Shown: positions 1 through 64,000 of the stretch, in pieces
Numbering within the stretch: the first letter of the stretch is position 1
Layout of the letters: the number at the start of each line of letters is the position of its first letter
Source of the DNA: Escherichia coli
GTDB lineage: Bacteria > Pseudomonadota > Gammaproteobacteria > Enterobacterales > Enterobacteriaceae
Strand: one strand, 5' to 3'
Length of the DNA stretch: 64,000 bases
Assembly (NCBI RefSeq): GCF_048403405.1
Contig: NZ_CP183129.1
Position numbers and translations under genes: made by a program
Notes under the pieces: generated by a model
What the model saw: only the letters and a program-made list of their open reading frames with translations
Told to the model about the DNA's origin: nothing
Database searches by the model: none

Positions 1-74
1 TTTTTATGTCGATGGGATGAGCCTGATTCGTTTGTAAAATCAGGCAAATTTTTGCAAAGGCGGATGGTCAGAAT

Positions 75-1418
75 TTAAAGCAAACCACAGCGACGTTTAC
101 TGCGATCTTCCGCTTCCTGATAAAGCTGGAACTCATCCAAAACCGGGCAGCCCAACGCCTGCTCAAATGTTTCGCGACTGGCATTACCGTGACTGCGTGC
201 CTGCGTTTCATTACCCAGATTTGACTGGAAGATCCCCGCCGCGCTAACGGGCAAGAAATCTTCATAGGTAATGGGTTGCGCCACTATCCAACCACGTTCA
301 ATTAAGGGCTGTGGATCGTCTCCGGGATGAATCGCCTGACGATGCGCCTCACCTGAAGGCGTCAGACGGTACCGGAACCATGCCAACCCTTGCTGACGCA
401 TTAAAAACTCACTGTCAGGAAAAGTGCGGAAGGTTTCCTGTAAATGCATTTGGTGAGTGAGATTATCCTGCCCGGTTCCAGCGTTACGCAGAAGATCATC
501 ATACAGTTGTCGCCCTTTCGGCGTTAATGCCACACCACGCTGCTCTATTTCACCAAAGCGCGCGGTATGCGTACCCTGTTTCTGCCCTGCAAACAACACC
601 GTCTCTTCCAGTGCTTTAAAGCTGGTCTGGCGTAGTAAAATCGGTACCTCGCGGCGCGGCGGCCCTTCGATCAGAATTTTGGGTTCAATCCCGCATTCAG
701 GCATCATCGACTGCACCCGGTCAATATCCAGCGTACGTGGCGTCAGGTGGTTGATATGGCATCCAGGAAAACAGACCACATCAGCAATCAACCGATGTTC
801 GTTGTGCAAGGCGCGATAGGTTTCTTCATCTACCGTTGCTGACTGGTGCCAACGAAACGTTTCCAGGGCTTCCTGCACAAACTCCTGTGCGTGTGTTTCG
901 TTAAAACCGCCCCGCTGCTCATATTCCTCTAACAGTTGTCGACAACGTGGGGTGAAGATATCGCGCTGACGCAGAATCTCCTCCGCTTTCTGGCGCAAAA
1001 TTTCGTTCTCGATAAGCTCAAGGCGGAGTAATGAAGTAAAAACGCGGAAGGGATTACGCGCCAGAGAAGCATCATCAATGGGCCGAAATGCTGTCGAATG
1101 TACCGGCACCCCCGCCCGCGAGAGATCGTAATAGCTCACCGGGTACATCCCCATAATGGCAAACATCCGCCGAAGAGTAGCAAGCTCTTGTGCAGTCCCA
1201 ACACGAATCGCCCCATGACGTTCAACATTCAGTCGCGCCAGCTCGTCTGCATTTACCATTTTTTCGTGCAGTTGAGGATTGTTTTCCAGCACAGCCAGAT
1301 TCACATCAGCTACCAGTTCCAGCAGCGTGCCGTACTGCGGAACTTCTTGCTGGTACATGGCTGACATTGCCTGCGAAAACTGTTCCCGAATCTCATCCGC
1401 CGTGATGCTGTTCGCCAT
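75..1418 (-). CDS. ydcJ: DUF1338-family protein YdcJ
   Basis: 447-aa ORF matches YdcJ in length and sequence as I recall it; position next to ydcI/trg. Confidence 0.9.
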   Translation of the reverse strand: MANSITADEIREQFSQAMSAMYQQEVPQYGTLLELVADVNLAVLENNPQLHEKMVNADELARLNVERHGAIRVGTAQELATLRRMFAIMGMYPVSYYDLSRAGVPVHSTAFRPIDDASLARNPFRVFTSLLRLELIENEILRQKAEEILRQRDIFTPRCRQLLEEYEQRGGFNETHAQEFVQEALETFRWHQSATVDEETYRALHNEHRLIADVVCFPGCHINHLTPRTLDIDRVQSMMPECGIEPKILIEGPPRREVPILLRQTSFKALEETVLFAGQKQGTHTARFGEIEQRGVALTPKGRQLYDDLLRNAGTGQDNLTHQMHLQETFRTFPDSEFLMRQQGLAWFRYRLTPSGEAHRQAIHPGDDPQPLIERGWIVAQPITYEDFLPVSAAGIFQSNLGNETQARSHGNASRETFEQALGCPVLDEFQLYQEAEDRSKRRCGLL

Positions 1419-1634
1419 AGTGTCTGCCTCCAGTGGTCAGTAATCTGGAGTGTAGGTAACCGCATTCACTCCGGCGGGAAGAATTTACAAACTGTGATCT
1501 CGCCGCTAAAACATCAATATTATCCATTTTGCTGTAACATAATTGCTTTAATTGTTAATAATATTTTGCAATCAAGTTATCATAATCAAACAACTTCACT
1601 TGTCAGCGACACCGCTTCGTTTTTAACATCGCTT

Positions 1635-2558
1635 ATGGAAAAAAATAGTCTGTTTAGTCAGCGCATCCGTTTGCGCCACCTTCATACATTCGTAGCTGTC
1701 GCACAACAAGGAACTTTGGGGCGCGCGGCTGAAACCCTTAATTTGAGTCAACCTGCGCTCTCTAAGACATTGAATGAACTGGAGCAGCTGACGGGCGCTC
1801 GCTTGTTTGAGCGTGGTCGTCAGGGGGCGCAACTTACCTTACCCGGCGAACAATTTTTAACGCATGCAGTCAGAGTTCTTGACGCCATCAACACTGCCGG
1901 ACAGTCGCTTCATCGTAAAGAAGGTCTTAATAATGATGTCGTCAGGGTTGGTGCACTACCTACTGCGGCACTGGGGATATTACCTTCGGTTATAGGTCAG
2001 TTTCATCAGCAACAAAAAGAGACGACCTTGCAAGTTGCGACAATGAGTAACCCTATGATTCTTGCGGGTTTAAAAACCGGGGAAATCGATATCGGCATTG
2101 GTCGGATGTCAGATCCTGAACTGATGACCGGACTTAATTACGAACTGCTGTTTCTTGAATCGCTGAAGCTGGTCGTCCGCCCTAATCACCCGCTACTTCA
2201 GGAGAACGTAACGCTAAGCCGGGTGCTGGAATGGCCGGTCGTTGTATCACCAGAAGGCACTGCGCCACGCCAGCATTCAGATGCATTAGTGCAGAGCCAG
2301 GGCTGTAAAATTCCTTCGGGTTGTATCGAAACGCTGTCTGCTTCGCTATCTCGTCAACTTACGGTTGAATACGACTACGTGTGGTTTGTCCCTTCTGGCG
2401 CTGTAAAAGACGACCTGCGTCATGCCACGCTGGTGGCCCTGCCTGTTCCAGGGCATGGTGCAGGCGAACCGATTGGAATACTGACCCGCGTAGATGCGAC
2501 GTTCTCTTCTGGTTGCCAGTTGATGATTAACGCTATTCGAAAATCAATGCCGTTCTGA
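1635..2558 (+). CDS. ydcI: LysR-family transcriptional regulator YdcI
   Basis: N-terminal HTH (HTFVAVAQQGTLGRAAETLNLSQPALSKTLNELE); start moved to ATG at 1635 (MEKNS...) giving 307 aa; the track ORF begins at an upstream ATG (1494). Confidence 0.9.
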   Translation: MEKNSLFSQRIRLRHLHTFVAVAQQGTLGRAAETLNLSQPALSKTLNELEQLTGARLFERGRQGAQLTLPGEQFLTHAVRVLDAINTAGQSLHRKEGLNNDVVRVGALPTAALGILPSVIGQFHQQQKETTLQVATMSNPMILAGLKTGEIDIGIGRMSDPELMTGLNYELLFLESLKLVVRPNHPLLQENVTLSRVLEWPVVVSPEGTAPRQHSDALVQSQGCKIPSGCIETLSASLSRQLTVEYDYVWFVPSGAVKDDLRHATLVALPVPGHGAGEPIGILTRVDATFSSGCQLMINAIRKSMPF

Positions 2559-2565
2559 AAGGTGA

Positions 2566-2583
2566 AGGGATCTGTCGATCCCT
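2566..2583. terminator. hairpin between convergent ydcI and trg (agggatc-tgtc-gatccct)
   Basis: 7-bp perfect stem between the two stop codons; weak T-tract. Confidence 0.4.
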
Positions 2584-2595
2584 CCTTGAACATTT

Positions 2596-4236
2596 TCACA
2601 CTGTAGCGAAACTAACTGGTTCACCCGCTCCGCGAGGTTCTGCCGACACAGAATGTTTGTTCAGACGGAATACGTCCACCGCCTCAGTTAATCGTGCCGC
2701 CTGTTCTTCAAGGGACACCGCCGCCGCTGAGGCCTCTTCTACCAGAGAAGCATTCTGTTGCGTCACCTTATCCATTTCAGAAATCGCCTGGCTAACCTGA
2801 GTTATGCCTCTGCTTTGTTCATCCGAGGCAGCGGCGATTTCCTGCATGATATGTGTGACACTCGCGACGGCATCAACAATAGTGCTCATGGTTTTCCCTG
2901 CCATTGCCACCTCATCCGACCCCAGGTCAATTAACCTGACTGATTCACTGATCAAGCCTTCAATCTCTTTCGTCGCCTGAGCGCTGCGGCTTGCGAGTGT
3001 CCGTACTTCGCTGGCGACAACGGCAAATCCACGCCCTTGCTCACCCGCTCGCGCGGCTTCAACGGCAGCATTCAGTGCCAGAATATTCGTCTGGAAAGCA
3101 ATACTGTTGATGACGGAAGTGATCTCGGAAATTTTCTTCGAACTCGTGGAGATAGCGCCCATCGTTTTTACTACACCGGAAACCGTCTGCCCGCCATCGC
3201 TGGCTTTAATAGAAGCCTCCTGCGCCAGTTTGCTGGCATGATGCGCGTTATCCGCATTCTGTTTCACCGTCGCAGTGAGTTGCTCCATGCTGGCGGCAGT
3301 TTGTTCAATTGCCGCCGCTTGTTCTTCGGTGCGAGATGACAGGTCCGCATTGCCAGAGGAAATTTCGCTGGTGCCACGATAAATCTCTTCCGCGCCCTGT
3401 CGAACGGTCCCTACTGTCATCCCCAGTGAATGCTGCATTTGCTGTAAATGACGACTTAAGCGACCGATTTCATTACGACCTGCCGGATCATCATTCATCG
3501 TCAGATCGCCACTGGCGATTTTTTCAATCCGTTGTGCGGCATGTTGCAGTGGACGAATGACGATCCGACGTAGCACTATAAATGTTATCAGCGTCATGAC
3601 CAGGGCAAGCACAAACGCGCCAATCATGAACATCCCACCCAGGCGGGTGCGCTGATGGGCCAGTTCCGCCAGTTGGTTGGCTCTGGTGCTACGTATCTTA
3701 ACGGCTTTGCTCAAAATATCGGTATAAGCATTATCCAGCGGTCGGATCTGCTCACTTTCATGATTGATAATCGCTTCAAACATGCCATTTTTGGCATATT
3801 TCAACATCGGTTGCATACCCGTGATATAAGCCTGGAAGCGTTGATTTAATTCAGTGTCGAGGGCTTCATCAGCAGGTGTTTTCACCGACCGATTCTGATA
3901 AGCACGATAACCTTGCTGCGACTGTTTAATCTCCGATTCGGCTTGCGCAATATTTCGCTTCATTGCTTCCATTTCAGCAATACGACTCGCAGCACCAGCC
4001 TGAATCATATTGATCCGGGCTGAACGCAAAAAATCTGAACTGTTCGCTAACCCGGTCCGAATCTCAATCTCCGCAGTAACATCACGCTGATCGCGATCGG
4101 CCTGCCAAAGGAAATAGCCGGCCAGGGCTGAACTTAATGCGAATAGAACTAAGATACCGCCAAGAATGCAGGCAAATAACGGAACCAGCCTGATGTGATG
4201 CAAAAAACCTAATCGCTGTGAGGGAGTTGTATTCAT
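2596..4236 (-). CDS. trg: methyl-accepting chemotaxis protein III (ribose/galactose sensor)
   Basis: 546 aa, two TM segments, conserved MCP signalling domain; synteny. Confidence 0.95.
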
Positions 4237-4275
4237 TACCGTTGTCTCTCTTCCAGGTTTACTCCTGATAGAAAG

Positions 4276-4302
4276 TCATCGGCACTTGACGGTAATTTCT
4301 TA
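4276..4302 (-). promoter_or_regulatory. candidate sigma28 (FliA) promoter for trg
   Basis: on the minus strand TAAGAAAT-N11-GCCGATGA, about 40 nt upstream of the trg ATG; -10 matches the GCCGATAA consensus 7/8, -35 only 4/8. Confidence 0.45.
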
Positions 4303-4611
4303 CGACCAAAAACCTCTTTGCGTCACATTTTTACAACAATTATGGCAGAGAAGAATAATGCCATTGGAATGAAGAGAGTAACGAATGATTAAACTGGCTA
4401 AACCGAATGACGAAAAATTCTGGAAAACAGCACGCAATTTCGTGAAGTGATTATTTTCGTCCCTAAGGAAACCTCATAGGATGCCTGCGGGTGCCTGAGA
4501 CTTTCTGTTTTCAGGCTAACCGGGAATCAGAAAGACGAAGGCCCCGACCGATATTTCTATCAACTGTACTGCACCCATTTTGTTGGACGATGAAATGGAA
4601 TAGCCCCTAAT

Positions 4612-5133
4612 ATGTCAAAGCCAAAATACCCTTTTGAAAAGCGCCTTGAAGTCGTGAATCACTACTTCACAACTGATGATGGTTACAGGATCATCTCGGC
4701 ACGTTTTGGTGTCCCCCGAACCCAGGTCAGGACATGGGTTGCCCTCTATGAAAAACATGGAGAAAAAGGTTTAATTCCCAAACCTAAAGGCGTTAGTGCT
4801 GATCCAGAGTTGCGTATTAAGGTCGTGAAAGCTGTGATCGAGCAGCACATGTCCCTTAATCAGGCTGCTGCTCACTTTATGCTTGCTGGTAGTGGTTCTG
4901 TAGCCAGGTGGCTGAAGGTCTATGAAGAGCGCGGAGAAGCTGGTTTACGCGCGCTCAAGATTGGCACCAAAAGAAACATTGCAATATCAGTTGATCCAGA
5001 AAAAGCGGCATCAGCATTGGAGCTGTCAAAAGACCGACGCATTGAGGATCTTGAAAGGCAAGTTCGATTTCTTGAAACGCGGCTTATGTATCTAAAAAAG
5101 CTGAAAGCCTTAGCTCATCCCACGAAAAAGTAA
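4612..5133 (+). CDS. insJ: IS150 OrfA (InsJ), HTH DNA-binding protein
   Basis: 173 aa MSKPKYPFEKRLEVVNHYF..., recognised as IS150 InsJ. Confidence 0.9.
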   Translation: MSKPKYPFEKRLEVVNHYFTTDDGYRIISARFGVPRTQVRTWVALYEKHGEKGLIPKPKGVSADPELRIKVVKAVIEQHMSLNQAAAHFMLAGSGSVARWLKVYEERGEAGLRALKIGTKRNIAISVDPEKAASALELSKDRRIEDLERQVRFLETRLMYLKKLKALAHPTKK

Positions 5134-5981
5134 AAGTACTCAACGAGCTAAGGCAGTTTTATCCTCTTGATGAGCTTCTCAGGGCTGCGGAGATACCGCG
5201 CAGTACGTTTTATTACCATCTAAAGGCTCTCAGCAAGCCTGACAAGTATGCGGACGTTAAAAAGCGTATTGGTGAGATTTATCACGAGAATAGAGGCCGA
5301 TACGGATACCGTAGGGTAACGCTGTCTCTTCATCGAGAAGGGAAACAGATTAACCATAAAGCTGTTCAGCGCCTGATGGGAACCCTCTCACTTAAAGCAG
5401 CGATTAAGGTCAAGCGATACCGCTCTTACAGAGGAGAGGTAGGGCAAACCGCCCCTAATGTTCTCCAAAGAGATTTCAAGGCTACGCGGCCAAACGAGAA
5501 GTGGGTTACCGATGTTACTGAATTTGCAGTCAATGGGCGCAAGCTGTATTTGTCTCCAGTAATAGATCTCTTCAACAACGAAGTTATTTCTTACAGCCTT
5601 TCGGAAAGACCAGTGATGAACATGGTTGAGAATATGCTCGATCAGGCATTCAAAAAGCTTAATCCTCACGAGCATCCTGTTCTGCACTCTGACCAGGGAT
5701 GGCAGTATCGTATGAGAAGATATCAAAATATCCTTAAAGAACATGGTATTAAACAAAGCATGTCCAGAAAAGGCAATTGTCTGGATAATGCTGTGGTGGA
5801 GTGTTTCTTTGGAACCTTAAAGTCGGAGTGTTTTTATCTTGATGAGTTCAGTAATATAAGCGAACTGAAGGATGCTGTTACGGAATATATTGAATACTAC
5901 AACAGCAGAAGAATTAGCCTGAAATTAAAAGGTCTGACTCCAATTGAATATCGGAATCAGACCTATATGCCTCGTGTTTAA
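5094..5981 (+). CDS. insK: IS150 OrfB (InsK) DDE transposase, expressed by -1 frameshift from OrfA
   Basis: orfB frame is open from 5076 with no canonical start before 5376; slippery heptamer A AAA AAG at 5094-5100; catalytic domain in 5376-5981. Confidence 0.85.
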
Positions 5982-6023
5982 CTGTCCAACTTTTTGGGGT
6001 CAGTACACAACCGAGGCCAACGA

Positions 6024-6231
<208 letters not shown>

Positions 6232-6302
6232 GGGCAAGCGCGGGGATTTTCCCCGCGCATCTGACTAGCAGATTCATTTTCTCATGGCACCCCTTTTACA
6301 CT

Positions 6303-6476
6303 TCAGTTAGTGCATGTTTTTTTCGATGCACTAATAGAACCATCATTACAGACAAATTTGCCGCCTGCCGTACAGTGTGAGATCCCCCCTTTCGAACCAG
6401 AACAGGGTTTGCGCCCGGCATCGGCATAAAAGGAAACAAGCGTTCCCATAAACAAGATAAGTGCCAGTTTTTTCAT
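6303..6476 (-). CDS. ydcA: small secreted/lipoprotein-like protein YdcA
   Basis: translated by hand: MKKLALILFMGTLVSFYADAGRKPCSGSKGGISHCTAGGKFVCNDGSISASKKTCTN (57 aa); GGAGG SD. Confidence 0.85.
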   Translation of the reverse strand: MKKLALILFMGTLVSFYADAGRKPCSGSKGGISHCTAGGKFVCNDGSISASKKTCTN

Positions 6477-6720
6477 ATAACCTCCATGGTTTATCGAATC
6501 TTATGTTCGATTTGAACGTTATACGCTGGTTTATTTTGATACCGTTGATGAGATCAAAGATCGGGCGAATTGATTAAAGATAAGCCAGATGGACGTATGG
6601 ATAAGGATTATGGTTTTATTTGTCATACAAATAAATATAATAGGCGCTTCCGATGTAGACCCGTATTCTTCGCCTGTACCACGGGTCGGTTTTAGTACAG
6701 GCGTTTTCTTTAAATATCCT

Positions 6721-7251
6721 TCAGGAACGTTTACGCGGCATCATGCGTAGAAGTGTGTTGTCCTTCCAGAAATAGTGGTGTGCCAGTGCAGCCGCAGCGT
6801 GCAACCCGATGACAAAATATCCCAGATTCGCCAGCATTTCATGCCACGACTTTAAGCTATCAACCCGTTCGAAATTGGCCTCTGATGCATAAGGCATCGT
6901 CAAACCAAACGCAAACCACGGGTTGCCTCGGTTATACATCATCACCAAACCAATCACTGGCAGCGCAATAAACAGGAGATAAATCACCAAATGTCCCAAA
7001 TGCGCCAGTCCCGTCATCATCGGTTTTGGCTTAGGTATAATCGGCGGGGTTGGGTATTTCAGCCTTAACAAAAGACGAACGACCATCAGCACGAGAATTG
7101 ATATGCCACAGGAAACATGAATCATGTTGATGAGTGGCCGATCGCTACGTGGGAAGAAACCCCGAAACTCCATTGCGCAATACGCTGCGATAACCAGCAT
7201 AAAGACCAGCCAGTGAATGCTGATTTGTAACCTTGAGTATTTATTTCCCAT
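6721..7251 (-). CDS. cybB: cytochrome b561
   Basis: 176 aa from MGNKYSRLQ; conserved His ligands in TM helices; start refined from the track ORF. Confidence 0.9.
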   Translation of the reverse strand: MGNKYSRLQISIHWLVFMLVIAAYCAMEFRGFFPRSDRPLINMIHVSCGISILVLMVVRLLLRLKYPTPPIIPKPKPMMTGLAHLGHLVIYLLFIALPVIGLVMMYNRGNPWFAFGLTMPYASEANFERVDSLKSWHEMLANLGYFVIGLHAAAALAHHYFWKDNTLLRMMPRKRS

Positions 7252-7439
7252 AACATTTCCTGCTTTAACATAATTTTCCGTTAACATAACGGGCTTTTCT
7301 TAAAATTTCATTAAATATTGTTCACCCGTTTTCAGTACGTTACGTTTCACGGCAAGAATGTAGATTGCCCATCCCGCCATCGTGGTCTAAGCCTGGAAAG
7401 GATCAATTTTCATCCGAACGTTCCTGACAGGAGAAGACC

Positions 7440-8441
7440 ATGAGTAAAGTTGGTATTAATGGTTTTGGTCGTATCGGTCGACTGGTGTTGCGTCGATTAC
7501 TTGAAGTCAAAAGCAACATAGACATTGTTGCTATTAATGATCTCACTTCCCCAAAAATTCTCGCCTACCTGTTGAAACATGATTCAAACTACGGACCGTT
7601 CCCCTGGAGCGTTGATTTTACGGAAGATTCACTTATCGTTGATGGAAAAAGTATCGCGGTTTACGCCGAAAAAGAGGCTAAAAATATTCCGTGGAAAGCG
7701 AAAGGCGCAGAAATCATTGTCGAATGTACTGGCTTTTATACCTCCGCCGAGAAATCGCAGGCGCATCTTGATGCTGGTGCGAAGAAGGTGTTGATTTCCG
7801 CCCCTGCCGGTGAAATGAAAACCATCGTTTATAACGTCAATGACGACACACTGGATGGCAACGACACCATTGTTTCCGTGGCGTCATGCACCACTAATTG
7901 TCTTGCACCGATGGCCAAAGCCTTGCACGACAGTTTCGGAATAGAAGTCGGCACGATGACGACCATTCATGCCTATACCGGCACTCAGTCACTGGTGGAT
8001 GGCCCGCGTGGTAAAGATCTACGCGCTTCACGTGCAGCGGCAGAAAATATCATTCCCCACACTACGGGGGCGGCAAAAGCCATTGGTCTGGTGATCCCAG
8101 AACTGAGCGGCAAACTGAAAGGTCATGCACAACGCGTACCCGTGAAAACCGGTTCGGTGACTGAACTGGTGTCTATTCTTGGAAAAAAAGTGACTGCCGA
8201 AGAGGTGAACAACGCGCTTAAAAACGCGACAAACAATAACGAGTCATTTGGTTATACCGATGAAGAAATAGTCTCTTCCGATATCATTGGCAGCCATTTC
8301 GGTTCGGTGTTTGATGCCACGCAAACCGAAATTACCGCCGTGGGCGATTTACAACTGGTGAAAACGGTCGCCTGGTACGATAACGAATATGGCTTCGTCA
8401 CGCAGCTTATTCGCACCCTCGAAAAATTCGCTAAACTCTGA
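7440..8441 (+). CDS. gapC: glyceraldehyde-3-phosphate dehydrogenase C (intact)
   Basis: 333 aa, NAD-binding GxGRIGR, active site [10 protein letters not shown]; uninterrupted frame. Confidence 0.9.
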
Positions 8442-8449
8442 CGCGCACA

Positions 8450-8480
8450 GGCGGAGGAAAAAACCTCCGCCTCTTTCACT
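8450..8480. terminator. bidirectional hairpin between gapC and aldA (ggcggagg-aaaaaa-cctccgcc)
   Basis: 8-bp GC-rich stem between convergent stop codons. Confidence 0.55.
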
Positions 8481-8482
8481 CA

Positions 8483-9922
8483 TTAAGACTGTAAATAAAC
8501 CACCTGGGTCTGCAGATATTCATGCAGGCCATGTTTACCATCTGCGCCGCCAATACCGGATTTACGCCATCCGGCGTGGAAGCCTTGCATAGCTTCGAAG
8601 TTTTCACGGTTGATGTAAGTTTCACCAAACTTCAGCCCTTTAATGGCTTTCATCGCGACGTTCAGATTTTGGGTATAGATTGATGAGGTCAGGCCGTAAT
8701 CACTGTCATTCGCCATTGCGATAGCATCTTCCAGCGTGTCAAATGCGACCACCGGCAGAACCGGGCCAAAGGTTTCCTCATGCATAATCGACATTTCCTG
8801 GCGAACATCCAGCAGCAATGTCGGCGGATAATAATATCCTTTCCCCTCTACCGCTTTGCCACCCAACGCCACTCTCGCCCCTTCTTCTACTGCGCGCGCC
8901 ACTTTTTGCTCGACCCTTTCCAGCGCCGCGGCGTTAATCAACGGCCCCATCGCAATGTCGTTGCGTTCTGCGGGGTTACCAAATTGAACCGCCTGCAACG
9001 CTTCACCCAGCCGATTGACGAACTGATCATAAATGCCTTTCTGTACATAAACACGTTCTGCACAGTTACACACTTGCCCACTATTAATGACGCGTGAATC
9101 AACGATGGCTTTGACTGCCAGTTCAAGATCGGCATCGTCCATTACGATAGCTGGTGCTTTACCCCCCAATTCCAGGCACACTTTGGTGATGTTTTTCGCC
9201 GCAGTCGCCATGATCTTTTCACCTGCAGAGACGCTGCCTGTCATACTGACCATTGCGACCTTTGGGTTACCCGCCAGTTCTTGCCCAACGGTTTCACCAC
9301 GCCCCAGAACAAGGTTAAACACGCCGCGCGGAAGGCCTATTTCATCGACGATTTTGGCGAATGCAATCGCATTGTTTGGCGTAAATTCACTGGGTTTAAT
9401 GACAATGGTATTACCAGTCAAAAGAGCGGGAGCCATTTTGCGGGCAATGAGGAAGAACGGGAAGTTCCACGGCAGAATGCCGGTAGTCACACCAAGCGCA
9501 CGTTTAAACAGAAGAATATTTTCTCCTGGACGATCGCTTTGAATAATCTCGCCCTCGTAACGCCGTGCCCACTCCGCCATGTAATCGATATAGTCCGCAG
9601 TAAAAGCCACTTCGACTTCAGCCAGCTGCTGGATCTTGCCCCCTTCTTCAACAATCAGCGCACTGATTTCACTGGCGCGTTCGCGGATCCCGACGGAGAT
9701 TTTGCGCAACCAACTGGCGCGTTCAATAGCAGGCAACGCTTCCCATTCTGGTTGTGCACGTTCTGCTGCATCGATTGCCTTACGGGCATCCTCGGCCTGA
9801 CCATCGGGAATGCGGGAAATGACAGCCTCTGTAGCAGGGTTTACCACATCAATCCATGCGTCTCCACGCCAGGTAACAAACTGTCCATCAATATACATAG
9901 GATGTTGAACGGGTACTGACAT
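8483..9922 (-). CDS. aldA: lactaldehyde dehydrogenase (NAD-dependent aldehyde dehydrogenase A)
   Basis: 479 aa aldehyde dehydrogenase; synteny. Confidence 0.95.
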   Translation of the reverse strand: MSVPVQHPMYIDGQFVTWRGDAWIDVVNPATEAVISRIPDGQAEDARKAIDAAERAQPEWEALPAIERASWLRKISVGIRERASEISALIVEEGGKIQQLAEVEVAFTADYIDYMAEWARRYEGEIIQSDRPGENILLFKRALGVTTGILPWNFPFFLIARKMAPALLTGNTIVIKPSEFTPNNAIAFAKIVDEIGLPRGVFNLVLGRGETVGQELAGNPKVAMVSMTGSVSAGEKIMATAAKNITKVCLELGGKAPAIVMDDADLELAVKAIVDSRVINSGQVCNCAERVYVQKGIYDQFVNRLGEALQAVQFGNPAERNDIAMGPLINAAALERVEQKVARAVEEGARVALGGKAVEGKGYYYPPTLLLDVRQEMSIMHEETFGPVLPVVAFDTLEDAIAMANDSDYGLTSSIYTQNLNVAMKAIKGLKFGETYINRENFEAMQGFHAGWRKSGIGGADGKHGLHEYLQTQVVYLQS

Positions 9923-10118
9923 GAGCGGCTCCTGTGATTTATATGTTTGTTTTTGGTAAATACATTGTTAATTAACATCAATCATCAGAGAGACGGCATC
10001 ATGAAAGGACAATTCTGTGAAGGGCTTCATAAAAACAAGTGTAAAAGGAATAAGAGGCAGAAATAAAAGGCAGGAGTTATGCCCGTTTGCAAACAAGTGG
10101 TTCACAAACGGGCAATTT

Positions 10119-10919
10119 TTAACGTAACGAGCGACTTTCCATCGCCTCGATGAGCACCGCATCGTGTTTCAGCGTTTGCCATGCATGGATGACTTCTGCC
10201 GGAAAATCAACGTGAACGATAAAATCTCGCCCGCGGGGACCGTAGCCATCGCTATCATCGCGTAAACGCGGCAGCTCGCCAGTGAGTAGTGAGAGATAAC
10301 GCTCAACCGGCCATAATCCTTGCAACGGATTAACAAAGATTACACTGTCTGCGTTGTTTCCTAGCTGAGGAACGAATCCGGGATAACTTAACCAGCGAGG
10401 TGCATCTGGATTGTCCCCGGTCATACGGCGGAACGTCGCCATCGTGCGCCGCTGCATGGTGGGGTCCTGAACAACGATAGCCGTATGAACTCGTTCTACG
10501 GCCTGATTCAATAGCGCGATGCTAAAGCGTGCGTTTTCACCGCAGTTTGTTGACTGGTCTTCAATCCAGATTTTTTCATGCGGAATATGCCAGAACTGAT
10601 GAGCGATATCGGCCAGGATGGTGGCTTCTGCTCTGCCAGTGGTGCGGATAGTGTTGTAGTGCGGATGCTGTGCGATAGCGCTATACAAAAAAGTTGTCGA
10701 GTGACCGATACCACCACTAATCAGTAGAGGAATTTGCTGATCGCGGGCAATCTTACATGCCGCATCGATAGTCGGCATAACCGCATTGCCTGCAAGGATC
10801 ACGCAATCGGCCTGATACGGCATCTCACCGGAGAAATCATCCTGCGCCAGCCACTGTCCGATAACATTTATGGCATCTATAGTTGCCGTCGAAAGCGTCG
10901 GAAACGGGGTAATGTTCAT
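10119..10919 (-). CDS. ydcF: DUF218-domain protein YdcF
   Basis: 266 aa matches YdcF. Confidence 0.9.
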
Positions 10920-11034
10920 GGTTCCTCCTTATCGTTCCCTTAAGAATACTGCGTGAGATAATAATGAGAAGCGGAGCACTCTGAAAGGAAGATGATGCTT
11001 TTTCTACCTCGCCATCGCGAACCAGACACTGGTT

Positions 11035-11412
11035 TTAGTCATACTGTATTTGCGGAGAAACTGTTGATAAAACATCAATAACATCATTTGACGTGGCAAT
11101 GACATAATGCTCGATCACATTATTTTTATAAATTTCACAACTTTGCATAGTAAACCATGCAAAGTAGGCGGAATTCACTACTCTATAGATCCCCGTTTGG
11201 TTAATACCGTGAATTCCTGACATTCCTAACAAATCACCTTCGTCAGTAACACGAAATGAATGTATCCAGTCAAATGATAACTTAACTTCTGACTTGATCG
11301 CCGGACATATGAGGGTAAGTTCAAGCCTGGCATTTTTATAGCTTAAATCTGATAGTTCGGCATTTTTAAAAGACAATGAAGTCGGAGTGATATTTATAAA
11401 ACATTCATCCAT
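11035..11412 (-). CDS. hypothetical small protein (islet ORF-A, 125 aa)
   Basis: ATG preceded by AGGGG SD; very AT-rich; no TM segment or recognised motif. Confidence 0.55.
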   Translation of the reverse strand: MDECFINITPTSLSFKNAELSDLSYKNARLELTLICPAIKSEVKLSFDWIHSFRVTDEGDLLGMSGIHGINQTGIYRVVNSAYFAWFTMQSCEIYKNNVIEHYVIATSNDVIDVLSTVSPQIQYD

Positions 11413-11531
11413 GTTAATACCCCTTCATATATGAGACTGCTCTCGATAGACGACACATTAACCTTCTGCAAAAACGGTGCGAGTCTGTTTACGTACCATG
11501 TATAATCGATGGACATTACTGTGATTTGAAA

Positions 11532-11981
11532 TTACCTTGTCCAGTCATCAACCATTTTTTTCAGGGGGAACATCTGCAATACATTCATTAATGCGAAATA
11601 TAATTCCCCCTGTGGCACCAATATTCTAATCTTCTCATCCCCTAAAATGAAAAATTGCAATTGACGTTTGAAACCTAATGTTTTATCTTCAGGTAATTCA
11701 GCTTGTATTTTTTTATTGATATCATCAAGGTAGATGTGATGACAATACTCATCAAACATACTCATTACTTCCAGACCGTTTACAGATGTCCATCTTTGTT
11801 CACTTTCCCAATAAACAAGAACCGGTTTGCGGCAGGTATATCTGCCTAAAAAGCGCTGAATGTGTTCTTCCTGATTCTCGTAAAATATTGCCTCTGCATT
11901 CGAGATTTGCCGACGCATTCGCCAGCGGATTTTTTCTTCATAAAAAGACAATTTGTCGCATTTGGTATTACTCAAATTCAT
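11532..11981 (-). CDS. hypothetical small protein (islet ORF-B, 149 aa from MNLSNTK)
   Basis: ATG at 11981 overlaps the stop of ORF-C by 11 nt (coupling geometry); the track start is a TTG 9 nt upstream. Confidence 0.5.
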   Translation of the reverse strand: MNLSNTKCDKLSFYEEKIRWRMRRQISNAEAIFYENQEEHIQRFLGRYTCRKPVLVYWESEQRWTSVNGLEVMSMFDEYCHHIYLDDINKKIQAELPEDKTLGFKRQLQFFILGDEKIRILVPQGELYFALMNVLQMFPLKKMVDDWTR

Positions 11982-12360
11982 TGTCAACAACTCGCATGGT
12001 TTTAAATATAAAATTTAAAAAACCGCCAAACAAATGAAGTGAAATTTCATACTTCTTTGCCTTATAAACAATTACCGCATCTTTAATATTACCTGCATTT
12101 TGGTTATCTATAAGTTCAGCAATATCCATAACCTGCGATAAATGTTCCACTCCCGTAAACTCGAACCTTTTTCGTTCCCTTCCGGCTGTAAATTCATCAA
12201 CATAAAGTTCTGCCGTCAATATAAAATTATACTCGGTGTGGTGACATTCCATTCTGGTTTCTACTAAAACACCATCATGCCAGATAATATTGTCTAAATT
12301 TTTCATACTATTAATCCAATCCATTACTTTCTGATAAAATTTCCTCTGGAAGTTTTTCAT
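11968..12360 (-). CDS. hypothetical small protein (islet ORF-C, up to 130 aa)
   Basis: open frame with three candidate ATG starts (M1, M13, M19), none with a strong SD; AT-rich. Confidence 0.45.
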   Translation of the reverse strand: MKNFQRKFYQKVMDWINSMKNLDNIIWHDGVLVETRMECHHTEYNFILTAELYVDEFTAGRERKRFEFTGVEHLSQVMDIAELIDNQNAGNIKDAVIVYKAKKYEISLHLFGGFLNFIFKTMRVVDNEFE

Positions 12361-12537
12361 AGAAAGAGATTAAAGCCTGACCGACGCAATCAAGCTCTAT
12401 TATTCGCTCATAATACGATCTCATTAAAATATCATGCTTACTCATTGCAATACGTCCTGTTTACCATGGGCAGAGTATGAATGTAACTTATGTAAAATAG
12501 TACCGCCCTTGCTATTTTTCAGAATTCATAAAGAAAA

Positions 12538-12566
12538 AACCCGGCGCTAAATGCTTACCGGGTTTT
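12538..12566 (-). terminator. rho-independent terminator downstream of hrpA
   Basis: stem AACCCGG/CCGGGTT with 13-nt loop, followed on the minus strand by a run of 6 T; lies 25-50 nt past the hrpA stop. Confidence 0.75.
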
Positions 12567-12590
12567 AGATTTATCAGGCAAATAGCAGTG

Positions 12591-15500
12591 TTAACCGCTA
12601 ATCTGCTCCATCGCCTGCAAAATACGCTTATCTGAAATCGGATAAGGCGTACCAAGTTGTTGAGCGAAGTAACTAACGCGCAACTCTTCTATCATCCAAC
12701 GGATCTCTTTCACGTCTTCATCCTCACGACGTGCGGGCGGCAGTTTGTTGATCCATTGCTGCCACGCCTGCTGGACATTTTCGACTTTCAGCATCTGAGC
12801 ACGGTCGCGATGTGGGTCAACCGCCAGTTTTTCCAGCCGTTTTTCAATCGCCTGCAAATAACGCAGCGTGTCGCCCAACCGTTTGAAGCCGTTACTAGTG
12901 ACAAAACCGCGATATACCAACCCGCCCATCTGCGCTTTAATGTCAGAAAGCCCCAGCGCCATGGTCATATCCACCCGCCCTTTCAGACGTTTATTGATAT
13001 TGAACACCGCAGTAAGGATTTGCTCGACCTGCTTCGCAATATCCACCACCGTGTCGTTCAGTTCAGCGCGGACTTTTTCATGCAGCGCAGCAAAACCTTC
13101 TTCCGTCCAGACCGGGCCACCATTGGCGTCGATCAGTTGATCCACACCGCAGGAGATACAGTCGTCGATCAGCTCCAGCACTTTGCCATACGGGTTAAAG
13201 TACAGCCCCAGCTTGGCTTTGTTTGGCAACTTCTCATGCAAATATTTGATTGGCGAGGGAATATTCAGCAGCAGTAGACGGCGAAGACCGTTCCACATTG
13301 CCTGCTTTTGTTCCAGCGGATTATCAAACAGTTTGATCGCCACGCTGTCGCGTTCATCCACTAGCGCTGGCCACGCCTTCACTTTATAGTTGCCACGCTT
13401 CTGTTCGTAGCTTTCCGGCAGCTGACCAAAACTCCAGATATGTAAGCCGCTCTGCTCGATACCGTCATCCGCCACCGCAGACAGCGTTTCCTGCACTTTG
13501 CCTTTCAGCGCATCTTTCAGATCTTGTAGAGAGCGCCCTTCTTTTAGCTTCTTGTTTTTGTCATCCACCACACGGAAGGTGATTTTCAGGTGATCGGGCA
13601 CCTGATCCCAGTGCCAGTCTTCGCGGTCAACGGTGACGCCAGTCATCCGCCGTAGCTCTCGTTCAAGGCTGTCGAGCAACGGCAATTCCAGCGGTGTGAC
13701 GCGGCCTAAAAAAGCTTCGGCGTAGTTTGGCGCGGGCACAAAATTACGCCGTACCGGTTTCGGCAACGATTTAATCAGAGCAATCACCAGTTCGCGGCGC
13801 AGACCGGGGATCTGCCACTCAAATCCGCTCTCCTCCACCTGGTTAAGTAACGGCAGCGGGATATGTACCGTCACGCCGTCCGCATCCGCCCCTGGCTCAA
13901 ACTGATAACTCAAACGCAGCTTGAGATTGCCCTGATGCCAGAAGTTCGGGTAATCCAGCTTGCTGATCTTTTCCGCCCCTTCTTTGATCAACATGCTCTT
14001 TTCAAAGTTGAGCAAATCAGGCGTTTCGCGGCTGACTTTTTTCCACCAGCTGTCGAAGTGACGTGCGGAGATCACATCGTGGCTGATGCGCTGGTCGTAA
14101 AACTCAAACAGCGTTTCGTCATCCACCAGAATATCGCGGCGACGTGTTTTGTGTTCCAGTTCTTCCACTTCGGCCCGTAGTTTCAGGTTTTCACGGAAGA
14201 ATGCGTGACGCGTCTGCCAGTCACCTTCCACCAGCGCGTGGCGAATAAAGAGTTCACGACATAACGCCGGATCGATCTGGCTGTAGTTGACCTTGCGCGC
14301 GGCAACAATCGGCAAGCCATAAACAGTGACTTTTTCCGTTGCCATCACCGCGCCCTGCGCCCGTTCCCAGTGCGGTTCGCTGTAGATGCGTTTAATCAAA
14401 TGCTGAGCAACTGGCTCCACCCATTCTGGATCGATGCGTGCCGCAATGCGCCCCCACAGGCGGCTGGTTTCTACCAGTTCCGCCACCATTACCCATTTCG
14501 GCGGCTTTTTAAATAAGCCGGAACCGGGGAAAATGGAGAAACGCGCGTTACGTGCGCCGGTATATTCTTGTTTATCGGCATCTTTCATGCCGATATGGGA
14601 AAGCAAACCGGTCAGTAAGGCGATGTGAATTTCGCGATACTCCGCCGGTTCGCTGTTAACCGGAATGCCAAGTTCTTTTACCACCTGGCGCAACTGGGTG
14701 TAGATATCCTGCCATTCGCGCACGCGCAGATAGTTGAGATAATCGGTACGACACAGGCGACGGAAAGCGTTGGAAGAAAGCGCCTTTTGCTGCTCGCCAA
14801 GATAATTCCACAGATTTACAAACGCGAGGAAGTCGGATTCTTTGTCGTGGAAGCGACGATGTTTTTCGTCCGATGCCTGCTGTTTGTCCATCGGTCGTTC
14901 GCGCGGATCCTGGATGGAGAGCGCGGACGTGATAATCATCGCCTCACGCACGCAGCCATGTTTTTGCGCTTCCAGCACCATACGCGCCAGACGAGGATCG
15001 ACAGGCAATTGCGAAAGCTGGCGACCGAGCGGCGTCAGTTTATAGGCGCTGGCCTGTTCATCAGTGGTGATCGCGCCCAGCTCTTCGAGCAGACGCACGC
15101 CATCCTGGATATTACGTTTATCCGGTGCTTCGACAAATGGGAACGCGGCGATATCGCCCAACCCCAGCGCGGTCATCTGTAAAATAACCGAGGCCAGGTT
15201 GGTACGCAGAATCTCCGGATCGGTAAACTCCGGGCGCGAGAGGAAATCGTCTTCGGAATAGAGACGAATACAGATCCCTTCGGACACACGACCACAGCGG
15301 CCTTTACGCTGGTTGGCAGACGCCTGCGAAATGGGCTCAATCGGCAAACGCTGCACTTTGGTGCGATAGCTGTAGCGGCTGATACGCGCCGTACCTGGGT
15401 CGATAACGTATTTAATCCCCGGTACGGTCAGCGACGTTTCCGCGACGTTGGTCGCCAGCACAATGCGCCGTCCACTGTGCGACTGGAACACGCGGTTCTG

Positions 15501-16493
15501 TTCGCTGTTCGAAAGCCGCGCATAAAGCGGCAAGATTTCGGTATGGCGTAAGTTCAGCTTGTTCAGCGCATCGGCGGTATCGCGAATTTCCCGCTCACCG
15601 CTCATAAAGATCAGAATGTCGCCGGGACTTTCCTGGCTCAGTTCGTCTACGGCGTCAAAAATCGCCTGCAACTGATCGCGCTCGGTGTCATCGGCTTCTT
15701 CAACAATCGGGCGATAGCGCACTTCCACCGGATAGGTCCGACCGGAGACTTCGATAATCGGCGCATTATTAAAGTGGCGCGAAAAGCGTTCCGGGTCGAT
15801 AGTCGCGGAAGTGATAATGATTTTTAGGTCAGGACGCCGCGGTAGCAACTCTTTCAAATAGCCGAGCAGAAAATCGATATTCAGGCTGCGTTCGTGCGCT
15901 TCGTCAATAATGATAGTGTCGTACTGCATCAGCAGGCGGTCTTGCTGGATCTCCGCCAGCAGGATACCGTCGGTCATCAGCTTGACCATCGTGTTATCAC
16001 TAACGTGATCACTGAAACGCACTTTGTAACCGATGCAACCGCCCGGCTCCGTTTTCAGCTCTTCCGCAATACGGTTCGCCACCGTTCGTGCCGCCAGGCG
16101 ACGCGGCTGGGTATGGCCGATCAGCCCTTTAATCCCGCGCCCCAGTTCCATACAGATTTTCGGTAGCTGAGTCGTCTTACCGGAACCGGTTTCCCCGGCG
16201 ACGATCACCACCTGGTGATCACGAATCGCTTCGAGAATGTCCTTCTTTTTCTGACTAACTGGCAAATTGTCGGGATAAGTGATTTCCGGTCGTGCCGCTT
16301 CACGCAGCAGGACTTTCCCTGCCGCCTGGTCAATCTCTTTCGCCATCTCCTGGAAAATGGCCTGTTGTGCATCAGGATTTTTAACCTTCTTCACACCGTG
16401 CAGACGGCGTAAAAAACGCTGTCTGTCGCGCAGCATCAGCGAATCCAGCCGCTGCTGCAAGGCTGTAAAGGTCAATTTTTGTTGTTCTGTCAT
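12591..16493 (-). CDS. hrpA: ATP-dependent RNA helicase HrpA (DEAH box)
   Basis: 1300 aa; GETGSGKTTQ and DEAHER motifs. Confidence 0.95.
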   Translation of the reverse strand: MTEQQKLTFTALQQRLDSLMLRDRQRFLRRLHGVKKVKNPDAQQAIFQEMAKEIDQAAGKVLLREAARPEITYPDNLPVSQKKKDILEAIRDHQVVIVAGETGSGKTTQLPKICMELGRGIKGLIGHTQPRRLAARTVANRIAEELKTEPGGCIGYKVRFSDHVSDNTMVKLMTDGILLAEIQQDRLLMQYDTIIIDEAHERSLNIDFLLGYLKELLPRRPDLKIIITSATIDPERFSRHFNNAPIIEVSGRTYPVEVRYRPIVEEADDTERDQLQAIFDAVDELSQESPGDILIFMSGEREIRDTADALNKLNLRHTEILPLYARLSNSEQNRVFQSHSGRRIVLATNVAETSLTVPGIKYVIDPGTARISRYSYRTKVQRLPIEPISQASANQRKGRCGRVSEGICIRLYSEDDFLSRPEFTDPEILRTNLASVILQMTALGLGDIAAFPFVEAPDKRNIQDGVRLLEELGAITTDEQASAYKLTPLGRQLSQLPVDPRLARMVLEAQKHGCVREAMIITSALSIQDPRERPMDKQQASDEKHRRFHDKESDFLAFVNLWNYLGEQQKALSSNAFRRLCRTDYLNYLRVREWQDIYTQLRQVVKELGIPVNSEPAEYREIHIALLTGLLSHIGMKDADKQEYTGARNARFSIFPGSGLFKKPPKWVMVAELVETSRLWGRIAARIDPEWVEPVAQHLIKRIYSEPHWERAQGAVMATEKVTVYGLPIVAARKVNYSQIDPALCRELFIRHALVEGDWQTRHAFFRENLKLRAEVEELEHKTRRRDILVDDETLFEFYDQRISHDVISARHFDSWWKKVSRETPDLLNFEKSMLIKEGAEKISKLDYPNFWHQGNLKLRLSYQFEPGADADGVTVHIPLPLLNQVEESGFEWQIPGLRRELVIALIKSLPKPVRRNFVPAPNYAEAFLGRVTPLELPLLDSLERELRRMTGVTVDREDWHWDQVPDHLKITFRVVDDKNKKLKEGRSLQDLKDALKGKVQETLSAVADDGIEQSGLHIWSFGQLPESYEQKRGNYKVKAWPALVDERDSVAIKLFDNPLEQKQAMWNGLRRLLLLNIPSPIKYLHEKLPNKAKLGLYFNPYGKVLELIDDCISCGVDQLIDANGGPVWTEEGFAALHEKVRAELNDTVVDIAKQVEQILTAVFNINKRLKGRVDMTMALGLSDIKAQMGGLVYRGFVTSNGFKRLGDTLRYLQAIEKRLEKLAVDPHRDRAQMLKVENVQQAWQQWINKLPPARREDEDVKEIRWMIEELRVSYFAQQLGTPYPISDKRILQAMEQISG

Positions 16494-16684
16494 AACGTTA
16501 GTGGGCAGTAGTCTGCCTGATTAATTTTCTTTTAAATGATAGATATAGAGTACCACATCGCGGCTTTCTATGCGTTGTTCAATAAATTCGAACATAGGCT
16601 TCGATTTATTGCGCTATCTCTGTGGCAGGATTGTGAATAAAGTGTCAGCAAGCAACGGGGCATCGCCCATTCAAACATCTATAA

Positions 16685-17299
<615 letters not shown>

Positions 17300-17313
17300 C
17301 CGGACACGGTCTT

Positions 17314-17343
17314 GATGTGGACTGTAGATATTCAGTCCACATC
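17314..17343. terminator. 10-bp hairpin between convergent azoR and ynbD
   Basis: gatgtggact / agtccacatc perfect stem; no clear T-tract. Confidence 0.4.
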
Positions 17344-17352
17344 TCAATCCGC

Positions 17353-20416
<3,064 letters not shown>

Positions 20417-20431
20417 TTTCTCTATTTTCCT

Positions 20432-21328
20432 TCAGTAACAGCAGTAGCGAATAAAATAAAAAAATACCGGAGCGGTGAAAATTAATGAGTCAATCCTGTC
20501 AAGGAGTCCGCCATGTCCTGGTAATAGTTTTCCACTATCTTTAACACCAATATCTCGTTTGATGGCTGACATCACTACATCGCCGCAAAAACCACTAATA
20601 CCAATTAACAAACCCGTTAATAATGCCTGTAATGTATTTACCGGTGTCAGTAACGGTCCAATAATCAGTGACACAATCATGGTAGTGATTACGCCCCCCA
20701 CCAGACCTTCCAGCGTTTTTCCCGGGCTGACTTTGGGGACCACTTTTCTTCTGCCGCAGGATTTCCCCCATAAATACTGTGCAATATCGTTTGACTCGGT
20801 TAATGCCAAAAGAAATAACACCAGTAACGCCTCGCCCTGGATATTTATGGTTGGCAACATTAACAACCAGGCGGCATGACTCAAGGCGAAAACGATCATT
20901 ATCCAGCCCCAAAAAATGGCGCTCACAGTATGCAGAAAACCGGAGGGGTCCCCCACAAAAACTTGCCCGGTGGCTAATATCAGAAACCCAGCCAAAGGTA
21001 TAAATAACAGATACAGCTCAAAGCAATTAAAACCGATAAACAAATAGTTAAGAGGAATACCCCAATATAACCAACGCGGAAAATGTACAGATATAAGCGT
21101 ACAATATTCTTTCAATGCCAGAAAACTTATCAGCGCAAAAAACGTCAACGTCATCCAGCGTGGACCTGAAATCACCATTGAAAAACAAATGACGATGCCC
21201 CACCAGGTACGAATACGTAATGTAACTTCATCCCCTTTTCTCTCCGGTAACCGCCATATCAGAAAACGGTTTATCAGCGTTGCTAAAATTAACAACGCGA
21301 AAAGTGTTGCCAGAGATTTTTCCAGCAT
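20432..21328 (-). CDS. ynbB: CDP-diglyceride synthase-family membrane protein YnbB
   Basis: 298 aa polytopic protein; synteny. Confidence 0.85.
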   Translation of the reverse strand: MLEKSLATLFALLILATLINRFLIWRLPERKGDEVTLRIRTWWGIVICFSMVISGPRWMTLTFFALISFLALKEYCTLISVHFPRWLYWGIPLNYLFIGFNCFELYLLFIPLAGFLILATGQVFVGDPSGFLHTVSAIFWGWIMIVFALSHAAWLLMLPTINIQGEALLVLFLLALTESNDIAQYLWGKSCGRRKVVPKVSPGKTLEGLVGGVITTMIVSLIIGPLLTPVNTLQALLTGLLIGISGFCGDVVMSAIKRDIGVKDSGKLLPGHGGLLDRIDSLIFTAPVFFYFIRYCCY

Positions 21329-21933
21329 TATCTTTCAGCACTCATCAGGAGCACACTCCGACAACGATTAATCGCAGTCCAGATAAGCAGAATTGAAGCA
21401 ATGCCCCATAAAAGATTATTCCATTGCATCCACTGTGGATAAATGGCAACGGCCAGCCCCCACAACCCAAATATTAACGCACGATCGCTTTTGCCGAATG
21501 GACCGGCATAACTGCGAATACCGTTAATCGTCTGCGCGAGTAAACCGCAAAACTCAGTCAATATGGTGCAAAATAACATGAGTATTACGAGTGGTGCGTT
21601 TCTTTCCGGTAAAAATAAAAACGGTAAATAGAGCGCAATATCGGAAATAACATCGCCAGTTTCATTCAAAATCGCCCCCAGACGTGTTTGCTGATTGCAC
21701 TCACGCGCCAACATGCCATCCAGCGCATTGAGCGCCATACGGATAAAAAGTACGATGGGCAATAGCAAAAAGAGGATGGGTTGTGCGACCAACATCAACA
21801 GCAATCCGGTAAAAAGAGAAAGCGCCAGTGCAGTAAGAGTGATGTGATTCGCTGTAACATGGTGCTTATAAAGCCAAAACATCGTCGGTCTTAACAGCGT
21901 CTGAAAGAGCGGTTTTATCTGGTAGAGCGTCAT
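21328..21933 (-). CDS. ynbA: CDP-alcohol phosphatidyltransferase-family protein YnbA
   Basis: 201 aa from MTLYQIK; membrane protein; synteny. Confidence 0.85.
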   Translation of the reverse strand: MTLYQIKPLFQTLLRPTMFWLYKHHVTANHITLTALALSLFTGLLLMLVAQPILFLLLPIVLFIRMALNALDGMLARECNQQTRLGAILNETGDVISDIALYLPFLFLPERNAPLVILMLFCTILTEFCGLLAQTINGIRSYAGPFGKSDRALIFGLWGLAVAIYPQWMQWNNLLWGIASILLIWTAINRCRSVLLMSAER

Positions 21934-22103
21934 TATCAATCCTTGATAATTCTGTTTGCGCTATGGTGCATCAATTGCCCTGACAGAGATATCGCAACAC
22001 GCCGCTTCATTAAAAATTCAGAATATATCAAGGTATTGGGGACTCACCGTCAGGAATGCTTATCCCCAATAAATCAAGTGGTTAAAAATTATCACGCTGT
22101 TAT

Positions 22104-24410
22104 TCAATACAACTCATCAAGTTTTCTCATCGCTTGTTCCCGTATTGCGCGCGTCTTACCGTTAAGCGCCAGCTGCCGAACTAAATCCAGTTCAGGGTTA
22201 ACAAGCTCTAACGCCAGCAAAGGATCACGTTTCAGCCTCGCCTTTAATATATCAACTGGAAAACGGGGATTATTCATCGCCACAATCCACCACTCGGGAT
22301 CAATTTCTGCCGCCAGTACTGCAGGCGGTGTGTGGTGGTTGTTAAGTGCGCCGAACTTGAAAAATGTGAGATTGCTTTTCGCCAGTGTACTCCACCATAT
22401 ACGATCCGGTTGTTTTGCCAGTTTATCCAGTTGTGCTAATGCATCGGGGTCAAGTGCATAATAAACACGTAACGCTTCGTTAACCTGCGCACGAGAGCTG
22501 TTTTCCTGCCTCAGAAAAAACTTCGCCCAAATATCATTGCGTGGTATATTTTGCTGTAATTCCTTGAGGACAACAGCGGGTAAATTATCCCAACTAACTA
22601 ATGCACTCTCTAAAAAGTCCCAGCCTTCCGAACGTATCAGAGAGGTGGCATTTAATAGCATCTGGTCATCAACTTCACCGTGGCTAATCAGCTCAGACAA
22701 AATCATATCAGCGCTGGTTTCATATGCTGCAGAATCTGCTTTCGGATTATTTTTCCGATGCGATAAAGCACGTTGCCAAATTTTTTGTTTCATCGACGTG
22801 CTCAGATACTGATTTTTCGCCAAATTACTCCACCCCTCAGGATCGTTGAAACGTGTCAATAACCGTTGTAAAGCAGCGTCAGAGTGAATTATCTGCATAT
22901 CCCGACAGCAAAAGTAGGCAGGGGATTTTTTCTCCATCCTTTTAACAAAATTAAACTGTAAGTTATCTGGCAACGCTAAAAATAACGTACCTATTAGATC
23001 ATCATCATTCTCGAATTTTTGGTATAAATATACTGCTATTTTGTGACTCTCTTGTGGCGTCATCCGCAACAATTGACCATGGTGTTTCATCTCTGCCAGC
23101 TTTGACGCTAAGCTTGTGACAACATCGTTTGATGAATCGTTCGCCAACTGCATTGCCTGATTGTAGCTGAGTTGTCCTCCAGCACCGACCTGACGAATAG
23201 AGGAATCATCTCTGCGGATATAGCCATCAATAATGGATTCGGGCAATAACCACGCATCTTTATAAAGCTCCTGAATGATCATATCCCAATCTCTTTTCGC
23301 CAGAGTCATGACGATATCCAGAGGGAGATTTTCACGTAGCGCAAGATTCAACGGACCGACACCATCAGGTAGATGACTCATTCGCGTCATTATTTCGACA
23401 GAGAGCGGTTCACGGTCGAGCAACCCCAGAACAACAGGCTGGTAACCCAATTGCTGATCGGTCAACTCCAGAATCTCATTGTCAGGCATATATCTCGCCA
23501 TACTTTCAATCGTTTGTTCATCATTGCTATTAATAAGTTGTTTGCGTAGGTTAGCTGAAATTCCTTTAAGCCTTGGGAGAGTTCGCATTATGGCAAGATC
23601 AAATGTCGCAATGTCTCGCCCTTCAAATGCAGCAACTTTGCCTTCATCCAGCATTTGCAATTCCTGCACTAATTCAGGTGAAGGCTTAGGGCGAAACAGC
23701 GCTTCTTTTTTCATCTGATTACAGACATTCCCTGCTATGCGAATATTGCTTCGCTTAAAAATTTCTTTCAGAGCATCTTCATCATTTATTAGGCCCCAAT
23801 AATATGCATCAGGATTTATTATCGTCAGCGCTTTTTTGACATTTTCAGTGTCATTTTTGTCTCCCGCACGGACCATGAATTCACTATTTGTCGAAGACAC
23901 AACAACAGGTGCAATTATGTCATTGATAAATATCCCGCGCGCATTAATACTTCCCTTAATCGTAGACGGATTATCGTAATATGAGTCGATAAATACCAGT
24001 CCACTTGCATTTATCGAACCGGTAATTAACAGTGGTGAATCCGTAACTATATTCGTTGCCGTCACGTTACCGAGAATAACCCATGGATTAGAAAGAGAGA
24101 AAGTGGAAATATTACCTTTGACTGTCAAATTGCCAAGAACAATCAATTTTTGATTACTCTCTATATTACCTTCTACCACTAAATCGCCACGATGCACTTT
24201 CCAGTCCGATGCAGATAAACCGAAGGGGACAAGATTCACGCTACTGTTGATAGCTTGTTCAACTTGTTGTTTATCTTCAGCGGTAGCCGCAGAAAAAAAT
24301 GGTTCAATATCAACTGCATTTGCAACACATCGAAGTTCCGCCTGTACTGGAAGACTCAGCATAAACAGGGGAAGTAAACCTATCCAGCTGCAAATCCTGG
24401 GCTTAAACAT
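22104..24410 (-). CDS. ydbD: uncharacterised exported protein YdbD
   Basis: 768 aa from MFKPR with signal peptide; synteny. Confidence 0.85.
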   Translation of the reverse strand: MFKPRICSWIGLLPLFMLSLPVQAELRCVANAVDIEPFFSAATAEDKQQVEQAINSSVNLVPFGLSASDWKVHRGDLVVEGNIESNQKLIVLGNLTVKGNISTFSLSNPWVILGNVTATNIVTDSPLLITGSINASGLVFIDSYYDNPSTIKGSINARGIFINDIIAPVVVSSTNSEFMVRAGDKNDTENVKKALTIINPDAYYWGLINDEDALKEIFKRSNIRIAGNVCNQMKKEALFRPKPSPELVQELQMLDEGKVAAFEGRDIATFDLAIMRTLPRLKGISANLRKQLINSNDEQTIESMARYMPDNEILELTDQQLGYQPVVLGLLDREPLSVEIMTRMSHLPDGVGPLNLALRENLPLDIVMTLAKRDWDMIIQELYKDAWLLPESIIDGYIRRDDSSIRQVGAGGQLSYNQAMQLANDSSNDVVTSLASKLAEMKHHGQLLRMTPQESHKIAVYLYQKFENDDDLIGTLFLALPDNLQFNFVKRMEKKSPAYFCCRDMQIIHSDAALQRLLTRFNDPEGWSNLAKNQYLSTSMKQKIWQRALSHRKNNPKADSAAYETSADMILSELISHGEVDDQMLLNATSLIRSEGWDFLESALVSWDNLPAVVLKELQQNIPRNDIWAKFFLRQENSSRAQVNEALRVYYALDPDALAQLDKLAKQPDRIWWSTLAKSNLTFFKFGALNNHHTPPAVLAAEIDPEWWIVAMNNPRFPVDILKARLKRDPLLALELVNPELDLVRQLALNGKTRAIREQAMRKLDELY

Positions 24411-24473
24411 ATGCACTCCATGCCATTAAAAAAGAAACAAAAGGGAAATGCATCTTTCCCTTTTGTATATTCG

Positions 24474-25334
24474 TTATTCTCGCGATATACCATCCAACGT
24501 AGACAACACTTCCTCAGAAAGATGCAATTTTTCAGCAGCCATATTCTCCCGTAAATGCGCAACAGAAGACGTCCCTGGGATCAGCAAAATATTCGGTGAA
24601 CGTTGTAACAGCCACGCCAGCGCCACCTGCATGGGTGTTGCACCCAGGCTCGCAGCAACATCCGACAGCGTAGAGGATTGCAGCGGTGTAAAGCCCCCGA
24701 GCGGGAAGAACGGCACGTAAGCAATGCCATCGTGGGCCAAAGCATCAATCATTGCATCATCAGCACGGTGCGCGATGTTGTATTCGTTTTGCACACAGAC
24801 AATTTCGGCAATCTTGCGCGCCTCTGCAACCTGCGTCGGTGTGACGTTGCTCAGGCCAATATGTTTTACCAGGCCTTGTTGTTGCATCTCTGCCAGCACG
24901 GTCAGGCTGGCCTCAATCGATCCTTCCGCTGGGCCATGACCATCCCCCATCATAACGCGCAGGTTAACCACATCCAGTACGTCCAGGCCGAGATTACGTA
25001 GATTATCGTGCACCGCTTTTTGCAACTCTGCCGGAGAAAAGGCGGGCAACCAGGAAGCGTCCTCTCCACGCCGCGCACCAATTTTAGTGACAATTGTCAG
25101 GTCGTCAGAGTAAGGATAAAGCGCTTCGCGGATAATCTGATTGGTGACGTGCGGACCATAAAAGTCGCTGGTATCAATGTGATTGACGCCCAATGCCAGC
25201 GCCTCGCGCAGTACAGTTATAGCGACGTGGCGATCTCTTGGGGGGCCAAAAACCCCAGGACCTGCCAGTTGCATCGCGCCATAACCAAGACGGTTAACGG
25301 ATTTTGTACCGAGAGTAAATGTGTTGCTGCTCAT
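24474..25334 (-). CDS. ydbC: aldo-keto reductase YdbC
   Basis: 286 aa matches YdbC. Confidence 0.9.
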   Translation of the reverse strand: MSSNTFTLGTKSVNRLGYGAMQLAGPGVFGPPRDRHVAITVLREALALGVNHIDTSDFYGPHVTNQIIREALYPYSDDLTIVTKIGARRGEDASWLPAFSPAELQKAVHDNLRNLGLDVLDVVNLRVMMGDGHGPAEGSIEASLTVLAEMQQQGLVKHIGLSNVTPTQVAEARKIAEIVCVQNEYNIAHRADDAMIDALAHDGIAYVPFFPLGGFTPLQSSTLSDVAASLGATPMQVALAWLLQRSPNILLIPGTSSVAHLRENMAAEKLHLSEEVLSTLDGISRE

Positions 25335-25488
25335 CGCACCCTGCCCTGTAATAAAACGGATTAAGAAAAATCAGTATAGAAACGAAAAGAGATAAATAAT
25401 GCGAAGGCGTAAACAAGATTACTGGATGAGTTGCTCTATTGTCCTTGAAGACACCAAAACAAAACGCGTCAAGTACCGCATCCGGCAA

Positions 25489-25523
25489 TAAAAAAACCGC
25501 AACCTGTATCAGCGTTGCGGTTT
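25489..25523 (-). terminator. rho-independent terminator downstream of paaY
   Basis: stem AACCGCAAC/GTTGCGGTT followed on the minus strand by T-run. Confidence 0.7.
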
Positions 25524-25565
25524 AGGTATCACATGCTAAAAATTAGAACGTCCAGCATCAGGACG

Positions 25566-26156
25566 TTACTGTTTCGGTCGCAGATTCTCATCAAATACCA
25601 GGCGCTGCCTGCCAGGTTCAACTTCCCGCAATGGCTCAACTTGATGCAACGTCTGCTTACAGCGTGTCACCAGCACCTGGTACTCATGCGTACCCTGCTT
25701 TTTCCATGCCAACTCCTGCTCACTGAGTTCACGAATCGCTTTCGCCGGGCTGCCGACAATCAGGTAATTAGCAGGCATTTCTGCTTTGGCTTTCACAAAT
25801 GCGGATGCACCCACAATACTGTTCTCACCAATCACCGCACCGTCCATCACTACCGCATTCATTCCCACTAATGCATTGCGGCGGATAATGCAGCCGTGAA
25901 GGATAGCGCTATGACCAATATGCCCATCTTCTTCCACGACAGTATCCTGCTCGGGAAAACCGTGCATAACGCAATTATCCTGAATGTTCGCGCCATCTTT
26001 CACCACGATACGACCAAAATCGCCACGCAGGCTGGCATTTGGCCCAACGTACACGCCCTTGCCGAGAATAACATCGCCGATCAATACCGCTGTCGGATGG
26101 ACAAAACTCTCTTCTGGCACAACCGGAGTCAGGCCGTCTATCTGATAAATTGGCAT
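25566..26156 (-). CDS. paaY: phenylacetate pathway hexapeptide-repeat protein PaaY (thioesterase)
   Basis: 196 aa matches PaaY. Confidence 0.9.
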
Positions 26157-27088
26157 AACGCCTCCTGTTCAATATTCAAGCCGCCAAAACGTTGAAAATA
26201 CAGGCTTCCCGGCGCAGGCAATTCACCGACCGAGGTTTCACCTTTTTCACTAACGAACGCTAAAGCAGCAGGCGCTACGCGCTGATAAATGTTGATACAC
26301 AGCTGACGCGCCGTATGCCCTGCCCAGTGTGCCGGAAGCAACTCCTCCGGCAACAATGGGTCTTTAAGGACGACACGGCGATAAAAATGGATCAGTAAAA
26401 GCTGAATATGAAATGCCCGCTCCGGGGTTAACTCGTCTGCCGCCTCTTTTAACAGCGGCACCAGCGGGCGGAATGACTGAATAAAGGTTTCGTACATGGC
26501 ATTTTGTTCAGTTAAATGCCAGCACTCTTCTACTCTGGCACGCAGTGCTGCGCGAGAAAGCGCCAGTGGTATTTGCGCTTCAAAACAAATCACGTTATCC
26601 GCCACCCCCGCTTCATGCAAAAGTGTCTGTACATCCGCCAGTTTTTGCGACGGCGATGCCATCAGGCTGGGTGCCAGTGCGCCAAAACCTTGCCAGATCA
26701 ACTGCTTTTTGACATCAGCCAGCGTTGATTTATCTAAACCTTCCGAGAGCAACAGGAGCCATTTACCATCCCATGCAGGTTGCTCTGCGCGATAAATTTT
26801 ACTTTCTGCCCGTCGCGTCAGGCGCAAGCCTTTATCACTGAGGCTATAGAAACTGCGTCGCCCGATGCGGGAAACATCCAGCCAGCCTTCTTTATTAAGA
26901 CGAAACAAAGCGGTGCGCACGAAACGCTCACCAAATCCCAGCCCTTCCAGCAAAGCAGCCAGACTACCCAGCCAGATTTCACCACCACGATGGGAAAGCG
27001 AATCACCATACAGAGAGGAGATCAAAGATGTGCCACTGACCGGAACAGCGTTTACAGCATGTTGGATAAAAGTATCAAGTTTACTCAT
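26138..27088 (-). CDS. paaX: phenylacetyl-CoA-responsive repressor PaaX
   Basis: 316 aa matches PaaX. Confidence 0.9.
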
Positions 27089-27188
27089 TCGATTCAGTCT
27101 GTTGTTATTGTTGTGATTTATGAATCATAGCACAGGTCGTATCGACTTCTGGCCCTGGCGCTTTACCTCACCAGGGCCAGACGACACG

Positions 27189-28502
27189 TCAGGCACCAAC
27201 AATATTGCGCAGATCAAACACCCGACACGCCTTGCCTTCTGAACGCGGGATACTGCCACAGTTAACGATCATCACATCGGTAGAGATCCCCACCATCGAC
27301 TTAATCCGATGGCGCAGCTGGTGGCACACCTGGCAACGCTGCTCATGCGTCAATGTCAGGCTACTTTCTTTCAACTCCACTTTCACAGAAAGTGAATCAA
27401 GATGCCCCCGGCGGTTCACCTCCAGTTGGTAATGGGGCGATAAATGTTCGAATTTGACAATCTCTTCTTCCAGTTGTGACGGAAAGACATTTACACCGCG
27501 AATAATCAACATGTCATCGCTGCGTCCGCTGATGCGATCCATGCGGCGCATAGTCCGCGCCGTTCCTGGTAACAGTCGGGTTAAATCACGCGTGCGGTAA
27601 CGAATGACCGGCAATGCTTCTTTGGTCAGCGTGGTGAATAACAGTTCGCCATGTTCACCATCGGCAAGCGGTGTGCCGTCCTGAGGATTAACAATTTCAG
27701 GATAGAAATGATCTTCCCAAATGGTTGGGCCGTCGGTAGTTTCCAGACACTCCATCGCCACCCCCGGCCCCATCACTTCTGACAGACCATAAATATCTAG
27801 TGCGGTGATCCCCAGGCGACGCTCAATCTCTTTACGCATGGCCTGTGTCCACGGCTCAGCACCAAATACTCCAACCCGCAGCGAGCAACCGCTGGCATCA
27901 CCGCCCAACTGCCGCTCCAGCTCTTCAATTAGGTTAAGGCAATAAGATGGCGTAACCATGATCATATCTGGTTGAAAATCACGGATCAGTTGCGCTTGTT
28001 TTTCCGTCTGCCCGCCAGACATCGGGATCACCGTAGCGCCCAGACGTTCGGCACCATAGTGCGCACCCAGCCCGCCAGTAAACAGGCCGTAACCATAGGC
28101 GACATGAATTTTGTCTTTGGGCGAGCCCCCTGCCGCACGCAAAGAACGCGCTACAATATTGGCCCAGTTATCAATATCGTTTTGCGTATAGCCGACAACT
28201 GTCGGTTTACCTGTGGTTCCCGAAGAAGCATGAATGCGCACCACTTGTTCCATTGGCACGGCAAAGGTGTCAAAGGGATAGTTGTCGCGCAGATCCTGTT
28301 TGGTGGTACAGGGAAATTTACGCAGGTCTGAAAGTTCCCTGAAATCATCAGGATGTACGCCTGCTGCGTCGAATTTGCGCCGATACATCGGCACATTTTC
28401 ATACGCGTGTTTGAGCGTCCATTTCAGACGCTGTGTTTGCAACGCCTGTAACTCATCAACAGACGCGGTTTCAATCGGGTCAAGCTTTGTATTGGTTATC
28501 AT
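27189..28502 (-). CDS. paaK: phenylacetate-CoA ligase
   Basis: 437 aa from MITNTKLD; adenylate-forming enzyme. Confidence 0.9.
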   Translation of the reverse strand: MITNTKLDPIETASVDELQALQTQRLKWTLKHAYENVPMYRRKFDAAGVHPDDFRELSDLRKFPCTTKQDLRDNYPFDTFAVPMEQVVRIHASSGTTGKPTVVGYTQNDIDNWANIVARSLRAAGGSPKDKIHVAYGYGLFTGGLGAHYGAERLGATVIPMSGGQTEKQAQLIRDFQPDMIMVTPSYCLNLIEELERQLGGDASGCSLRVGVFGAEPWTQAMRKEIERRLGITALDIYGLSEVMGPGVAMECLETTDGPTIWEDHFYPEIVNPQDGTPLADGEHGELLFTTLTKEALPVIRYRTRDLTRLLPGTARTMRRMDRISGRSDDMLIIRGVNVFPSQLEEEIVKFEHLSPHYQLEVNRRGHLDSLSVKVELKESSLTLTHEQRCQVCHQLRHRIKSMVGISTDVMIVNCGSIPRSEGKACRVFDLRNIVGA

Positions 28503-28528
28503 TGTAGGGTACTCGCAGGTTGATATGC

Positions 28529-29734
28529 TCAAACACGCTCCAGAATCATGGCGATGCCCTGACCGACACCGATGCACATGGTGCATAATGCATAACGACC
28601 GTTACGCCGATGCAGCTCATGGCTGGCAGCCAGTGCCAGGCGGGCACCACTCATTCCCAACGGATGGCCTAAGGCGATAGCGCCTCCGTTGGGGTTAACA
28701 TGTGGGGCATCATCAGGCAGCCCCAATTCGCGTAGTACACCCAATGCCTGAGCCGCGAACGCTTCGTTCAGTTCAATCACGTCCATATCGTGAATACTCA
28801 GCCCCGCACGTTCCAGCACCCGGCGAGTTGCAGGCACCGGACCAAGCCCCATCAGGCGCGGTTCCACCCCGGCGGTTGCCATGGCTACGATACGCGCTCG
28901 CGGCGTCAGTCCTTGCGCTGCTGCCATCTGTTCACTGGCAATAATCAACGCAGCGGCTCCGTCATTCACCCCGGAGGCATTGCCTGCGGTAATCACCCCA
29001 TTGGCACGAAATGGTGCTTTTAACCCACGTAACTGTTCCAGCGTCGTTTCCGGGCGCAGATGCTCATCATGTTGTATTTCTGTTACAACACCTTTCTTAT
29101 TTTTCAAGACGACCGGAACAATCTCCTCAGCCAGAATGCCTGAGGATTGCGCTTTTGCCGTACGTTGCTGACTGCGTAGCGCAAAACTATCTTGATCTTC
29201 TCGTGATATTTTTAACAGTTCAGCTACATTCTCTGCCGTTTCCGGCATGCTGTCAGTTCCAAATTGCTGAGCCATGAGCGGGTTCACAAATCGCCAGCCA
29301 ATAGTGGTATCGAACATCTCTGCCTGACGAGAAAATGCACTGGCTGCCTTGCCCATAACAAACGGTGCCCGTGACATTGACTCCACGCCACCGGCGATCA
29401 GCAAATCGCCATCGCCCGCTTTAATCGCCCGTGCGGCAAACCCCAGTGCGTCCAGCCCGGAACCACACAAGCGGTTAATGGTTGTGCCGGAAACACTCTG
29501 CGGCAGCCCCGCCAGTAAAGTCGCCATCCGGGCTACGTTACGGTTATCTTCTCCCGCCTGATTAGCACAGCCGAGGATCACATCATCGATACATTCCGCA
29601 TCGAGACGCGGGTTTCGCACCAGCAGTTCCCGCAAAGGGATAGCAGCCAGATCATCAGCCCGAACACCTGATAATGCCCCGCCGTAGCGACCAATTGGCG
29701 TACGAATTCCGTCACAGATAAAGGCTTCACGCAT
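28529..29734 (-). CDS. paaJ: 3-oxoadipyl-CoA / 3-oxo-5,6-dehydrosuberyl-CoA thiolase
   Basis: 401 aa thiolase. Confidence 0.9.
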
Positions 29735-30156
29735 CAGGCTTCTCCTGTAATGGTGCCGCCGATGCGGTGAGATTTACCGCGAAACAGCGCAACCGTTTTT
29801 TGTTGTTGGTTAACAATTTCGATGTCGTAAACACCGGTTTGCTTGCCCTGATGACGAACCTGCGCAGTAGCAGTTAAAGTGTCTCCGGCAAAGCCTGGAC
29901 GTAAAAAATCAATCGTGCAGGCAGAAGCGACGGCTGCCAGCCCCTGGCTATTGCAGGCGTAGGCAAAGGCAGTATCAGCCAGTGAAAATAGCTGCCCGCC
30001 GTGGCAACTTTGATGACCATTAAGCATTTGTGCAGTGACGGTCATGGTCACTACAGCAAAGCCTTCATCCATTGAGATAATGTCGATGCCAAGTGCTTTG
30101 GCGCAGGCATCGTTCTCATACATTGCATGGGCATTTTGCCAGGCCTTATGACTCAT
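29734..30156 (-). CDS. paaI: hotdog-fold acyl-CoA thioesterase PaaI
   Basis: 140 aa from MSHKAWQ. Confidence 0.9.
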   Translation of the reverse strand: MSHKAWQNAHAMYENDACAKALGIDIISMDEGFAVVTMTVTAQMLNGHQSCHGGQLFSLADTAFAYACNSQGLAAVASACTIDFLRPGFAGDTLTATAQVRHQGKQTGVYDIEIVNQQQKTVALFRGKSHRIGGTITGEA

Positions 30157-31573
30157 AACCGCTCTCCAGAAGCGCCCGTTGGCGCAGCAATGAACATGGG
30201 CGATAGCGTTCTTCGCCATAGTGATGTTGTAGGTTTTCCAGGAGCCTTAATATTCGCTGCCAGCCAAGTTGCGCTCCCCAGGCAAGCGGGCCATATGGAT
30301 AATTCACCCCAAGACGCATGGCGGTATCGATATCCTGCTCAGAGGCCACGCCTTTTTGCAGCGCATCGAGGGCTTCATTGATGATCATTGCTACCGTTCG
30401 CCAAATCAGCATTCCTGGGTAATCTGCAATTTGCAGCACTGTTTTGCCCTGCTGTTGCAGGTAATAAATGGCCTTGCGGGTCGCTGAGTCCGGGTTCACC
30501 GCTGCAGCAGCAATGGTCACCACCTTGCCCGCCATTTTGTCGATCACTACCACCGGGCGCGCCAGTCGTGTTGCCAGCGCCTGTGCCGTCTCGCCTTGTG
30601 TCTCAATCAATAAAACATCGTCAATTTCCGTGACACCGTCACTTTTATTTTCTACTTTCATAGGGCTAAAACTGTCGCTTACCGCTTCCAGGCCAACAAC
30701 TGCCTCACGTTCCGCGCGCCAGTCGTACACGCCCAGCCCACTTTTCTTGCCCAACCGTCCACCAATCACCAGTTCCTGTTGCACCAGCGAAGGTAAAAAA
30801 CGACGCTCCTGCCAGAAAGCGTTAAACACCGAACAGGTGACAGCAAAATTGACGTCCTGACCAATCAGATCGGTTAATTCCAGCGGCCCCATCGGGAAAC
30901 CAGCGCCATCGCGAAGCGCAGCGTCAATCACTTCTGGTGAAGCAACCTGCTCTTCCAGTGCCCGCCAGGCCTCGGAATAATAAGGACGCGCAACACGGTT
31001 AACGATAAATCCAGGGGTCGAATGACAGCGCACAGGCTGCTTACCCCAGCTCAACGTCAGTTCACCCAACTGCTCAACAACTTCCGCCGCCGTTGCCAGC
31101 CCACTGACCACCTCCACCAACTTCATGACAGGTGCCGGGTTAAAAAAATGCAGCCCCGCAACACGTTCAGGATTTTTTACCTCCGCAGCAATCGCGGTAA
31201 TAGAGATTGACGATGTGTTAGTGGTCAATAGCGTTTGTGGCGGGCAAACTTCTGCCAGTTGTGCAAAGAGCGCTTTTTTAACTTCCAGACGTTCAGACGC
31301 TGCTTCAATGACCAGCTCCGCTGCTGCCAGCGCGTGAATATCGGTCACCGGGATCAGGCGTTTCAATGTGCGTTCACAGGTTTCAGCGGTCAGTTTTCCC
31401 CGCTTTACTCGTGAATTCAGCCGCGCGTGTATCCCGTCGATTGCGCGGGTCAGCGCCTCAGCAGAAATGTCATACAGTAAAACCTGGTGTCCATGACTGG
31501 CAGCAACTTCAGCAATGCCTGCCCCCATGGTGCCACTCCCGATCACCGCCACAGTTTGCACATTTATCATCAT
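30146..31573 (-). CDS. paaH: 3-hydroxyadipyl-CoA dehydrogenase
   Basis: 475 aa from MMINVQT; Rossmann GSGTMGAGIA. Confidence 0.9.
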   Translation of the reverse strand: MMINVQTVAVIGSGTMGAGIAEVAASHGHQVLLYDISAEALTRAIDGIHARLNSRVKRGKLTAETCERTLKRLIPVTDIHALAAAELVIEAASERLEVKKALFAQLAEVCPPQTLLTTNTSSISITAIAAEVKNPERVAGLHFFNPAPVMKLVEVVSGLATAAEVVEQLGELTLSWGKQPVRCHSTPGFIVNRVARPYYSEAWRALEEQVASPEVIDAALRDGAGFPMGPLELTDLIGQDVNFAVTCSVFNAFWQERRFLPSLVQQELVIGGRLGKKSGLGVYDWRAEREAVVGLEAVSDSFSPMKVENKSDGVTEIDDVLLIETQGETAQALATRLARPVVVIDKMAGKVVTIAAAAVNPDSATRKAIYYLQQQGKTVLQIADYPGMLIWRTVAMIINEALDALQKGVASEQDIDTAMRLGVNYPYGPLAWGAQLGWQRILRLLENLQHHYGEERYRPCSLLRQRALLESGYES

Positions 31574-31574
31574 G

Positions 31575-32345
31575 CTATTTCCCCGTGAACTGCGGTGAGC
31601 GTTTAGCCAGGAACGCACTGACACCTTCACGATAATCTGCGCTCCGTCCGGCAAGCCGCTGATAGTCGCGTTCCAGATCCAGTTGCGTATCGAGCGTATT
31701 GGTTTCAGCGCTATTTATTGCTTGCTTGATAAGTCCAAGACCATATGTCGGTTGTGTCGCCAGATGCCGTGCCAGCTGTTGCGCGGTATCTGCCAGCGTT
31801 TCATCATTAACAACCTGCCAGATCATCCCCCATTCGTGCGCCTGTTCAGCACTCAGTTGATTCCCCAGCAGTGCCAGCCCCATGGCGCGCGCTCGCCCAG
31901 CAACGCGTGGCAGTAACCAGGTTCCACCGCAATCGGGTACTAAGCCTAACTTACTAAACGCCATGACGAATTTTGCTGAACGGGCAGCAATAACGATGTC
32001 GCATCCCAGTGCCAGTGTTGCGCCAGCCCCTGCCGCCACGCCATTGACTGCACAGATCACCGGTTTTGGTAGTTTTGCCAGGCGACGTACCAGTGGGTTA
32101 TAGAAACGCTCCACTGACATCCCTAAATCCGGTGCGGGGCCTGTGGGATCAACGTTACGATCGTTAAGATCCTGACCAGCACAAAATCCACGTCCGGCAC
32201 CTGTAATTAACAAGCAACGGATAGTGTCGTCGCGCTCGACCTGTTTCAGGCACTCTGCCAGTTGTGCGTGCATCTCATCATTAAGGCGGTTGAGCGTTAG
32301 TGTCATCACGCCCTTTTCTACATGACTGAGGATGAATTCCATCAT
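31575..32345 (-). CDS. paaG: 1,2-epoxyphenylacetyl-CoA isomerase (crotonase fold)
   Basis: 256 aa crotonase-fold protein; see finding on length. Confidence 0.85.
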   Translation of the reverse strand: MMEFILSHVEKGVMTLTLNRLNDEMHAQLAECLKQVERDDTIRCLLITGAGRGFCAGQDLNDRNVDPTGPAPDLGMSVERFYNPLVRRLAKLPKPVICAVNGVAAGAGATLALGCDIVIAARSAKFVMAFSKLGLVPDCGGTWLLPRVAGRARAMGLALLGNQLSAEQAHEWGMIWQVVNDETLADTAQQLARHLATQPTYGLGLIKQAINSAETNTLDTQLDLERDYQRLAGRSADYREGVSAFLAKRSPQFTGK

Positions 32346-33112
32346 TAGCGTCCTTTAAAGTCGGGCGTGCGTTTTTGTAAGAAAGCGGAGATGCCTTCAT
32401 GACGATCTTCTGTTGCCGCCAGCAAGGTGAATAACTGTCGCTCCTGGGCAAGTCCGGCTTGTAAAGCCACTTCCTGCGACTGGCGCAGCGCTTGCTTTGC
32501 CGCTTGTAAGGCCAGCGGCGAGTGACGTGCCATTTTCGATGCCAACTGTAAGGCGTATTCGAGGGTTAAATCTCTGGGGAATACGTCGCTAACCAGCCCG
32601 GCCTGCTGTGCTTGCTGGGCGGTGATACTTTCTCCGCTCAGCACCATTTTGCTGGCTAACGATTTACCGACACTACGGATTAAACGTTGCGTTCCGCCTG
32701 CGCCAGGCATGATGCCGAGAGTGATTTCCGGCAACCCAAAACGCGCGTTCTCTCCGGCAACCACCACATCGCACAACAATGCCAGTTCGCAACCCGCACC
32801 AAGCGCGTAACCATTGACGGCTGCGATGAGTGGTTTGTTAAAGGCCTGCAATCGCGCCCATAGCTGGGGACGTGTATCGTTTAAGGTGGCCGCGAGATCT
32901 TTTTCTGCCATTTCGTTGAGATCGGCCCCAGCGGCAAAAAAGCGTGCATTACCGGTAATCACACAGACCGAAATGCTGCTATCGGTAGCCGCAGCTTCCA
33001 GTTCATTTACCAGTTGCGTCAGAAGGGCATTATTTAGCGCATTACGTGCGGCGGGACGGTTAAGGGTCAGCAACAATACTCGTTGCTGACGGCTGACGAT
33101 CAGTTCGCTCAT
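32345..33112 (-). CDS. paaF: 2,3-dehydroadipyl-CoA hydratase
   Basis: 255 aa enoyl-CoA hydratase. Confidence 0.9.
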   Translation of the reverse strand: MSELIVSRQQRVLLLTLNRPAARNALNNALLTQLVNELEAAATDSSISVCVITGNARFFAAGADLNEMAEKDLAATLNDTRPQLWARLQAFNKPLIAAVNGYALGAGCELALLCDVVVAGENARFGLPEITLGIMPGAGGTQRLIRSVGKSLASKMVLSGESITAQQAQQAGLVSDVFPRDLTLEYALQLASKMARHSPLALQAAKQALRQSQEVALQAGLAQERQLFTLLAATEDRHEGISAFLQKRTPDFKGR

Positions 33113-34179
33113 GCCATCCCCTTCGCGTCAAAGTCAACCACCACATCGCTGGTCAGCGGCAGTGCCTGGCAACTCAACACATAGCCTGCGGCCAGTTCAT
33201 CCGGTTCCAGACTGTAATTGGTTTCCATCGCCACTTTGCCACGCAGCACTTTGCATTTGCAGGTCGCACAGACGCCGCCTTTGCAGGCATAGGGCAGATC
33301 CGCCCCCTGGCGCAATGCCGCATCGAGAATGCTTTCATCGTCGGCATTAAGCACGATTTCCCGATCCCGCCCATCCTGACGTACAGTCACTTTTTGTCCG
33401 TCACTTTGCACGTTAACGCTACGTTTGACGCGCGTGCCAGGCGTATTAAACCGCTCCAGATGAATAGCTTTTTCTGGCATTCCCAGTGCTTTTAAGGCGG
33501 CTTCCGCGTCATCCATCATCGCCGCCGGACCACAAATAAACGCCTCATCATAAAGACGAAAATTAATGAGCGAGGCCCCAAGTGACTGTAATTTTTCACC
33601 GTCAATACGCCCGTGAAGCAGATCGCTGTCGAGGGTTTCCTGACTGAAAATGCACAACAACTGTAAACGCTGAGGATATTTGTCTTTCAGGTCTGCCAGT
33701 GCCTGGCGAAACATCATGCTCTGGCTGGTACAGTTACCGTAGATCAGGGTGAACTGACTTTCAGGCTCGGTTTGTAAAGTGGTAGCGATAATCGCCAGCA
33801 TTGGCGTAATACCTGATCCTGCTGCAATAGCCAGATAGCGCCCCTGGCGTTCGGCCTGCGGCTGATAGCCGAAATGCCCCTGCGGCACCATGACCTCCAG
33901 CGTCATACCCTGGCGTATGTGTTCGCGGGCATAGCGGGAGAAACGTCCGCCTTCAATGGCTTTCACCGCCACACTAATTTCGCCAGGCAGGTAGCTGCGG
34001 CAAATGGAGTAACAACGGCGTAATTCTTCACCATCAAAGCTGGCTTTTAAGGTCAAATGTTGACCGGGGCGAAAGCGATACGCCTCCTGCAAAGGCTGGG
34101 GCACCGCAAAGGTAATGGTCACCGCATCACGGGTTTCCGGCTCCACTTTTGCCACCGTTAAGGAATGAAACGTTGTCAT
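33109..34179 (-). CDS. paaE: phenylacetyl-CoA epoxidase reductase subunit (ferredoxin-NADP reductase type)
   Basis: 356 aa from MTTFHSL; C-terminal 2Fe-2S Cys cluster. Confidence 0.9.
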   Translation of the reverse strand: MTTFHSLTVAKVEPETRDAVTITFAVPQPLQEAYRFRPGQHLTLKASFDGEELRRCYSICRSYLPGEISVAVKAIEGGRFSRYAREHIRQGMTLEVMVPQGHFGYQPQAERQGRYLAIAAGSGITPMLAIIATTLQTEPESQFTLIYGNCTSQSMMFRQALADLKDKYPQRLQLLCIFSQETLDSDLLHGRIDGEKLQSLGASLINFRLYDEAFICGPAAMMDDAEAALKALGMPEKAIHLERFNTPGTRVKRSVNVQSDGQKVTVRQDGRDREIVLNADDESILDAALRQGADLPYACKGGVCATCKCKVLRGKVAMETNYSLEPDELAAGYVLSCQALPLTSDVVVDFDAKGMA

Positions 34180-34186
34180 GGCATCC

Positions 34187-34684
34187 TCAAATACATTTGA
34201 AATAATCGAAAGGTTCGCGGCAACTATCGCAGCGATACAATGCTTTGCAGGCCGTGGAACCAAATTCACTGATAAGTGTGGTATGGACGCTGGCGCAGCG
34301 CGGGCAACGTACTTCTGGCGGCAAATGGGCATGGCAACTATGTCCTGCGGGCGGGCTAATGCCATACAGTCGCAGACGCTCACGAGCATCGGGGGTCATC
34401 CAGTCGGTGGTCCATGCCGGGTCGAGTTGCAGCACAACCTGAACGGGAGTAAACCCGTGGGTTGTCAGTGCCTCACGTATCGCGCCAATCAAATGTTCCG
34501 TTGCCGGACAACCGGAATATGTCGGCGTAAAGCCGATCACCCATCCTTCTCCCATCTGTGTCACATTACGCACCATGCCTAAATCGGTAATGGTCAGCAC
34601 CGGGATCTCCGGGTCCGGGATCTGGCTGAGTAGCGCCCATATTTCATGAACCTGTGGCGGTGCAATGGTGGCCAGACGTTGCAT
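34187..34684 (-). CDS. paaD: phenylacetyl-CoA epoxidase subunit PaaD
   Basis: 165 aa from MQRLATI. Confidence 0.85.
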   Translation of the reverse strand: MQRLATIAPPQVHEIWALLSQIPDPEIPVLTITDLGMVRNVTQMGEGWVIGFTPTYSGCPATEHLIGAIREALTTHGFTPVQVVLQLDPAWTTDWMTPDARERLRLYGISPPAGHSCHAHLPPEVRCPRCASVHTTLISEFGSTACKALYRCDSCREPFDYFKCI

Positions 34685-34698
34685 ACCCATCTCCTCTG

Positions 34699-35445
34699 TT
34701 ACCATTGCTGACCGGGCAAGACACGCTGGAGATACTGCATTTCTGCCAGCATGGGTCCAAGGTATTCGGTATGCAGTCCTTTTTTACCGCCAGTGCGATA
34801 CGCCTGCTCTTGCGGTACGTTCAATGTGGCTTCGTTGATCCCGGCAAAAACTTCGGCTTCCCACGCTGCACGTAAAGTGCGTGGATCAACCGCAATACCC
34901 TCTTCACTCAGTGCAATATCAATCTCGTCGGCATCGAACAGTTCGGCGGTAAAACGCCACAACTTGTCGATGGCCTGCTGCATTTTTTGCCCTGATACGT
35001 CAGTACCATTGCCCAGTCGCTCCAGCCAGCCACGACTAAAACGCAGGTGATAACGCGCTTCTTTGATTGCTTTGGCAGAAATCGCCGCCAGTTGCGGATC
35101 ACGGCTTTCCATCAGACGGGTAAAGAGCGCCACATGCCATGCATCGATGAAATACTGACGTGCAATGGTGTCGGCAAAATTGCCGTTTGGTTGTTCAACC
35201 AACAATAAGTTGCTGAACTGGCGCTCGTCTCGGGTGAAGGCCAGGGTATCTTCATCGCCTTCTCCCGCTAATTCAGCGGCATACGATAAGAAGTTGCGTG
35301 CCTGACCTAATAAATCGAGGCCAATGTTTGCCAGTGCGAGATCGATTTCCAGTTCCGGTGCGTGACCGCACCATTCACCCAACCGCTGGGAGAGCACCAG
35401 GCAGTTATCGCCCAGGCGCAAGGTGTAAGCCGTTAACTGATTCAT
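34699..35445 (-). CDS. paaC: phenylacetyl-CoA epoxidase subunit PaaC
   Basis: 248 aa from MNQLTAY. Confidence 0.85.
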   Translation of the reverse strand: MNQLTAYTLRLGDNCLVLSQRLGEWCGHAPELEIDLALANIGLDLLGQARNFLSYAAELAGEGDEDTLAFTRDERQFSNLLLVEQPNGNFADTIARQYFIDAWHVALFTRLMESRDPQLAAISAKAIKEARYHLRFSRGWLERLGNGTDVSGQKMQQAIDKLWRFTAELFDADEIDIALSEEGIAVDPRTLRAAWEAEVFAGINEATLNVPQEQAYRTGGKKGLHTEYLGPMLAEMQYLQRVLPGQQW

Positions 35446-35453
35446 TTCCGACC

Positions 35454-35741
35454 TCACATGTGCTCAATGCCATCAGGGATGGTGTAAAACGTTGGATGGC
35501 GATAGACCTTGCTTTCAGCCGGATCAAAAAATTCACCGCGTTCTTCCGGTTGCGAGGCAACAATTTCACTCGCCTTCACCACCCAAATTGAACATCCTTC
35601 GCTACGACGGGTATAAGCATCACGGGCATTTTCCAGTGCCATCCGCTCATCGGCAGCATGTAAACTGCCAACATGGCGGTGTGATAAGCCCTGTTTGCCA
35701 CGCACGAAAACTTCGTATAACGGCCAGTAAACATTACTCAT
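35454..35741 (-). CDS. paaB: phenylacetyl-CoA epoxidase subunit PaaB
   Basis: 95 aa matches PaaB. Confidence 0.9.
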   Translation of the reverse strand: MSNVYWPLYEVFVRGKQGLSHRHVGSLHAADERMALENARDAYTRRSEGCSIWVVKASEIVASQPEERGEFFDPAESKVYRHPTFYTIPDGIEHM

Positions 35742-35752
35742 TTTGAAACTCC

Positions 35753-36682
35753 TTATGCGACCTTACAGGCATGTTGTTTTTGTGCATGGGCCAGCGCAGC
35801 TTCCCGTACCCAGGTACCTTCTTCCCAGGCTTTACATTTGGCGTCGAGCCGCTCCTGATTACAAATTCCGCGACCGTTTATCACTTCGTTAAACTCCTGC
35901 CAGTCGATCTCACCAAAGCGGTAGTGACCGCTTTCAGTATCAAAATGCAGATCCGGGTCAGGAACGGTCATACCGAGCATTTCAACCTGTGGAACGGTGT
36001 TATCCACGAAACGCTGGCGGAGTTCGTCGTTGGTGAAACGTTTGATTTTCCAGGCGAGACTTCTGGCGCTGTTTGGCGAGTTATCATCGTTTGGCCCGAA
36101 CATCATTAAGGCTGGCCACCAGAAACGGTTAATGGCGTCTTGCAACATCTGCTTTTGAGCTTCGCTGCCCTGCGCCAGTGCCATGCAGGCTTCAAACCCC
36201 TGACGCTGGTGAAAACTCTCTTCTTTGCAGATTTTCACCATTGCTCTGGCATACGGGCCATAAGAAGTGCGGCATAACGCCACCTGATTGACGATCGCTG
36301 CGCCATCCACCAGCCAGCCGATAACACCGATATCAGCCCAACTCAATGTCGGATAATTAAAGATGGAGGAATATTTCATCCGTCCGTCGAGCATTTTTTG
36401 GTAGATGTCTTCTCTGGCACAGCCCAGTGTTTCGGCGGCGCTATAGAGATACAGACCATGACCGGCTTCATCCTGCACTTTGGCTAACAGAATGGCTTTA
36501 CGCCGCAAGGTTGGTGCGCGAGTGATCCAGTTACCTTCAGGCAACATACCCACAATCTCGGAGTGCGCATGCTGCCCAATCTGGCGGATCAATGTCTTTC
36601 GGTAAGCATCGGGCATCCAGTCCTGCGGCTCGATAGCCGTTTCCTGGGCTATCCGTTGCTCAAAGCGTTCTTCTTGGGTCAC
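35753..36682 (-). CDS. paaA: phenylacetyl-CoA epoxidase catalytic subunit PaaA
   Basis: 309 aa di-iron oxygenase. Confidence 0.9.
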
Positions 36683-36966
36683 GTCATCACCTTTACGATT
36701 CCAGTTTTCGTGATTTAATTAAAAACACGAATCACGTTGTTTTATGAAAGTTACACAATGGTTAACTAAAATCACAAATTTTGTATGTTTGAACTGTGAC
36801 GAATTTCGCACCCTATTTTTATAAATCATTATTTATCAGTGCATTAATGTTTTTCGCAGTTGCTATACAGATCGCATAGTTAACATTTCGTTAAAAGACC
36901 ACTTGCTTTTTATGATTCGCGATTTAACTATTAGCAACAGAAATGTGAAACATCTGGAGAGTAGCG
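36683..36966. promoter_or_regulatory. divergent paaA / paaZ control region with PaaX-operator-like motifs
   Basis: AT-rich 284-bp intergenic region containing CGTGATT...ACGAATCACG inverted-repeat elements resembling the reported PaaX operator. Confidence 0.5.
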
Positions 36967-39012
36967 ATGCAGCAGTTAGCCAGTTTCTTATCCGGTACCT
37001 GGCAGTCTGGCCGGGGCCGTAGCCGTTTGATTCACCACGCCATTAGCGGCGAGGCGTTATGGGAAGTGACCAGTGAAGGTCTTGATATGGCGGCTGCCCG
37101 CCAGTTTGCCATTGAAAAAGGTGCCCCCGCCCTCCGCGCTATGACCTTTATCGAACGTGCGGCGATGCTTAAAGCGGTCGCTAAACATCTGCTGAGTGAA
37201 AAAGAGCGTTTCTATGCTCTTTCTGCACAAACAGGCGCAACGCGGGCAGACAGTTGGGTTGATATTGAAGGTGGCATTGGGACGTTATTTACATACGCCA
37301 GCCTCGGTAGCCGGGAGCTGCCTGACGATACGCTGTGGCCGGAAGATGAATTGATCCCCTTATCGAAAGAAGGTGGATTTGCCGCGCGCCATGTACTGAC
37401 CTCAAAGTCAGGCGTGGCAGTGCATATTAACGCCTTTAACTTCCCCTGCTGGGGAATGCTGGAAAAGCTGGCACCAACGTGGCTGGGCGGAATGCCAGCC
37501 ATCATCAAACCTGCCACCGCGACTGCCCAACTGACTCAGGCGATGGTAAAATCAATTGTCGATAGTGGTCTTGTTCCCGAAGGCGCAATTAGTCTGATCT
37601 GCGGTAGTGCGGGCGACTTGTTGAATCATCTGGACAGCCAGGATGTGGTGACTTTCACGGGCTCTGCGACGACCGGACAGATGCTACGTGTTCAGCCAAA
37701 TATCGTCGCCAAATCTATCCCCTTCACCATGGAAGCTGATTCCCTGAACTGCTGCGTACTGGGCGAAGATGTCACCCCGGATCAACCGGAGTTTGCACTG
37801 TTTATTCGTGAAGTTGTGCGTGAGATGACCACAAAAGCCGGGCAAAAATGTACGGCAATCCGGCGGATTATTGTGCCGCAGGCATTGGTTAATGCTGTCA
37901 GTGATGCTCTGGTTGCGCGATTACAGAAAGTCGTGGTCGGTGATCCTGGGCAGGAAGGCGTGAAAATGGGCGCACTGGTAAATGCTGAGCAGCGTGCCGA
38001 TGTGCAGGAAAAAGTGAACACATTGCTGGCTGCAGGATGCGAGATTCGCCTCGGTGGTCAGGCGGATTTATCTGCTGCGGGTGCCTTCTTCCCGCCAACC
38101 TTATTGTACTGTCCGCAGCCGGATGAAACACCGGCGGTACATGCAACAGAAGCCTTTGGCCCTGTCGCAACACTGATACCAGCACAAAACCAGCAACATG
38201 CTCTGCAACTGGCTTGTGCAGGCGGCGGTAGCCTTGCGGGAACGCTGGTGACGGCTGATCCGCAAATTGCGCGTCAGTTTATTGCCGACGCGGCGCGTAC
38301 GCATGGGCGAATTCAGATCCTCAATGAAGAATCGGCAAAAGAATCCACCGGGCATGGCTCCCCACTGCCACAACTGGTACATGGTGGGCCTGGTCGCGCA
38401 GGAGGCGGTGAAGAATTAGGTGGTTTACGGGCGGTGAAACATTACATGCAGCGAACCGCTGTTCAGGGTAGTCCGACGATGCTTGCCGCTATCAGTAAAC
38501 AGTGGGTGCGTGGTGCGAAAGTCGAAGAAGATCGTATTCATCCGTTCCGCAAATATTTTGAGGAGCTGCAACCAGGCGACAGCCTGTTGACTCCCCGCCG
38601 CACAATGACAGAGGCCGATATTGTGAACTTTGCTTGCCTCAGCGGCGATCATTTCTATGCACATATGGATAAGATTGCTGCTGCCGAATCTATTTTTGGT
38701 GAGCGTGTAGTACATGGGTATTTTGTGCTTTCTGCGGCTGCGGGTCTGTTTGTCGATGCCGGAGTTGGTCCGGTCATTGCTAACTACGGGCTGGAAAACT
38801 TGCGTTTTATCGAACCCGTAAAACCAGGCGATACCATCCAGGTGCGTCTCACCTGTAAGCGCAAGACGCTGAAAAAACAGCGTAGCGCAGAAGAAAAACC
38901 AACAGGTGTAGTAGAATGGTCGGTAGAGGTATTCAATCAGCATCAAACCCCGGTGGCGCTGTATTCAATTCTGACGCTGGTGGCCAGGCAGCACGGTGAT
39001 TTTGTCGATTAA
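36967..39012 (+). CDS. paaZ: bifunctional oxepin-CoA hydrolase / 3-oxo-5,6-dehydrosuberyl-CoA semialdehyde dehydrogenase
   Basis: 681 aa; ALDH domain plus C-terminal hotdog domain. Confidence 0.9.
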
Positions 39013-39023
39013 TTGGTCAATGA

Positions 39024-39054
39024 AGGGCAACGGCGAATAGTTGCCCTTTTATTT
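39024..39054 (+). terminator. rho-independent terminator of paaZ
   Basis: AGGGCAAC-loop-GTTGCCCT followed by TTTATTT. Confidence 0.7.
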
Positions 39055-39259
39055 CACCAAATTTTGTGACGTTGTCACATTATGCATGATGTGTATCTGT
39101 ATTTTCAGGGCACTCACTGTATGAAAAGCTGGCACACCTGCCAAACAACCTGGCAGGTGCAGGCAATCCCCTTTACATCAGTACTGATAATGTGAACCTG
39201 ACTAAACCGCCCACAGAGCGCGGTTGCTAACAAGAACACAACATCTGACGAGGTTAATA

Positions 39260-41533
39260 ATGGGAAGCCCCTCTCTGTATTCTGCCCGTAAAACAGCCCT
39301 GGCGTTGGCAGTCGCCTTAAGTTTCGCCTGGCAAGCGCCGGTATTTGCCCACGGTGGTGAAGCGCATATGGTGCCAATGGATAAAACGCTTAAAGAATTT
39401 GGTGCCGATGTGCAGTGGGACGACTACGCCCAGATCTTTACCCTGATTAAAGATGGCGCGTACGTGAAAGTGAAGCCTGGTGCGCAAACAGCAATTGTTA
39501 ATGGTCAGCCTCTGGCACTGCAAGTCCCGGTAGTGATGAAAGACAATAAAGCCTGGGTTTCTGACACCTTTATTAACGATGTTTTCCAGTCCGGGCTGGA
39601 TCAAACCTTTCAGGTAGAAAAGCGCCCTCACCCACTTAATGCGCTAACTGCGGACGAAATTAAACAGGCCGTTGAAATTGTTAAAGCTTCCGCGGACTTC
39701 AAACCCAATACCCGTTTTACTGAGATCTCCCTGCTACCGCCAGATAAAGAGGCTGTCTGGGCGTTTGCGCTGGAAAACAAACCGGTTGACCAGCCGCGCA
39801 AAGCCGACGTCATTATGCTCGACGGCAAACATATCATCGAAGCGGTAGTGGATCTGCAAAACAACAAATTGCTCTCCTGGCAACCCATTAAAGACGCCCA
39901 TGGAATGGTGTTGCTGGATGATTTCGCCAGTGTGCAGAACATTATTAACAACAGTGAAGAATTTGCCGCTGCCGTGAAGAAGCGCGGTATTACTGATACG
40001 AAGAAAGTGATTACCACGCCGCTGACCGTAGGTTATTTCGATGGTAAAGATGGCCTGAAACAAGATGCCCGGTTGCTCAAAGTCATCAGCTATCTTGATG
40101 TCGGTGATGGCAACTACTGGGCACATCCCATCGAAAACCTGGTGGCGGTCGTTGATTTAGAACAGAAAAAAATCGTTAAGATTGAAGAAGGTCCGGTAGT
40201 TCCGGTGCCAATGACCGCACGCCCATTTGATGGCCGTGACCGTGTTGCTCCGGCAGTTAAGCCTATGCAAATCATCGAGCCTGAAGGTAAAAATTACACC
40301 ATTACTGGCGATATGATTCACTGGCGTAACTGGGATTTTCACCTCAGCATGAATTCTCGCGTCGGGCCGATGATCTCCACCGTGACTTATAACGACAATG
40401 GCACCAAACGCAAAGTCATGTACGAAGGTTCTCTCGGCGGCATGATTGTACCTTACGGTGATCCTGATATTGGCTGGTACTTTAAAGCGTATCTGGACTC
40501 TGGTGACTACGGTATGGGCACGCTAACCTCGCCAATTGCCCGTGGTAAAGATGCACCGTCTAACGCAGTGCTCCTTAATGAAACCATTGCCGACTACACT
40601 GGCGTGCCGATGGAGATCCCTCGCGCTATCGCGGTATTTGAACGTTATGCCGGGCCTGAGTATAAGCATCAGGAAATGGGCCAGCCCAACGTCAGTACCG
40701 AACGCCGGGAGTTGGTGGTGCGCTGGATCAGTACAGTGGGTAACTATGACTACATTTTTGACTGGATCTTCCATGAAAACGGCACTATTGGCATTGATGC
40801 CGGTGCTACGGGCATCGAAGCGGTGAAAGGTGTTAAAGCGAAAACCATGCACGATGAGACGGCGAAAGATGACACGCGCTACGGCACGCTTATCGATCAC
40901 AATATCGTGGGTACTACACACCAGCATATTTATAATTTCCGCCTCGATCTGGATGTAGATGGCGAGAATAACAGCCTGGTGGCGATGGACCCGGTGGTAA
41001 AACCGAATACTGCCGGTGGCCCACGCACCAGTACCATGCAAGTTAATCAGTACAACATCGGCAATGAACAGGATGCCGCGCAGAAGTTTGATCCGGGCAC
41101 GATTCGTCTGTTGAGTAACCCGAACAAAGAGAACCGCATGGGCAATCCAGTTTCCTATCAAATTATTCCTTATGCAGGTGGTACTCACCCGGTAGCAAAA
41201 GGTGCCCAGTTCGCCCCGGACGAGTGGATCTATCATCGTTTAAGCTTTATGGACAAGCAGCTTTGGGTAACGCGTTATCACCCTGGCGAGCGTTTCCCGG
41301 AAGGCAAATATCCGAACCGTTCCTCTCATGACACCGGTCTTGGACAATACAGTAAGGATAACGAGTCGCTGGACAACACCGACGCCGTTATCTGGATGAC
41401 TACCGGCACCACACATGTGGCCCGTGCCGAAGAGTGGCCGATTATGCCGACCGAATGGGTACATACTCTGCTTAAACCATGGAACTTCTTTGACGAAACG
41501 CCAACGCTAGGGGCGATAAAGAAAGATAAGTGA
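39260..41533 (+). CDS. tynA: periplasmic copper/TPQ amine oxidase
   Basis: 757 aa from MGSPSLY with signal peptide. Confidence 0.9.
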   Translation: MGSPSLYSARKTALALAVALSFAWQAPVFAHGGEAHMVPMDKTLKEFGADVQWDDYAQIFTLIKDGAYVKVKPGAQTAIVNGQPLALQVPVVMKDNKAWVSDTFINDVFQSGLDQTFQVEKRPHPLNALTADEIKQAVEIVKASADFKPNTRFTEISLLPPDKEAVWAFALENKPVDQPRKADVIMLDGKHIIEAVVDLQNNKLLSWQPIKDAHGMVLLDDFASVQNIINNSEEFAAAVKKRGITDTKKVITTPLTVGYFDGKDGLKQDARLLKVISYLDVGDGNYWAHPIENLVAVVDLEQKKIVKIEEGPVVPVPMTARPFDGRDRVAPAVKPMQIIEPEGKNYTITGDMIHWRNWDFHLSMNSRVGPMISTVTYNDNGTKRKVMYEGSLGGMIVPYGDPDIGWYFKAYLDSGDYGMGTLTSPIARGKDAPSNAVLLNETIADYTGVPMEIPRAIAVFERYAGPEYKHQEMGQPNVSTERRELVVRWISTVGNYDYIFDWIFHENGTIGIDAGATGIEAVKGVKAKTMHDETAKDDTRYGTLIDHNIVGTTHQHIYNFRLDLDVDGENNSLVAMDPVVKPNTAGGPRTSTMQVNQYNIGNEQDAAQKFDPGTIRLLSNPNKENRMGNPVSYQIIPYAGGTHPVAKGAQFAPDEWIYHRLSFMDKQLWVTRYHPGERFPEGKYPNRSSHDTGLGQYSKDNESLDNTDAVIWMTTGTTHVARAEEWPIMPTEWVHTLLKPWNFFDETPTLGAIKKDK

Positions 41534-41544
41534 TTGTTTCAGAC

Positions 41545-41575
41545 TAAAAAAACGGCACCTGGTGCCGTTTTTTAC
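41545..41575. terminator. bidirectional rho-independent terminator between tynA and feaB
   Basis: A-run, stem AACGGCAC / GTGCCGTT, T-run. Confidence 0.8.
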
Positions 41576-41591
41576 TTATGCGCGAACCAGA

Positions 41592-43091
41592 TTAATACCG
41601 TACACACACCGACTTGGTTTCACACCAACCGTCCAGCCAGTCCGGGCCAAAATCACGGCCTGTTCCTGACTGCTTCATCCCACCAAACGGTAAGTTAGCG
41701 TCAATTAAGGTATGACTGTTTACCCACACCGTACCTGCCTGTAAGCGATCGCTATATTCCAGAGCCTGGGAGAGATTTTGCGTCCAGACGCTGGCAGTTA
41801 AGCCATATTCCGTGTCGTTTGCCAGTTGTAACGCCTCTTCTCCATCCGCTACACGCACCAGGTTAACCACCGGACCAAACACCTCTTCACGAGTTAAGCG
41901 CAATTTAGCATCGGGATTTACCACCAGCGTTGGCGCAACATAATATCCCTCTCCGGCAGGTCCACTCGCCCCGCGAATCAGCTCTGCTTGCTGTGCCTGC
42001 GCATCGTCAAGGAATGAACGCACTTTGTCGCAATGCGCACGAGAAACCAAAGGGTTAATCTGTGCAACAGGTGACATCCCCGGTCCCACTTGCAACGATT
42101 TTACCGCCTGCTCAAATCCACTAACCAGCGTGTCAAACAACGGCGCTTCAATATAAATTCGCGAACTGGCGGCGCATACTTGCCCCTGATTCAGGAAACT
42201 TCCGGTCATCAAGCCTTCAATAACCCATTGCGGATCAGCATCTTTTAATACAATTGCCGGGTTTTTACCGCCCAGTTCCAGCGTTACACGCGTCAAGCGA
42301 TCAGCAGCAGTTCTGGCAATACCTTTGCCCGTCGCGGTTGAACCGGTAAAACTGATTTTCGCAACATGAGGATGTGACGTCAGGGCCGCGCCGCATACAG
42401 AACCTGACCCGGTGACCACATTAAAAACGCCATCAGGAATACCTGCCTCGCTGGCCAGTTCCGCCACGCGCAACATAGTCAGTGGCGTGGTTTCCGATGG
42501 CTTAATCACGATTGAACAGCCTGCTGCCAGTGCTGGCATCACCTTCCACATGCCAATCATCAACGGAAAGTTCCATGGCACAATTCCCGCTACCACGCCA
42601 ACCGGCTCTTTACGCGTCCAGGCCTGATAACGCGCCCCCTGGGGTAAGGGAATCGACAAGTCCAGCGTTTTACCCGCGATTTTGGTCGTTAACCCGGCGG
42701 TATAACGCATCCAGTTCAGCGTACAGCCCACTTCAAAAGCACGGGAAATGGCAATTGACTTGCCTTGCTCCAGGGTTTCCAGTTGCGCCAGCTCCTCACT
42801 GTGCTGCTCCACCAGATCAGCAAAACGTAGCAGAATACGTTCACGCTCTGCGGGTAATCGTCCGGCCCAACGACGCGAGACAAAGGCCCGCCAGGCAGAC
42901 ATGACTGCGTTATCTACATCCGCTTCGTTGGCATCAGCAGTAGACGCAATTTCTTGCCCGGTGGCCGGATCAAAGATCGCCAACCGTTTTTCACTTTGTG
43001 CGGGGCCAGGACGACCATCAATATAAAGACCGTGTTGACGATCGAGAAACTGTTGGACCTGGCTTAATACTGCTACATGCGGCTCTGTCAT
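41592..43091 (-). CDS. feaB: phenylacetaldehyde dehydrogenase
   Basis: 499 aa aldehyde dehydrogenase; synteny with tynA and feaR. Confidence 0.9.
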
Positions 43092-43326
43092 CACTTTTCC
43101 TTATTATTTACCCAGTGTGATTTCAGTGTACGCAGCGACAAGAAAAGTCACTTTTTTCGCTGTGACATTCGCTTTGTCAGCTGTGACAAGCTCCGCAAAT
43201 CGTGACAATAACCGCTTATGTCTCTATGCCTGACAAGACTTATTTCCTATAGTCAGGTTCATTAGCTTCGTTTATTGCAACACAAATGCAACAATAAAAA
43301 TACATTTCACAGAGCGAAAACGTGCC

Positions 43327-44232
43327 ATGAACCCCGCAGTGGATAATGAGTTTCAGCAATGGCTTTCCCAAATCAATCAGGTATGCGGAAATTTTACCGG
43401 ACGCCTGCTGACTGAGCGTTACACGGGTGTACTGGACACGCATTTTGCCAAAGGACTAAAGCTGAGTACCGTGACAACCAGCGGGGTGAATTTATCCCGC
43501 ACCTGGCAGGAAGTAAAAGGCAGCGACGATGCCTGGTTTTACACCGTTTTTCAGCTTAGTGGTCAGGCAATAATGGAGCAGGATGAGCGTCAGGTGCAGA
43601 TTGGCGCTGGCGATATTACGTTACTCGATGCCTCACGCCCCTGTTCGCTTTACTGGCAGGAGTCTTCTAAACAGATTTCATTACTTTTGCCACGCACTCT
43701 GCTGGAACAATATTTTCCCCATCAAAAACCTGTCTGCGCAGAAAGACTGGACGCTGACTTACCCATGGTGCAACTCAGTCATCGCCTGTTACAGGAGAGC
43801 ATGAATAATCCGGCACTTTCTGAAACAGAAAGTGAAGCTGCGCTACAGGCGATGGTGTGTCTGCTTCGCCCAGTACTTCATCAGCGGGAATCTGTCCAAC
43901 CTCGCCGTGAACGTCAGTTTCAAAAAGTGGTTACGTTGATAGACGATAATATTCGCGAAGAGATATTACGCCCGGAGTGGATAGCCGGAGAGACAGGTAT
44001 GTCAGTACGTAGTTTGTACCGAATGTTTGCCGATAAAGGTTTGGTAGTCGCGCAATATATTCGTAACCGTCGTCTCGATTTTTGTGCAGATGCGATTCGC
44101 CATGCCGCAGATGATGAAAAACTGGCAGGCATCGGCTTTCATTGGGGATTTTCTGACCAGAGTCATTTTTCAACGGTATTTAAGCAACGCTTTGGGATGA
44201 CGCCAGGCGAGTATCGACGTAAATTCCGCTAA
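43327..44232 (+). CDS. feaR: AraC-family activator of tynA/feaB
   Basis: 301 aa with C-terminal AraC HTH. Confidence 0.9.
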   Translation: MNPAVDNEFQQWLSQINQVCGNFTGRLLTERYTGVLDTHFAKGLKLSTVTTSGVNLSRTWQEVKGSDDAWFYTVFQLSGQAIMEQDERQVQIGAGDITLLDASRPCSLYWQESSKQISLLLPRTLLEQYFPHQKPVCAERLDADLPMVQLSHRLLQESMNNPALSETESEAALQAMVCLLRPVLHQRESVQPRRERQFQKVVTLIDDNIREEILRPEWIAGETGMSVRSLYRMFADKGLVVAQYIRNRRLDFCADAIRHAADDEKLAGIGFHWGFSDQSHFSTVFKQRFGMTPGEYRRKFR

Positions 44233-44267
44233 CTAATTGGCGTTGTGTGTACTGCAACGCCAATTAG
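44233..44267. terminator. 13-bp hairpin between convergent feaR and ydbL
   Basis: ctaattggcgttg-loop-caacgccaattag. Confidence 0.55.
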
Positions 44268-44403
44268 TTAAAACAGATATTTGACTACGCATATTTCAGG
44301 GCGAAAGGCAATTTGACAGGAGCTTTTGAATATTCACCTTGTTTCAGGAAAATAGATCAATCGTTTTCTCCTGTAGCGTTATCCCGATAGTGCGGTTTTG
44401 CTA

Positions 44404-44730
44404 TTAAAATTTTCGCACCCATTTACCGTTTATCCCTTGTACATATTCCCCCGGTTTGGCCCGAGCTACGAGCTTTTGCCCGGCGAGTTTCGCGATATCA
44501 TCTACCGACACATTATTTTGCTTTGCCAGTTGTTGGTAACTCGCTTTACGTTCGGCATTAATGTCGGTTACTAATTTCTCTGTTTCAGCATCCGTTTTCA
44601 GCGCAACCAGATAACCATAAAATGTTTCACCTACCCGCCCCTGAGTTCTGGCTTCATCCAGAGTCAATGCCATTACATTGCTGCTTACCAGCCCAACAAG
44701 AAACGCACAAAGAAGTAATGTTTTCTTCAT
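44404..44730 (-). CDS. ydbL: DUF1318-family periplasmic protein YdbL
   Basis: 108 aa from MKKTLLLCAF with signal peptide. Confidence 0.85.
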   Translation of the reverse strand: MKKTLLLCAFLVGLVSSNVMALTLDEARTQGRVGETFYGYLVALKTDAETEKLVTDINAERKASYQQLAKQNNVSVDDIAKLAGQKLVARAKPGEYVQGINGKWVRKF

Positions 44731-44737
44731 CATCGCC

Positions 44738-44923
44738 TCAGAAAAGATCGCTACGAGTCTCAAGCAGCTCTTCGACATCTTTGTCTGCCTTGATGATGAT
44801 CTCATGCTCAATTTTAACGTTCATATTGATAGTGATCGGTTCCTTAGGTGCAGCGACTTCAATGCGAGGCGTACAGCCAACCAGCATAAAAGATGACGTC
44901 AACGCAGCCAGTAAAATTTTCAT
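44738..44923 (-). CDS. ynbE: small lipoprotein YnbE
   Basis: 61 aa with lipobox LVGC. Confidence 0.85.
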   Translation of the reverse strand: MKILLAALTSSFMLVGCTPRIEVAAPKEPITINMNVKIEHEIIIKADKDVEELLETRSDLF

Positions 44924-47559
44924 TGTTTTTCCTCACACTCTTTTCCTTGCGGACAGTCATTTCCCGGCAGACGTGCGTTCTGCTCCAACCATGCCTGGAG
45001 ATTATCGCCAAAGCGTAAACTGCGCCACAGCGTAAAAATATTCTCTTCATGATGGTAATTAAGGTTTACCGTACCGCTTTTACCATCAACGCGACTGGTA
45101 CCTGTAATGTTGGCCTGCATGGTTAATAAACCGAGATTATCTAAATTAATATTTGTCGATGAACGGCTAATTTCCATATAGCGCAACCAGTTAATTGCTG
45201 AACCCGCAGTCATATTGTCTTTCACCACCGCATCTGCGGTGTCTTTATCCAGCCGCAAGGTCATTGGCCCGCTATTTGCCAGCCAGCCATCTTTCACTAT
45301 CCATTTTTCGTTGTTTAGCCATAACGGCAATGCACCACTAAATGCCCCGGACATGGCGAATTGTTTCGGATTGACGGCGCTAACCAGTTCGCTGGATGAG
45401 AGATTATTCAGCCGCAACAGCGCCGGGTCATGTTGCGGCATACGTAATTGTTTCATCACCACGTTACCGCCTAACACATCGACGCTAACATCAGTCAACA
45501 GCAATGGTTCTTCTTCTGTCCACGGATAGCGCCCTTGCAAATCAGCCGTAATATTTTTCGCTGTCACCAGATTAATCACTTCGGCAATTCGCAACGTAAC
45601 GGGGCCGCGAGTCCCCAGATGCCAGGCTCCATCGGCAAAACGGAAAGGCAGGACAAAATCGACACCGTTAACCTGATTATCTGGCATCCAGGCACTACCG
45701 CCTTTCAACACACCGTGCCCTCCCGCGCGGAATCCTTGTTCAGGCGCAGCAGAAAATGCGACCTGAGCATACAGTTCGCCATCGCGTAAGTTCATCTTCC
45801 AGTCGGGTGGCACCAGCGGCTGGAATACGGTCAGTGATTGTTTAGGCCACCAGGCGTTACCGCGCAGACGAATACCGTCCCAGCGACCATTTACCCGAAC
45901 CGGGCCAATCTCACCAGCATGTAAATCGCCTTTAAAGAGGAAATACGTCGGATCGCGTCCATCGACGCTAAATTTTAACGTTGATGGCGGTAACACACTG
46001 CCGCCAGTGAACAGCGTTTGCCCGGCGTCCAGTGACAGCGCGCCGCTAAAGGAGGGATGCTGTACGTCACGTACCCAGACGACGGGCTTATCGAGAATTA
46101 GTCGCGGCTTTTCTACCGTCATCGTACCGTATTGTAACTGGTCGAAACCGGTGGAGAGATCGGTCAGCGTAATCGTGCTGTCATGCCACTCACCCTTTCC
46201 TGCGACATCCCAGGTGGCATTCATCGGTGTAAAACTGCCTTTTCCCCAGTAGCGCCACTGCCAGCGGCCAGCGTCAGGGAGAAAATCATTCGCCAGTCCA
46301 TCCATATGCAGCACGAAATCGCCCAGTTCATTTTCATGCGCCTGCAAAATGGCCTGCAAACGTCCGTCAACACCACGTTGGGTGACTTTTACACCCGCTA
46401 AAGGCCAGCGGATTTCATCGATGTCCAGCGAATCGATGACTCTTCCCTTCGAACGTAATAACGCGCCTGGCTCAAAGGCCAGCGTTGGGTCAGTCAGACT
46501 TCCGCTTAGCTGCGCAGGTAAACGGGCATATAAAATGAGGTCCGCCTGTTTCGCTTCACCGGTCAGCTGCAAAGGCAGCTGGCTGTTATCCATACTTAAT
46601 TTTCCAGGGCCAAAATTAAGCACCGCGTTGCCCTTACCCGCTTGCCCCTGGGTCAGCACACTCAGTCGTCCGCTGACCAGAGCGTTCTCAAGCCCTGCCT
46701 GCCAGTTGTCGACTTTAACACCCAGTCGGCCACTCAAAGGAAAACCTGCATACGGCCAGCTCCAGCGACCATCGCTTACGGTCAATTGTTGGCGAGTAAT
46801 TTGCCACGGCAGATCGAGCAACGGATCGCCGTTATCCCGTGCCACCACAATCAATTGCCCGCTATTTTCCTGCCAGTCTAGCTCGGCATCCACCAGTGAA
46901 GGCTCCTGCGGCAAGTTTAACGTCGCAGTAGCATGACCACTTACAGGAAGTCCATCCGGCACTAGCGGCATAGTAAATTCCCCCACCAGTTTAACCGGCG
47001 GCTGATTTTCAAACGCGACGATATCCAGTTCGCTGACTGTAAGTTGTTGCCCTTTCAGCTGGCCTTGAAATTTAACTTTTTCGCCCTGATAACGCAGTTG
47101 CTGGATATCAGAGGTTAACGCGAGAGAGAGTTTTCCCTGCCACTCCTGCCAGGGAGAAAAAATCAGTTTATCGAGATTGATCCAGGTGTTAGGCAACATG
47201 GCCTGCCACTGCGCGAGGGTTTTTGGAGCGGCAGGCGATTGCTCCGTCTGCGGCAATTTCGCCAGACAAGCAGAATCAAGTTCTACCGTGCCGACGTTCA
47301 ATAACCAGCGGCTCGGATGTGAAAGGCTGGCGTTGGTGATATGCGCAAGCTGACAATCTCCCACCAGATAACGGAGATCGGGAATGATTAAACCTTTACG
47401 CGTAATACGTGGGCTTTCATCTAATGCAATACGTGTCCCGAGCGGTAGCCAGATGCCCGCCAGCGTGGGAACCCACAGCCCGAGCGTCATCAGCAGCGTC
47501 AACGGCACAAGAATAATCAGTAATAACAGCGCGAGAACGGCTTTATATTTACCCAGCAT
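44920..47559 (-). CDS. ydbH: AsmA-like envelope protein YdbH
   Basis: 879 aa with N-terminal TM anchor; forms ydbH-ynbE-ydbL operon. Confidence 0.9.
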   Translation of the reverse strand: MLGKYKAVLALLLLIILVPLTLLMTLGLWVPTLAGIWLPLGTRIALDESPRITRKGLIIPDLRYLVGDCQLAHITNASLSHPSRWLLNVGTVELDSACLAKLPQTEQSPAAPKTLAQWQAMLPNTWINLDKLIFSPWQEWQGKLSLALTSDIQQLRYQGEKVKFQGQLKGQQLTVSELDIVAFENQPPVKLVGEFTMPLVPDGLPVSGHATATLNLPQEPSLVDAELDWQENSGQLIVVARDNGDPLLDLPWQITRQQLTVSDGRWSWPYAGFPLSGRLGVKVDNWQAGLENALVSGRLSVLTQGQAGKGNAVLNFGPGKLSMDNSQLPLQLTGEAKQADLILYARLPAQLSGSLTDPTLAFEPGALLRSKGRVIDSLDIDEIRWPLAGVKVTQRGVDGRLQAILQAHENELGDFVLHMDGLANDFLPDAGRWQWRYWGKGSFTPMNATWDVAGKGEWHDSTITLTDLSTGFDQLQYGTMTVEKPRLILDKPVVWVRDVQHPSFSGALSLDAGQTLFTGGSVLPPSTLKFSVDGRDPTYFLFKGDLHAGEIGPVRVNGRWDGIRLRGNAWWPKQSLTVFQPLVPPDWKMNLRDGELYAQVAFSAAPEQGFRAGGHGVLKGGSAWMPDNQVNGVDFVLPFRFADGAWHLGTRGPVTLRIAEVINLVTAKNITADLQGRYPWTEEEPLLLTDVSVDVLGGNVVMKQLRMPQHDPALLRLNNLSSSELVSAVNPKQFAMSGAFSGALPLWLNNEKWIVKDGWLANSGPMTLRLDKDTADAVVKDNMTAGSAINWLRYMEISRSSTNINLDNLGLLTMQANITGTSRVDGKSGTVNLNYHHEENIFTLWRSLRFGDNLQAWLEQNARLPGNDCPQGKECEEKQ

Positions 47560-47766
47560 GGGTAGTTAATATCCTGATTTAGCGAAAAATTAAGCATTCA
47601 ATACGGGTATTGTGGCATGTTTAACCGTTCAGTTGAAGGTTGCGCCTACACTAAGCATAGTTGTTGATGAATTTTTCAATATCGCCATAGCTTTCAATTA
47701 TATTTGAGATTTTGTAAAATATTTTTAGTAGCTTAAATGTGATTCAACATCACTGGAGAAAGTCTT

Positions 47767-48756
47767 ATGAAACTCGCCGTTTATAGCACAAAACAGTACG
47801 ACAAGAAGTACCTGCAACAGGTGAACGAGTCCTTTGGCTTTGAGCTGGAATTTTTTGACTTTCTGCTGACGGAAAAAACCGCTAAAACTGCCAATGGCTG
47901 CGAAGCGGTATGTATTTTCGTAAACGATGACGGCAGCCGCCCGGTGCTGGAAGAGCTGAAAAAGCACGGCGTTAAATATATCGCCCTGCGCTGTGCCGGT
48001 TTCAATAACGTCGACCTTGACGCGGCAAAAGAACTGGGGCTGAAAGTAGTCCGTGTTCCAGCCTATGATCCAGAAGCCGTTGCTGAACACGCCATCGGTA
48101 TGATGATGACGCTGAACCGCCGTATTCATCGCGCGTATCAGCGTACTCGTGACGCCAACTTCTCTCTGGAAGGTCTGACCGGCTTTACTATGTATGGCAA
48201 AACGGCAGGCGTTATCGGTACCGGTAAAATCGGTGTGGCGATGCTGCGCATTCTGAAAGGTTTTGGTATGCGTCTGCTGGCGTTCGATCCGTATCCAAGT
48301 GCGGCGGCACTGGAACTCGGTGTGGAGTATGTCGATCTGCCAACCCTGTTCTCTGAATCAGACGTTATCTCTCTGCACTGCCCGCTGACACCGGAAAACT
48401 ACCATCTGTTGAACGAAGCCGCCTTCGATCAGATGAAAAATGGCGTGATGATCGTCAATACCAGTCGCGGTGCATTGATTGATTCTCAGGCAGCAATTGA
48501 AGCGCTGAAAAATCAGAAAATTGGTTCGTTGGGTATGGACGTGTATGAGAACGAACGCGATCTGTTCTTTGAAGACAAATCCAACGACGTGATCCAGGAT
48601 GACGTATTCCGTCGTCTGTCTGCCTGCCACAATGTGCTGTTTACCGGGCACCAGGCATTCCTGACAGCAGAAGCACTGACCAGTATTTCTCAGACTACGC
48701 TGCAAAACTTAAGCAATCTGGAAAAAGGCGAAACCTGCCCGAACGAACTGGTTTAA
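47767..48756 (+). CDS. ldhA: fermentative D-lactate dehydrogenase
   Basis: 329 aa D-2-hydroxyacid dehydrogenase. Confidence 0.95.
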   Translation: MKLAVYSTKQYDKKYLQQVNESFGFELEFFDFLLTEKTAKTANGCEAVCIFVNDDGSRPVLEELKKHGVKYIALRCAGFNNVDLDAAKELGLKVVRVPAYDPEAVAEHAIGMMMTLNRRIHRAYQRTRDANFSLEGLTGFTMYGKTAGVIGTGKIGVAMLRILKGFGMRLLAFDPYPSAAALELGVEYVDLPTLFSESDVISLHCPLTPENYHLLNEAAFDQMKNGVMIVNTSRGALIDSQAAIEALKNQKIGSLGMDVYENERDLFFEDKSNDVIQDDVFRRLSACHNVLFTGHQAFLTAEALTSISQTTLQNLSNLEKGETCPNELV

Positions 48757-48764
48757 TCTTGCCG

Positions 48765-48785
48765 CTCCCCTGCATTCCAGGGGAG
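48765..48785 (+). terminator. hairpin downstream of ldhA (ctcccctg-cattc-caggggag)
   Basis: 8-bp stem immediately after the stop; weak T-tract. Confidence 0.45.
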
Positions 48786-48866
48786 CTGATTCAGATAATC
48801 CCCAATGACCTTTCATCCTCTATTCTTAAAATAGTCCTGAGTCAGAAACTATAATTGAGAACCACA

Positions 48867-49289
48867 ATGAAGAAAGTAGCCGCGTTTGTTGCGCTAAGCC
48901 TGCTGATGGCGGGATGTGTAAGTAATGACAAAATTGCTGTAACCCCAGAACAGCTACAGCATCATCGCTTTGTGCTGGAAAGCGTAAACGGTAAGCCCGT
49001 GACCAGCGATAAAAATCCGCCAGAAATCAGCTTTGGTGAAAAGATGATGATTTCCGGCAGCATGTGTAACCGCTTTAGCGGTGAAGGCAAACTGTCTAAT
49101 GGTGAACTGACAGCCAAAGGGCTGGCAATGACCCGTATGATGTGCGCTAACCCGCAGCTTAATGAACTCGATAACACCATTAGCGAAATGCTGAAAGAAG
49201 GTGCACAAGTGGATCTGACCGCGAACCAGTTAACGCTGGCGACCGCGAAACAGACATTAACTTATAAGCTGGCGGATTTAATGAATTAA
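48867..49289 (+). CDS. hslJ: heat-inducible lipoprotein HslJ
   Basis: 140 aa from MKKVAAF with lipobox MAGC. Confidence 0.9.
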   Translation: MKKVAAFVALSLLMAGCVSNDKIAVTPEQLQHHRFVLESVNGKPVTSDKNPPEISFGEKMMISGSMCNRFSGEGKLSNGELTAKGLAMTRMMCANPQLNELDNTISEMLKEGAQVDLTANQLTLATAKQTLTYKLADLMN

Positions 49290-49552
49290 TAGCTGCCACA
49301 GCTCCCGGCGGCAAGTGACTGTTCGCTACAGCGTTTGCCGTTGGGTAATGCACACATCCCAATCGCCGTACCATCCAGTTGACGGGCAACAGAAAGCGAA
49401 CCGCCGATCATTGCACAATTTGCTTCTCCACTACTGGACATCGACGCTTTTAAACCTGGCGCTACGTGCGCCGCAGTCGCCTGCTGAACAGGTTCACTAC
49501 TACACGCCGACAACAATAAAGCGGCACCCCCTACCCAAAACGCTGCTCGCAT
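49286..49552 (-). CDS. ydbJ: DUF333-family lipoprotein YdbJ
   Basis: 88 aa with lipobox LSAC. Confidence 0.85.
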   Translation of the reverse strand: MRAAFWVGGAALLLSACSSEPVQQATAAHVAPGLKASMSSSGEANCAMIGGSLSVARQLDGTAIGMCALPNGKRCSEQSLAAGSCGSY

Positions 49553-49825
49553 CTTTTCTTCCTCTGATCTTCAAGCCAAACGACACCGCCATAAATAATA
49601 GGCAGCACAGAGGGCGACGTCGAGAGCTGTCCTGCGCGTTGCCCCGCATTTTTACTTTTTTATGGCTATTTTTTTGCCCTCTGTTTGATCAAAACATTCA
49701 TTACGCTGATGTGGGGGACACAAAAGCGAAAATGCAGAAGAAAGCCATTTGCTAAAATTGAAAGATAACTACTGGGCGCGCAGCAATTTCGTGCGCCCCT
49801 CATTTGCGCAATGTAAGGGTGTCAT

Positions 49826-52800
49826 ATGATTACTATTGACGGTAATGGCGCGGTTGCTTCGGTGGCGTTTCGCACCAGTGAAGTTATCGCCATCTACCCT
49901 ATTACCCCCAGTTCCACGATGGCAGAACAGGCTGATGCCTGGGCCGGAAACGGCTTGAAGAACGTTTGGGGAGACACACCACGCGTGGTTGAAATGCAGT
50001 CGGAAGCGGGTGCTATCGCTACCGTGCATGGCGCTTTGCAGACGGGTGCCCTTTCAACATCGTTTACGTCATCGCAGGGTTTGCTGCTGATGATCCCGAC
50101 GCTGTACAAACTGGCAGGCGAACTGACGCCATTTGTCCTGCATGTAGCGGCACGTACCGTTGCCACACATGCACTCTCTATTTTTGGCGATCATTCCGAC
50201 GTTATGGCGGTGCGCCAGACGGGTTGCGCGATGTTGTGTGCGGCTAACGTCCAGGAAGCGCAAGACTTTGCTCTCATTTCGCACATCGCAACGCTGAAGA
50301 GCCGCGTGCCATTTATTCATTTCTTTGATGGTTTCCGCACGTCCCACGAAATCAATAAAATTGTCCCGCTGGCCGATGACACTATTCTTGATCTCATGCC
50401 GCAGGCCGAAATTGATGCTCATCGCGCCCGGGCGCTCAACCCGGAACATCCGGTGATCCGCGGTACGTCCGCCAATCCTGACACTTATTTCCAGTCTCGC
50501 GAAGCCACCAACCCCTGGTACAACGCGGTCTATGACCATGTTGAGCAGGCGATGAATGATTTCGCTGCCGCGACAGGTCGTCAGTATCAGCCGTTTGAGT
50601 ATTACGGGCATCCGCAAGCTGAACGAGTGATTATCCTGATGGGCTCAGCCATTGGCACCTGTGAAGAAGTGGTTGATGAATTGCTAACCCGTGGCGAAAA
50701 AGTCGGCGTGCTGAAAATTCGCCTGTACCGCCCCTTCTCAGCCAAACACTTGCTACAAGCTCTGCCGGGATCCGTACGCAGCGTGGCGGTACTGGACAGA
50801 ACCAAAGAACCCGGTGCCCAGGCAGAACCGCTCTATCTGGATGTGATGACCGCACTGGCAGAAGCCTTTAATAATGGCGAGCGCGAAACCCTGCCCCGTG
50901 TCATTGGTGGGCGCTATGGTCTTTCATCCAAAGAATTTGGCCCGGACTGTGTACTGGCGGTATTTGCCGAGCTCAACGCGGCTAAACCGAAAGCGCGCTT
51001 TACGGTTGGTATTTACGATGATGTGACCAATCTGTCACTGCCGTTGCCGGAAAACACCCTGCCAAACTCGGCGAAACTGGAAGCCTTGTTTTATGGCCTT
51101 GGTAGTGATGGCAGCGTTTCCGCGACCAAAAACAATATCAAGATTATCGGTAATTCCACGCCGTGGTACGCACAGGGCTATTTTGTTTACGACTCCAAAA
51201 AGGCGGGCGGCCTGACAGTTTCTCACCTTCGCGTGAGCGAACAGCCGATTCGTTCCGCTTATCTCATTTCCCAGGCTGATTTTGTTGGCTGCCACCAGTT
51301 GCAGTTTATCGATAAATATCAGATGGCTGAGCGTTTAAAACCTGGCGGCATTTTCCTGCTCAACACGCCGTACAGCGCAGATGAAGTGTGGTCGCGCTTG
51401 CCGCAAGAAGTTCAGGCCGTGTTAAACCAGAAAAAAGCGCGCTTCTATGTGATTAACGCGGCGAAAATCGCCCGCGAATGTGGCCTGGCGGCCCGTATTA
51501 ATACCGTCATGCAGATGGCTTTTTTCCATCTGACGCAAATTCTGCCTGGCGATAGCGCCCTCGCAGAATTGCAGGGTGCGATTGCCAAAAGTTACAGTAG
51601 CAAAGGTCAGGATCTGGTGGAGCGCAACTGGCAGGCTCTGGCGCTGGCGCGTGAATCCGTAGAAGAAGTTCCGTTGCAGCCGGTTAATCCGCACAGCGCC
51701 AATCGACCGCCTGTGGTTTCCGATGCCGCTCCTGATTTCGTGAAAACCGTTACCGCGGCGATGCTCGCCGGGCTTGGTGATGCCCTCCCCGTTTCGGCGC
51801 TGCCGCCAGACGGCACCTGGCCGATGGGCACCACGCGCTGGGAAAAACGCAATATCGCCGAAGAGATCCCCATCTGGAAAGAGGAACTCTGTACCCAATG
51901 TAACCACTGCGTCGCTGCTTGCCCACACTCAGCTATTCGCGCAAAAGTGGTACCGCCTGAAGCGATGGAAAACGCCCCTGCCAGCCTGCATTCGCTGGAT
52001 GTGAAATCGCGTGATATGCGCGGGCAGAAATATGTCTTGCAGGTGGCTCCGGAAGATTGCACCGGTTGTAACCTGTGCGTCGAAGTTTGCCCGGCGAAAG
52101 ACCGTCAGAATCCAGAGATTAAAGCCATCAATATGATGTCTCGCCTGGAACATGTCGAAGAAGAGAAAATCAATTACGATTTCTTCCTCAACCTCCCAGA
52201 AATCGACCGTAGCAAACTGGAACGTATTGATATTCGTACATCGCAGCTGATTACACCGCTGTTTGAATATTCAGGTGCTTGCTCCGGTTGTGGCGAGACG
52301 CCGTATATTAAATTGCTGACTCAGCTCTATGGTGACCGGATGTTGATCGCTAACGCCACCGGCTGTTCTTCAATTTATGGCGGTAACCTGCCCTCTACAC
52401 CGTATACCACCGATGCCAACGGTCGTGGACCGGCATGGGCGAACTCGCTATTTGAAGATAACGCCGAATTTGGCCTTGGTTTCCGCCTGACGGTCGATCA
52501 ACACCGTGTCCGCGTGCTGCGTCTGCTGGATCAATTTGCCGATAAAATCCCGGCGGAATTACTAACTGCGTTGAAATCAGACGCCAAGCCAGAGGTTCGT
52601 CGTGAACAGGTTGCAGCTTTACGCCAGCAACTCAAAGATGTTGCCGAAGCACATGAACTGCTACGTGACGCAGATGCACTGGTAGAAAAATCAATCTGGC
52701 TGATTGGTGGCGACGGCTGGGCTTACGATATCGGCTTTGGCGGTCTGGATCATGTATTGAGTTTGACGGAAAACGTCAACATTCTGGTGCTGGATACGCA

Positions 52801-53350
52801 ATGCTATTCCAATACCGGTGGTCAGGCGTCAAAAGCGACACCGCTGGGTGCAGTAACTAAGTTTGGCGAGCACGGCAAACGTAAAGCGCGTAAAGATCTT
52901 GGCGTCAGTATGATGATGTACGGCCATGTTTATGTGGCGCAGATTTCTCTCGGCGCGCAGCTGAACCAGACGGTGAAAGCGATTCAGGAAGCGGAAGCGT
53001 ATCCGGGACCATCGCTGATCATCGCTTATAGCCCGTGTGAAGAGCATGGTTACGATCTGGCACTCAGTCACGACCAGATGCGCCAACTCACTGCCACCGG
53101 CTTCTGGCCGCTATATCGCTTCGATCCACGTCGAGCCGATGAAGGCAAACTGCCGCTGGCGCTGGATTCACGCCCGCCGTCAGAAGCACTGGAAGAAACG
53201 TTACTTCACGAGCAGCGTTTCCGTCGTCTGAATTCGCAGCAGCCAGAAGTGGCAGAACAGTTATGGAAAGATGCTGCAGCTGATTTGCAAAAACGCTATG
53301 ACTTCCTGGCACAAATGGCCGGAAAAGCGGAAAAAAGCAACACCGATTAA
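49826..53350 (+). CDS. ydbK: pyruvate:flavodoxin/ferredoxin oxidoreductase
   Basis: 1174 aa; two 4Fe-4S Cys motifs (CTQCNHCVAACP, CTGCNLCVEVCP). Confidence 0.95.
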   Translation: MITIDGNGAVASVAFRTSEVIAIYPITPSSTMAEQADAWAGNGLKNVWGDTPRVVEMQSEAGAIATVHGALQTGALSTSFTSSQGLLLMIPTLYKLAGELTPFVLHVAARTVATHALSIFGDHSDVMAVRQTGCAMLCAANVQEAQDFALISHIATLKSRVPFIHFFDGFRTSHEINKIVPLADDTILDLMPQAEIDAHRARALNPEHPVIRGTSANPDTYFQSREATNPWYNAVYDHVEQAMNDFAAATGRQYQPFEYYGHPQAERVIILMGSAIGTCEEVVDELLTRGEKVGVLKIRLYRPFSAKHLLQALPGSVRSVAVLDRTKEPGAQAEPLYLDVMTALAEAFNNGERETLPRVIGGRYGLSSKEFGPDCVLAVFAELNAAKPKARFTVGIYDDVTNLSLPLPENTLPNSAKLEALFYGLGSDGSVSATKNNIKIIGNSTPWYAQGYFVYDSKKAGGLTVSHLRVSEQPIRSAYLISQADFVGCHQLQFIDKYQMAERLKPGGIFLLNTPYSADEVWSRLPQEVQAVLNQKKARFYVINAAKIARECGLAARINTVMQMAFFHLTQILPGDSALAELQGAIAKSYSSKGQDLVERNWQALALARESVEEVPLQPVNPHSANRPPVVSDAAPDFVKTVTAAMLAGLGDALPVSALPPDGTWPMGTTRWEKRNIAEEIPIWKEELCTQCNHCVAACPHSAIRAKVVPPEAMENAPASLHSLDVKSRDMRGQKYVLQVAPEDCTGCNLCVEVCPAKDRQNPEIKAINMMSRLEHVEEEKINYDFFLNLPEIDRSKLERIDIRTSQLITPLFEYSGACSGCGETPYIKLLTQLYGDRMLIANATGCSSIYGGNLPSTPYTTDANGRGPAWANSLFEDNAEFGLGFRLTVDQHRVRVLRLLDQFADKIPAELLTALKSDAKPEVRREQVAALRQQLKDVAEAHELLRDADALVEKSIWLIGGDGWAYDIGFGGLDHVLSLTENVNILVLDTQCYSNTGGQASKATPLGAVTKFGEHGKRKARKDLGVSMMMYGHVYVAQISLGAQLNQTVKAIQEAEAYPGPSLIIAYSPCEEHGYDLALSHDQMRQLTATGFWPLYRFDPRRADEGKLPLALDSRPPSEALEETLLHEQRFRRLNSQQPEVAEQLWKDAAADLQKRYDFLAQMAGKAEKSNTD

Positions 53351-53378
53351 ATGCACTGGATAAGGATTATCCAATTCT

Positions 53379-53483
53379 AAAAAAAAGCCCGGACGACTGT
53401 TCGGGCTTGTCTCATTATTTGTTGGATAAACAGTAACAAGGGTCCAACAGAAAATAATCTTTGTGACAATAAAGGCATATAAC
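53379..53483 (-). ncRNA. micC: MicC small regulatory RNA (ompC/ompD repressor)
   Basis: minus-strand 5' GTTATATGCCTTTATTGTCACA... and 3' terminator AAGCCCGAACAGTCGTCCGGGCTT plus T-run match MicC as I recall it; divergent from ompN. Confidence 0.75.
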
Positions 53484-53711
53484 CCGCGAAGAATAACGCA
53501 TCACTATTTAAATGTATAATTTTTATTTTGTATATGTCGCCAATAATATATTCACCAAACTTATCATCATTTCCGTAGAATTATTTGATTAAGGTTTTAC
53601 TTAAGGCGTAACAAATGATATTTATCGGCTAACGGAACTTCTCCTTTAGGATGTTTTCACTCCCCAAAATGGGGATGAAAAGGCAAATAAAATAACTAAA
53701 GGATTTATTCA

Positions 53712-54845
53712 ATGAAAAGCAAAGTACTGGCATTTTTAATTCCTACCCTGCTCGCCGCAGGTGCTGCACATGCAGCCGAAGTTTATAATAAAGACGGCAA
53801 CAAATTAGATCTGTATGGCAAAGTTGATGGACTACATTATTTTTCTGATAATTCAGCGAAAGATGGCGACCAGAGCTATGCGCGTCTGGGTTTTAAAGGC
53901 GAAACCCAAATTAACGATCAACTTACTGGCTACGGTCAATGGGAATACAATATTCAGGCAAACAACACTGAATCCTCAAAAAACCAGTCATGGACCCGTC
54001 TGGCATTTGCCGGACTGAAATTTGCAGATTACGGTTCTTTCGATTACGGACGTAATTATGGCGTAATGTACGACATCGAAGGCTGGACCGATATGCTGCC
54101 TGAATTTGGCGGTGACTCTTATACCAATGCAGACAACTTTATGACTGGTCGTGCCAATGGCGTCGCGACTTATCGTAATACTGATTTCTTCGGTCTGGTA
54201 AATGGTCTGAACTTCGCGGTGCAGTATCAAGGTAACAACGAAGGTGCCAGTAATGGTCAGGAAGGCACCAACAACGGACGTGATGTTCGCCATGAAAACG
54301 GTGACGGCTGGGGTCTTTCCACAACATATGATTTAGGCATGGGCTTTAGCGCTGGTGCGGCATACACCTCTTCTGACCGCACCAATGACCAGGTTAACCA
54401 TACTGCGGCGGGTGGTGATAAAGCAGACGCGTGGACTGCTGGGCTAAAATACGATGCTAACAATATTTACCTGGCAACCATGTATTCAGAAACGCGTAAT
54501 ATGACCCCGTTTGGCGACAGCGATTATGCTGTTGCTAACAAAACCCAGAACTTTGAAGTTACTGCACAGTACCAGTTTGATTTTGGTCTGCGTCCGGCAG
54601 TCTCTTTCCTGATGTCTAAAGGCCGTGACCTGCACGCTGCCGGTGGTGCAGACAACCCGGCAGGTGTTGATGATAAAGATCTGGTTAAATACGCCGATGT
54701 TGGCGCGACTTACTATTTCAACAAAAATATGTCCACCTACGTTGACTATAAAATCAACCTGTTGGATGAAGATGACAGCTTCTACGCTGCCAACGGCATC
54801 TCTACCGATGATATTGTCGCTTTAGGTCTGGTTTATCAGTTCTAA
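53712..54845 (+). CDS. ompN: outer membrane porin N
   Basis: 377 aa general porin with signal peptide and C-terminal YQF. Confidence 0.9.
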
Positions 54846-54853
54846 ATCCTCCT

Positions 54854-54877
54854 GCCCGCTGTTATGGCGGGCTTTTT
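54854..54877 (+). terminator. rho-independent terminator of ompN
   Basis: GCCCGC-tgttatg-GCGGGC followed by TTTTT. Confidence 0.8.
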
Positions 54878-54904
54878 CTGCTTATTCTTCCTCCTTTGAT
54901 CTAA

Positions 54905-55420
<516 letters not shown>

Positions 55421-55427
55421 CACTAAC

Positions 55428-55452
55428 GCCCGCACATTGCTGCGGGCTTTTT
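55428..55452 (+). terminator. rho-independent terminator of uspF
   Basis: GCCCGCA-cattgc-TGCGGGC followed by TTTTT. Confidence 0.8.
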
Positions 55453-55595
55453 GATTCATTTCGCAAATGTGCTGACATTTTCCCCTCTAATCCGTACCAT
55501 ACACGCCACAGTTTTTATATCAGATTTCTTATGCTGGGCGTTCCGGCATGACGCATACTCTTCTGATGCCATATAACGAATTGAGTCGCTTTTAA

Positions 55596-56531
55596 ATGTC
55601 GCAAAATCAAGAAATTAGTAAGAAAGAACAATACAACCTGAACAAATTACAAAAACGTCTGCGTCGTAACGTGGGCGAAGCCATTGCTGACTTCAATATG
55701 ATTGAAGAAGGCGATCGCATCATGGTTTGCCTCTCCGGGGGTAAAGACAGCTATACCATGCTGGAGATTCTGCGCAATTTGCAGCAAAGCGCGCCAATCA
55801 ATTTTTCGCTGGTGGCTGTCAACCTCGATCAAAAACAACCGGGCTTCCCGGAACACGTTCTGCCCGAGTATCTTGAAAAGCTGGGCGTTGAGTACAAGAT
55901 TGTGGAAGAGAACACTTACGGTATCGTGAAAGAGAAGATTCCGGAGGGCAAAACCACTTGCTCACTGTGTTCTCGTCTTCGTCGCGGTATCCTTTATCGT
56001 ACCGCAACGGAACTGGGAGCGACGAAGATCGCGCTGGGTCACCATCGTGACGATACCCTGCAAACGTTGTTCTTAAATATGTTCTACGGCGGCAAGATGA
56101 AAGGTATGCCTCCGAAACTGATGAGCGATGATGGCAAACATATCGTGATTCGTCCGCTGGCCTACTGCCGCGAGAAAGATATTCAGCGTTTTGCCGATGC
56201 AAAAGCGTTCCCGATTATTCCGTGCAACCTGTGCGGTTCACAGCCTAACCTGCAACGTCAGGTGATTGCTGACATGTTGCGTGACTGGGATAAACGTTAT
56301 CCGGGGCGTATCGAGACGATGTTCAGCGCGATGCAGAATGTGGTGCCGTCGCATCTGTGCGATACCAACCTGTTCGATTTCAAAGGCATTACCCACGGTT
56401 CTGAAGTGGTTAACGGGGGTGATCTGGCGTTTGATCGCGAAGAGCTCCCTCTACAACCGGCGGGTTGGCAGCCTGAAGAAGATGAAAATCAGTTGGATGA
56501 GTTACGACTGAATGTGGTTGAAGTGAAATAA
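55596..56531 (+). CDS. ttcA: tRNA 2-thiocytidine(32) synthetase
   Basis: 311 aa with PP-loop SGGKDS. Confidence 0.9.
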
Positions 56532-56578
56532 CCAGGATAGCGCCCGATGCGCAAGCTTATCGGGCTACTCTTATGGAG

Positions 56579-56611
56579 GCCGGATAAGACGCGGCCAGCG
56601 TCGCATCCGGC
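56579..56611. repeat. REP (repetitive extragenic palindrome) element
   Basis: GCCGGATAAGACGCGGCCAGCGTCGCATCCGGC matches the REP consensus; convergent intergenic site. Confidence 0.6.
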
Positions 56612-56659
56612 AATCCCGAAGAAGATGTTTACTCTTGCACCCTGCAATTCAACATTTCA

Positions 56660-58033
56660 TTATTTTAATAACCGCACCCGGCACGTTTTTCCTTTAATCT
56701 TCCCGCCCTGTAACTGTTTCCATGCTTTATGAGCAACAGCCTGACGCACCGCGACATAGACATGCGCCGGATGCACGGCGATTTTGCCAATATCTGCGCC
56801 ATCAAGCCCGATATCTCCTGTCAGCGCACCTAATACATCACCCGGGCGCATTTTGGCTTTTTTCCCGCCATCGATACATAACGTTGCCATTTCGGCTTCC
56901 AGCGGCACAATGGAACTATTAACTGGTGGCGTTTGCCAGTTAAGTTTTATCTGCAACATGTCAGAAATGATATTGGCCCGCTGTGCTTCTTCCGGGGCAC
57001 AGAAACTGATCGCCAGACCGCTATTTCCTGCACGCGCTGTACGACCGATGCGATGTACATGAACTTCAGGATCCCACGCCAGCTCAAAGTTCACCACCAG
57101 CTCAAGCGATTTAATATCCAGACCTCGCGCAGCAACATCAGTCGCAACCAGTACACGGGCGCTACCGTTAGCAAAACGTACCAGGGTCTGATCGCGATCG
57201 CGTTGCTCCAGATCGCCGTGTAACGACAATGCACTTTGCCCTACTTCATTCAGCGCGTCGCAGACAGCCTGGCAATCTTTTTTGGTATTGCAAAACACCA
57301 CACAAGAGGATGGCTGATGCAAGCTTAATAACCGTTGCAACAGAGGAATTTTGCCTTTACTGGATGTCTCATAAAATTGTTGTTCAATGGGTGGCAAAGC
57401 ATCTGTTGAGTCAATTTCAATCGCTAAAGGATCGCGTTGCACTCGTCCGCTGATTGCGGCGATGGCTTCCGGCCAGGTTGCCGAAAACAGAAGCGTCTGT
57501 CGAGATGCAGGCGCAAAACGGATGACATCATCAATGGCATCGCTAAATCCCATATCCAGCATGCGGTCGGCCTCATCCATCACCAAAGTATTCAGCGCAT
57601 CCAGTGATACCGTGCCTTTTTGCAAGTGATCCAGCAAACGACCCGGCGTTGCCACGATAATATGCGGCGCATGTTGCAACGAATCACGCTGCAAACCGAA
57701 CGGTTGACCACCGCACAACGTCAAAATTTTAGTATTTGGTAGAAAACGCGCCAGCCGACGCAATTCACCTGCCACCTGATCCGCCAGTTCACGCGTAGGA
57801 CACAGCACTAAAGCCTGGGTTTGAAATAGCGACGCATCAATTTGCTGTAACAAGCCGAGGCCAAAAGCCGCCGTTTTGCCGCTGCCGGTTTTCGCCTGCA
57901 CGCGAACATCTTTTCCGGCAAGGATCGCCGGAAGCGCGGCGGCCTGCACCGGCGTCATGGTTAAATAACCCAACTCATCAAGGTTCGTGAGTTGGGCGGG
58001 AGGCAAAACATTCAGGGTAGAAAAAGCGGTCAC
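56660..58033 (-). CDS. dbpA: ATP-dependent DEAD-box RNA helicase DbpA
   Basis: 457 aa; AKTGSGKT and DEAD motifs; GTG start. Confidence 0.95.
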   Translation of the reverse strand: MTAFSTLNVLPPAQLTNLDELGYLTMTPVQAAALPAILAGKDVRVQAKTGSGKTAAFGLGLLQQIDASLFQTQALVLCPTRELADQVAGELRRLARFLPNTKILTLCGGQPFGLQRDSLQHAPHIIVATPGRLLDHLQKGTVSLDALNTLVMDEADRMLDMGFSDAIDDVIRFAPASRQTLLFSATWPEAIAAISGRVQRDPLAIEIDSTDALPPIEQQFYETSSKGKIPLLQRLLSLHQPSSCVVFCNTKKDCQAVCDALNEVGQSALSLHGDLEQRDRDQTLVRFANGSARVLVATDVAARGLDIKSLELVVNFELAWDPEVHVHRIGRTARAGNSGLAISFCAPEEAQRANIISDMLQIKLNWQTPPVNSSIVPLEAEMATLCIDGGKKAKMRPGDVLGALTGDIGLDGADIGKIAVHPAHVYVAVRQAVAHKAWKQLQGGKIKGKTCRVRLLK

Positions 58034-58062
58034 AATCTATTCTCGTGGTCATCGACGCAAAG

Positions 58063-58236
58063 TCAGCAGGCGCGTATCCTCGCAGATCTACGCTCACGAT
58101 GCGACAATTTAATCGGTTCTTCATCGGGTGGTGGGTCAGGCATGGGTTGCGGGCGAGGGATCGGATCGGGCACTGGAACAGGATCGCCAGGAATCGGTTC
58201 AGGGACAGGAATTTGCAAATAAATAAGTGTCGTCAT
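58063..58236 (-). CDS. proline-rich small protein (57 aa), unassigned
   Basis: translated by hand: MTTLIYLQIPVPEPIPGDPVPVPDPIPRPQPMPDPPPDEEPIKLSHRERRSARIRAC; GGAGGG SD 4 nt before ATG; stop 30 nt before the dbpA start. Confidence 0.45.
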   Translation of the reverse strand: MTTLIYLQIPVPEPIPGDPVPVPDPIPRPQPMPDPPPDEEPIKLSHRERRSARIRAC

Positions 58237-58329
58237 ATTTCCCTCCGGTCATTGGGTGGACTCTTAAAGGGTAGACGCTGATAAATAACAGGCAAAATAA
58301 ATATCCTCCGGCATAGCCGGAGGTTTTTC

Positions 58330-64000: not shown

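What the first reader, a model, noticed from the sequence alone, without database searches (positions are those of the whole stretch)
25335..25565. No ydbA autotransporter between ydbC and paaY
In K-12 a large IS2/IS30-interrupted autotransporter pseudogene (ydbA) lies between paaY and ydbC. Here the two genes are only about 230 bp apart, with a clean paaY terminator, so this segment reflects either the ancestral empty state or a precise loss.
Basis: established knowledge. Interest (0 to 1): 0.3.

Follow-up and report, generated by a model that had tools for sequence, protein, structure and literature searches.

The report
Common ydbA deletion allele with scar
This E. coli strain lacks the large ydbA autotransporter gene between paaY and pdxI (ydbC). 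It was lost in an old 6.4-kb deletion shared by over a third of sequenced E. coli, so this is ordinary gene-content variation.

Summary
paaY (25566-26156, -) and pdxI/ydbC (24474-25334, -) are 231 bp apart, and no ydbA sequence occurs anywhere in the window.

- The gap still holds ydbA's last 9 nt with its stop codon, ydbA's own intrinsic terminator and the complete ydbA-pdxI spacer.
- A 15-nt degraded remnant of the ydbA 3' end abuts the paaY stop codon.
- Pseudocitrobacter faecalis has paaX-paaY-ydbA-pdxI.
- K-12, O157:H7 and other E. coli carry strongly diverged ydbA alleles at the same site.

The missing 6383 bp comprise ynbG, the hairpin that natively follows paaY, the ydbA promoter region and nearly all of the 2020-aa autotransporter gene. 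The "clean paaY terminator" is therefore ydbA's terminator, inherited through the deletion.

The same junction occurs in 2040 of 5426 complete E. coli genomes. No IS element, integrase or flanking repeat is involved, which points to illegitimate recombination. Variable ydbA carriage has already been published. This is ordinary and of low interest.

The parts
24474..25334 (-). pdxI (ydbC), pyridoxine 4-dehydrogenase; downstream neighbour of the deletion
   Evidence: NCBIfam NF007695 at 558 bits. RefSeq annotates it as pdxI in near-identical genomes.
25335..25542 (-). Complete ydbA-pdxI intergenic spacer, retained unchanged; presumably contains the pdxI promoter region
   Evidence: About 97% identical, with one 1-bp indel, to the spacer downstream of intact ydbA in PF9285 and K-12.
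25490..25523 (-). Intrinsic terminator (10-bp stem AAACCGCAAC/GTTGCGGTTT followed by a U tract). By origin it is the ydbA terminator; it now follows paaY.
   Evidence: RNA fold gives -16.6 kcal/mol. It is conserved downstream of the ydbA stop in PF9285, K-12, O157:H7, U1 and N1.
25543..25551 (-). Last 9 nt of the ydbA coding sequence (ACG TTC TAA = ...T F stop)
   Evidence: Identical to the ydbA 3' end in every allele examined, and homology with occupied genomes runs uninterrupted to 25551.
25550..25564 (-). Deletion scar: the 15-nt GTCCTGATGCTGGAC, a degraded remnant of ydbA nt -33 to -19 (GGCGTGATGCTGAAC), with an 11-nt gap between two AAC motifs
   Evidence: 12 of 15 nt match at the colinear position. 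This is the best forward-strand match in the whole 6.4-kb segment, though an equal 12/15 match occurs on the reverse strand. P=0.0003 for shuffles against the last 60 nt, and about 0.16 for anywhere in the segment on both strands.
25547..25567 (-). Small hairpin created at the junction (AACGTCC / GGACGTT, 7-nt loop) overlapping the paaY stop codon and followed by CTAATTTTTA
   Evidence: Listed by the terminator-like scan. It folds at -10.5 kcal/mol in the window's scar haplotype against -6.3 and -4.2 in the other haplotypes.
25566..26156 (-). paaY, upstream neighbour; homology with occupied genomes resumes at 25565, 1 nt past its stop codon
   Evidence: TIGR02287 at 377 bits; junction alignment.

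Best explanation
The window carries a derived deletion allele of the paaY-ydbA-pdxI locus. A single ancient event, not mediated by an IS element and most likely illegitimate (microhomology or slippage) recombination, removed about 6.38 kb. It began within 0-5 nt after the paaY stop codon and ended within the last 10-33 nt of ydbA. Lost were the small gene ynbG, the hairpin that natively follows paaY, the AT-rich ydbA promoter region and essentially the whole 2020-aa type Va autotransporter gene. What remains is a 22-nt fossil of the ydbA 3' end including its stop codon, ydbA's intrinsic terminator and the intact ydbA-pdxI spacer. paaY transcripts are therefore inferred to end at a terminator inherited from ydbA, and pdxI keeps its own upstream region. 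This regulatory consequence is inferred, not measured. The allele has spread to about 38% of complete E. coli genomes.
For: The boundaries come from comparing the window with a genome carrying intact ydbA (PF9285). Homology is continuous from pdxI up to window 25551, which is 9 nt inside ydbA, and resumes at 25565, 1 nt after the paaY stop.

The 13-15 nt in between align to the ydbA 3' end at 12 of 15 positions. That 3' end (...GGCGTGATGCTGAACTTCAAGAAAACGTTCTAA, encoding GVMLNFKKTF*) is almost invariant (at most two changes in 33 nt) in K-12, PF9285, O157:H7, U1, N1, an Escherichia sp. and Pseudocitrobacter (Monte Carlo P=0.0003 locally).

These terminal residues end a Pfam PF03797 autotransporter beta-domain (70.9 bits). 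They are coding sequence and could not have arisen from a pre-existing empty site.

Synteny supports an old occupied state. Pseudocitrobacter faecalis has paaX-paaY-ydbA (48.5% aa identity over residues 130-2020)-pdxI, and Escherichia sp. SCPM-O-B-8794 has a ydbA-like autotransporter upstream of pdxI. O157:H7 has ydbL-ydbA-pdxI without any paa genes. ydbA alleles within E. coli diverge to 77-85% nt identity at this same site, which indicates long residence.

The hairpin that natively follows paaY lies inside the missing segment (L001 18502-18470, -15.6 kcal/mol).

The same junction is present in 2040 of 5426 genomes, and six diverse alleles share identical breakpoints.

No IS, integrase or flanking repeat is present. 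The longest k-mer shared between the two ends is a 7-mer located away from the breakpoints, and ydbA GC is 49.6%, close to that of paaY and paaX.
Against: The scar is short. Its similarity to ydbA (12/15, plus an 11-nt gap) would not be significant if any position in the 6.4-kb segment on either strand were allowed (P about 0.16).

Five nt (CGTCC) directly after the paaY stop match neither parent, so the exact breakpoints and mechanism are unresolved.

The scar exists as two haplotypes differing at 3-4 of 15-16 nt (570 and 1465 genomes). This is more variation than the flanks show and is not fully explained by a single event followed by neutral decay.

E. albertii has ydbL directly next to pdxI with no fea/paa/ydbA, so the deeper history of the whole block is not settled.

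No phylogeny-aware ancestral reconstruction was done.
Confidence: 0.9

Rival explanations
1. Ancestral empty site: paaY and pdxI were originally adjacent, and ydbA was inserted later in K-12-like lineages.
For: E. albertii has pdxI without ydbA. ydbA is variably present across E. coli and lies in a known region of heterogeneity (PMC4951805).
Against: The empty site contains ydbA's stop codon, its last 9 nt and a further degraded 15 nt of a C-terminal coding motif that is conserved across genera. The terminator in the gap follows ydbA in every occupied genome examined. paaY-ydbA-pdxI synteny exists in Pseudocitrobacter. The segment has no integrase, flanking repeats or atypical GC. E. albertii lacks the ydbA terminator and also paaY, so it represents a different state, not this junction.
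Confidence: 0.04
2. Recurrent deletion: the same junction arose independently two or more times at a hotspot, giving the two scar haplotypes.
For: Two scar haplotypes differ at 3-4 of 15-16 nt. The region is deletion-prone: there is an IS1-mediated deletion in PI24 and there are many partial ydbA remnants.
Against: Both haplotypes share the same breakpoints, the same 11-nt internal gap and the same non-parental CGTCC. The sites at which they differ are invariant in the E. coli ydbA alleles examined, apart from one in N1, so the differences arose after the deletion. Scar type and flank haplotypes appear in mixed combinations, for example in IDR19, which suggests recombination.
Confidence: 0.05
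3. Assembly or sampling artefact: a repeat-rich autotransporter gene collapsed or was dropped from the sequence.
For: Autotransporter passengers are repetitive, and the ydbA segment gives a median of four matching places per genome.
Against: The identical junction occurs in 2040 complete (closed) genomes from many laboratories and platforms. The junction lies outside the repetitive passenger region.
Confidence: 0.01

Closest known systems
E. coli K-12 MG1655 paaY-ynbG-ydbA-pdxI locus (b1400-b1406)
   Same: The flanking genes, their orientation, the ydbA-pdxI spacer and the terminator are the same at about 97% identity.
   Different: K-12 keeps ydbA as a pseudogene split by IS2D and IS30C, an 8.6-kb feature. 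The window has none of it except the last roughly 22 nt. ynbG and the hairpin that natively follows paaY are also absent.
The paaY|pdxI allele of B1-type strains such as O103:H2 12009, O111:H8 9662 and O121 RM8352 (phylogroup assignment is from my own knowledge)
   Same: The breakpoints, the 231-bp spacing and the retained ydbA terminator are identical.
   Different: The scar haplotype differs: GTCCAGATACTGAAC(A/G) in 1465 genomes against GTCCTGATGCTGGAC(G) here and in 570 genomes. The flanks differ by 2-4%.
Published description of the paa-ydbA region as a zone of heterogeneity in phylogroup A (Goldstone et al. 2016, Sci Rep, PMC4951805)
   Same: It reports variable carriage of ydbA, with full-length versions in about 42% of phylogroup A genomes, inside a variable fea/paa/ydbA block.
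   Different: In the passages I read, that study is at the level of gene presence or absence. It does not describe the junction, the scar, the direction of change or the change of terminator.
IS1-mediated deletion at the same locus in strain PI24
   Same: It also removes ydbA, starting just downstream of paaY.
   Different: It leaves an IS1 copy, starts 40 bp past paaY, and extends through pdxI, ydbD, ynbA and ynbB into ynbC. The window has no IS and keeps pdxI and everything beyond it.

Membership tests
Shared E. coli ydbA-deletion allele (paaY|pdxI junction) | paaY and pdxI contiguous with identical breakpoints | tested here: met
   A 100-bp query spanning the junction is at least 80% covered in 2040 of 5426 genomes. 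Six diverse alleles align with the same breakpoints.
Shared E. coli ydbA-deletion allele (paaY|pdxI junction) | Retention of ydbA-derived 3' sequence (stop codon, terminator) | tested here: met
   Window 25543-25551 equals the ydbA end, and 25490-25523 equals the ydbA terminator.
Type Va autotransporter gene ydbA present in the window | Coding sequence with BigA_N / BigA_beta passenger domains and a PF03797 beta-domain | tested here: not met
   tblastn and blastn find nothing in the 64-kb window. The reference YdbA from PF9285 does have these domains.
IS-mediated adjacent deletion | An IS copy or IS terminal repeat at the junction | tested here: not met
   The whole gap is homologous to ydbA-side or paaY-side sequence apart from about 5 nt. 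The contrast case PI24 has an IS1 at its junction.
Genomic island insertion or excision (site-specific) | Integrase, flanking direct repeats (att sites), a tRNA target, atypical composition | tested here: not met
   The segment contains only ynbG and ydbA. The longest direct k-mer shared by the two ends is 7 nt and lies away from the breakpoints. ydbA GC is 0.496 against 0.50-0.53 for paaX, paaY and pdxI.
Rho-independent (intrinsic) terminator | GC-rich stem-loop immediately followed by a U tract on the transcribed strand | tested here: met
   A 10-bp stem followed by U7, -16.6 kcal/mol. The 106-nt region has a z-score of -3.47 against shuffles. Actual termination activity cannot be tested with these tools.
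Known structured RNA in the gap (Rfam) | A match to any Rfam 15 covariance model | tested here: not met
   No matches at E<=1 in window 25100-25800.

The most novel reading that the evidence does not exclude
The deletion scar may not be inert. Its two haplotypes differ at 3-4 of about 15 nt. The window's haplotype perfects a 7-bp hairpin that overlaps the paaY stop codon (-10.5 against -4 to -6 kcal/mol). This could reflect quasi-palindrome template-switch 'correction', or selection for a new terminator close to paaY after the hairpin that natively followed it was deleted.
Probability: 0.08. Interest if true: 0.25.

Novelty: already known. Interest (0 to 1): 0.1.

Why it matters
It matters little beyond correct annotation.
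- It shows that the paaY|pdxI arrangement is a derived and very common deletion allele (about 38% of complete E. coli genomes), not an ancestral state.
- The terminator behind paaY in these strains is inherited from ydbA.
- ydbA is an autotransporter decaying by several independent routes: IS2/IS30 insertions in K-12, a split ORF in O157:H7, an IS1 deletion in PI24, and this clean deletion.
- The junction and its two scar haplotypes could serve as a simple lineage marker.

Tried and rejected
- **ydbA elsewhere in the window:** tblastn and blastn searches found nothing.
- **Rfam scan of the gap:** no matches.
- **Promoter scan of 25250-25650:** no sigma-70-like site at the tool's threshold, so the pdxI promoter is not located.
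- **IS-mediated deletion:** rejected, because no IS sequence is present. The scar's TGATGCTG resembles the IS1 terminal repeat as I recall it, but by hand comparison it matches only 8 of 13 positions, against 12 of 15 for ydbA. The commoner haplotype fits IS1 even less.
- **Island insertion:** rejected. No integrase or att-like repeats, and normal GC.
- **E. albertii as an outgroup:** uninformative for this junction, because it lacks paaY, ydbA and the ydbA terminator altogether.
- **Kluyvera, Serratia and Enterobacter pdxI loci:** none shows any paaY or ydbA hit; Kluyvera has an MFS transporter gene just upstream of pdxI instead.
- **Literature search for ydbA as an 'inverse autotransporter':** nothing found. 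Pfam shows a C-terminal PF03797 beta-domain, so ydbA is a classical type Va autotransporter.
- **Exact breakpoints by microhomology:** three candidates were considered by eye (TAA, AAC and GATG). None reproduces the observed CGTCC, so this is left unresolved.
- **Phylogroup distribution:** it could not be tabulated, because the tools give no phylogroup or ST and do not allow lookup by gene name.

Full report
**Observation**

The minus-strand ORFs at 24474-25334 and 25566-26156 are pdxI (the current name of ydbC; NF007695, 558 bits) and paaY (TIGR02287, 377 bits). paaX lies at 26138-27088. The interval 25335-25565 is 231 bp.

No trace of ydbA exists elsewhere in the 64-kb window, by tblastn with an intact 2020-aa YdbA or by blastn with the whole missing segment.

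The window is 99.95% identical to E. coli TUM14771 up to position 55645. From 55000 to the end it is essentially identical to strain 4621.

**What is missing**

I used strain PF9285 as the reference for the occupied state, because its ydbA is intact (2020 aa).
- Homology with the window runs from pdxI up to window 25551, which is 9 nt inside the 3' end of ydbA.
- It resumes at 25565, 1 nt beyond the paaY stop codon.
- The window therefore lacks 6383 bp and has 13 nt in their place.

The missing piece holds four things:
- ynbG;
- the AT-rich region upstream of ydbA (25% GC);
- a 13-bp-stem hairpin 30 nt downstream of paaY, which looks like paaY's native terminator;
- essentially all of ydbA.

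YdbA carries BigA_N and BigA_beta domains and a C-terminal Pfam Autotransporter beta-domain. It is a classical type Va autotransporter.

**Direction of change: ancestral or lost**

Four lines of evidence point to loss.

1. The gap contains ydbA-derived sequence.
   - Window 25543-25551 is ACGTTCTAA on the minus strand, the last two codons plus the stop codon of ydbA.
   - The hairpin and U-tract at 25523->25490 is the terminator found about 20 nt after the ydbA stop in K-12, PF9285, O157:H7, U1 and N1.
2. The 15 nt next to the paaY stop resemble the ydbA 3' end.
   - GTCCTGATGCTGGAC aligns to ydbA nt -33 to -19 (GGCGTGATGCTGAAC) at 12 of 15 positions. An 11-nt gap lies between two AAC motifs.
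   - That is the best forward-strand match in the whole 6.4-kb segment, though an equal 12/15 match occurs on the reverse strand. It sits at exactly the colinear position.
   - Shuffled 15-mers reach this score in the last 60 nt with P=0.0003. The figure would be about 0.16 if any position on either strand were allowed.
3. The ydbA 3' end encodes ...GVMLNFKKTF*, which closes the beta-barrel domain. It is almost invariant across E. coli alleles that otherwise diverge to 77-85% nt identity, and also in an Escherichia sp. and in Pseudocitrobacter. A coding motif conserved across genera cannot have come from a pre-existing empty spacer.
4. Synteny places ydbA next to pdxI in distant relatives.
   - Pseudocitrobacter faecalis has paaX-paaY-ydbA-pdxI. 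PaaY and PdxI are 90-91% identical to the window's proteins, and YdbA is 48.5% identical to the PF9285 reference protein.
   - Escherichia sp. SCPM-O-B-8794 has a ydbA-like autotransporter upstream of pdxI.
   - O157:H7 has ydbL-ydbA(split)-pdxI with no fea/tyn/paa genes at all.

ydbA's position next to pdxI is therefore old and does not depend on the paa cluster.

**Mechanism**

- No IS sequence, integrase or att-like repeat is present at the junction.
- The two ends of the segment share at most a 7-mer, and it lies away from the breakpoints.
- ydbA has ordinary GC content, 49.6%.

The most likely mechanism is illegitimate (microhomology or slippage) recombination. Candidate microhomologies exist, such as TAA or AAC at the paaY stop. 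However, 5 nt (CGTCC) match neither parent, so the exact breakpoints stay unresolved. This step is inference.

**Population picture**

| Query | Complete E. coli genomes out of 5426 |
|---|---|
| Junction-spanning 100-bp query covered at least 80% | 2040 (37.6%) |
| Some part of the ydbA segment present | 3155 (58%) |
| At least 80% of the K-12-type ydbA segment | 987 |
| Window-type scar | 570 |
| GTCCAGATACTGAAC(A/G) scar | 1465 |

- Six diverse deletion alleles share identical breakpoints.
- The two scar haplotypes differ at 3-4 of about 15 nt, although the adjacent terminator is invariant.
- The window's haplotype forms a perfect 7-bp hairpin overlapping the paaY stop, at -10.5 kcal/mol against -6.3 and -4.2 for the others. 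I leave this detail unexplained. It could be neutral decay or quasi-palindrome correction.
- Other independent ways of losing ydbA exist: the IS insertions in K-12, the split ORFs in O157:H7, and an IS1-mediated deletion from 40 bp past paaY into ynbC in PI24.

**Consequences (inferred, not measured)**

- paaY transcription probably now ends at the junction hairpin and/or the former ydbA terminator.
- pdxI keeps its full upstream spacer and remains separated from the paa operon by that terminator.
- The strain lacks the YdbA surface protein and the 21-aa YnbG.

**Comparison with what is known**

Variable carriage of ydbA within a heterogeneous fea/paa/ydbA block has been published for phylogroup A (PMC4951805). 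The junction is present in thousands of public genomes. The only additions here are the direction of change, the scar and the reassignment of the terminator.

**Verdict**

The interpretation resolves to loss, the biology is ordinary, and the interest is low.

Noticed in passing
window 32284/32285 (paaG, minus strand): The window lacks 18 bp (six codons, in frame, near the N-terminus of PaaG). Its two closest complete genomes (TUM14771 and strain 4621) have these bases, and so did the 10 full-coverage genomes listed, one of them a K-12 strain. The deletion is flanked by GGCG-type short repeats and may be private to the source strain.
   Followed up: partly
window 55420-56531: uspF is followed directly by ttcA. 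There is no prophage here (from memory, K-12 carries Rac at ttcA) and no sitABCD island. The otherwise near-identical strain TUM14771 has sitABCD and phage tail genes after uspF, and diverges from the window after 55645.
   Followed up: partly
window 58405-58863: An IS200C-family tnpA lies between ynaL and zntB, according to the annotation of the identical sequence in strain 4621.
   Followed up: no
window 62530-63984: A DHA2-family MFS efflux permease is annotated as frameshifted (pseudogene) in the identical sequence of strain 4621, next to an HlyD-family gene.
   Followed up: no
window 4612-5981: An IS150 (IS3 family) copy lies between trg and hokB.
   Followed up: no
window 44604-44611: ydbL is uninterrupted in the window, whereas the near-identical strain TUM14771 has an IS1A insertion splitting ydbL at this point.
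   Followed up: partly
window 11035-12445: Three to four small hypothetical ORFs (one annotated as partial) sit between hrpA and ydcF. As far as I recall, the K-12 map has nothing there.
   Followed up: no
window 7440-8441: The gap (gapC) gene is annotated as an intact type I glyceraldehyde-3-phosphate dehydrogenase. From memory, gapC is a pseudogene in K-12.
   Followed up: no
window about 25465-25486 (minus strand): A degenerate REP-like half-site (GCCGGATGCGGTACTTGACGCG) lies just downstream of the former ydbA terminator. Escherichia sp. SCPM-O-B-8794 and Pseudocitrobacter carry what looks like a full REP-like palindrome at the same position and lack the E. coli terminator hairpin.
   Followed up: no
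L091 (O157:H7 strain 4276) 8992-15385; L004 (E. albertii) 4896-6380: O157:H7 has ydbL-ydbA(two ORFs)-pdxI with the whole feaR-tynA-paa block absent. E. albertii has ydbL directly upstream of pdxI. The fea/paa block and ydbA therefore vary independently at this locus.
   Followed up: partly

What the first reader, a model, noticed from the sequence alone, without database searches (positions are those of the whole stretch)
32270..32300. PaaG is six residues shorter than I recall for K-12, at the conserved crotonase N-terminal motif
The predicted PaaG is 256 aa and reads …GVMTLTLNRLNDEMHAQ…, whereas crotonase-fold enzymes usually carry an NRP(E/D)xxNA(F/L) segment here and I recall K-12 PaaG as 262 aa. 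An 18-bp in-frame deletion in the oxyanion-hole-proximal region would be consistent with this and could affect activity. Both the recalled K-12 length and the motif argument are from memory.
Basis: inference. Interest (0 to 1): 0.3.

Follow-up and report, generated by a model that had tools for sequence, protein, structure and literature searches.

The report
Private 18-bp in-frame deletion in paaG
This E. coli strain carries a one-off 18-base in-frame deletion in paaG, a known phenylacetate-breakdown gene, which removes a highly conserved coenzyme-A-binding loop and probably cripples the enzyme; it is an ordinary strain-specific mutation, not a new kind of system.

Summary
The paaG ORF (window 31575-32345, minus strand) encodes 256 aa. 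K-12 MG1655 paaG encodes 262 aa. The window gene equals the allele of its closest relatives minus exactly 18 nt (gene nt 62-79, CGGAACGCCTGAACAGTT). The junction lies at window 32285|32284 and has no microhomology. The protein loses P21-S26, and the junction codon changes F27 to L (NRPERLNSFND becomes NRLND).

None of 3,122 paaG-bearing complete E. coli genomes carries the deletion, and a metagenome scan for the junction found nothing. The exact 256-aa protein is in NCBI (WP_418511261.1 / XPL98638.1) on one 5.47-Mb contig, so this is a deposited, singleton allele. Across 64 kb the window differs from three near-identical relatives by six SNPs and this one indel, so the event is recent.

The lost segment is the whole loop between strand beta2 and helix alpha1. 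It includes Pro21 and Asn25, which are at least 90% conserved in 100 homologues. It also includes Ser26, the counterpart of rat enoyl-CoA hydratase Ala60, which lines the adenine pocket of CoA. No full-length homologue among 125 representatives has a comparable gap.

The most likely reading is a recent loss- or reduction-of-function mutation. This is inferred, not measured. Interest is low.

The parts
31575..32345 (-). paaG allele with the 18-nt deletion: 771 nt including the stop, 256 aa. It encodes 1,2-epoxyphenylacetyl-CoA isomerase / 3,4-didehydroadipyl-CoA isomerase.
   Evidence: ORF. TIGR02280 score 451.6 bits against a cut-off of 345.15. Identical to the TUM14771 / isolate 68 allele apart from the deletion. 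The exact protein is WP_418511261.1 / XPL98638.1.
32284..32285 (-). Deletion junction. On the sense strand, ...AACCGCC|TTAATGATG.... The missing bases are CGGAACGCCTGAACAGTT (gene nt 62-79). This removes P21-S26 and creates a CTT (Leu) codon in place of F27.
   Evidence: The placement is unique and there is 0 nt of junction microhomology.
32345..33112 (-). paaF, the upstream gene, whose stop overlaps the paaG start. It encodes 2,3-dehydroadipyl-CoA hydratase, which forms the PaaF-PaaG complex. It is intact.
   Evidence: NF007239 score 485.7 bits. Identical to relatives, with no differences in the paa cluster other than the deletion. The PaaF-PaaG complex is described in PMC4498308.
25566..39012 (.). 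The rest of the paa cluster: paaY, X, K, J, I, H, G, F, E, D, C, B, A on the minus strand and paaZ on the plus strand. Apart from the deletion it is identical to isolate 68, where every gene is annotated intact.
   Evidence: Coordinates were mapped from the isolate 68 annotation through the full-length alignment. The only window-specific difference inside this span is the deletion.

Best explanation
A recent mutation private to this strain deleted 18 bp in frame from paaG in an otherwise intact phenylacetate (paa) catabolic cluster.

Shown:
- The deletion excises the entire connecting loop between strand beta2 and helix alpha1 (P21-E22-R23-L24-N25-S26) and turns F27 into L.
- Oxyanion-hole loop-2 (GFCAGQDL), the AAGAG helix start and the catalytic Asp (window D138 = K-12 D144 = Thermus D136) remain.

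Inferred:
- In crotonase-fold enzymes this loop forms one wall of the pocket for the adenine/3'-phospho-ADP part of CoA.
- Removing it most likely weakens or abolishes acyl-CoA binding, or destabilises the N-terminal spiral that packs on loop-2.
- That would make PaaG a null or strong hypomorph.
- PaaG acts at two steps: epoxide to oxepin-CoA, and 3,4- to 2,3-didehydroadipyl-CoA. The strain would therefore be expected to grow poorly or not at all on phenylacetate or 2-phenylethylamine.
- The epoxide would be handled by PaaABCE reverse deoxygenation and by PaaI.
- The paa cluster is absent from about 42% of complete E. coli genomes, so such a loss is easily tolerated.
For: Structure of the change:
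- A single 18-nt gap; the rest of the gene is identical to the closest alleles.

Private and recent:
- 0 of 3,122 paaG-bearing complete E. coli genomes match across the junction.
- There are 0 metagenome hits to the junction 30-mer.
- The exact protein is on a single 5,471,390-bp contig in NCBI.
- The window differs from isolate 68, strain 4621 and MS 69-1 by only 6 private SNPs plus this one indel in 64 kb.

Conservation:
- Among 125 near-full-length representatives of 50%-identity clusters, 119 have no gap in K-12 positions 12-36. Two have 1-2 gap positions there and four have 15-25, which I read as truncated N-termini but did not inspect.
- P21 is present in 119 and N25 in 119. None has a 6-residue internal gap.
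- R20, P21 and N25 are at least 90% conserved in alignment A3.
- The TIGR02280 score drops from 481.3 to 451.6 bits.

Structural role:
- The AF2 wild-type model (pLDDT 97.6) places residues 19-28 between strand 13-18 and helix 29-44.
- BLASTP aligns PaaG P21-S26 with rat ECH P55-A60. The rat sequence was verified identical to PDB 9RGQ.
- In rat ECH the adenine of CoA sits in a pocket shaped by Ala60, Ile100 and Phe279, and adenine binding sets up the oxyanion hole through loop-2 (PMC13126182).
- In DmdD, Lys31, Arg32 and Ala34 contact the CoA phosphates and adenine (PMC3660561). Their mapping to the motif was not verified.
- In the AF2 model of the deleted protein, pLDDT falls from 98 to 92 around the junction and from 98 to 90 over loop-2.

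Pathway role:
- PaaG acts at two steps, and the epoxide safeguards are described in PMC4498308 and PMC9493321.
- A paaG knockout in Pseudomonas donghuensis affects phenylacetate use (PMC10454607).
Against: No functional measurement is available. The reading frame, start, stop, catalytic Asp and oxyanion-hole motifs are intact. The protein still passes the PaaG equivalog cut-off by about 100 bits. AF2 still predicts a confident crotonase fold (mean pLDDT 96.5; TM 0.94-0.96 to 4FZW), although AF2 does not measure stability. The deleted stretch is a surface loop, and loop shortenings are sometimes tolerated. I could not inspect coordinates of 4FZW or 6SLB to confirm direct contacts in PaaG itself. 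Raw reads were not available, so an assembly error cannot be strictly excluded.
Confidence: 0.7

Rival explanations
1. The deletion is a sequencing, assembly or consensus-polishing artefact of the deposited genome. The living strain has the normal 789-nt paaG.
For: The allele is seen in exactly one deposited contig and nowhere else. The junction has no microhomology, which is not typical of replication slippage. Reads could not be examined.
Against: The rest of the 64-kb window has no other indel against three relatives, so the assembly is clean. An 18-nt loss in non-repetitive, non-homopolymeric sequence is not a usual long- or short-read error. Its length is a multiple of three.
Confidence: 0.1
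2. The deletion is real but functionally near-neutral. The shortened beta2-alpha1 connection is tolerated, and PaaG still binds its CoA esters through loop-2, the neighbouring subunit's C-terminal helix and the pantetheine contacts.
For: The catalytic Asp and oxyanion-hole motifs are retained, and the TIGR02280 score is well above cut-off. AF2 closes the gap with Leu21 taking the beta-bridge position of Phe27 and keeps the fold. Leu is the second most common residue at position 27 in homologues (39 of 125).
Against: No full-length homologue among 125 diverse representatives has a comparable gap in this loop, and Pro21 and Asn25 are nearly invariant. That argues for strong purifying selection on length and sequence. 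The counterpart of Ser26 lines the adenine pocket in rat ECH. The allele is absent from 3,122 other E. coli genomes.
Confidence: 0.15
3. The deletion is an adaptive, selected loss of PaaG function. For example, it might stop flux after ring epoxidation or alter phenylacetate-derived metabolites in a clinical host setting, rather than being a neutral accident.
For: The closest relatives are human clinical or colonic isolates. All four private SNPs in ordinary genes of the window are non-synonymous. Links between the paa pathway and virulence or stress are reported in other genera (titles).
Against: It is a singleton with no recurrence in 3,122 genomes. Blocking PaaG while keeping PaaABCE would tend to accumulate a reactive epoxide, so deleting the whole cluster would be the safer route. 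Four of four non-synonymous SNPs is not unusual for very recent, unpurged mutations.
Confidence: 0.05

Closest known systems
E. coli K-12 PaaG (b1394; PDB 4FZW chains C/D, PaaF-PaaG complex)
   Same: 98% identical over the aligned residues. It has the same operon position between paaF and paaH, the same catalytic Asp and oxyanion-hole motifs, and the same predicted fold (TM 0.94-0.96).
   Different: Lacks P21-S26 and has F27L. There are five further substitutions typical of its lineage: L53I, G121C, I142V, D186N and F207Y in K-12 numbering.
PaaG allele WP_000969771.1 of strains TUM14771, isolate 68 and 4621 (same clone)
   Same: Nucleotide-identical over all 771 shared positions.
   Different: Only the 18-nt deletion.
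Thermus thermophilus PaaG (PDB 3HRX, 6SL9, 6SLA, 6SLB)
   Same: A characterised orthologue, about 43% identical, with the catalytic Asp136 aligned to window D138. It has the same LNRPEKLNA loop as wild-type E. coli PaaG.
   Different: The Thermus enzyme keeps the loop and the window protein does not.
Rat mitochondrial enoyl-CoA hydratase (PDB 1DUB, 9RGQ-9RGU)
   Same: Crotonase fold, 32% identity. Its LNRPKALNA motif aligns without gaps with PaaG LNRPERLNS. Ala60 of that motif lines the adenine pocket.
   Different: It is a hydratase with two catalytic Glu residues, whereas PaaG is an isomerase with an Asp. The role of the loop in PaaG is inferred by homology.

Membership tests
[quoted passage not shown] | Whole-protein HMM score above the curated cut-off (345.15 bits) | tested here: met
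   451.6 bits for the window protein and 481.3 bits for the undeleted allele.
[quoted passage not shown] | Location in a paa cluster between paaF and paaH | tested here: met
   ORFs and family hits. The region is collinear with annotated paa clusters of K-12 and isolate 68.
[quoted passage not shown] | Catalytic Asp (Thermus D136) and oxyanion-hole elements (loop-2 FCAGQD and the AAGAG helix start) | tested here: met
   Window D138 aligns with Thermus D136 (D139 in the 6SLB chain, which carries 3 extra N-terminal residues). F54, G57, D59, G102 and G106 occupy conserved columns. The D136 role is described in PMC9493321.
[quoted passage not shown] | Isomerase activity on 1,2-epoxyphenylacetyl-CoA and 3,4-didehydroadipyl-CoA | not testable with these tools
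   Needs an enzyme assay or a growth test.
Crotonase (enoyl-CoA hydratase/isomerase) superfamily | Spiral beta-beta-alpha fold with a C-terminal helical trimerisation domain | tested here: met
   AF2 model with pLDDT 96.5. Foldseek gives TM 0.94/0.96 to 4FZW_D and E = 1.8e-43. This is a prediction only.
Crotonase (enoyl-CoA hydratase/isomerase) superfamily | Intact N-terminal NRPxxxNA loop (beta2-alpha1) forming part of the CoA adenine/phosphate pocket | tested here: not met
   P21-S26 are deleted. The loop is present at full length in 119 of 125 homologue representatives, and none has a 6-residue internal gap. Its role is taken from rat ECH Ala60.

The most novel reading that the evidence does not exclude
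The loop-less PaaG is stable and retains partial or altered activity, for example weaker CoA anchoring that changes the balance between its two reactions. Alternatively, its loss was selected in a human-associated clone because it redirects phenylacetyl-CoA epoxide into shunt products. Either way, this would be a natural experiment on how much of the crotonase ADP pocket is dispensable.
Probability: 0.05. Interest if true: 0.35.

Novelty: already known. Interest (0 to 1): 0.1.

Why it matters
It matters little beyond this strain. It predicts a simple phenotype: no or poor growth on phenylacetate or phenylethylamine, despite a paa cluster that is complete and that NCBI names as an ordinary PaaG. 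It illustrates that in-frame lesions in conserved loops pass automated annotation as functional genes. Metabolic models or pathway-presence surveys that count paaG as present would overcall the pathway for this genome. As enzymology, a natural deletion of residues 21-26 could serve as a probe of the CoA adenine-pocket loop in crotonases, but a designed mutant would do the same job.

Tried and rejected
- The look-up of encoding contigs for the exact 256-aa protein found no gene on record. The source record could therefore not be read, and its accession and isolate metadata remain unknown beyond WP_418511261.1 / XPL98638.1.
- A metagenome scan for the 30-nt junction gave 0 hits.
- The primary structural papers were not held: Grishin 2012 JBC, Hamed 2008 CMLS, Spieker 2019 ACS Chem Biol and Engel 1996 EMBO J. 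Direct PaaG-CoA contacts therefore had to be inferred from rat ECH through a sequence alignment.
- A literature search for E. coli 'paaG mutant' found nothing. The E. coli mutant phenotype (Ismail et al. 2003) rests on my memory only.
- I looked for a slippage mechanism. The placement of the deletion is unique and has 0 nt of microhomology. The only feature is a weak 9-nt periodicity (CTCAACCGC / CCGGAACGC / CTGAACAGT / TTTAATGAT). The mutational mechanism is left open.
- I considered that the window had been artificially edited. I rejected this because the exact protein exists in NCBI.
- AF2 modelling of the mutant cannot judge stability. I use it only to locate the loop and to note a modest local drop in pLDDT.
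- The mapping of DmdD residues Lys31, Arg32 and Ala34 to the motif was not verified, because I lacked the DmdD sequence.

Full report
**1. The observation**

The minus-strand ORF at window 31575-32345 encodes 256 aa and begins MMEFILSHVEKGVMTLTLNRLNDEMHAQ. It is PaaG, scoring 451.6 bits on the NCBIfam equivalog TIGR02280 against a cut-off of 345.15. The gene upstream is PaaF. K-12 MG1655 paaG (b1394) is 789 nt and 262 aa.

Alignments of the window gene with K-12 and with the closest allele (strain TUM14771) show one 18-nt gap and nothing else in the 5' region. A script confirmed that removing gene nt 62-79 (CGGAACGCCTGAACAGTT) from the TUM14771 allele reproduces the window gene base for base. 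It also confirmed that this is the only 18-nt deletion that does so. The junction therefore carries no microhomology.

The deletion is out of codon phase. It removes P21-E22-R23-L24-N25-S26 and fuses C+TT into a Leu codon where F27 stood. NRPERLNSFND becomes NRLND.

**2. How common it is, and whether it is real**

- 3,125 of 5,426 complete E. coli genomes have a paaG match. In 3,122 of them the match covers at least 80% of the gene. Every listed match spans 789 nt in its record. The best identity is 97.7%, which equals 771/789, so those alleles are identical apart from the gap.
- A 100-nt query centred on the junction found no contiguous full-length match. The best-ranked hits are two-piece or gapped alignments spanning 117-118 nt. 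The 197 hits in the 99%-or-better identity band match in number the 197 records that cover less than 80% of the query.
- An exact scan of the metagenome collection for the 30-nt junction found nothing.
- The exact 256-aa protein does exist in NCBI as WP_418511261.1 / XPL98638.1, on a single contig of 5,471,390 bp.

The window therefore comes from a real deposited chromosome, and the allele is a singleton.

Over the full 64 kb the window aligns end to end with isolate 68 (NZ_OX030728.1), with six mismatches and this single gap. The same six SNPs and the same gap also separate it from strain 4621. Five of the SNPs and the gap separate it from MS 69-1, whose alignment ends at window 53656, before the sixth SNP. 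These relatives themselves carry only 0, 2 and 1 private differences in this stretch.

The deletion is thus a recent event on a short private branch. The absence of any other indel argues that the assembly is clean. I could not see reads, so a residual chance of artefact remains, which I put at about 0.1.

**3. What was removed**

I searched 1.84 billion cluster representatives with K-12 PaaG and aligned the 125 near-full-length hits among the best 150, which are 41-65% identical to K-12 PaaG.

- 119 have no gap in K-12 positions 12-36. Two have 1-2 gap positions there. Four have 15-25, which I read as truncated N-termini but did not inspect.
- None has a 6-residue internal gap.
- Pro21 and Asn25 are each present in 119 sequences, and Leu24 in 98.
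- In the 101-sequence alignment A3, R20, P21 and N25 are among the columns at least 90% conserved, and the consensus reads TLNRPxxLNA.

An AlphaFold2 model of the wild-type protein (pLDDT 97.6) places residues 19-28 between strand 13-18 and helix 29-44. Residues 21-23 form a short turn and F27 forms a beta-bridge. The deletion therefore removes essentially the whole beta2-alpha1 connection.

**4. What the loop does**

This section rests on homology.

- BLASTP aligns PaaG residues 16-75 without gaps to rat mitochondrial enoyl-CoA hydratase residues 50-108. P21-S26 therefore corresponds to P55-A60, and PaaG Q64 to Ala98.
- A 2026 structural study of rat ECH reports that the adenine of CoA sits in a hydrophobic pocket shaped by Ala60, Ile100 and Phe279. 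It reports that the adenine N6 hydrogen-bonds to loop-2 (Ala96 and Ala98), and that this binding closes the oxyanion hole formed by the NH groups of Ala98 and Gly141 (PMC13126182). The same paper notes that this induced switch is not seen in enoyl-CoA isomerase.
- In DmdD, another crotonase, Lys31 and Arg32 bind the CoA phosphates and Ala34 stacks on adenine (PMC3660561). By their spacing these residues probably lie in the same motif, but I did not verify this.

The deleted loop is thus a wall of the CoA nucleotide pocket, next to but not part of the oxyanion hole. Everything else needed for catalysis is still encoded. Loop-2 (GFCAGQDL), the AAGAG helix start and the catalytic Asp are all present. 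Window D138 aligns with Thermus PaaG D136 in the alignment, and the role of D136 is described in PMC9493321.

**5. Likely consequence**

This section is inference. Three facts point to impaired CoA-ester binding or destabilisation of the N-terminal spiral, giving a null or strongly hypomorphic PaaG:

- two near-invariant residues and the adenine-pocket residue are lost;
- no natural homologue has a shortened loop;
- the TIGR02280 score drops by 30 bits (481.3 to 451.6).

The AF2 model of the deleted protein keeps the fold, with pLDDT 96.5 and TM 0.94-0.96 to 4FZW. It shows modest confidence drops at the junction block (98 to 92) and over loop-2 (98 to 90). This fits the packing argument but is not evidence of stability either way.

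PaaG is used twice in the pathway: epoxide to oxepin-CoA, and 3,4- to 2,3-didehydroadipyl-CoA (PMC4498308 and PMC9493321). A defective enzyme should therefore block growth on phenylacetate and on phenylethylamine, which feeds in through tynA and feaB, both present in the window. Toxic epoxide build-up is buffered by the reverse reaction of PaaABCE and by PaaI. paaG is needed for phenylacetate use in Pseudomonas donghuensis. The corresponding E. coli mutant data I know only from memory.

About 42% of complete E. coli genomes lack paaG altogether, so loss of the pathway is evidently tolerated.

**6. Rivals**

- Assembly artefact (about 0.1). Argued against by the clean 64-kb alignment and by the nature of the change.
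- Tolerated, near-neutral loop shortening (about 0.15). Supported by the retained catalytic motifs and by Leu being common at position 27. Opposed by the strict length conservation.
- Adaptive loss (about 0.05). It is a singleton with no recurrence.

**7. Comparison with what is known, and verdict**

This is PaaG, a well-characterised enzyme with solved structures (4FZW, 3HRX, 6SL9, 6SLA, 6SLB), in a standard paa cluster. The protein passes the family's sequence, context and predicted-fold tests. It fails one superfamily hallmark, the intact NRPxxxNA loop. It should therefore be filed as a mutated member, and probably not a working one.

The one correction is that the motif belongs to the CoA adenine pocket rather than to the oxyanion hole itself. 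Nothing here is a new kind of system. It is a private, probably inactivating, in-frame deletion. Interest is low (0.1).

Noticed in passing
window 1117, 2973, 5527, 11620, 21834, 58877: Six SNPs are private to the window strain against isolate 68, strain 4621 and, where it is covered, MS 69-1. They are hglS Q101R, trg A422T, one inside the IS150 transposase, W121L in a hypothetical protein (WP_001314706 family), ynbA A34T, and one intergenic site 14 nt upstream of IS200C tnpA. All four in ordinary CDS are non-synonymous. The relatives have only 0-2 private differences in the same 64 kb.
   Followed up: partly
window 53656 onward compared with L008 (MS 69-1): MS 69-1 stops being collinear with the window at about 53656. 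It has an IS1 upstream of ompN, and sitABCD plus prophage genes where the window, isolate 68 and strain 4621 have ttcA-dbpA-IS200C-zntB. This is a strain-specific insertion or replacement within the clone.
   Followed up: no
window about 62530-63984 (mapped from isolate 68, record 529485-530939): A DHA2-family MFS efflux permease gene next to a HlyD-family gene is annotated as frameshifted (pseudogene) in isolate 68 and strain 4621. The window is identical there, so it presumably shares the frameshift.
   Followed up: no
window 30146-31654 (-): The mechanical ORF list extends paaH upstream to a TTG at 31654, overlapping paaG by 80 nt. The annotated paaH start in relatives maps to window 31573, 2 nt after the paaG stop. 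This is an ORF-calling artefact, not a feature.
   Followed up: yes
window 32257 (paaG codon region) in L007: MS 69-1 carries its own single SNP in paaG, annotated as a different protein (WP_000969791.1), 27 nt from the deletion junction. It appears unrelated to the deletion.
   Followed up: no

What the first reader, a model, noticed from the sequence alone, without database searches (positions are those of the whole stretch)
53351..53483. ydbK has no terminator of its own; the hairpin after it belongs to MicC
The only strong hairpin downstream of ydbK is followed by the U-run on the minus strand and is preceded there by a MicC-like 5' sequence. The MicC copy differs at several positions from the K-12 sequence as I remember it, which could shift its target-pairing region slightly.
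Basis: partly seen in the sequence, partly recalled or inferred. Interest (0 to 1): 0.2.

Follow-up and report, generated by a model that had tools for sequence, protein, structure and literature searches.

The report
Known MicC sRNA, minority allele
This is the well-known E. coli small regulatory RNA gene micC, sitting where it always sits between ydbK (nifJ) and ompN, in a less common sequence version whose target-binding end is unchanged, and its terminator hairpin is the only one available to the oncoming ydbK gene.

Summary
Window 53379-53483 (minus strand) is micC: Rfam MicC scores 105.7 bits against a threshold of 90 and covers the full model. It lies convergent with ydbK/nifJ (49826-53350, +) and divergent from ompN (53712-54845, +), as in K-12.

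Against K-12, the copy has 12 substitutions, a 5-nt loop deletion and one fewer tail U. All changes lie 3' of nucleotide 22. The 22-nt pairing end is identical, and so is the ompC leader in matching strains. The predicted duplex is the same for both alleles (-26.5 kcal/mol), so the suggested shift of the pairing region is not supported.

The variant is a real population allele, present in about 9% of 5,426 complete E. coli genomes. It forms a ~170-bp patch about 20% different from K-12, inside flanks that are 94-100% identical per 100 bp (mostly 97-100%).

The hairpin (53385-53408) is the only compact G+C-rich hairpin between ydbK and ompN. It is more stable on the ydbK strand (-16.9 vs -12.4 kcal/mol), but there it is followed by an interrupted U-tract, weaker than in K-12. 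It is best read as a shared terminator that is strong for MicC and leaky for ydbK. This fits published ydbK-ompN co-expression.

The element is already known and of low interest.

The parts
49826..53350 (+). ydbK / nifJ coding sequence (pyruvate:ferredoxin/flavodoxin oxidoreductase, 1174 aa), convergent with micC
   Evidence: ORF list. Annotated as nifJ in identical or near-identical RefSeq records.
53309..53309 (+). Position equivalent to a transcription start reported in K-12 for ompN mRNA (MG1655 1437301, 408 nt upstream of the ompN ATG, inside the 3' end of ydbK). A transcript from here must cross the hairpin and all of micC in antisense.
   Evidence: PMC7967276 text and Supplementary Table S1. 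The coordinate transfer is my own arithmetic. The 100 bp before the ydbK stop are identical to K-12. Not verified experimentally for this strain.
53357..53373 (.). AT-rich perfect palindrome TGGATAA-GGA-TTATCCA just after the ydbK stop. Not a terminator. Role unknown.
   Evidence: Inverted repeat I4. Retained in K-12 and three other Escherichia species-level lineages.
53379..53386 (-). U8 tail of MicC. Read on the plus strand it is the A8 tract preceding the hairpin.
   Evidence: Sequence. Tail score 5.22, reached by 0.01% of 15-mers in the window.
53385..53408 (.). Shared terminator hairpin: GCCCG(A/G)AC, 4-nt loop, GU(C/U)CGGGC, with an AA/UU extension
   Evidence: arms 53385-53394 and 53399-53408. 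(-12.4 kcal/mol on the MicC strand, -16.9 kcal/mol on the ydbK strand). Pairs invariant in 13 aligned MicC copies.
53409..53423 (+). U-rich but interrupted tract following the hairpin in the ydbK sense (the 15-nt scored tail UUGUCUCAUUAUUUG begins at the UU of 53407-53408). On the MicC strand the same bases are the A/U-rich stretch upstream of the terminator.
   Evidence: Tail score 2.63, versus 3.24 for K-12.
53420..53449 (-). MicC middle stem-loop: 7-bp stem (nt 35-41 with nt 58-64) and a 16-nt loop. The loop is 5 nt shorter than in K-12.
   Evidence: Consensus structure and pair counts. The K-12 G.U pair becomes A-U here. Three pairs show compensatory changes across species.
53462..53483 (-). 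MicC 5' target-pairing region (nt 1-22), identical to K-12
   Evidence: Duplex with the ompC leader is -26.5 kcal/mol, with 16 perfect pairs to leader positions -30 to -15.
53379..53483 (-). micC gene (105 nt counting all eight U)
   Evidence: Rfam RF00121, 105.7 bits, E = 1.7e-15.
53490..53528 (-). Inferred micC core promoter: -10 TATTCT (53490-53495), -35 TTATAC (53514-53519), and the conserved A-rich block AAATAAAAATTATAC (53514-53528)
   Evidence: Read from the sequence relative to +1. The block is nearly invariant in 17 copies from Escherichia, Salmonella, Citrobacter and Pseudocitrobacter. Promoter assignment is inference. The consensus scan did not report it.
53410..53580 (.). Divergent patch that defines this allele (MicC body plus promoter-upstream DNA). 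It is interrupted by the invariant seed and core promoter.
   Evidence: 84% and 80% identity to K-12 per 100 bp, versus 94-100% in the flanks. 22 of 96 and 17 of 61 alignment columns differ.
53712..54845 (+). ompN (quiescent porin), divergent from micC and on the same strand as ydbK

Best explanation
The element is micC, the Hfq-dependent small RNA that represses ompC translation. It pairs its 5' 22 nt with the ompC leader just upstream of the ribosome-binding site.

The window carries a minority E. coli allele. Its changes are confined to the spacer after the seed, the loop of the middle stem-loop, the A/U-rich stretch before the terminator, and the DNA upstream of the core promoter. The seed, the stem, the terminator and the core promoter are intact. 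The RNA should therefore work on ompC as in K-12.

Its terminator palindrome is also the only hairpin that RNA polymerase meets after ydbK. On that strand it is a stable hairpin with a poor U-tract. It most likely acts as a pause site and partial terminator. Some transcription then continues antisense through micC into ompN.

Shown: identity, anatomy, conservation, allele frequency, identical predicted pairing.
Inferred: promoter assignment, leaky termination for ydbK, any functional effect of the allele.
For: - Rfam MicC hit above gathering score over the full model. K-12 scores 125 with the same model.
- Same synteny as K-12 (PMC5745476).
- Seed nt 1-22 identical. ompC leader identical. Duplex is -26.5 kcal/mol for both alleles. 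PMC5745476 states that MicC acts through a conserved 22-bp duplex near the ompC start codon.
- The stem and terminator pairs are kept, with compensatory changes across 13 copies.
- The allele is found at 95% identity or more in 497 of 5,426 complete genomes.
- Hairpin energies on the two strands. Tail scores.
- Literature for plus-strand transcription across the hairpin: ydbK and ompN were reported co-expressed in an operon (Fabrega et al. 2012, as cited in PMC6176095). An ompN-sense start was reported inside the ydbK 3' end, with MicC fully antisense to that leader (PMC7967276).
- Shared hairpins between convergent genes are a described class of E. coli terminators (Ju et al. 2019, as summarised in bioRxiv 10.1101/2022.10.23.513370).
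Against: - No expression or 3'-end data exist for this strain.
- A K-12 Term-seq supplement (PMC7815308) and the supplements of a Term-seq analysis paper (PMC12207403) list no 3' end for micC or ydbK, so termination efficiency in either direction is not measured.
- The Fabrega 2012 paper itself could not be read. Only a secondary citation was seen.
- The plus-strand tail score of 2.63 is reached by 7% of 15-mers in this AT-rich spacer, so the U-richness alone is not beyond chance.
- Promoter hexamers match the consensus poorly, and the scan did not call them.
Confidence: 0.9

Rival explanations
1. The hairpin serves MicC only. ydbK transcription is not stopped in the spacer at all and runs on as a ydbK-ompN operon transcript. 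If it is stopped, it is by Rho or by collision with polymerases coming from micC.
For: Interrupted U-tract on the plus strand, with 4 U in the first 8. Reported ydbK-ompN co-expression. Collision-driven termination between convergent genes is described.
Against: The hairpin is more stable on the ydbK strand. It is preceded by an A-tract and followed by U-rich sequence, features that favour at least pausing or partial termination. In K-12 the tract is better (score 3.24).
Confidence: 0.3
2. The hairpin is an efficient two-way terminator, so ydbK does effectively have a terminator and ompN is transcribed only from its own promoter.
For: Palindromic G+C-rich stem flanked by A8 on one side and a U-rich tract on the other. 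Bidirectional terminators are common between convergent E. coli genes.
Against: The weak plus-strand U-tract in this allele. Literature reports of transcripts that span the spacer.
Confidence: 0.15
3. The variant micC is a decaying or functionally altered copy. Its many derived changes, and the ompC pseudogene in one matching strain, would mean relaxed selection. Alternatively the changed body gives it different Hfq binding, stability or extra targets.
For: 14 of 17 differing alignment columns in the MicC body are derived in this allele relative to three outgroup lineages. Rfam score drops from 125 to 105.7. Strain 4621, identical over 24 kb, has ompC annotated with an internal stop. Other E. 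coli have lost micC to IS1.
Against: Seed, core promoter block, stem pairing (G.U improved to A-U), terminator and U-tail are all intact. The allele is widespread and nearly uniform: 323 genomes at 99% or more. Strain 118UI with the same allele has an intact ompC.
Confidence: 0.1

Closest known systems
MicC sRNA of E. coli K-12 (Rfam RF00121; IS063; Chen et al. 2004)
   Same: Same locus between ydbK/nifJ and ompN. Identical 5' 22 nt, the same middle stem, an identical terminator hairpin, and the same conserved promoter block.
   Different: 12 substitutions, a 5-nt loop deletion, and U8 instead of U9. The promoter-upstream DNA differs at 22 of 96 alignment columns. The Rfam score is 105.7 instead of 125.
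Bidirectional (shared) terminators between convergent E. coli genes (Ju et al. 2019; Wang et al. preprint 10.1101/2022.10.23.513370)
   Same: One palindromic hairpin between two convergent transcription units, with an A-tract on one side that reads as the U-tract of the other strand.
   Different: Here one partner is an sRNA with a canonical strong intrinsic terminator. The other arm has only an interrupted U-tract, and the literature suggests read-through into ompN. No 3'-end data were available.
micF-ompC arrangement
   Same: An sRNA gene divergent from a porin gene, where the sRNA represses a different porin (PMC5745476).
   Different: micC additionally faces a convergent gene (ydbK) and overlaps a reported long ompN leader in antisense.

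Membership tests
MicC sRNA (Rfam RF00121) | Covariance-model score at or above the curated gathering threshold over the full model | tested here: met
   105.7 bits against 90, model positions 1-123 of 123, E = 1.7e-15.
MicC sRNA (Rfam RF00121) | Conserved single-stranded 5' end complementary to the ompC leader | tested here: met
   nt 1-22 identical to K-12. 16 perfect pairs with leader -30 to -15 plus 5 further pairs, -26.5 kcal/mol. Leader identical in strains carrying this allele.
MicC sRNA (Rfam RF00121) | Genomic position between ompN and ydbK/nifJ, divergent from ompN | tested here: met
   K-12 coordinates in PMC7967276 Table S1.
MicC sRNA (Rfam RF00121) | Middle stem-loop and Rho-independent terminator with an oligo-U tail (the Hfq-binding 3' end of class I sRNAs) | tested here: met
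   7-bp stem kept. Terminator pairs invariant, U8 tail. Hfq use of the 3' oligo-U is described for MicC in PMC4911921.
MicC sRNA (Rfam RF00121) | Expression as a ~109-nt RNA and Hfq-dependent repression of ompC | not testable with these tools
   Needs a northern blot or reporter assay in a strain with this allele.
Bidirectional intrinsic terminator | A single hairpin located between convergent transcription units | tested here: met
   ydbK stop at 53350 (+), MicC 3' end at 53379 (-), hairpin at 53385-53408.
Bidirectional intrinsic terminator | A stable hairpin followed by a U-tract on both strands | tested here: inconclusive
   Hairpin stable on both strands (-16.9 and -12.4 kcal/mol). U8 on the minus strand, but only an interrupted U-rich tract on the plus strand (score 2.63, reached by 7% of 15-mers in this spacer).
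Bidirectional intrinsic terminator | Coincident RNA 3' ends on both strands in vivo | not testable with these tools
   The supplements of two Term-seq papers that were searchable list nothing for micC or ydbK.

The most novel reading that the evidence does not exclude
The ~170-bp patch may be an old or imported second haplotype of the micC control region and RNA body, maintained in about 9% of E. coli. It would change how much MicC is made, or how it binds Hfq, without touching the seed. Its degraded ydbK-side U-tract would let more ydbK-driven transcription run antisense through micC into ompN. Oxidative-stress induction of ydbK would then be coupled to the MicC/OmpC/OmpN porin balance differently in these lineages.
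Probability: 0.08. Interest if true: 0.35.

Novelty: already known. Interest (0 to 1): 0.12.

Why it matters
It matters little beyond correct annotation. micC is not annotated in any of the RefSeq records looked at, so recognising it prevents the hairpin being misread as a ydbK terminator. The seed and the ompC target site are unchanged, so there is no reason to expect altered OmpC control.

The only mildly useful points for a specialist are these:
- E. coli carries two sharply different micC haplotypes that differ everywhere except in the functional blocks. This is a natural mutagenesis that marks which parts of the gene are constrained.
- The minority haplotype weakens the ydbK-side U-tract of the shared terminator. 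This could be tested for an effect on ydbK-ompN read-through.

Tried and rejected
- The consensus promoter/terminator scan found nothing in 53000-54000, not even the MicC terminator. I rejected it as uninformative and used folding instead.
- I looked for measured 3' ends of micC or ydbK in Term-seq supplements. PMC7815308 and PMC12207403 have no entries, and PMC9023263 has no supplements held.
- I tried to read the primary papers, Fabrega 2012 and Chen 2004. Neither is held.
- I tested whether the variant patch came from another species. Four other Escherichia species-level lineages are no closer to it than K-12 is, at 77-81% identity. All 13 metagenome contigs with the variant loop have E. 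coli-level ydbK flanks at 96.5-99.3%. No donor was found. The search required an exact 27-mer, so distant donors would be missed.
- I considered that nt 23-26 changes might extend or shorten the ompC duplex. Unconstrained duplex predictions beyond nt 22 involve implausible long-range pairs and ignore MicC's own structure, so only the 22-nt result was kept.
- I considered a sigma-54-like TGGCAC motif near the reported ompN-sense start. By my own reading of the sequence the spacing does not fit the consensus, so I dropped it.

Full report
**What is there**

The window is E. coli chromosome. Positions 40001-64000 are 100% identical to two complete genomes.

- The 1174-codon ORF at 49826-53350 (+) is ydbK, now annotated nifJ.
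- The ORF at 53712-54845 (+) is ompN.
- In the 361-nt spacer between them, Rfam's MicC model (RF00121) matches 53371-53486 on the minus strand. The score is 105.7 bits (gathering score 90), E = 1.7e-15, over the whole model.

Reading the minus strand gives the following anatomy:

- +1 G at 53483.
- The 5' sequence GUUAUAUGCCUUUAUUGUCACA (nt 1-22, 53483-53462).
- A U-rich spacer.
- A 7-bp stem with a 16-nt loop (53449-53420).
- An A/U-rich stretch.
- The terminator hairpin (53408-53385).
- A U8 tail (53386-53379).

The finding's coordinates therefore run exactly from the base after the ydbK stop to MicC +1. Its description of the hairpin, the U-run and the 5' sequence is correct.

**Comparison with K-12**

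Aligned with the K-12 derivative J53, MicC nt 1-22 are identical. The differences, in K-12 numbering, are:

- G23A, U25G and U26A, just after the seed.
- G41A, which turns the closing G.U pair of the middle stem into A-U.
- A 5-nt deletion and five substitutions in the loop.
- U70A, A75U and A76G in the A/U-rich stretch.
- One U fewer in the tail.

The K-12 copy scores 125 bits with the same model.

In a 13-sequence alignment (E. coli alleles, three other Escherichia lineages, Salmonella arizonae and diarizonae, and a Citrobacter MAG), the consensus structure keeps the middle stem and the terminator. Three stem pairs show compensatory double changes, and the terminator pairs are invariant. Upstream, the block AAATAAAAATTATAC (-45 to -31) and TATTCT (-12 to -7) are conserved from Escherichia to Pseudocitrobacter. 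I take these as the core promoter. That is an inference.

**Does the pairing region shift? No.**

- The ompC leader of strain 118UI, which is 100% identical to the window over 53300-53720, was located by walking the annotation.
- It is 100% identical to K-12 MG1655 over 130 nt. It is at least 99% identical in 5,359 of 5,371 genomes that have it.
- Strain 4621, identical to the window over 24 kb, has the same transcribed leader.
- RNAduplex gives the same interaction for both MicC alleles. MicC nt 1-16 pair perfectly with leader positions -30 to -15, and nt 17-21 pair across a bulge, for -26.5 kcal/mol.
- This matches the published description of a conserved 22-bp duplex near the ompC start codon (PMC5745476).

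**The allele in the population**

A 150-bp query covering micC finds the locus in 5,412 of 5,426 complete E. coli genomes. Of these, 393 match at 99% or more and 4,805 match at only 80-90%. A query restricted to the divergent patch finds 497 genomes at 95% or more. So about 9% of genomes carry this allele and most carry the K-12-like one.

The difference is sharply local. Per 100 bp, identity to K-12 is 84% and 80% at 53400-53599, against 94-100% (mostly 97-100%) on both sides. Within the patch, the window differs from K-12 at 22 of 96 promoter-upstream columns and 17 of 61 MicC-body columns. That is as far as K-12 is from E. whittamii. The seed differs at 0 of 22 columns, and the terminator with its downstream sequence at 2 of 55.

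Strain ECE204 has a recombinant gene, K-12-like at the 5' end and window-like just before the terminator.

Polarising with three outgroup lineages gives two patterns:

- The promoter-upstream differences split 11 window-like to 8 K-12-like.
- In the MicC body, 14 of 17 differing columns are derived in the window allele.

Thirteen metagenome contigs carrying the variant loop all have E. coli-level flanks, so no donor species was identified. The origin of the patch is unresolved. The candidates are import from an unsampled lineage, an old two-haplotype polymorphism, or fast local change. Whichever it is, the pattern of change everywhere except the seed, stem, terminator and core promoter is what purifying selection on a working sRNA gene would leave.

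**Whose terminator is it?**

The palindrome is transcribed from both sides.

| Feature | MicC strand (minus) | ydbK strand (plus) |
|---|---|---|
| Hairpin energy | -12.4 kcal/mol, with an A.C mismatch | -16.9 kcal/mol, the same position being a G.U pair |
| Sequence before the hairpin | A/U-rich stretch | A8 |
| Sequence after the hairpin | U8 | UUGUCUCAUUAUUUG |
| Tail score | 5.22, reached by 0.01% of 15-mers in the window | 2.63, reached by 2.4% of 15-mers in the window and 7% in this spacer |

In K-12 the ydbK-strand tract is UUGUCUUUUUAUAUG, with a score of 3.24. The A75U and A76G changes of this allele therefore degrade the ydbK-side U-tract.

No other compact G+C-rich hairpin, and no other hairpin followed by a U-run, exists in the spacer. 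But the shared hairpin has the layout of a bidirectional terminator, a class described for convergent E. coli genes. It is strong for MicC and weak for ydbK.

The literature fits leaky termination:

- ydbK and ompN were reported to be co-expressed as an operon under SoxS control (Fabrega et al. 2012, seen only through the citation in PMC6176095).
- A compilation of K-12 start sites lists an ompN-sense start 408 nt upstream of the ompN ATG. It notes that MicC is antisense to that leader over its whole length (PMC7967276). By my coordinate transfer that start corresponds to window position ~53309, inside the end of ydbK, in a stretch identical to K-12.
- No measured 3' ends for either gene were found in the searchable Term-seq supplements.

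**Verdict**

This is the known micC gene in its known place, in a minority but common E. coli allele. It is too absolute about ydbK, since the hairpin is shared and probably acts as a weak terminator or pause for ydbK. It is wrong in suggesting a shifted target-pairing region. Novelty: already known. Interest is low.

Noticed in passing
window 53410-53580: A ~170-bp patch (MicC body plus promoter-upstream DNA) is about 20% different from K-12, while the flanks differ by a few percent at most (0-6% per 100 bp). It is interrupted by a perfectly conserved seed and core promoter. It is present in about 9% of complete E. coli genomes. Its origin (import, old haplotype or fast local evolution) is unresolved.
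   Followed up: partly
window 53357-53373: A perfect 7-bp AT-rich palindrome, TGGATAA-GGA-TTATCCA, lies six bases after the ydbK stop. It is retained in K-12 and in three other Escherichia lineages although neighbouring bases vary. It could be a protein-binding site or a 3'-UTR hairpin.
   Followed up: no
window 53654-53681: A CCCC/GGGG hairpin lies about 30 nt upstream of the ompN start codon. Across Escherichia lineages the stem is kept while the loop varies. It may be a structural element of the ompN leader.
   Followed up: no
window 53309 (+): This is the position equivalent to a reported K-12 transcription start for a long ompN leader, inside the ydbK 3' end. The possible -10 is TATGAC at 53297-53302. 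A transcript from here either ends at the shared hairpin as a ~100-nt RNA or runs antisense through micC.
   Followed up: partly
window 4489-4641 (+), 6647-6710 (+), 58873-58996 (-), 59009-59126 (-): Other Rfam hits above gathering score in the window are sok antitoxin RNA, RydC, STnc490 and FnrS. STnc490 and FnrS lie only 12 nt apart in tandem.
   Followed up: no
L018 (E. coli GF31, NZ_CP172152.1): This strain has an IS1A element inserted in micC and a frameshifted ompN. The locus is therefore dispensable in at least some strains.
   Followed up: no
L021 and L022 (E. coli 4621, NZ_CP103479.1): This bloodstream isolate is 100% identical to window 40001-64000. Its ompC (internal stop), cirA (internal stop) and yejA (frameshift) are annotated as pseudogenes. 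MicC's main target may therefore be inactive in the source lineage. It is not known whether the window comes from this strain.
   Followed up: no
RefSeq records under hits H31-H142: None of the PGAP-annotated E. coli records inspected carries any feature for micC. The match is listed over 'none'.
   Followed up: no
L008, L011, L035: ompN has strongly divergent alleles, 78-86% identical to the window. One of these (L035) sits on a metagenome contig that carries the window-type micC.
   Followed up: no

Follow-up and report, generated by a model that had tools for sequence, protein, structure and literature searches.

The uspF-ttcA junction of the Escherichia coli DNA analysed here (a stretch of 64,000 nucleotides, called the window below) is almost certainly an empty attB site for Rac-type lambdoid prophages. 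The two genes are adjacent, the 26-bp core shared by both ends of Rac in K-12 is found unrecombined near the start of ttcA, the 5′ end of ttcA is of the native type, and Rac sequence is absent from the window. In lysogens, a 50-bp segment comprising this core is duplicated imperfectly, and the ttcA ORF is intact in both the occupied and the empty state.

The interval between uspF and ttcA

In the window, the order nifJ (ydbK), ompN, uspF and ttcA is followed, 3′ of ttcA and on the opposite strand, by dbpA, ynaL, an IS200C copy, fnrS and zntB (Table 1). A preliminary description, made from the sequence alone, had placed the end of uspF at 55420 and the start of an intact 311-codon ttcA at 55596, and both coordinates are exact according to the ORFs. 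The uspF gene is 99.5% identical to K-12 b1376 at the nucleotide level, with 1 amino-acid difference, and flanks the site on the same side as the right end of Rac in K-12. The RefSeq annotation of the chromosome NZ_OX030728.1 (isolate 68, Spain), which shares 24 kb with the window at 100% identity, likewise lists uspF and then ttcA, with nothing between them.

That no DNA is inserted between the two genes, as had been proposed, is borne out by the content of the spacer, which consists of a terminator-like hairpin and of non-coding sequence. The hairpin stem (55428..55447) has 7 pairs, 6 of them G-C, and is followed by TTTTTGATTC. A single weak sigma-70-like match lies at 55472..55500, and is no better than what is expected by chance from shuffled sequence. 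An Rfam scan gave no match in the spacer, the known sRNAs all being elsewhere in the window. Except for one base in a T-run, the spacer is the same as the one separating uspF from ttcC in K-12, and it is 100% identical to that of GN02461, a strain with an occupied site described below.

Table 1. Coordinates of the features discussed, numbered from the first nucleotide of the window.
Feature	Position	Strand	Remarks
sok	4489..4641		Rfam match
RydC sRNA	6647..6710	+	At or above Rfam gathering score
nifJ/ydbK	49826..53350	+	
MicC sRNA	53371..53486	-	Between nifJ and ompN; at or above Rfam gathering score
ompN	53712..54845	+	
uspF (universal stress protein F)	54986..55420	+	ORF, 144 codons, TGA at 55418-55420
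uspF-ttcA spacer, native ttcA upstream region	55421..55595	+	175 bp, no inserted DNA
Terminator-like hairpin and T-run	55428..55457	+	Directly 3′ of uspF; consensus match only
ttcA (tRNA 2-thiocytidine(32) synthetase)	55596..56531	+	Uninterrupted ATG ORF, 311 codons
Segment duplicated imperfectly by Rac-type prophages	55596..55645	+	50 bp, from junction alignments
attB core, AAGAAAGAACAATACAACCTGAACAA	55620..55645	+	26 bp, ttcA codons 9-17; common to the window and both K-12 junctions
tnpA of IS200C	58406..58864	-	
STnc490	58873..58996		
fnrS sRNA	59009..59126		Rfam match still full-length

Mapping of attB by comparison with K-12

The preliminary description had stated that in K-12 a Rac prophage of some 23 kb separates ttcA from the uspF side. 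The MG1655 annotation agrees, as it reports a "cryptic prophage Rac" of 23,060 bp (1411899..1434958) between ttcA and ttcC/uspF, in the order dbpA, ttcA (1411013..1411948), Rac with intR and xisR first, ttcC, uspF, ompN and ydbK. The same arrangement, with Rac between ttcA and ttcC′, has been published (Liu et al. 2015, Sci Rep 5:16074, PMC4632033). In the annotation, the first 50 bp of ttcA are also counted as part of the Rac feature, and ttcC is a 51-bp pseudogene (1434958..1435008).

The window was aligned with both K-12 Rac junctions, attL in ttcA and attR at ttcC. The uspF-side junction is the same as the window from uspF through 55645, the T-run base of the spacer excepted, and the ttcA-side junction matches it from 55620 onward. 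The core AAGAAAGAACAATACAACCTGAACAA is the sole block identical in all three sequences, with diagnostic differences on each side: phage-type bases border it on the left at attL and on the right at attR. To its left, K-12 ttcA carries the phage-borne ATGCAAGAAAATCAACAAATTACA where the native sequence is ATGTCGCAAAATCAAGAAATTAGT; to its right, K-12 ttcC is followed by phage DNA. Both junctions of GN02461 contain the identical core. As the 26 bp are common to both junctions and bounded by phage-type bases, strand exchange is confined to 55620..55645. Over the whole duplicated segment, the window equals K-12 ttcC at 50 of 50 positions, and 7 positions are different in the phage-borne copy.

The attB core is thereby identified, and it is unrecombined in the window. 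For the interval first singled out, 55421..55600, the adjacency of uspF and ttcA holds, but the attachment core does not lie there, being inside ttcA. An attB located in the spacer was also considered, and is rejected given the bounds on the crossover.

A native TtcA N-terminus

Compared with K-12, the ttcA gene of the window differs at 7 nt among the first 24, versus 20 nt in the remaining 912. The latter, with 3 amino-acid changes, are ordinary allelic differences; the contrast between the two parts is the signature of a phage-supplied ttcA 5′ end in K-12. The phage-type end begins ATGCAAGAAAATCAAC, and that of the window is of the native (ttcC, or TtcA′) type. At the protein level, K-12 TtcA starts with MQENQQITKK, and the window protein departs from it at residues 2, 3, 6 and 8 (S2, Q3, E6 and S8 in the window). 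The window thus has the native N-terminus, the same as in K-12 ttcC, and this pseudogene is the only place where K-12 has kept the native form. This comparison shows that the N-terminus of K-12 TtcA and the region upstream of it are phage-derived. These observations fit with the report that Rac excision changes four N-terminal residues of TtcA, owing to the imperfect match of attL and attR, and that strains whose ttcA contains no rac-like prophage have the TtcA′ form; TtcA and TtcA′ had different effects on fitness under carbenicillin (PMC4632033).

An occupied site in a near-identical relative

Strain GN02461 (NZ_CP095533.1) has a Rac-like prophage of ∼54 kb at the same core, at about 2563214..2617550, between ttcA and uspF. 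Its genes run intR, xisR, rcbA, ralR, recT, recE, racC, kilR, sieB, ydaT-V and lysis genes, then trkG, terminase, capsid and tail genes, and finally sitABCD, which adjoins uspF. The sitABCD iron/manganese transporter is thus a cargo at the uspF-proximal end of a full-size prophage. Outside the prophage, the 4-kb nifJ-ompN flank is identical to that of the window, and the two ttcA genes differ only at nt 4-7, 16, 23 and 24, i.e. at the seven phage-type bases, with 912 identities out of 912 beyond. At the sequence level, the window is precisely what GN02461 would be minus its prophage.

Such a match raises the question of whether this lineage formerly carried a Rac-like prophage and lost it by precise excision mediated by IntR and XisR. 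Several facts are in keeping with this history: subtracting the prophage from GN02461 yields the exact window sequence, in the spacer as in the 912 ttcA bases; 4 of the 6 chromosomes having the identical 4-kb flank show extra places matching Rac modules (see below); and K-12 has been shown to regain the native TtcA′ by precise excision (PMC4632033). However, precise excision and a state of never having been integrated yield the same sequence, so that the window cannot tell "unoccupied" from "cleanly excised", and the data agree equally well with a recent gain of the prophage by the relatives. We therefore regard past excision as possible, but on balance doubtful. A more specific version, in which a ∼54-kb Rac-like prophage with sitABCD has recently been excised precisely from the lineage of isolate 68 and strain 4621, is proposed only tentatively and is rather unlikely; if true, it would be a natural excision that brings back the ancestral TtcA and at the same time removes an iron/manganese uptake system. 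The empty attB is the reading that we retain for the site as it now stands.

Search for Rac sequences in the window and in its relatives

With the Rac interior as query, neither blastn (word size 11) nor tblastx found any match in the 64-kb window. Together with the native junction, this supports the initial proposal that no Rac or Rac-like element occupies the ttcA site.

The possibility of Rac genes lying elsewhere in the genome was addressed in part, on two chromosomes taken to be the source of the window or near-clones of it: NZ_OX030728.1 and NZ_CP103479.1 (strain 4621), to the second of which the window is also essentially identical. A chimeric query was built from the 4-kb nifJ-ompN anchor joined to K-12 intR-xisR, recT and racR-ydaS-ydaT; it covers 3.6 of the 23 kb of Rac, and in megablast detects identities of roughly 85% or better. 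NZ_OX030728.1 and NZ_CP103479.1 matched the anchor only. The modules are detectable by this approach, as 4 of the 6 chromosomes with a 100%-identical anchor (MS 69-1, GN02461, TUM1226 and TUM14771) gave three places and served as positive controls.

A Rac or Rac-like prophage integrated at another locus of this genome is therefore very improbable: two chromosomes practically indistinguishable from the window have no megablast-level match to any of the three modules, and the window itself is free of Rac sequence. It should be kept in mind that this genome-wide result concerns 3.6 kb of Rac modules, and that CFT073 has rac integrated elsewhere than in ttcA (Liu et al. 2015, PMC4632033). As for the spacer being a scar or the degraded leftover of some earlier element, the chance is negligible and we reject it, since the spacer matches that of K-12 but for one T-run base and that of GN02461 exactly, both of them located outside the prophage, and nothing in it resembles the Rac interior.

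Frequency of the empty site among E. coli genomes

We then asked how often the junction is found intact. With a 241-bp query (55480..55720), 2488 of 5410 complete E. coli genomes (46%) have an intact junction, and a 1.7-kb junction query gave 2487 genomes. In genomes sampled from the remainder, the uspF-side match ends at query position 166, i.e. 55645 in the window, which is the end of the core, and the ttcA-side match begins at query position 124, i.e. 55603. We conclude that an empty ttcA site is a common, routine strain polymorphism, already described. In some genomes, only the ttcA-side piece (query 124..241) matches, and in a single place, which suggests that the uspF-side junction next to the prophage has been deleted or replaced, or has diverged.

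Proposed course of integration and excision

From the position of the core, the tyrosine integrase IntR would catalyse exchange within the 26 bp, in ttcA codons 9-17, and the excisionase XisR would serve the reverse reaction. Excision has indeed been reported to depend on XisR, which binds the right attachment site, attR (PMC4632033). The phage arm beside the core would bring a substitute ttcA start, composed of the ATG and 8 codons and leading to four amino-acid substitutions; owing to this substitute, ttcA would stay full-length upon integration. The same event is expected to put intR directly upstream of ttcA, and to strand the native promoter region, along with the first 17 codons (the ttcC pseudogene), next to uspF. 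The gap between intR and ttcA is only 51 bp in K-12, and the phage arm presumably supplies upstream signals as well as the surrogate start.

In the window, integration has either never happened or been exactly reversed. Transcription of ttcA would start from a native promoter within the 175-bp spacer, where the promoter-like match is no better than chance. Considering its identity to the sites occupied in relatives, the site could probably accept a Rac-type phage.

Other features of the window

A copy of IS200C of ∼700 bp (∼58302..59002) is inserted at the 3′ end of fnrS, between fnrS and ynaL. K-12 and GN02461 lack this copy, and the zntB-ynaL gap is 274 bp in both. A 24-kb query matched 13 to 18 places in the window-identical chromosomes, which is consistent with multiple IS copies. 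Near the other end of the window (∼4489..5963), an IS150 transposase with a programmed frameshift adjoins a hokB/sok type I toxin-antitoxin locus. A gene annotated as "gap" (∼7422..8423, corresponding to 585046..586047 of NZ_OX030728.1) is intact; it is probably gapC, of which K-12 has a split pseudogene. Finally, beyond smrA, the last part of the window (62531..64000) has a frameshifted efflux gene of the DHA2 family of MFS transporters and an HlyD-family gene, whereas K-12 carries mcaS and abgR in their place; this is strain-specific content.

Significance and comparison with known systems

The window provides the native, uninterrupted ttcA locus, and thereby an attB reference for Rac-type phages. 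Beyond correct annotation, the finding has little importance. The known consequences of the presence or absence of the prophage are the TtcA/TtcA′ switch and the cargo genes recET, kilR, trkG and sitABCD; judging from the locus, the strain would offer a free integration site and be devoid of Rac cargo at ttcA.

Compared to the Rac region of K-12, the 26-bp core and the flanking genes are alike, but the K-12 site is occupied: it has 23 kb of phage DNA and a ttcC pseudogene, and its ttcA has a 5′ end of the phage type. The window is without all three. The GN02461 prophage has its integration point, core and flanks as in the window, the difference being the ∼54-kb insertion that the window lacks; Sp10 and CP-933R of O157:H7 are prophages of the same kind (PMC4632033). 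The closest counterparts are K-12 after Rac excision and rac-free strains such as HS, IAI1 and UMN026 (PMC4632033), in which uspF and ttcA are adjacent as they are here. Residues S2, Q3, E6 and S8, as well as a core located in the 5′ coding end of ttcA, are common to the window and to both of these states, and we see no difference of substance between the window and either of them.

What the first reader, a model, noticed from the sequence alone, without database searches (positions are those of the whole stretch)
58063..58236. Proline-rich 57-codon ORF with strong SD directly upstream of dbpA
A minus-strand ORF below the track cutoff encodes a protein built from PxP/PVP repeats followed by a basic tail, preceded by GGAGGG 4 nt from the ATG and ending 30 nt before the dbpA GTG start. 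The DNA shows a roughly 9-nt periodicity from the repeated codons. It could be a small proline-rich protein, or a leader ORF whose polyproline-like stretches stall ribosomes and modulate expression of the downstream helicase.
Basis: seen in the sequence. Interest (0 to 1): 0.45.

Follow-up and report, generated by a model that had tools for sequence, protein, structure and literature searches.

The report
Known small protein gene ynaL
This ORF is ynaL, an already annotated and experimentally detected 57-residue proline-rich small protein gene lying between the FnrS small RNA and the dbpA helicase gene in E. coli and its relatives; its function is still unknown, and its 'basic tail' is most likely dbpA promoter DNA that happens to be translated.

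Summary
The ORF at 58063..58236 (-) is real and is ynaL ("proline-rich small protein YnaL", WP_001296046.1; Pfam PF23677, 136.9 bits). It is identical to the K-12 protein and present in 5391 of 5426 complete E. coli genomes. VanOrsdel et al. 2018 showed its translation by chromosomal SPA-tag immunoblot. The description is mostly right: 16/57 Pro, 12 PxP, one PPP, GGAGGG 4 nt before the ATG. Two details are wrong: the gap to the dbpA GTG is 29 nt, and the DNA periodicity is 6 nt, not 9.

Across 71 Enterobacteriaceae species the frame, ATG and SD are kept. Codons 16-40 show peptide-level selection. Codons 41-46 and 50-56 (the "basic tail") are frozen at all three positions, even in 13 species where an earlier stop ends the ORF. 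Those frozen blocks stay with dbpA in Kluyvera, which lost the ORF. They align with a clear sigma-70 promoter where dbpA has moved elsewhere. The Pro-rich ORF stays next to fnrS in two genera where dbpA is no longer downstream.

So a small protein is supported. An obligatory polyproline leader for dbpA is weakened but not excluded. Already known; low interest.

The parts
58063..58236 (-). ynaL coding sequence (57 codons plus TGA), proline-rich small protein YnaL
   Evidence: ORF listing and translation. RefSeq annotation WP_001296046.1, identical in strain 4621 and K-12. Pfam PF23677 at 136.9 bits, E=2.1e-40. Immunoblot evidence in PMC6001520.
58241..58246 (-). Shine-Dalgarno GGAGGG, 4 nt upstream of the ynaL ATG (K-12 allele is AGAGGG)
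   Evidence: Sequence. SNP against K-12. An SD core of GGAGG or better is kept in most of 71 species.
58114..58191 (-). Pro-rich core, codons 16-41 (PGDPVPVPDPIPRPQPMPDPPPDEEP), under amino-acid-level purifying selection
   Evidence: Mean column entropy over codons 16-40 in 71 species is 0.23 / 0.20 / 1.33 bits for codon positions 1 / 2 / 3. The 12 Pro codons average 1.49 bits at position 3. AlphaFold2 models residues 21-40 as an extended chain with pLDDT about 90 and no secondary structure.
58126..58134 (-). PPP (codons 35-37) within DPPPD, a consensus EF-P-dependent stalling motif
   Evidence: PPP is kept in 67 of 71 species and DPPPD in 64 of 71. It is lost in E. albertii, two Citrobacter and one C. 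amalonaticus. Motif strength is taken from PMC4176338.
58099..58116 (-). Frozen element A (CCGATTAAATTGTCGCAT, ynaL codons 41-46), conserved at the nucleotide level; likely the upstream part of the dbpA promoter region (-35 / UP-like) or a partner of the dbpA start region
   Evidence: Entropy is 0.15 / 0.13 / 0.15 bits at codon positions 1 / 2 / 3. It is retained in Kluyvera although the ORF is deleted. RNAalifold pairs GUCGCA with the dbpA UGUGAC, but both sides are invariant, so there is no covariation.
58069..58089 (-). Frozen element B (AGATCTGCGAGGATACGCGCC, ynaL codons 50-56, the 'basic tail'): inferred dbpA core promoter, with extended -10 TGcGAGGAT (TG 58083..58084, hexamer 58076..58081) and GC-rich discriminator ACGCGCC (58069..58075)
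   Evidence: Entropy is 0.04 / 0.18 / 0.04 bits, including the rare codons AGA, AGG and ATA. The element is unchanged in 13 species with an in-frame stop at codon 47 or 48. It is identical in Kluyvera, which lacks the ORF. It aligns with ATGACC-17 bp-TGCTAGAAT-GCGCGCC upstream of relocated dbpA in L075, L077, L079 and L080. No experimental TSS was retrieved.
58034..58062 (-). 29-nt spacer between the ynaL stop and the dbpA GTG; contains the weak, invariant dbpA SD-like GAGA (58041..58044)
   Evidence: No terminator-like site lies between the genes.
56660..58033 (-). dbpA (ATP-dependent RNA helicase DbpA), GTG start
58268..58275 (-). Invariant TCTACCCT box about 37 nt upstream of the ynaL ATG (candidate -10 TACCCT); function unresolved
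   Evidence: It is kept in the detached (L077, L079) and ORF-deleted (Kluyvera) arrangements. No consensus RNA structure was found.
59009..59126 (-). fnrS (FnrS sRNA), the conserved upstream neighbour of ynaL
   Evidence: Rfam RF01796 at 134.8 bits. Synteny in nearly all loci.
58296..59006 (-). IS200C insertion (about 711 bp, +/-2) inside the FnrS terminator T-tract, separating fnrS from ynaL in this strain
   Evidence: Alignment to K-12. RefSeq tnpA annotation. STnc490 Rfam hit. Only 9 of 5426 genomes cover the junction.

Best explanation
The ORF is ynaL, a genuine, translated, vertically inherited small-protein gene of Enterobacteriaceae.

Its functional part is the roughly 25-residue acidic Pro-x-Pro core (DP-x-P repeats ending in PRPQPMPDPPPDEEP). 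This core is selected as a peptide and is predicted to be an extended polyproline-II-type rod rather than a folded domain. It most likely acts in trans as a small ligand or spacer for a partner that is not yet known.

The gene always sits directly behind the fnrS terminator. In most genera it runs into dbpA. The last third of the ORF (codons 41-57) is not selected as protein. It is dbpA regulatory DNA, most likely the dbpA promoter: an extended -10 TGcGAGGAT, a GC-rich discriminator, and a start site at about the ynaL stop codon. The ynaL frame simply reads through it. That would explain the frozen nucleotides, the rare codons and the dispensable 'basic tail'.

Shown here or in the literature: identity, translation, conservation, and the two regimes of selection. 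Inferred: trans action, the partner, and the promoter assignment.
For: Identity and translation:
- RefSeq annotation and 100% protein identity to K-12 YnaL.
- Pfam PF23677 at 136.9 bits against a cut-off of 27.
- 162 protein clusters, all carrying PF23677, all Enterobacteriaceae.
- SPA-tag immunoblot and tetracycline ribosome-profiling detection (PMC6001520).

Conservation:
- The region is present in 5391 of 5426 E. coli genomes at 95% identity or more.
- An ORF with the aligned ATG and an SD is present in 70 of 71 species sampled through dbpA, independently of YnaL.
- Rare length variants are all in-frame.
- Antisense frames are open in only 16 and 11 of 71 species.

Peptide selection:
- Codons 16-40 have entropy 0.23 / 0.20 / 1.33 bits at positions 1 / 2 / 3.

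Nucleotide-level tail:
- Codons 41-46 and 50-56 have about 0.04-0.18 bits at all positions.
- They persist after premature stops in 13 species.
- They persist in Kluyvera without the ORF.
- They are homologous to ATGACC-17-TGCTAGAAT-GCGCGCC at relocated dbpA genes. There the hexamers are conserved and the spacer is free.

Independence from dbpA:
- Dryocola (L077, 49 aa) and Atlantibacter (L079, 43 aa) keep a YnaL-like ORF right after fnrS. It is convergent with ttcA, and dbpA lies elsewhere.

Structure:
- AlphaFold2 gives pTM 0.23, no DSSP elements, and a core pLDDT of about 90.
Against: - No function, partner or phenotype is known for YnaL. Only one paper in the searchable library discusses it.
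- The trans-acting role is inferred only from peptide-level conservation and from two rearranged genomes, in which the C-terminal half of the core has diverged.
- The promoter assignment lacks an experimental start site (retrieved nothing).
- The E. coli-type -10 hexamer GAGGAT matches only 3 of 6 positions, and the best -35 (TTGTCG) sits at a poor 20-bp spacing.
- The tool's promoter scan found no site in the region.
- The near-invariant DPPPD motif next to a helicase gene with a weak SD and a GTG start is what a coupling leader would look like.
Confidence: 0.6

Rival explanations
1. Cis-acting polyproline leader. On transcripts that start upstream of ynaL, ribosomes must translate through DPPPD with the help of EF-P. 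Only ribosomes that pass it reach codons 44-47 and open a weak pairing between that region and the dbpA SD and GUG. Synthesis of the DbpA ribosome-assembly helicase would then be coupled to EF-P or proline-tRNA status.
For: - DPPPD is kept in 64 of 71 species and PPP in 67 of 71.
- PPP flanked by Asp is a strong EF-P-dependent context (PMC4176338).
- dbpA has a GTG start and only a GAGA SD-like box.
- No terminator lies between the genes.
- RNAalifold and duplex folding pair GUCGCA (codons 44-46) with UGUGAC at the dbpA start. Native 5'/3' partners pair slightly better than permuted ones (-7.0 against -6.28 kcal/mol).
- VanOrsdel et al. suggest an operon.
Against: - dbpA seems to have its own promoter downstream of the PPP codons.
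- Kluyvera lost the ORF but kept dbpA and the frozen elements.
- Relocated dbpA genes have the same weak SD and GTG without any leader ORF.
- The Pro-rich ORF persists with no downstream gene in L077 and L079.
- The stop-to-start distance varies from 14 to 63 nt.
- PPP was replaced (PSP, PPQ) in 4 species with everything else intact.
- The proposed helix has no covariation, and the permutation test is not phylogeny-corrected.
- Conservation of about 25 residues exceeds what a PPP stall needs.
- Full-length tagged protein accumulates.
Confidence: 0.15
2. Anaerobic companion of FnrS. ynaL has no strong promoter of its own and is expressed mainly by read-through of the fnrS terminator, or from zntB. 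YnaL would then be a protein member of the FNR response, linked functionally to fnrS rather than to dbpA.
For: - ynaL starts about 58 nt after the FnrS terminator in essentially every genome. It stays there when dbpA is elsewhere.
- zntB, fnrS, ynaL and dbpA are all on the same strand.
- No convincing promoter was found in the interval.
Against: - The FnrS terminator is a strong hairpin with a T8-9 tract.
- YnaL-SPA was detected in ordinary LB cultures.
- An invariant TCTACCCT box could be a -10 element.
- In this very strain an IS200C with its own terminator-like hairpins sits between fnrS and ynaL, yet the ORF and SD are intact.
- No expression data were examined.
Confidence: 0.15
3. Not a gene: the ORF is a by-product of conserved non-coding DNA (promoter or leader sequences of dbpA) that happens to be open.
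For: The 3' third of the ORF is indeed conserved as nucleotides rather than as codons.
Against: - Codons 16-40 show the classic coding signature: positions 1 and 2 fixed, position 3 near saturation.
- The ATG and SD are conserved in 70 of 71 species.
- Indels are in-frame only.
- There is immunoblot and ribosome-profiling evidence.
Confidence: 0.02

Closest known systems
YnaL, proline-rich small protein (E. coli K-12 b4743 region; WP_001296046.1; Pfam PF23677)
   Same: Identical 57-aa sequence. Same position between fnrS and dbpA. Same strand relationship. Full-length match to the family model.
   Different: Nothing at the protein level. In this strain the SD is GGAGGG instead of K-12's AGAGGG, and an IS200C separates the gene from fnrS.
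Proline-codon leader peptides MgtL and MgtP of Salmonella mgtA and mgtCBR (from my own knowledge of the literature, not checked here)
   Same: A short ORF with Pro codons upstream of a regulated gene. EF-P and proline-tRNA status can change how far ribosomes get.
   Different: - Those leaders lie inside a long 5' leader with well-defined alternative stem-loops and are much shorter.
- Here no covarying alternative structures were found.
- The downstream gene appears to have its own promoter within the ORF.
- The ORF survives without the downstream gene.
- The peptide is conserved over about 25 residues.
TonB proline-rich spacer (Glu-Pro / Lys-Pro repeats; Pfam PF16031, NCBIfam NF008084)
   Same: An alternating X-Pro composition that gives an extended, rigid polyproline-II-like segment.
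   Different: Only a compositional resemblance. Scores are 20.8 bits against a cut-off of 315 (NCBIfam) and 11 bits against 33 (Pfam). There is no TonB transmembrane or C-terminal domain.
Proline-rich antimicrobial peptides (oncocin, Bac7, apidaecin) that bind the ribosomal exit tunnel (from my own knowledge)
   Same: Short peptides with PRP / PxP motifs. A ribosome-related neighbourhood, since dbpA acts on 23S rRNA.
   Different: Those peptides are strongly cationic and are host-defence products. The YnaL core is acidic (D/E-rich). There is no sequence match to any solved structure.

Membership tests
YnaL family (Pfam PF23677 / RefSeq 'proline-rich small protein YnaL') | Sequence matches the family model above its gathering score over its full length | tested here: met
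   136.9 bits against a cut-off of 27, E=2.1e-40, residues 1-57 on profile positions 1-57 of 57. 100% identical to WP_001296046.1 of K-12.
YnaL family (Pfam PF23677 / RefSeq 'proline-rich small protein YnaL') | Genomic position between fnrS and dbpA, same strand | tested here: met
   Annotated regions. FnrS by Rfam. In this strain an IS200C is inserted between fnrS and ynaL.
YnaL family (Pfam PF23677 / RefSeq 'proline-rich small protein YnaL') | The ORF is translated into a detectable product | not testable with these tools
   Reported for K-12 by chromosomal SPA tag and immunoblot, and by tetracycline ribosome profiling (PMC6001520). The sequence here is identical.
Regulatory leader peptide (attenuation or coupling type, e.g. 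MgtL/MgtP, SecM, TnaC) | The ORF lies on the same transcript, upstream of the regulated gene, and that transcript is the main source of the gene's expression | tested here: inconclusive
   No terminator lies between ynaL and dbpA. However, a conserved promoter-like element for dbpA lies inside the ynaL 3' end. No TSS data were retrievable.
Regulatory leader peptide (attenuation or coupling type, e.g. MgtL/MgtP, SecM, TnaC) | Conserved alternative RNA structures, or a structure occluding the downstream start, that respond to ribosome position | tested here: inconclusive
   Only a 6-bp helix, GUCGCA:UGUGAC, between invariant segments. There is no covariation. Native against permuted duplex energy is -7.0 against -6.28 kcal/mol, without phylogenetic correction.
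Regulatory leader peptide (attenuation or coupling type, e.g. MgtL/MgtP, SecM, TnaC) | The leader and the regulated gene co-occur: the leader is kept only with the gene, and the gene keeps the leader | tested here: not met
   Kluyvera has dbpA without the ORF. L075, L077, L079 and L080 have dbpA elsewhere without it. L077 and L079 have the ORF without dbpA downstream.
Regulatory leader peptide (attenuation or coupling type, e.g. MgtL/MgtP, SecM, TnaC) | A stalling determinant (here consecutive prolines) is present and conserved | tested here: met
   PPP in 67 of 71 species and DPPPD in 64 of 71. Motif strength per PMC4176338. Actual stalling was not tested.
TonB (proline-rich region) | Match to TonB models above cut-off, with transmembrane and C-terminal domains | tested here: not met
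   20.8 bits against 315 (NF008084) and 11 bits against 33 (PF16031). The protein is only 57 aa.

The most novel reading that the evidence does not exclude
On read-through transcripts from upstream, ynaL works as an EF-P / proline-sensing coupling leader. Only ribosomes that get past the invariant DPPPD reach codons 44-47 and free the weak dbpA initiation region. Production of a 50S-assembly helicase would then be tied to the cell's capacity for peptide-bond formation, in parallel with a stringent-type (GC-rich discriminator) dbpA promoter embedded in the same codons.
Probability: 0.12. Interest if true: 0.55.

Novelty: already known. Interest (0 to 1): 0.15.

Why it matters
As a discovery it does not matter much. 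ynaL has been in RefSeq and Pfam for years, and its product was detected in 2018.

What remains open is what a strictly conserved 25-residue acidic Pro-x-Pro peptide does. The comparative picture built here narrows the options for anyone who studies it:
- The functional unit is the core peptide, not the basic tail.
- The gene tracks fnrS rather than dbpA when the locus is rearranged.
- The last 17 codons are best read as dbpA promoter or leader DNA. Tagging or deleting the ynaL 3' end, as in C-terminal SPA tagging, may therefore disturb dbpA expression.

If the embedded promoter with a GC-rich discriminator is confirmed, it would also give a simple rationale for growth-phase control of DbpA.

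Tried and rejected
- **23S rRNA hairpin-92 mimic** in the dbpA leader (DbpA autoregulation). The best local alignment of the leader to 23S scores 17, against 19.3 +/- 2.1 for shuffles. Rejected.
- **Tandem DNA repeat with 9-nt period.** TRF finds none, and lag-9 identity is depleted. Rejected.
- **Conserved RNA structure in the ynaL 5' UTR.** The apparent ACCCU...AGGGU hairpin gave no consensus pairs in RNAalifold.
- **Conserved structure linking the ynaL 3' end to the dbpA start.** Only an invariant 6-bp helix, so inconclusive.
- **Coding on the opposite strand.** The 76-aa and 78-aa plus-strand ORFs are open in only 16 and 11 of 71 species. Rejected.
- **TonB relationship.** Compositional only.
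- **Solved-structure homologues.** None.
- **Experimental TSS or 3'-end tables** (Thomason 2015, Cappable-seq, SMRT-Cappable-seq, Conway 2014, Adams 2021). Not held, or no entries for dbpA, fnrS or ynaL.
- **Literature linking EF-P, ynaL and dbpA.** None found.
- **Simple sigma-70 scan of 57900..59300.** No hits at its thresholds.
- **A ynaL promoter** (-35 TTGCCT / 16 bp / -10 TACCCT). It fits most species, but the spacing breaks in L024, L035 and Kluyvera. Left unresolved.

Full report
**What is there**

On the minus strand, 58236..58063 is an ATG-to-TGA ORF of 57 codons. It encodes MTTLIYLQIPVPEPIPGDPVPVPDPIPRPQPMPDPPPDEEPIKLSHRERRSARIRAC.
- It has 16 prolines (28%), twelve overlapping PxP triplets and one PPP at residues 35-37.
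- GGAGGG lies 4 nt upstream of the ATG.
- The stop is followed by 29 nt, not 30, before the GTG of dbpA.
- Among all 417 ORFs of at least 40 aa in the window it is the extreme outlier. Its Pro fraction is 0.281 against 0.059 +/- 0.039, and its PxP count is 12 against a next-best of 6.
- The '9-nt periodicity' is wrong. Base identity is enriched at lags 6, 12 and 18 and depleted at lag 9 (0.233 against 0.323 in codon shuffles). That pattern reflects a Pro-x dipeptide repeat.
- Tandem Repeats Finder reports no array.

**Identity**

The window is E. coli, with the gene order ttcA, dbpA, zntB, dgcM.
- A megablast of the region against 5,426 complete E. coli genomes shows the ORF annotated everywhere as ynaL, 'proline-rich small protein YnaL'.
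- The protein, WP_001296046.1, is identical in the 100%-matching strain 4621 and in K-12 MG1655.
- Pfam has a dedicated family, PF23677 'YnaL', matched over residues 1-57 at 136.9 bits against a cut-off of 27.
- NCBIfam returns only a sub-threshold compositional hit to the TonB Pro-rich region.
- A search of 5.8 billion proteins found 162 clusters. All carry PF23677, all are from Enterobacteriaceae, and many are already named YnaL.
- VanOrsdel et al. 2018 (PMC6001520) list exactly this sequence at MG1655 1409308-1409481, between fnrS and dbpA. They detected it by a chromosomal SPA tag and immunoblot. They note it was also positive in a tetracycline ribosome-profiling screen, and they suggest it may form an operon with dbpA.
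- No other paper in the searchable library discusses it, and none links it to EF-P.

The finding is therefore a rediscovery of a known gene of unknown function.

**Conservation, sampled independently of YnaL**

I fetched 80 loci through DbpA, one per species, and examined what lies upstream of dbpA.
- In 71 species a YnaL-like ORF of 45-64 aa ends 14-63 nt before the dbpA start. These include Escherichia, Citrobacter, Enterobacter, Klebsiella, Raoultella, Kosakonia, Leclercia, Lelliottia, Salmonella arizonae, Superficieibacter and Pseudocitrobacter.
- The aligned ATG is kept in 70 of 71 species, and an SD core of GGAGG or better in most.
- Within E. coli the region is present at 95% identity or more in 5391 of 5426 genomes.
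- Rare length variants are all in-frame slips between the short repeats: 46, 42 and 68 aa in E. coli, and 70 aa in Salmonella.
- Antisense frames are open in only 16 and 11 of 71 species.

**Two regimes of selection inside one ORF**

| ynaL codons | Entropy at codon positions 1 / 2 / 3 (bits) | Reading |
|---|---|---|
| 2-15 | 1.45 / 1.16 / 1.76 | variable |
| 16-40 | 0.23 / 0.20 / 1.33 | selected as peptide |
| 41-46 (CCG ATT AAA TTG TCG CAT) | 0.15 / 0.13 / 0.15 | frozen as nucleotides |
| 47-49 | 1.16 / 1.30 / 1.51 | variable |
| 50-56 (AGA TCT GCG AGG ATA CGC GCC) | 0.04 / 0.18 / 0.04 | frozen as nucleotides |

These values come from the 71-species nucleotide alignment.
- In codons 16-40 the twelve Pro codons average 1.49 bits at position 3. 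This is the signature of purifying selection on the amino-acid sequence.
- In the frozen blocks, fourfold-degenerate sites and the rare codons AGA, AGG and ATA are also fixed.
- In 13 species an in-frame stop at codon 47 or 48 already ends the ORF, yet the downstream 'codons' 50-56 are unchanged.

The 'basic tail' is therefore conserved as DNA or RNA, not as protein.

**What the frozen elements are**

Three natural rearrangements are informative.
- **Kluyvera (four genomes).** The SD and codons 1-40 are deleted. Both frozen blocks remain, intact and in place, between the FnrS terminator and dbpA.
- **Cedecea, Dryocola, Atlantibacter and an 'Enterobacter sp.' (L075, L077, L079, L080).** dbpA lies elsewhere. 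The homologous position upstream of it reads AAATGACC - 17 bp - TGC TAGAAT (or TAGACT, TAGCAT) - GCGCGCC. That is a good sigma-70 promoter with an extended -10 and a GC-rich discriminator. The hexamers are conserved and the spacer is free.
- **The E. coli-type sequence aligns to it as TGC GAGGAT ACGCGCC.** TG at -15/-14 and the A2/T6 positions of the -10 hexamer are kept in every promoter-region alignment I inspected across these loci.

I therefore read codons 50-56 as the dbpA core promoter, with a start site at about the ynaL stop and a 5' UTR of about 30 nt.

Caveats on this reading:
- It is an inference, which I put at about 0.65.
- GAGGAT matches only 3 of 6 positions.
- The best -35 (TTGTCG) has a 20-bp spacer.
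- The simple promoter scan found nothing.
- I could not retrieve any experimental TSS table.

A GC-rich discriminator is the classical mark of stringently controlled promoters (established knowledge). One proteomics paper reports DbpA higher in exponential than in stationary phase (PMC13393375), which is compatible but weak support.

**The Pro-rich ORF tracks fnrS, not dbpA**

Rfam places FnrS at 59009..59126.
- In essentially all loci the ynaL ATG lies about 58 nt after the FnrS terminator.
- In Dryocola (L077) and Atlantibacter (L079) a YnaL-like ORF still sits right after fnrS. It is convergent with ttcA, and dbpA is about 2 kb away behind other genes.
  - L077, 49 aa: MTYHRGIFMSDPTPSDPVPNPDPFPKPQPIPDPPVDPDPKPIIDPPPHM
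  - L079, 43 aa: MITTLSDPVPTDPVPVPDPIPRPQPITEPTPDPGPILAAPPQR
- These copies lack the IKLSH...RSARIRAC end. That fits the idea that this end belongs to dbpA.

What transcribes ynaL is unresolved. An invariant TCTACCCT box about 37 nt upstream of the ATG could be a -10 element, but its spacing to a -35 is not conserved and no RNA structure is detected. Read-through from fnrS or zntB remains possible.

**The leader hypothesis**

In favour:
- DPPPD is kept in 64 of 71 species.
- PPP flanked by Asp is a strong EF-P-dependent context (PMC4176338).
- dbpA has a GTG start and a weak GAGA box.
- No terminator lies between the genes.
- A 6-bp helix can form between GUCGCA (codons 44-46) and UGUGAC at the dbpA start. 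Native partners pair slightly better than permuted ones, -7.0 against -6.28 kcal/mol.

Against:
- The embedded promoter lies downstream of the PPP codons.
- The ORF was lost in Kluyvera, while the same weak dbpA initiation region is kept.
- Relocated dbpA genes have no leader ORF.
- The ORF persists without dbpA in two genera.
- The stop-to-start distance ranges from 14 to 63 nt.
- PPP was replaced in four species.
- The helix shows no covariation.
- The peptide is conserved far beyond a stall motif.
- Full-length tagged protein accumulates.

I give the leader model about 0.15 as the main function. It remains testable.

**Protein properties**

AlphaFold2 with a 40-sequence alignment gives pTM 0.23 and no secondary structure. 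Residues 21-40 are modelled as an extended chain with pLDDT of about 90. No PDB sequence relative exists. The core is acidic, and the N-terminus is short, hydrophobic and variable. The most economical reading is a small extended polyproline-II-type peptide acting in trans on an unknown partner. This is inference.

**Strain-specific features**

Compared with K-12, this strain carries an IS200C of about 711 bp at about 58296..59006.
- It is inserted inside the FnrS terminator T-tract (T8 becomes T6) and lies between fnrS and ynaL.
- Only 9 of 5,426 genomes cover that junction.
- The ynaL SD is GGAGGG here and AGAGGG in K-12.

**Verdict**

- The 'small protein' reading is right and already known.
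- The 'leader' reading is weakened but not excluded.
- Novelty: already known.
- The added value is the dissection of the ORF into a peptide-selected core and a nucleotide-selected dbpA promoter or leader region, and the finding that the gene is linked to fnrS.

Noticed in passing
window 58296..59006 (-), junctions at about 59006/59007 and 58293-58296: An IS200C copy (tnpA 58405..58863; IS200 5'-UTR RNA STnc490 at 58873..58996) is inserted inside the U-tract of the FnrS terminator. This shortens it from T8 to T6 and separates fnrS from ynaL. Only 9 of 5,426 complete E. coli genomes cover this junction. Effects on the FnrS 3' tail or on ynaL/dbpA expression are unknown.
   Followed up: partly
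window 58246 (-): A SNP in the ynaL Shine-Dalgarno: GGAGGG in this strain against AGAGGG in K-12 MG1655.
   Followed up: partly
window 58268..58275 (-): An invariant TCTACCCT box about 37 nt upstream of the ynaL ATG. It is kept even in Kluyvera (ORF deleted) and in Dryocola and Atlantibacter (ORF detached from dbpA). It is a candidate -10 (TACCCT), but the spacing to a -35 is not conserved and no RNA structure is detected.
   Followed up: partly
L076, L078, L081, L082 (Kluyvera), about 130 nt upstream of dbpA: A clean deletion of the ynaL SD and codons 1-40. The two frozen nucleotide blocks stay intact between the FnrS terminator and dbpA. This amounts to a natural 'ynaL knockout' that spares the dbpA elements.
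   Followed up: yes
L077:1005-1154 and L079:508-639: In Dryocola and Atlantibacter a YnaL-like Pro-rich ORF stays directly after fnrS, convergent with ttcA. dbpA sits about 2 kb away behind other genes and has its own clear sigma-70 promoter (ATGACC-17-TGCTAGAAT).
   Followed up: yes
proteins P0001, P0088, P0112, P0053; locus L005: Rare in-frame length variants of YnaL produced by slippage between the short PxP repeats: +11 residues (DPVPVPDPIPR duplicated), -11 and -15 residues in E. coli, and +10 residues in Salmonella.
   Followed up: partly
protein P0041 (one E. coli genome): A 65-aa variant in which YnaL codon 43 is fused to an out-of-frame reading of the dbpA 5' region. This is a natural deletion that removes both frozen elements and the ynaL-dbpA spacer. 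The consequences for dbpA are unknown.
   Followed up: no
window 60219..60266 (-): RefSeq annotates a 15-codon ORF ('protein YnaN') 13 nt upstream of zntB. It is another very small annotated ORF in this neighbourhood.
   Followed up: no
window 58264..58328 (+): A weak Rfam hit to Yersinia sRNA Ysr202 (29.5 bits against a gathering score of 315). It overlaps the terminal hairpin of the IS200C and is almost certainly noise.
   Followed up: no
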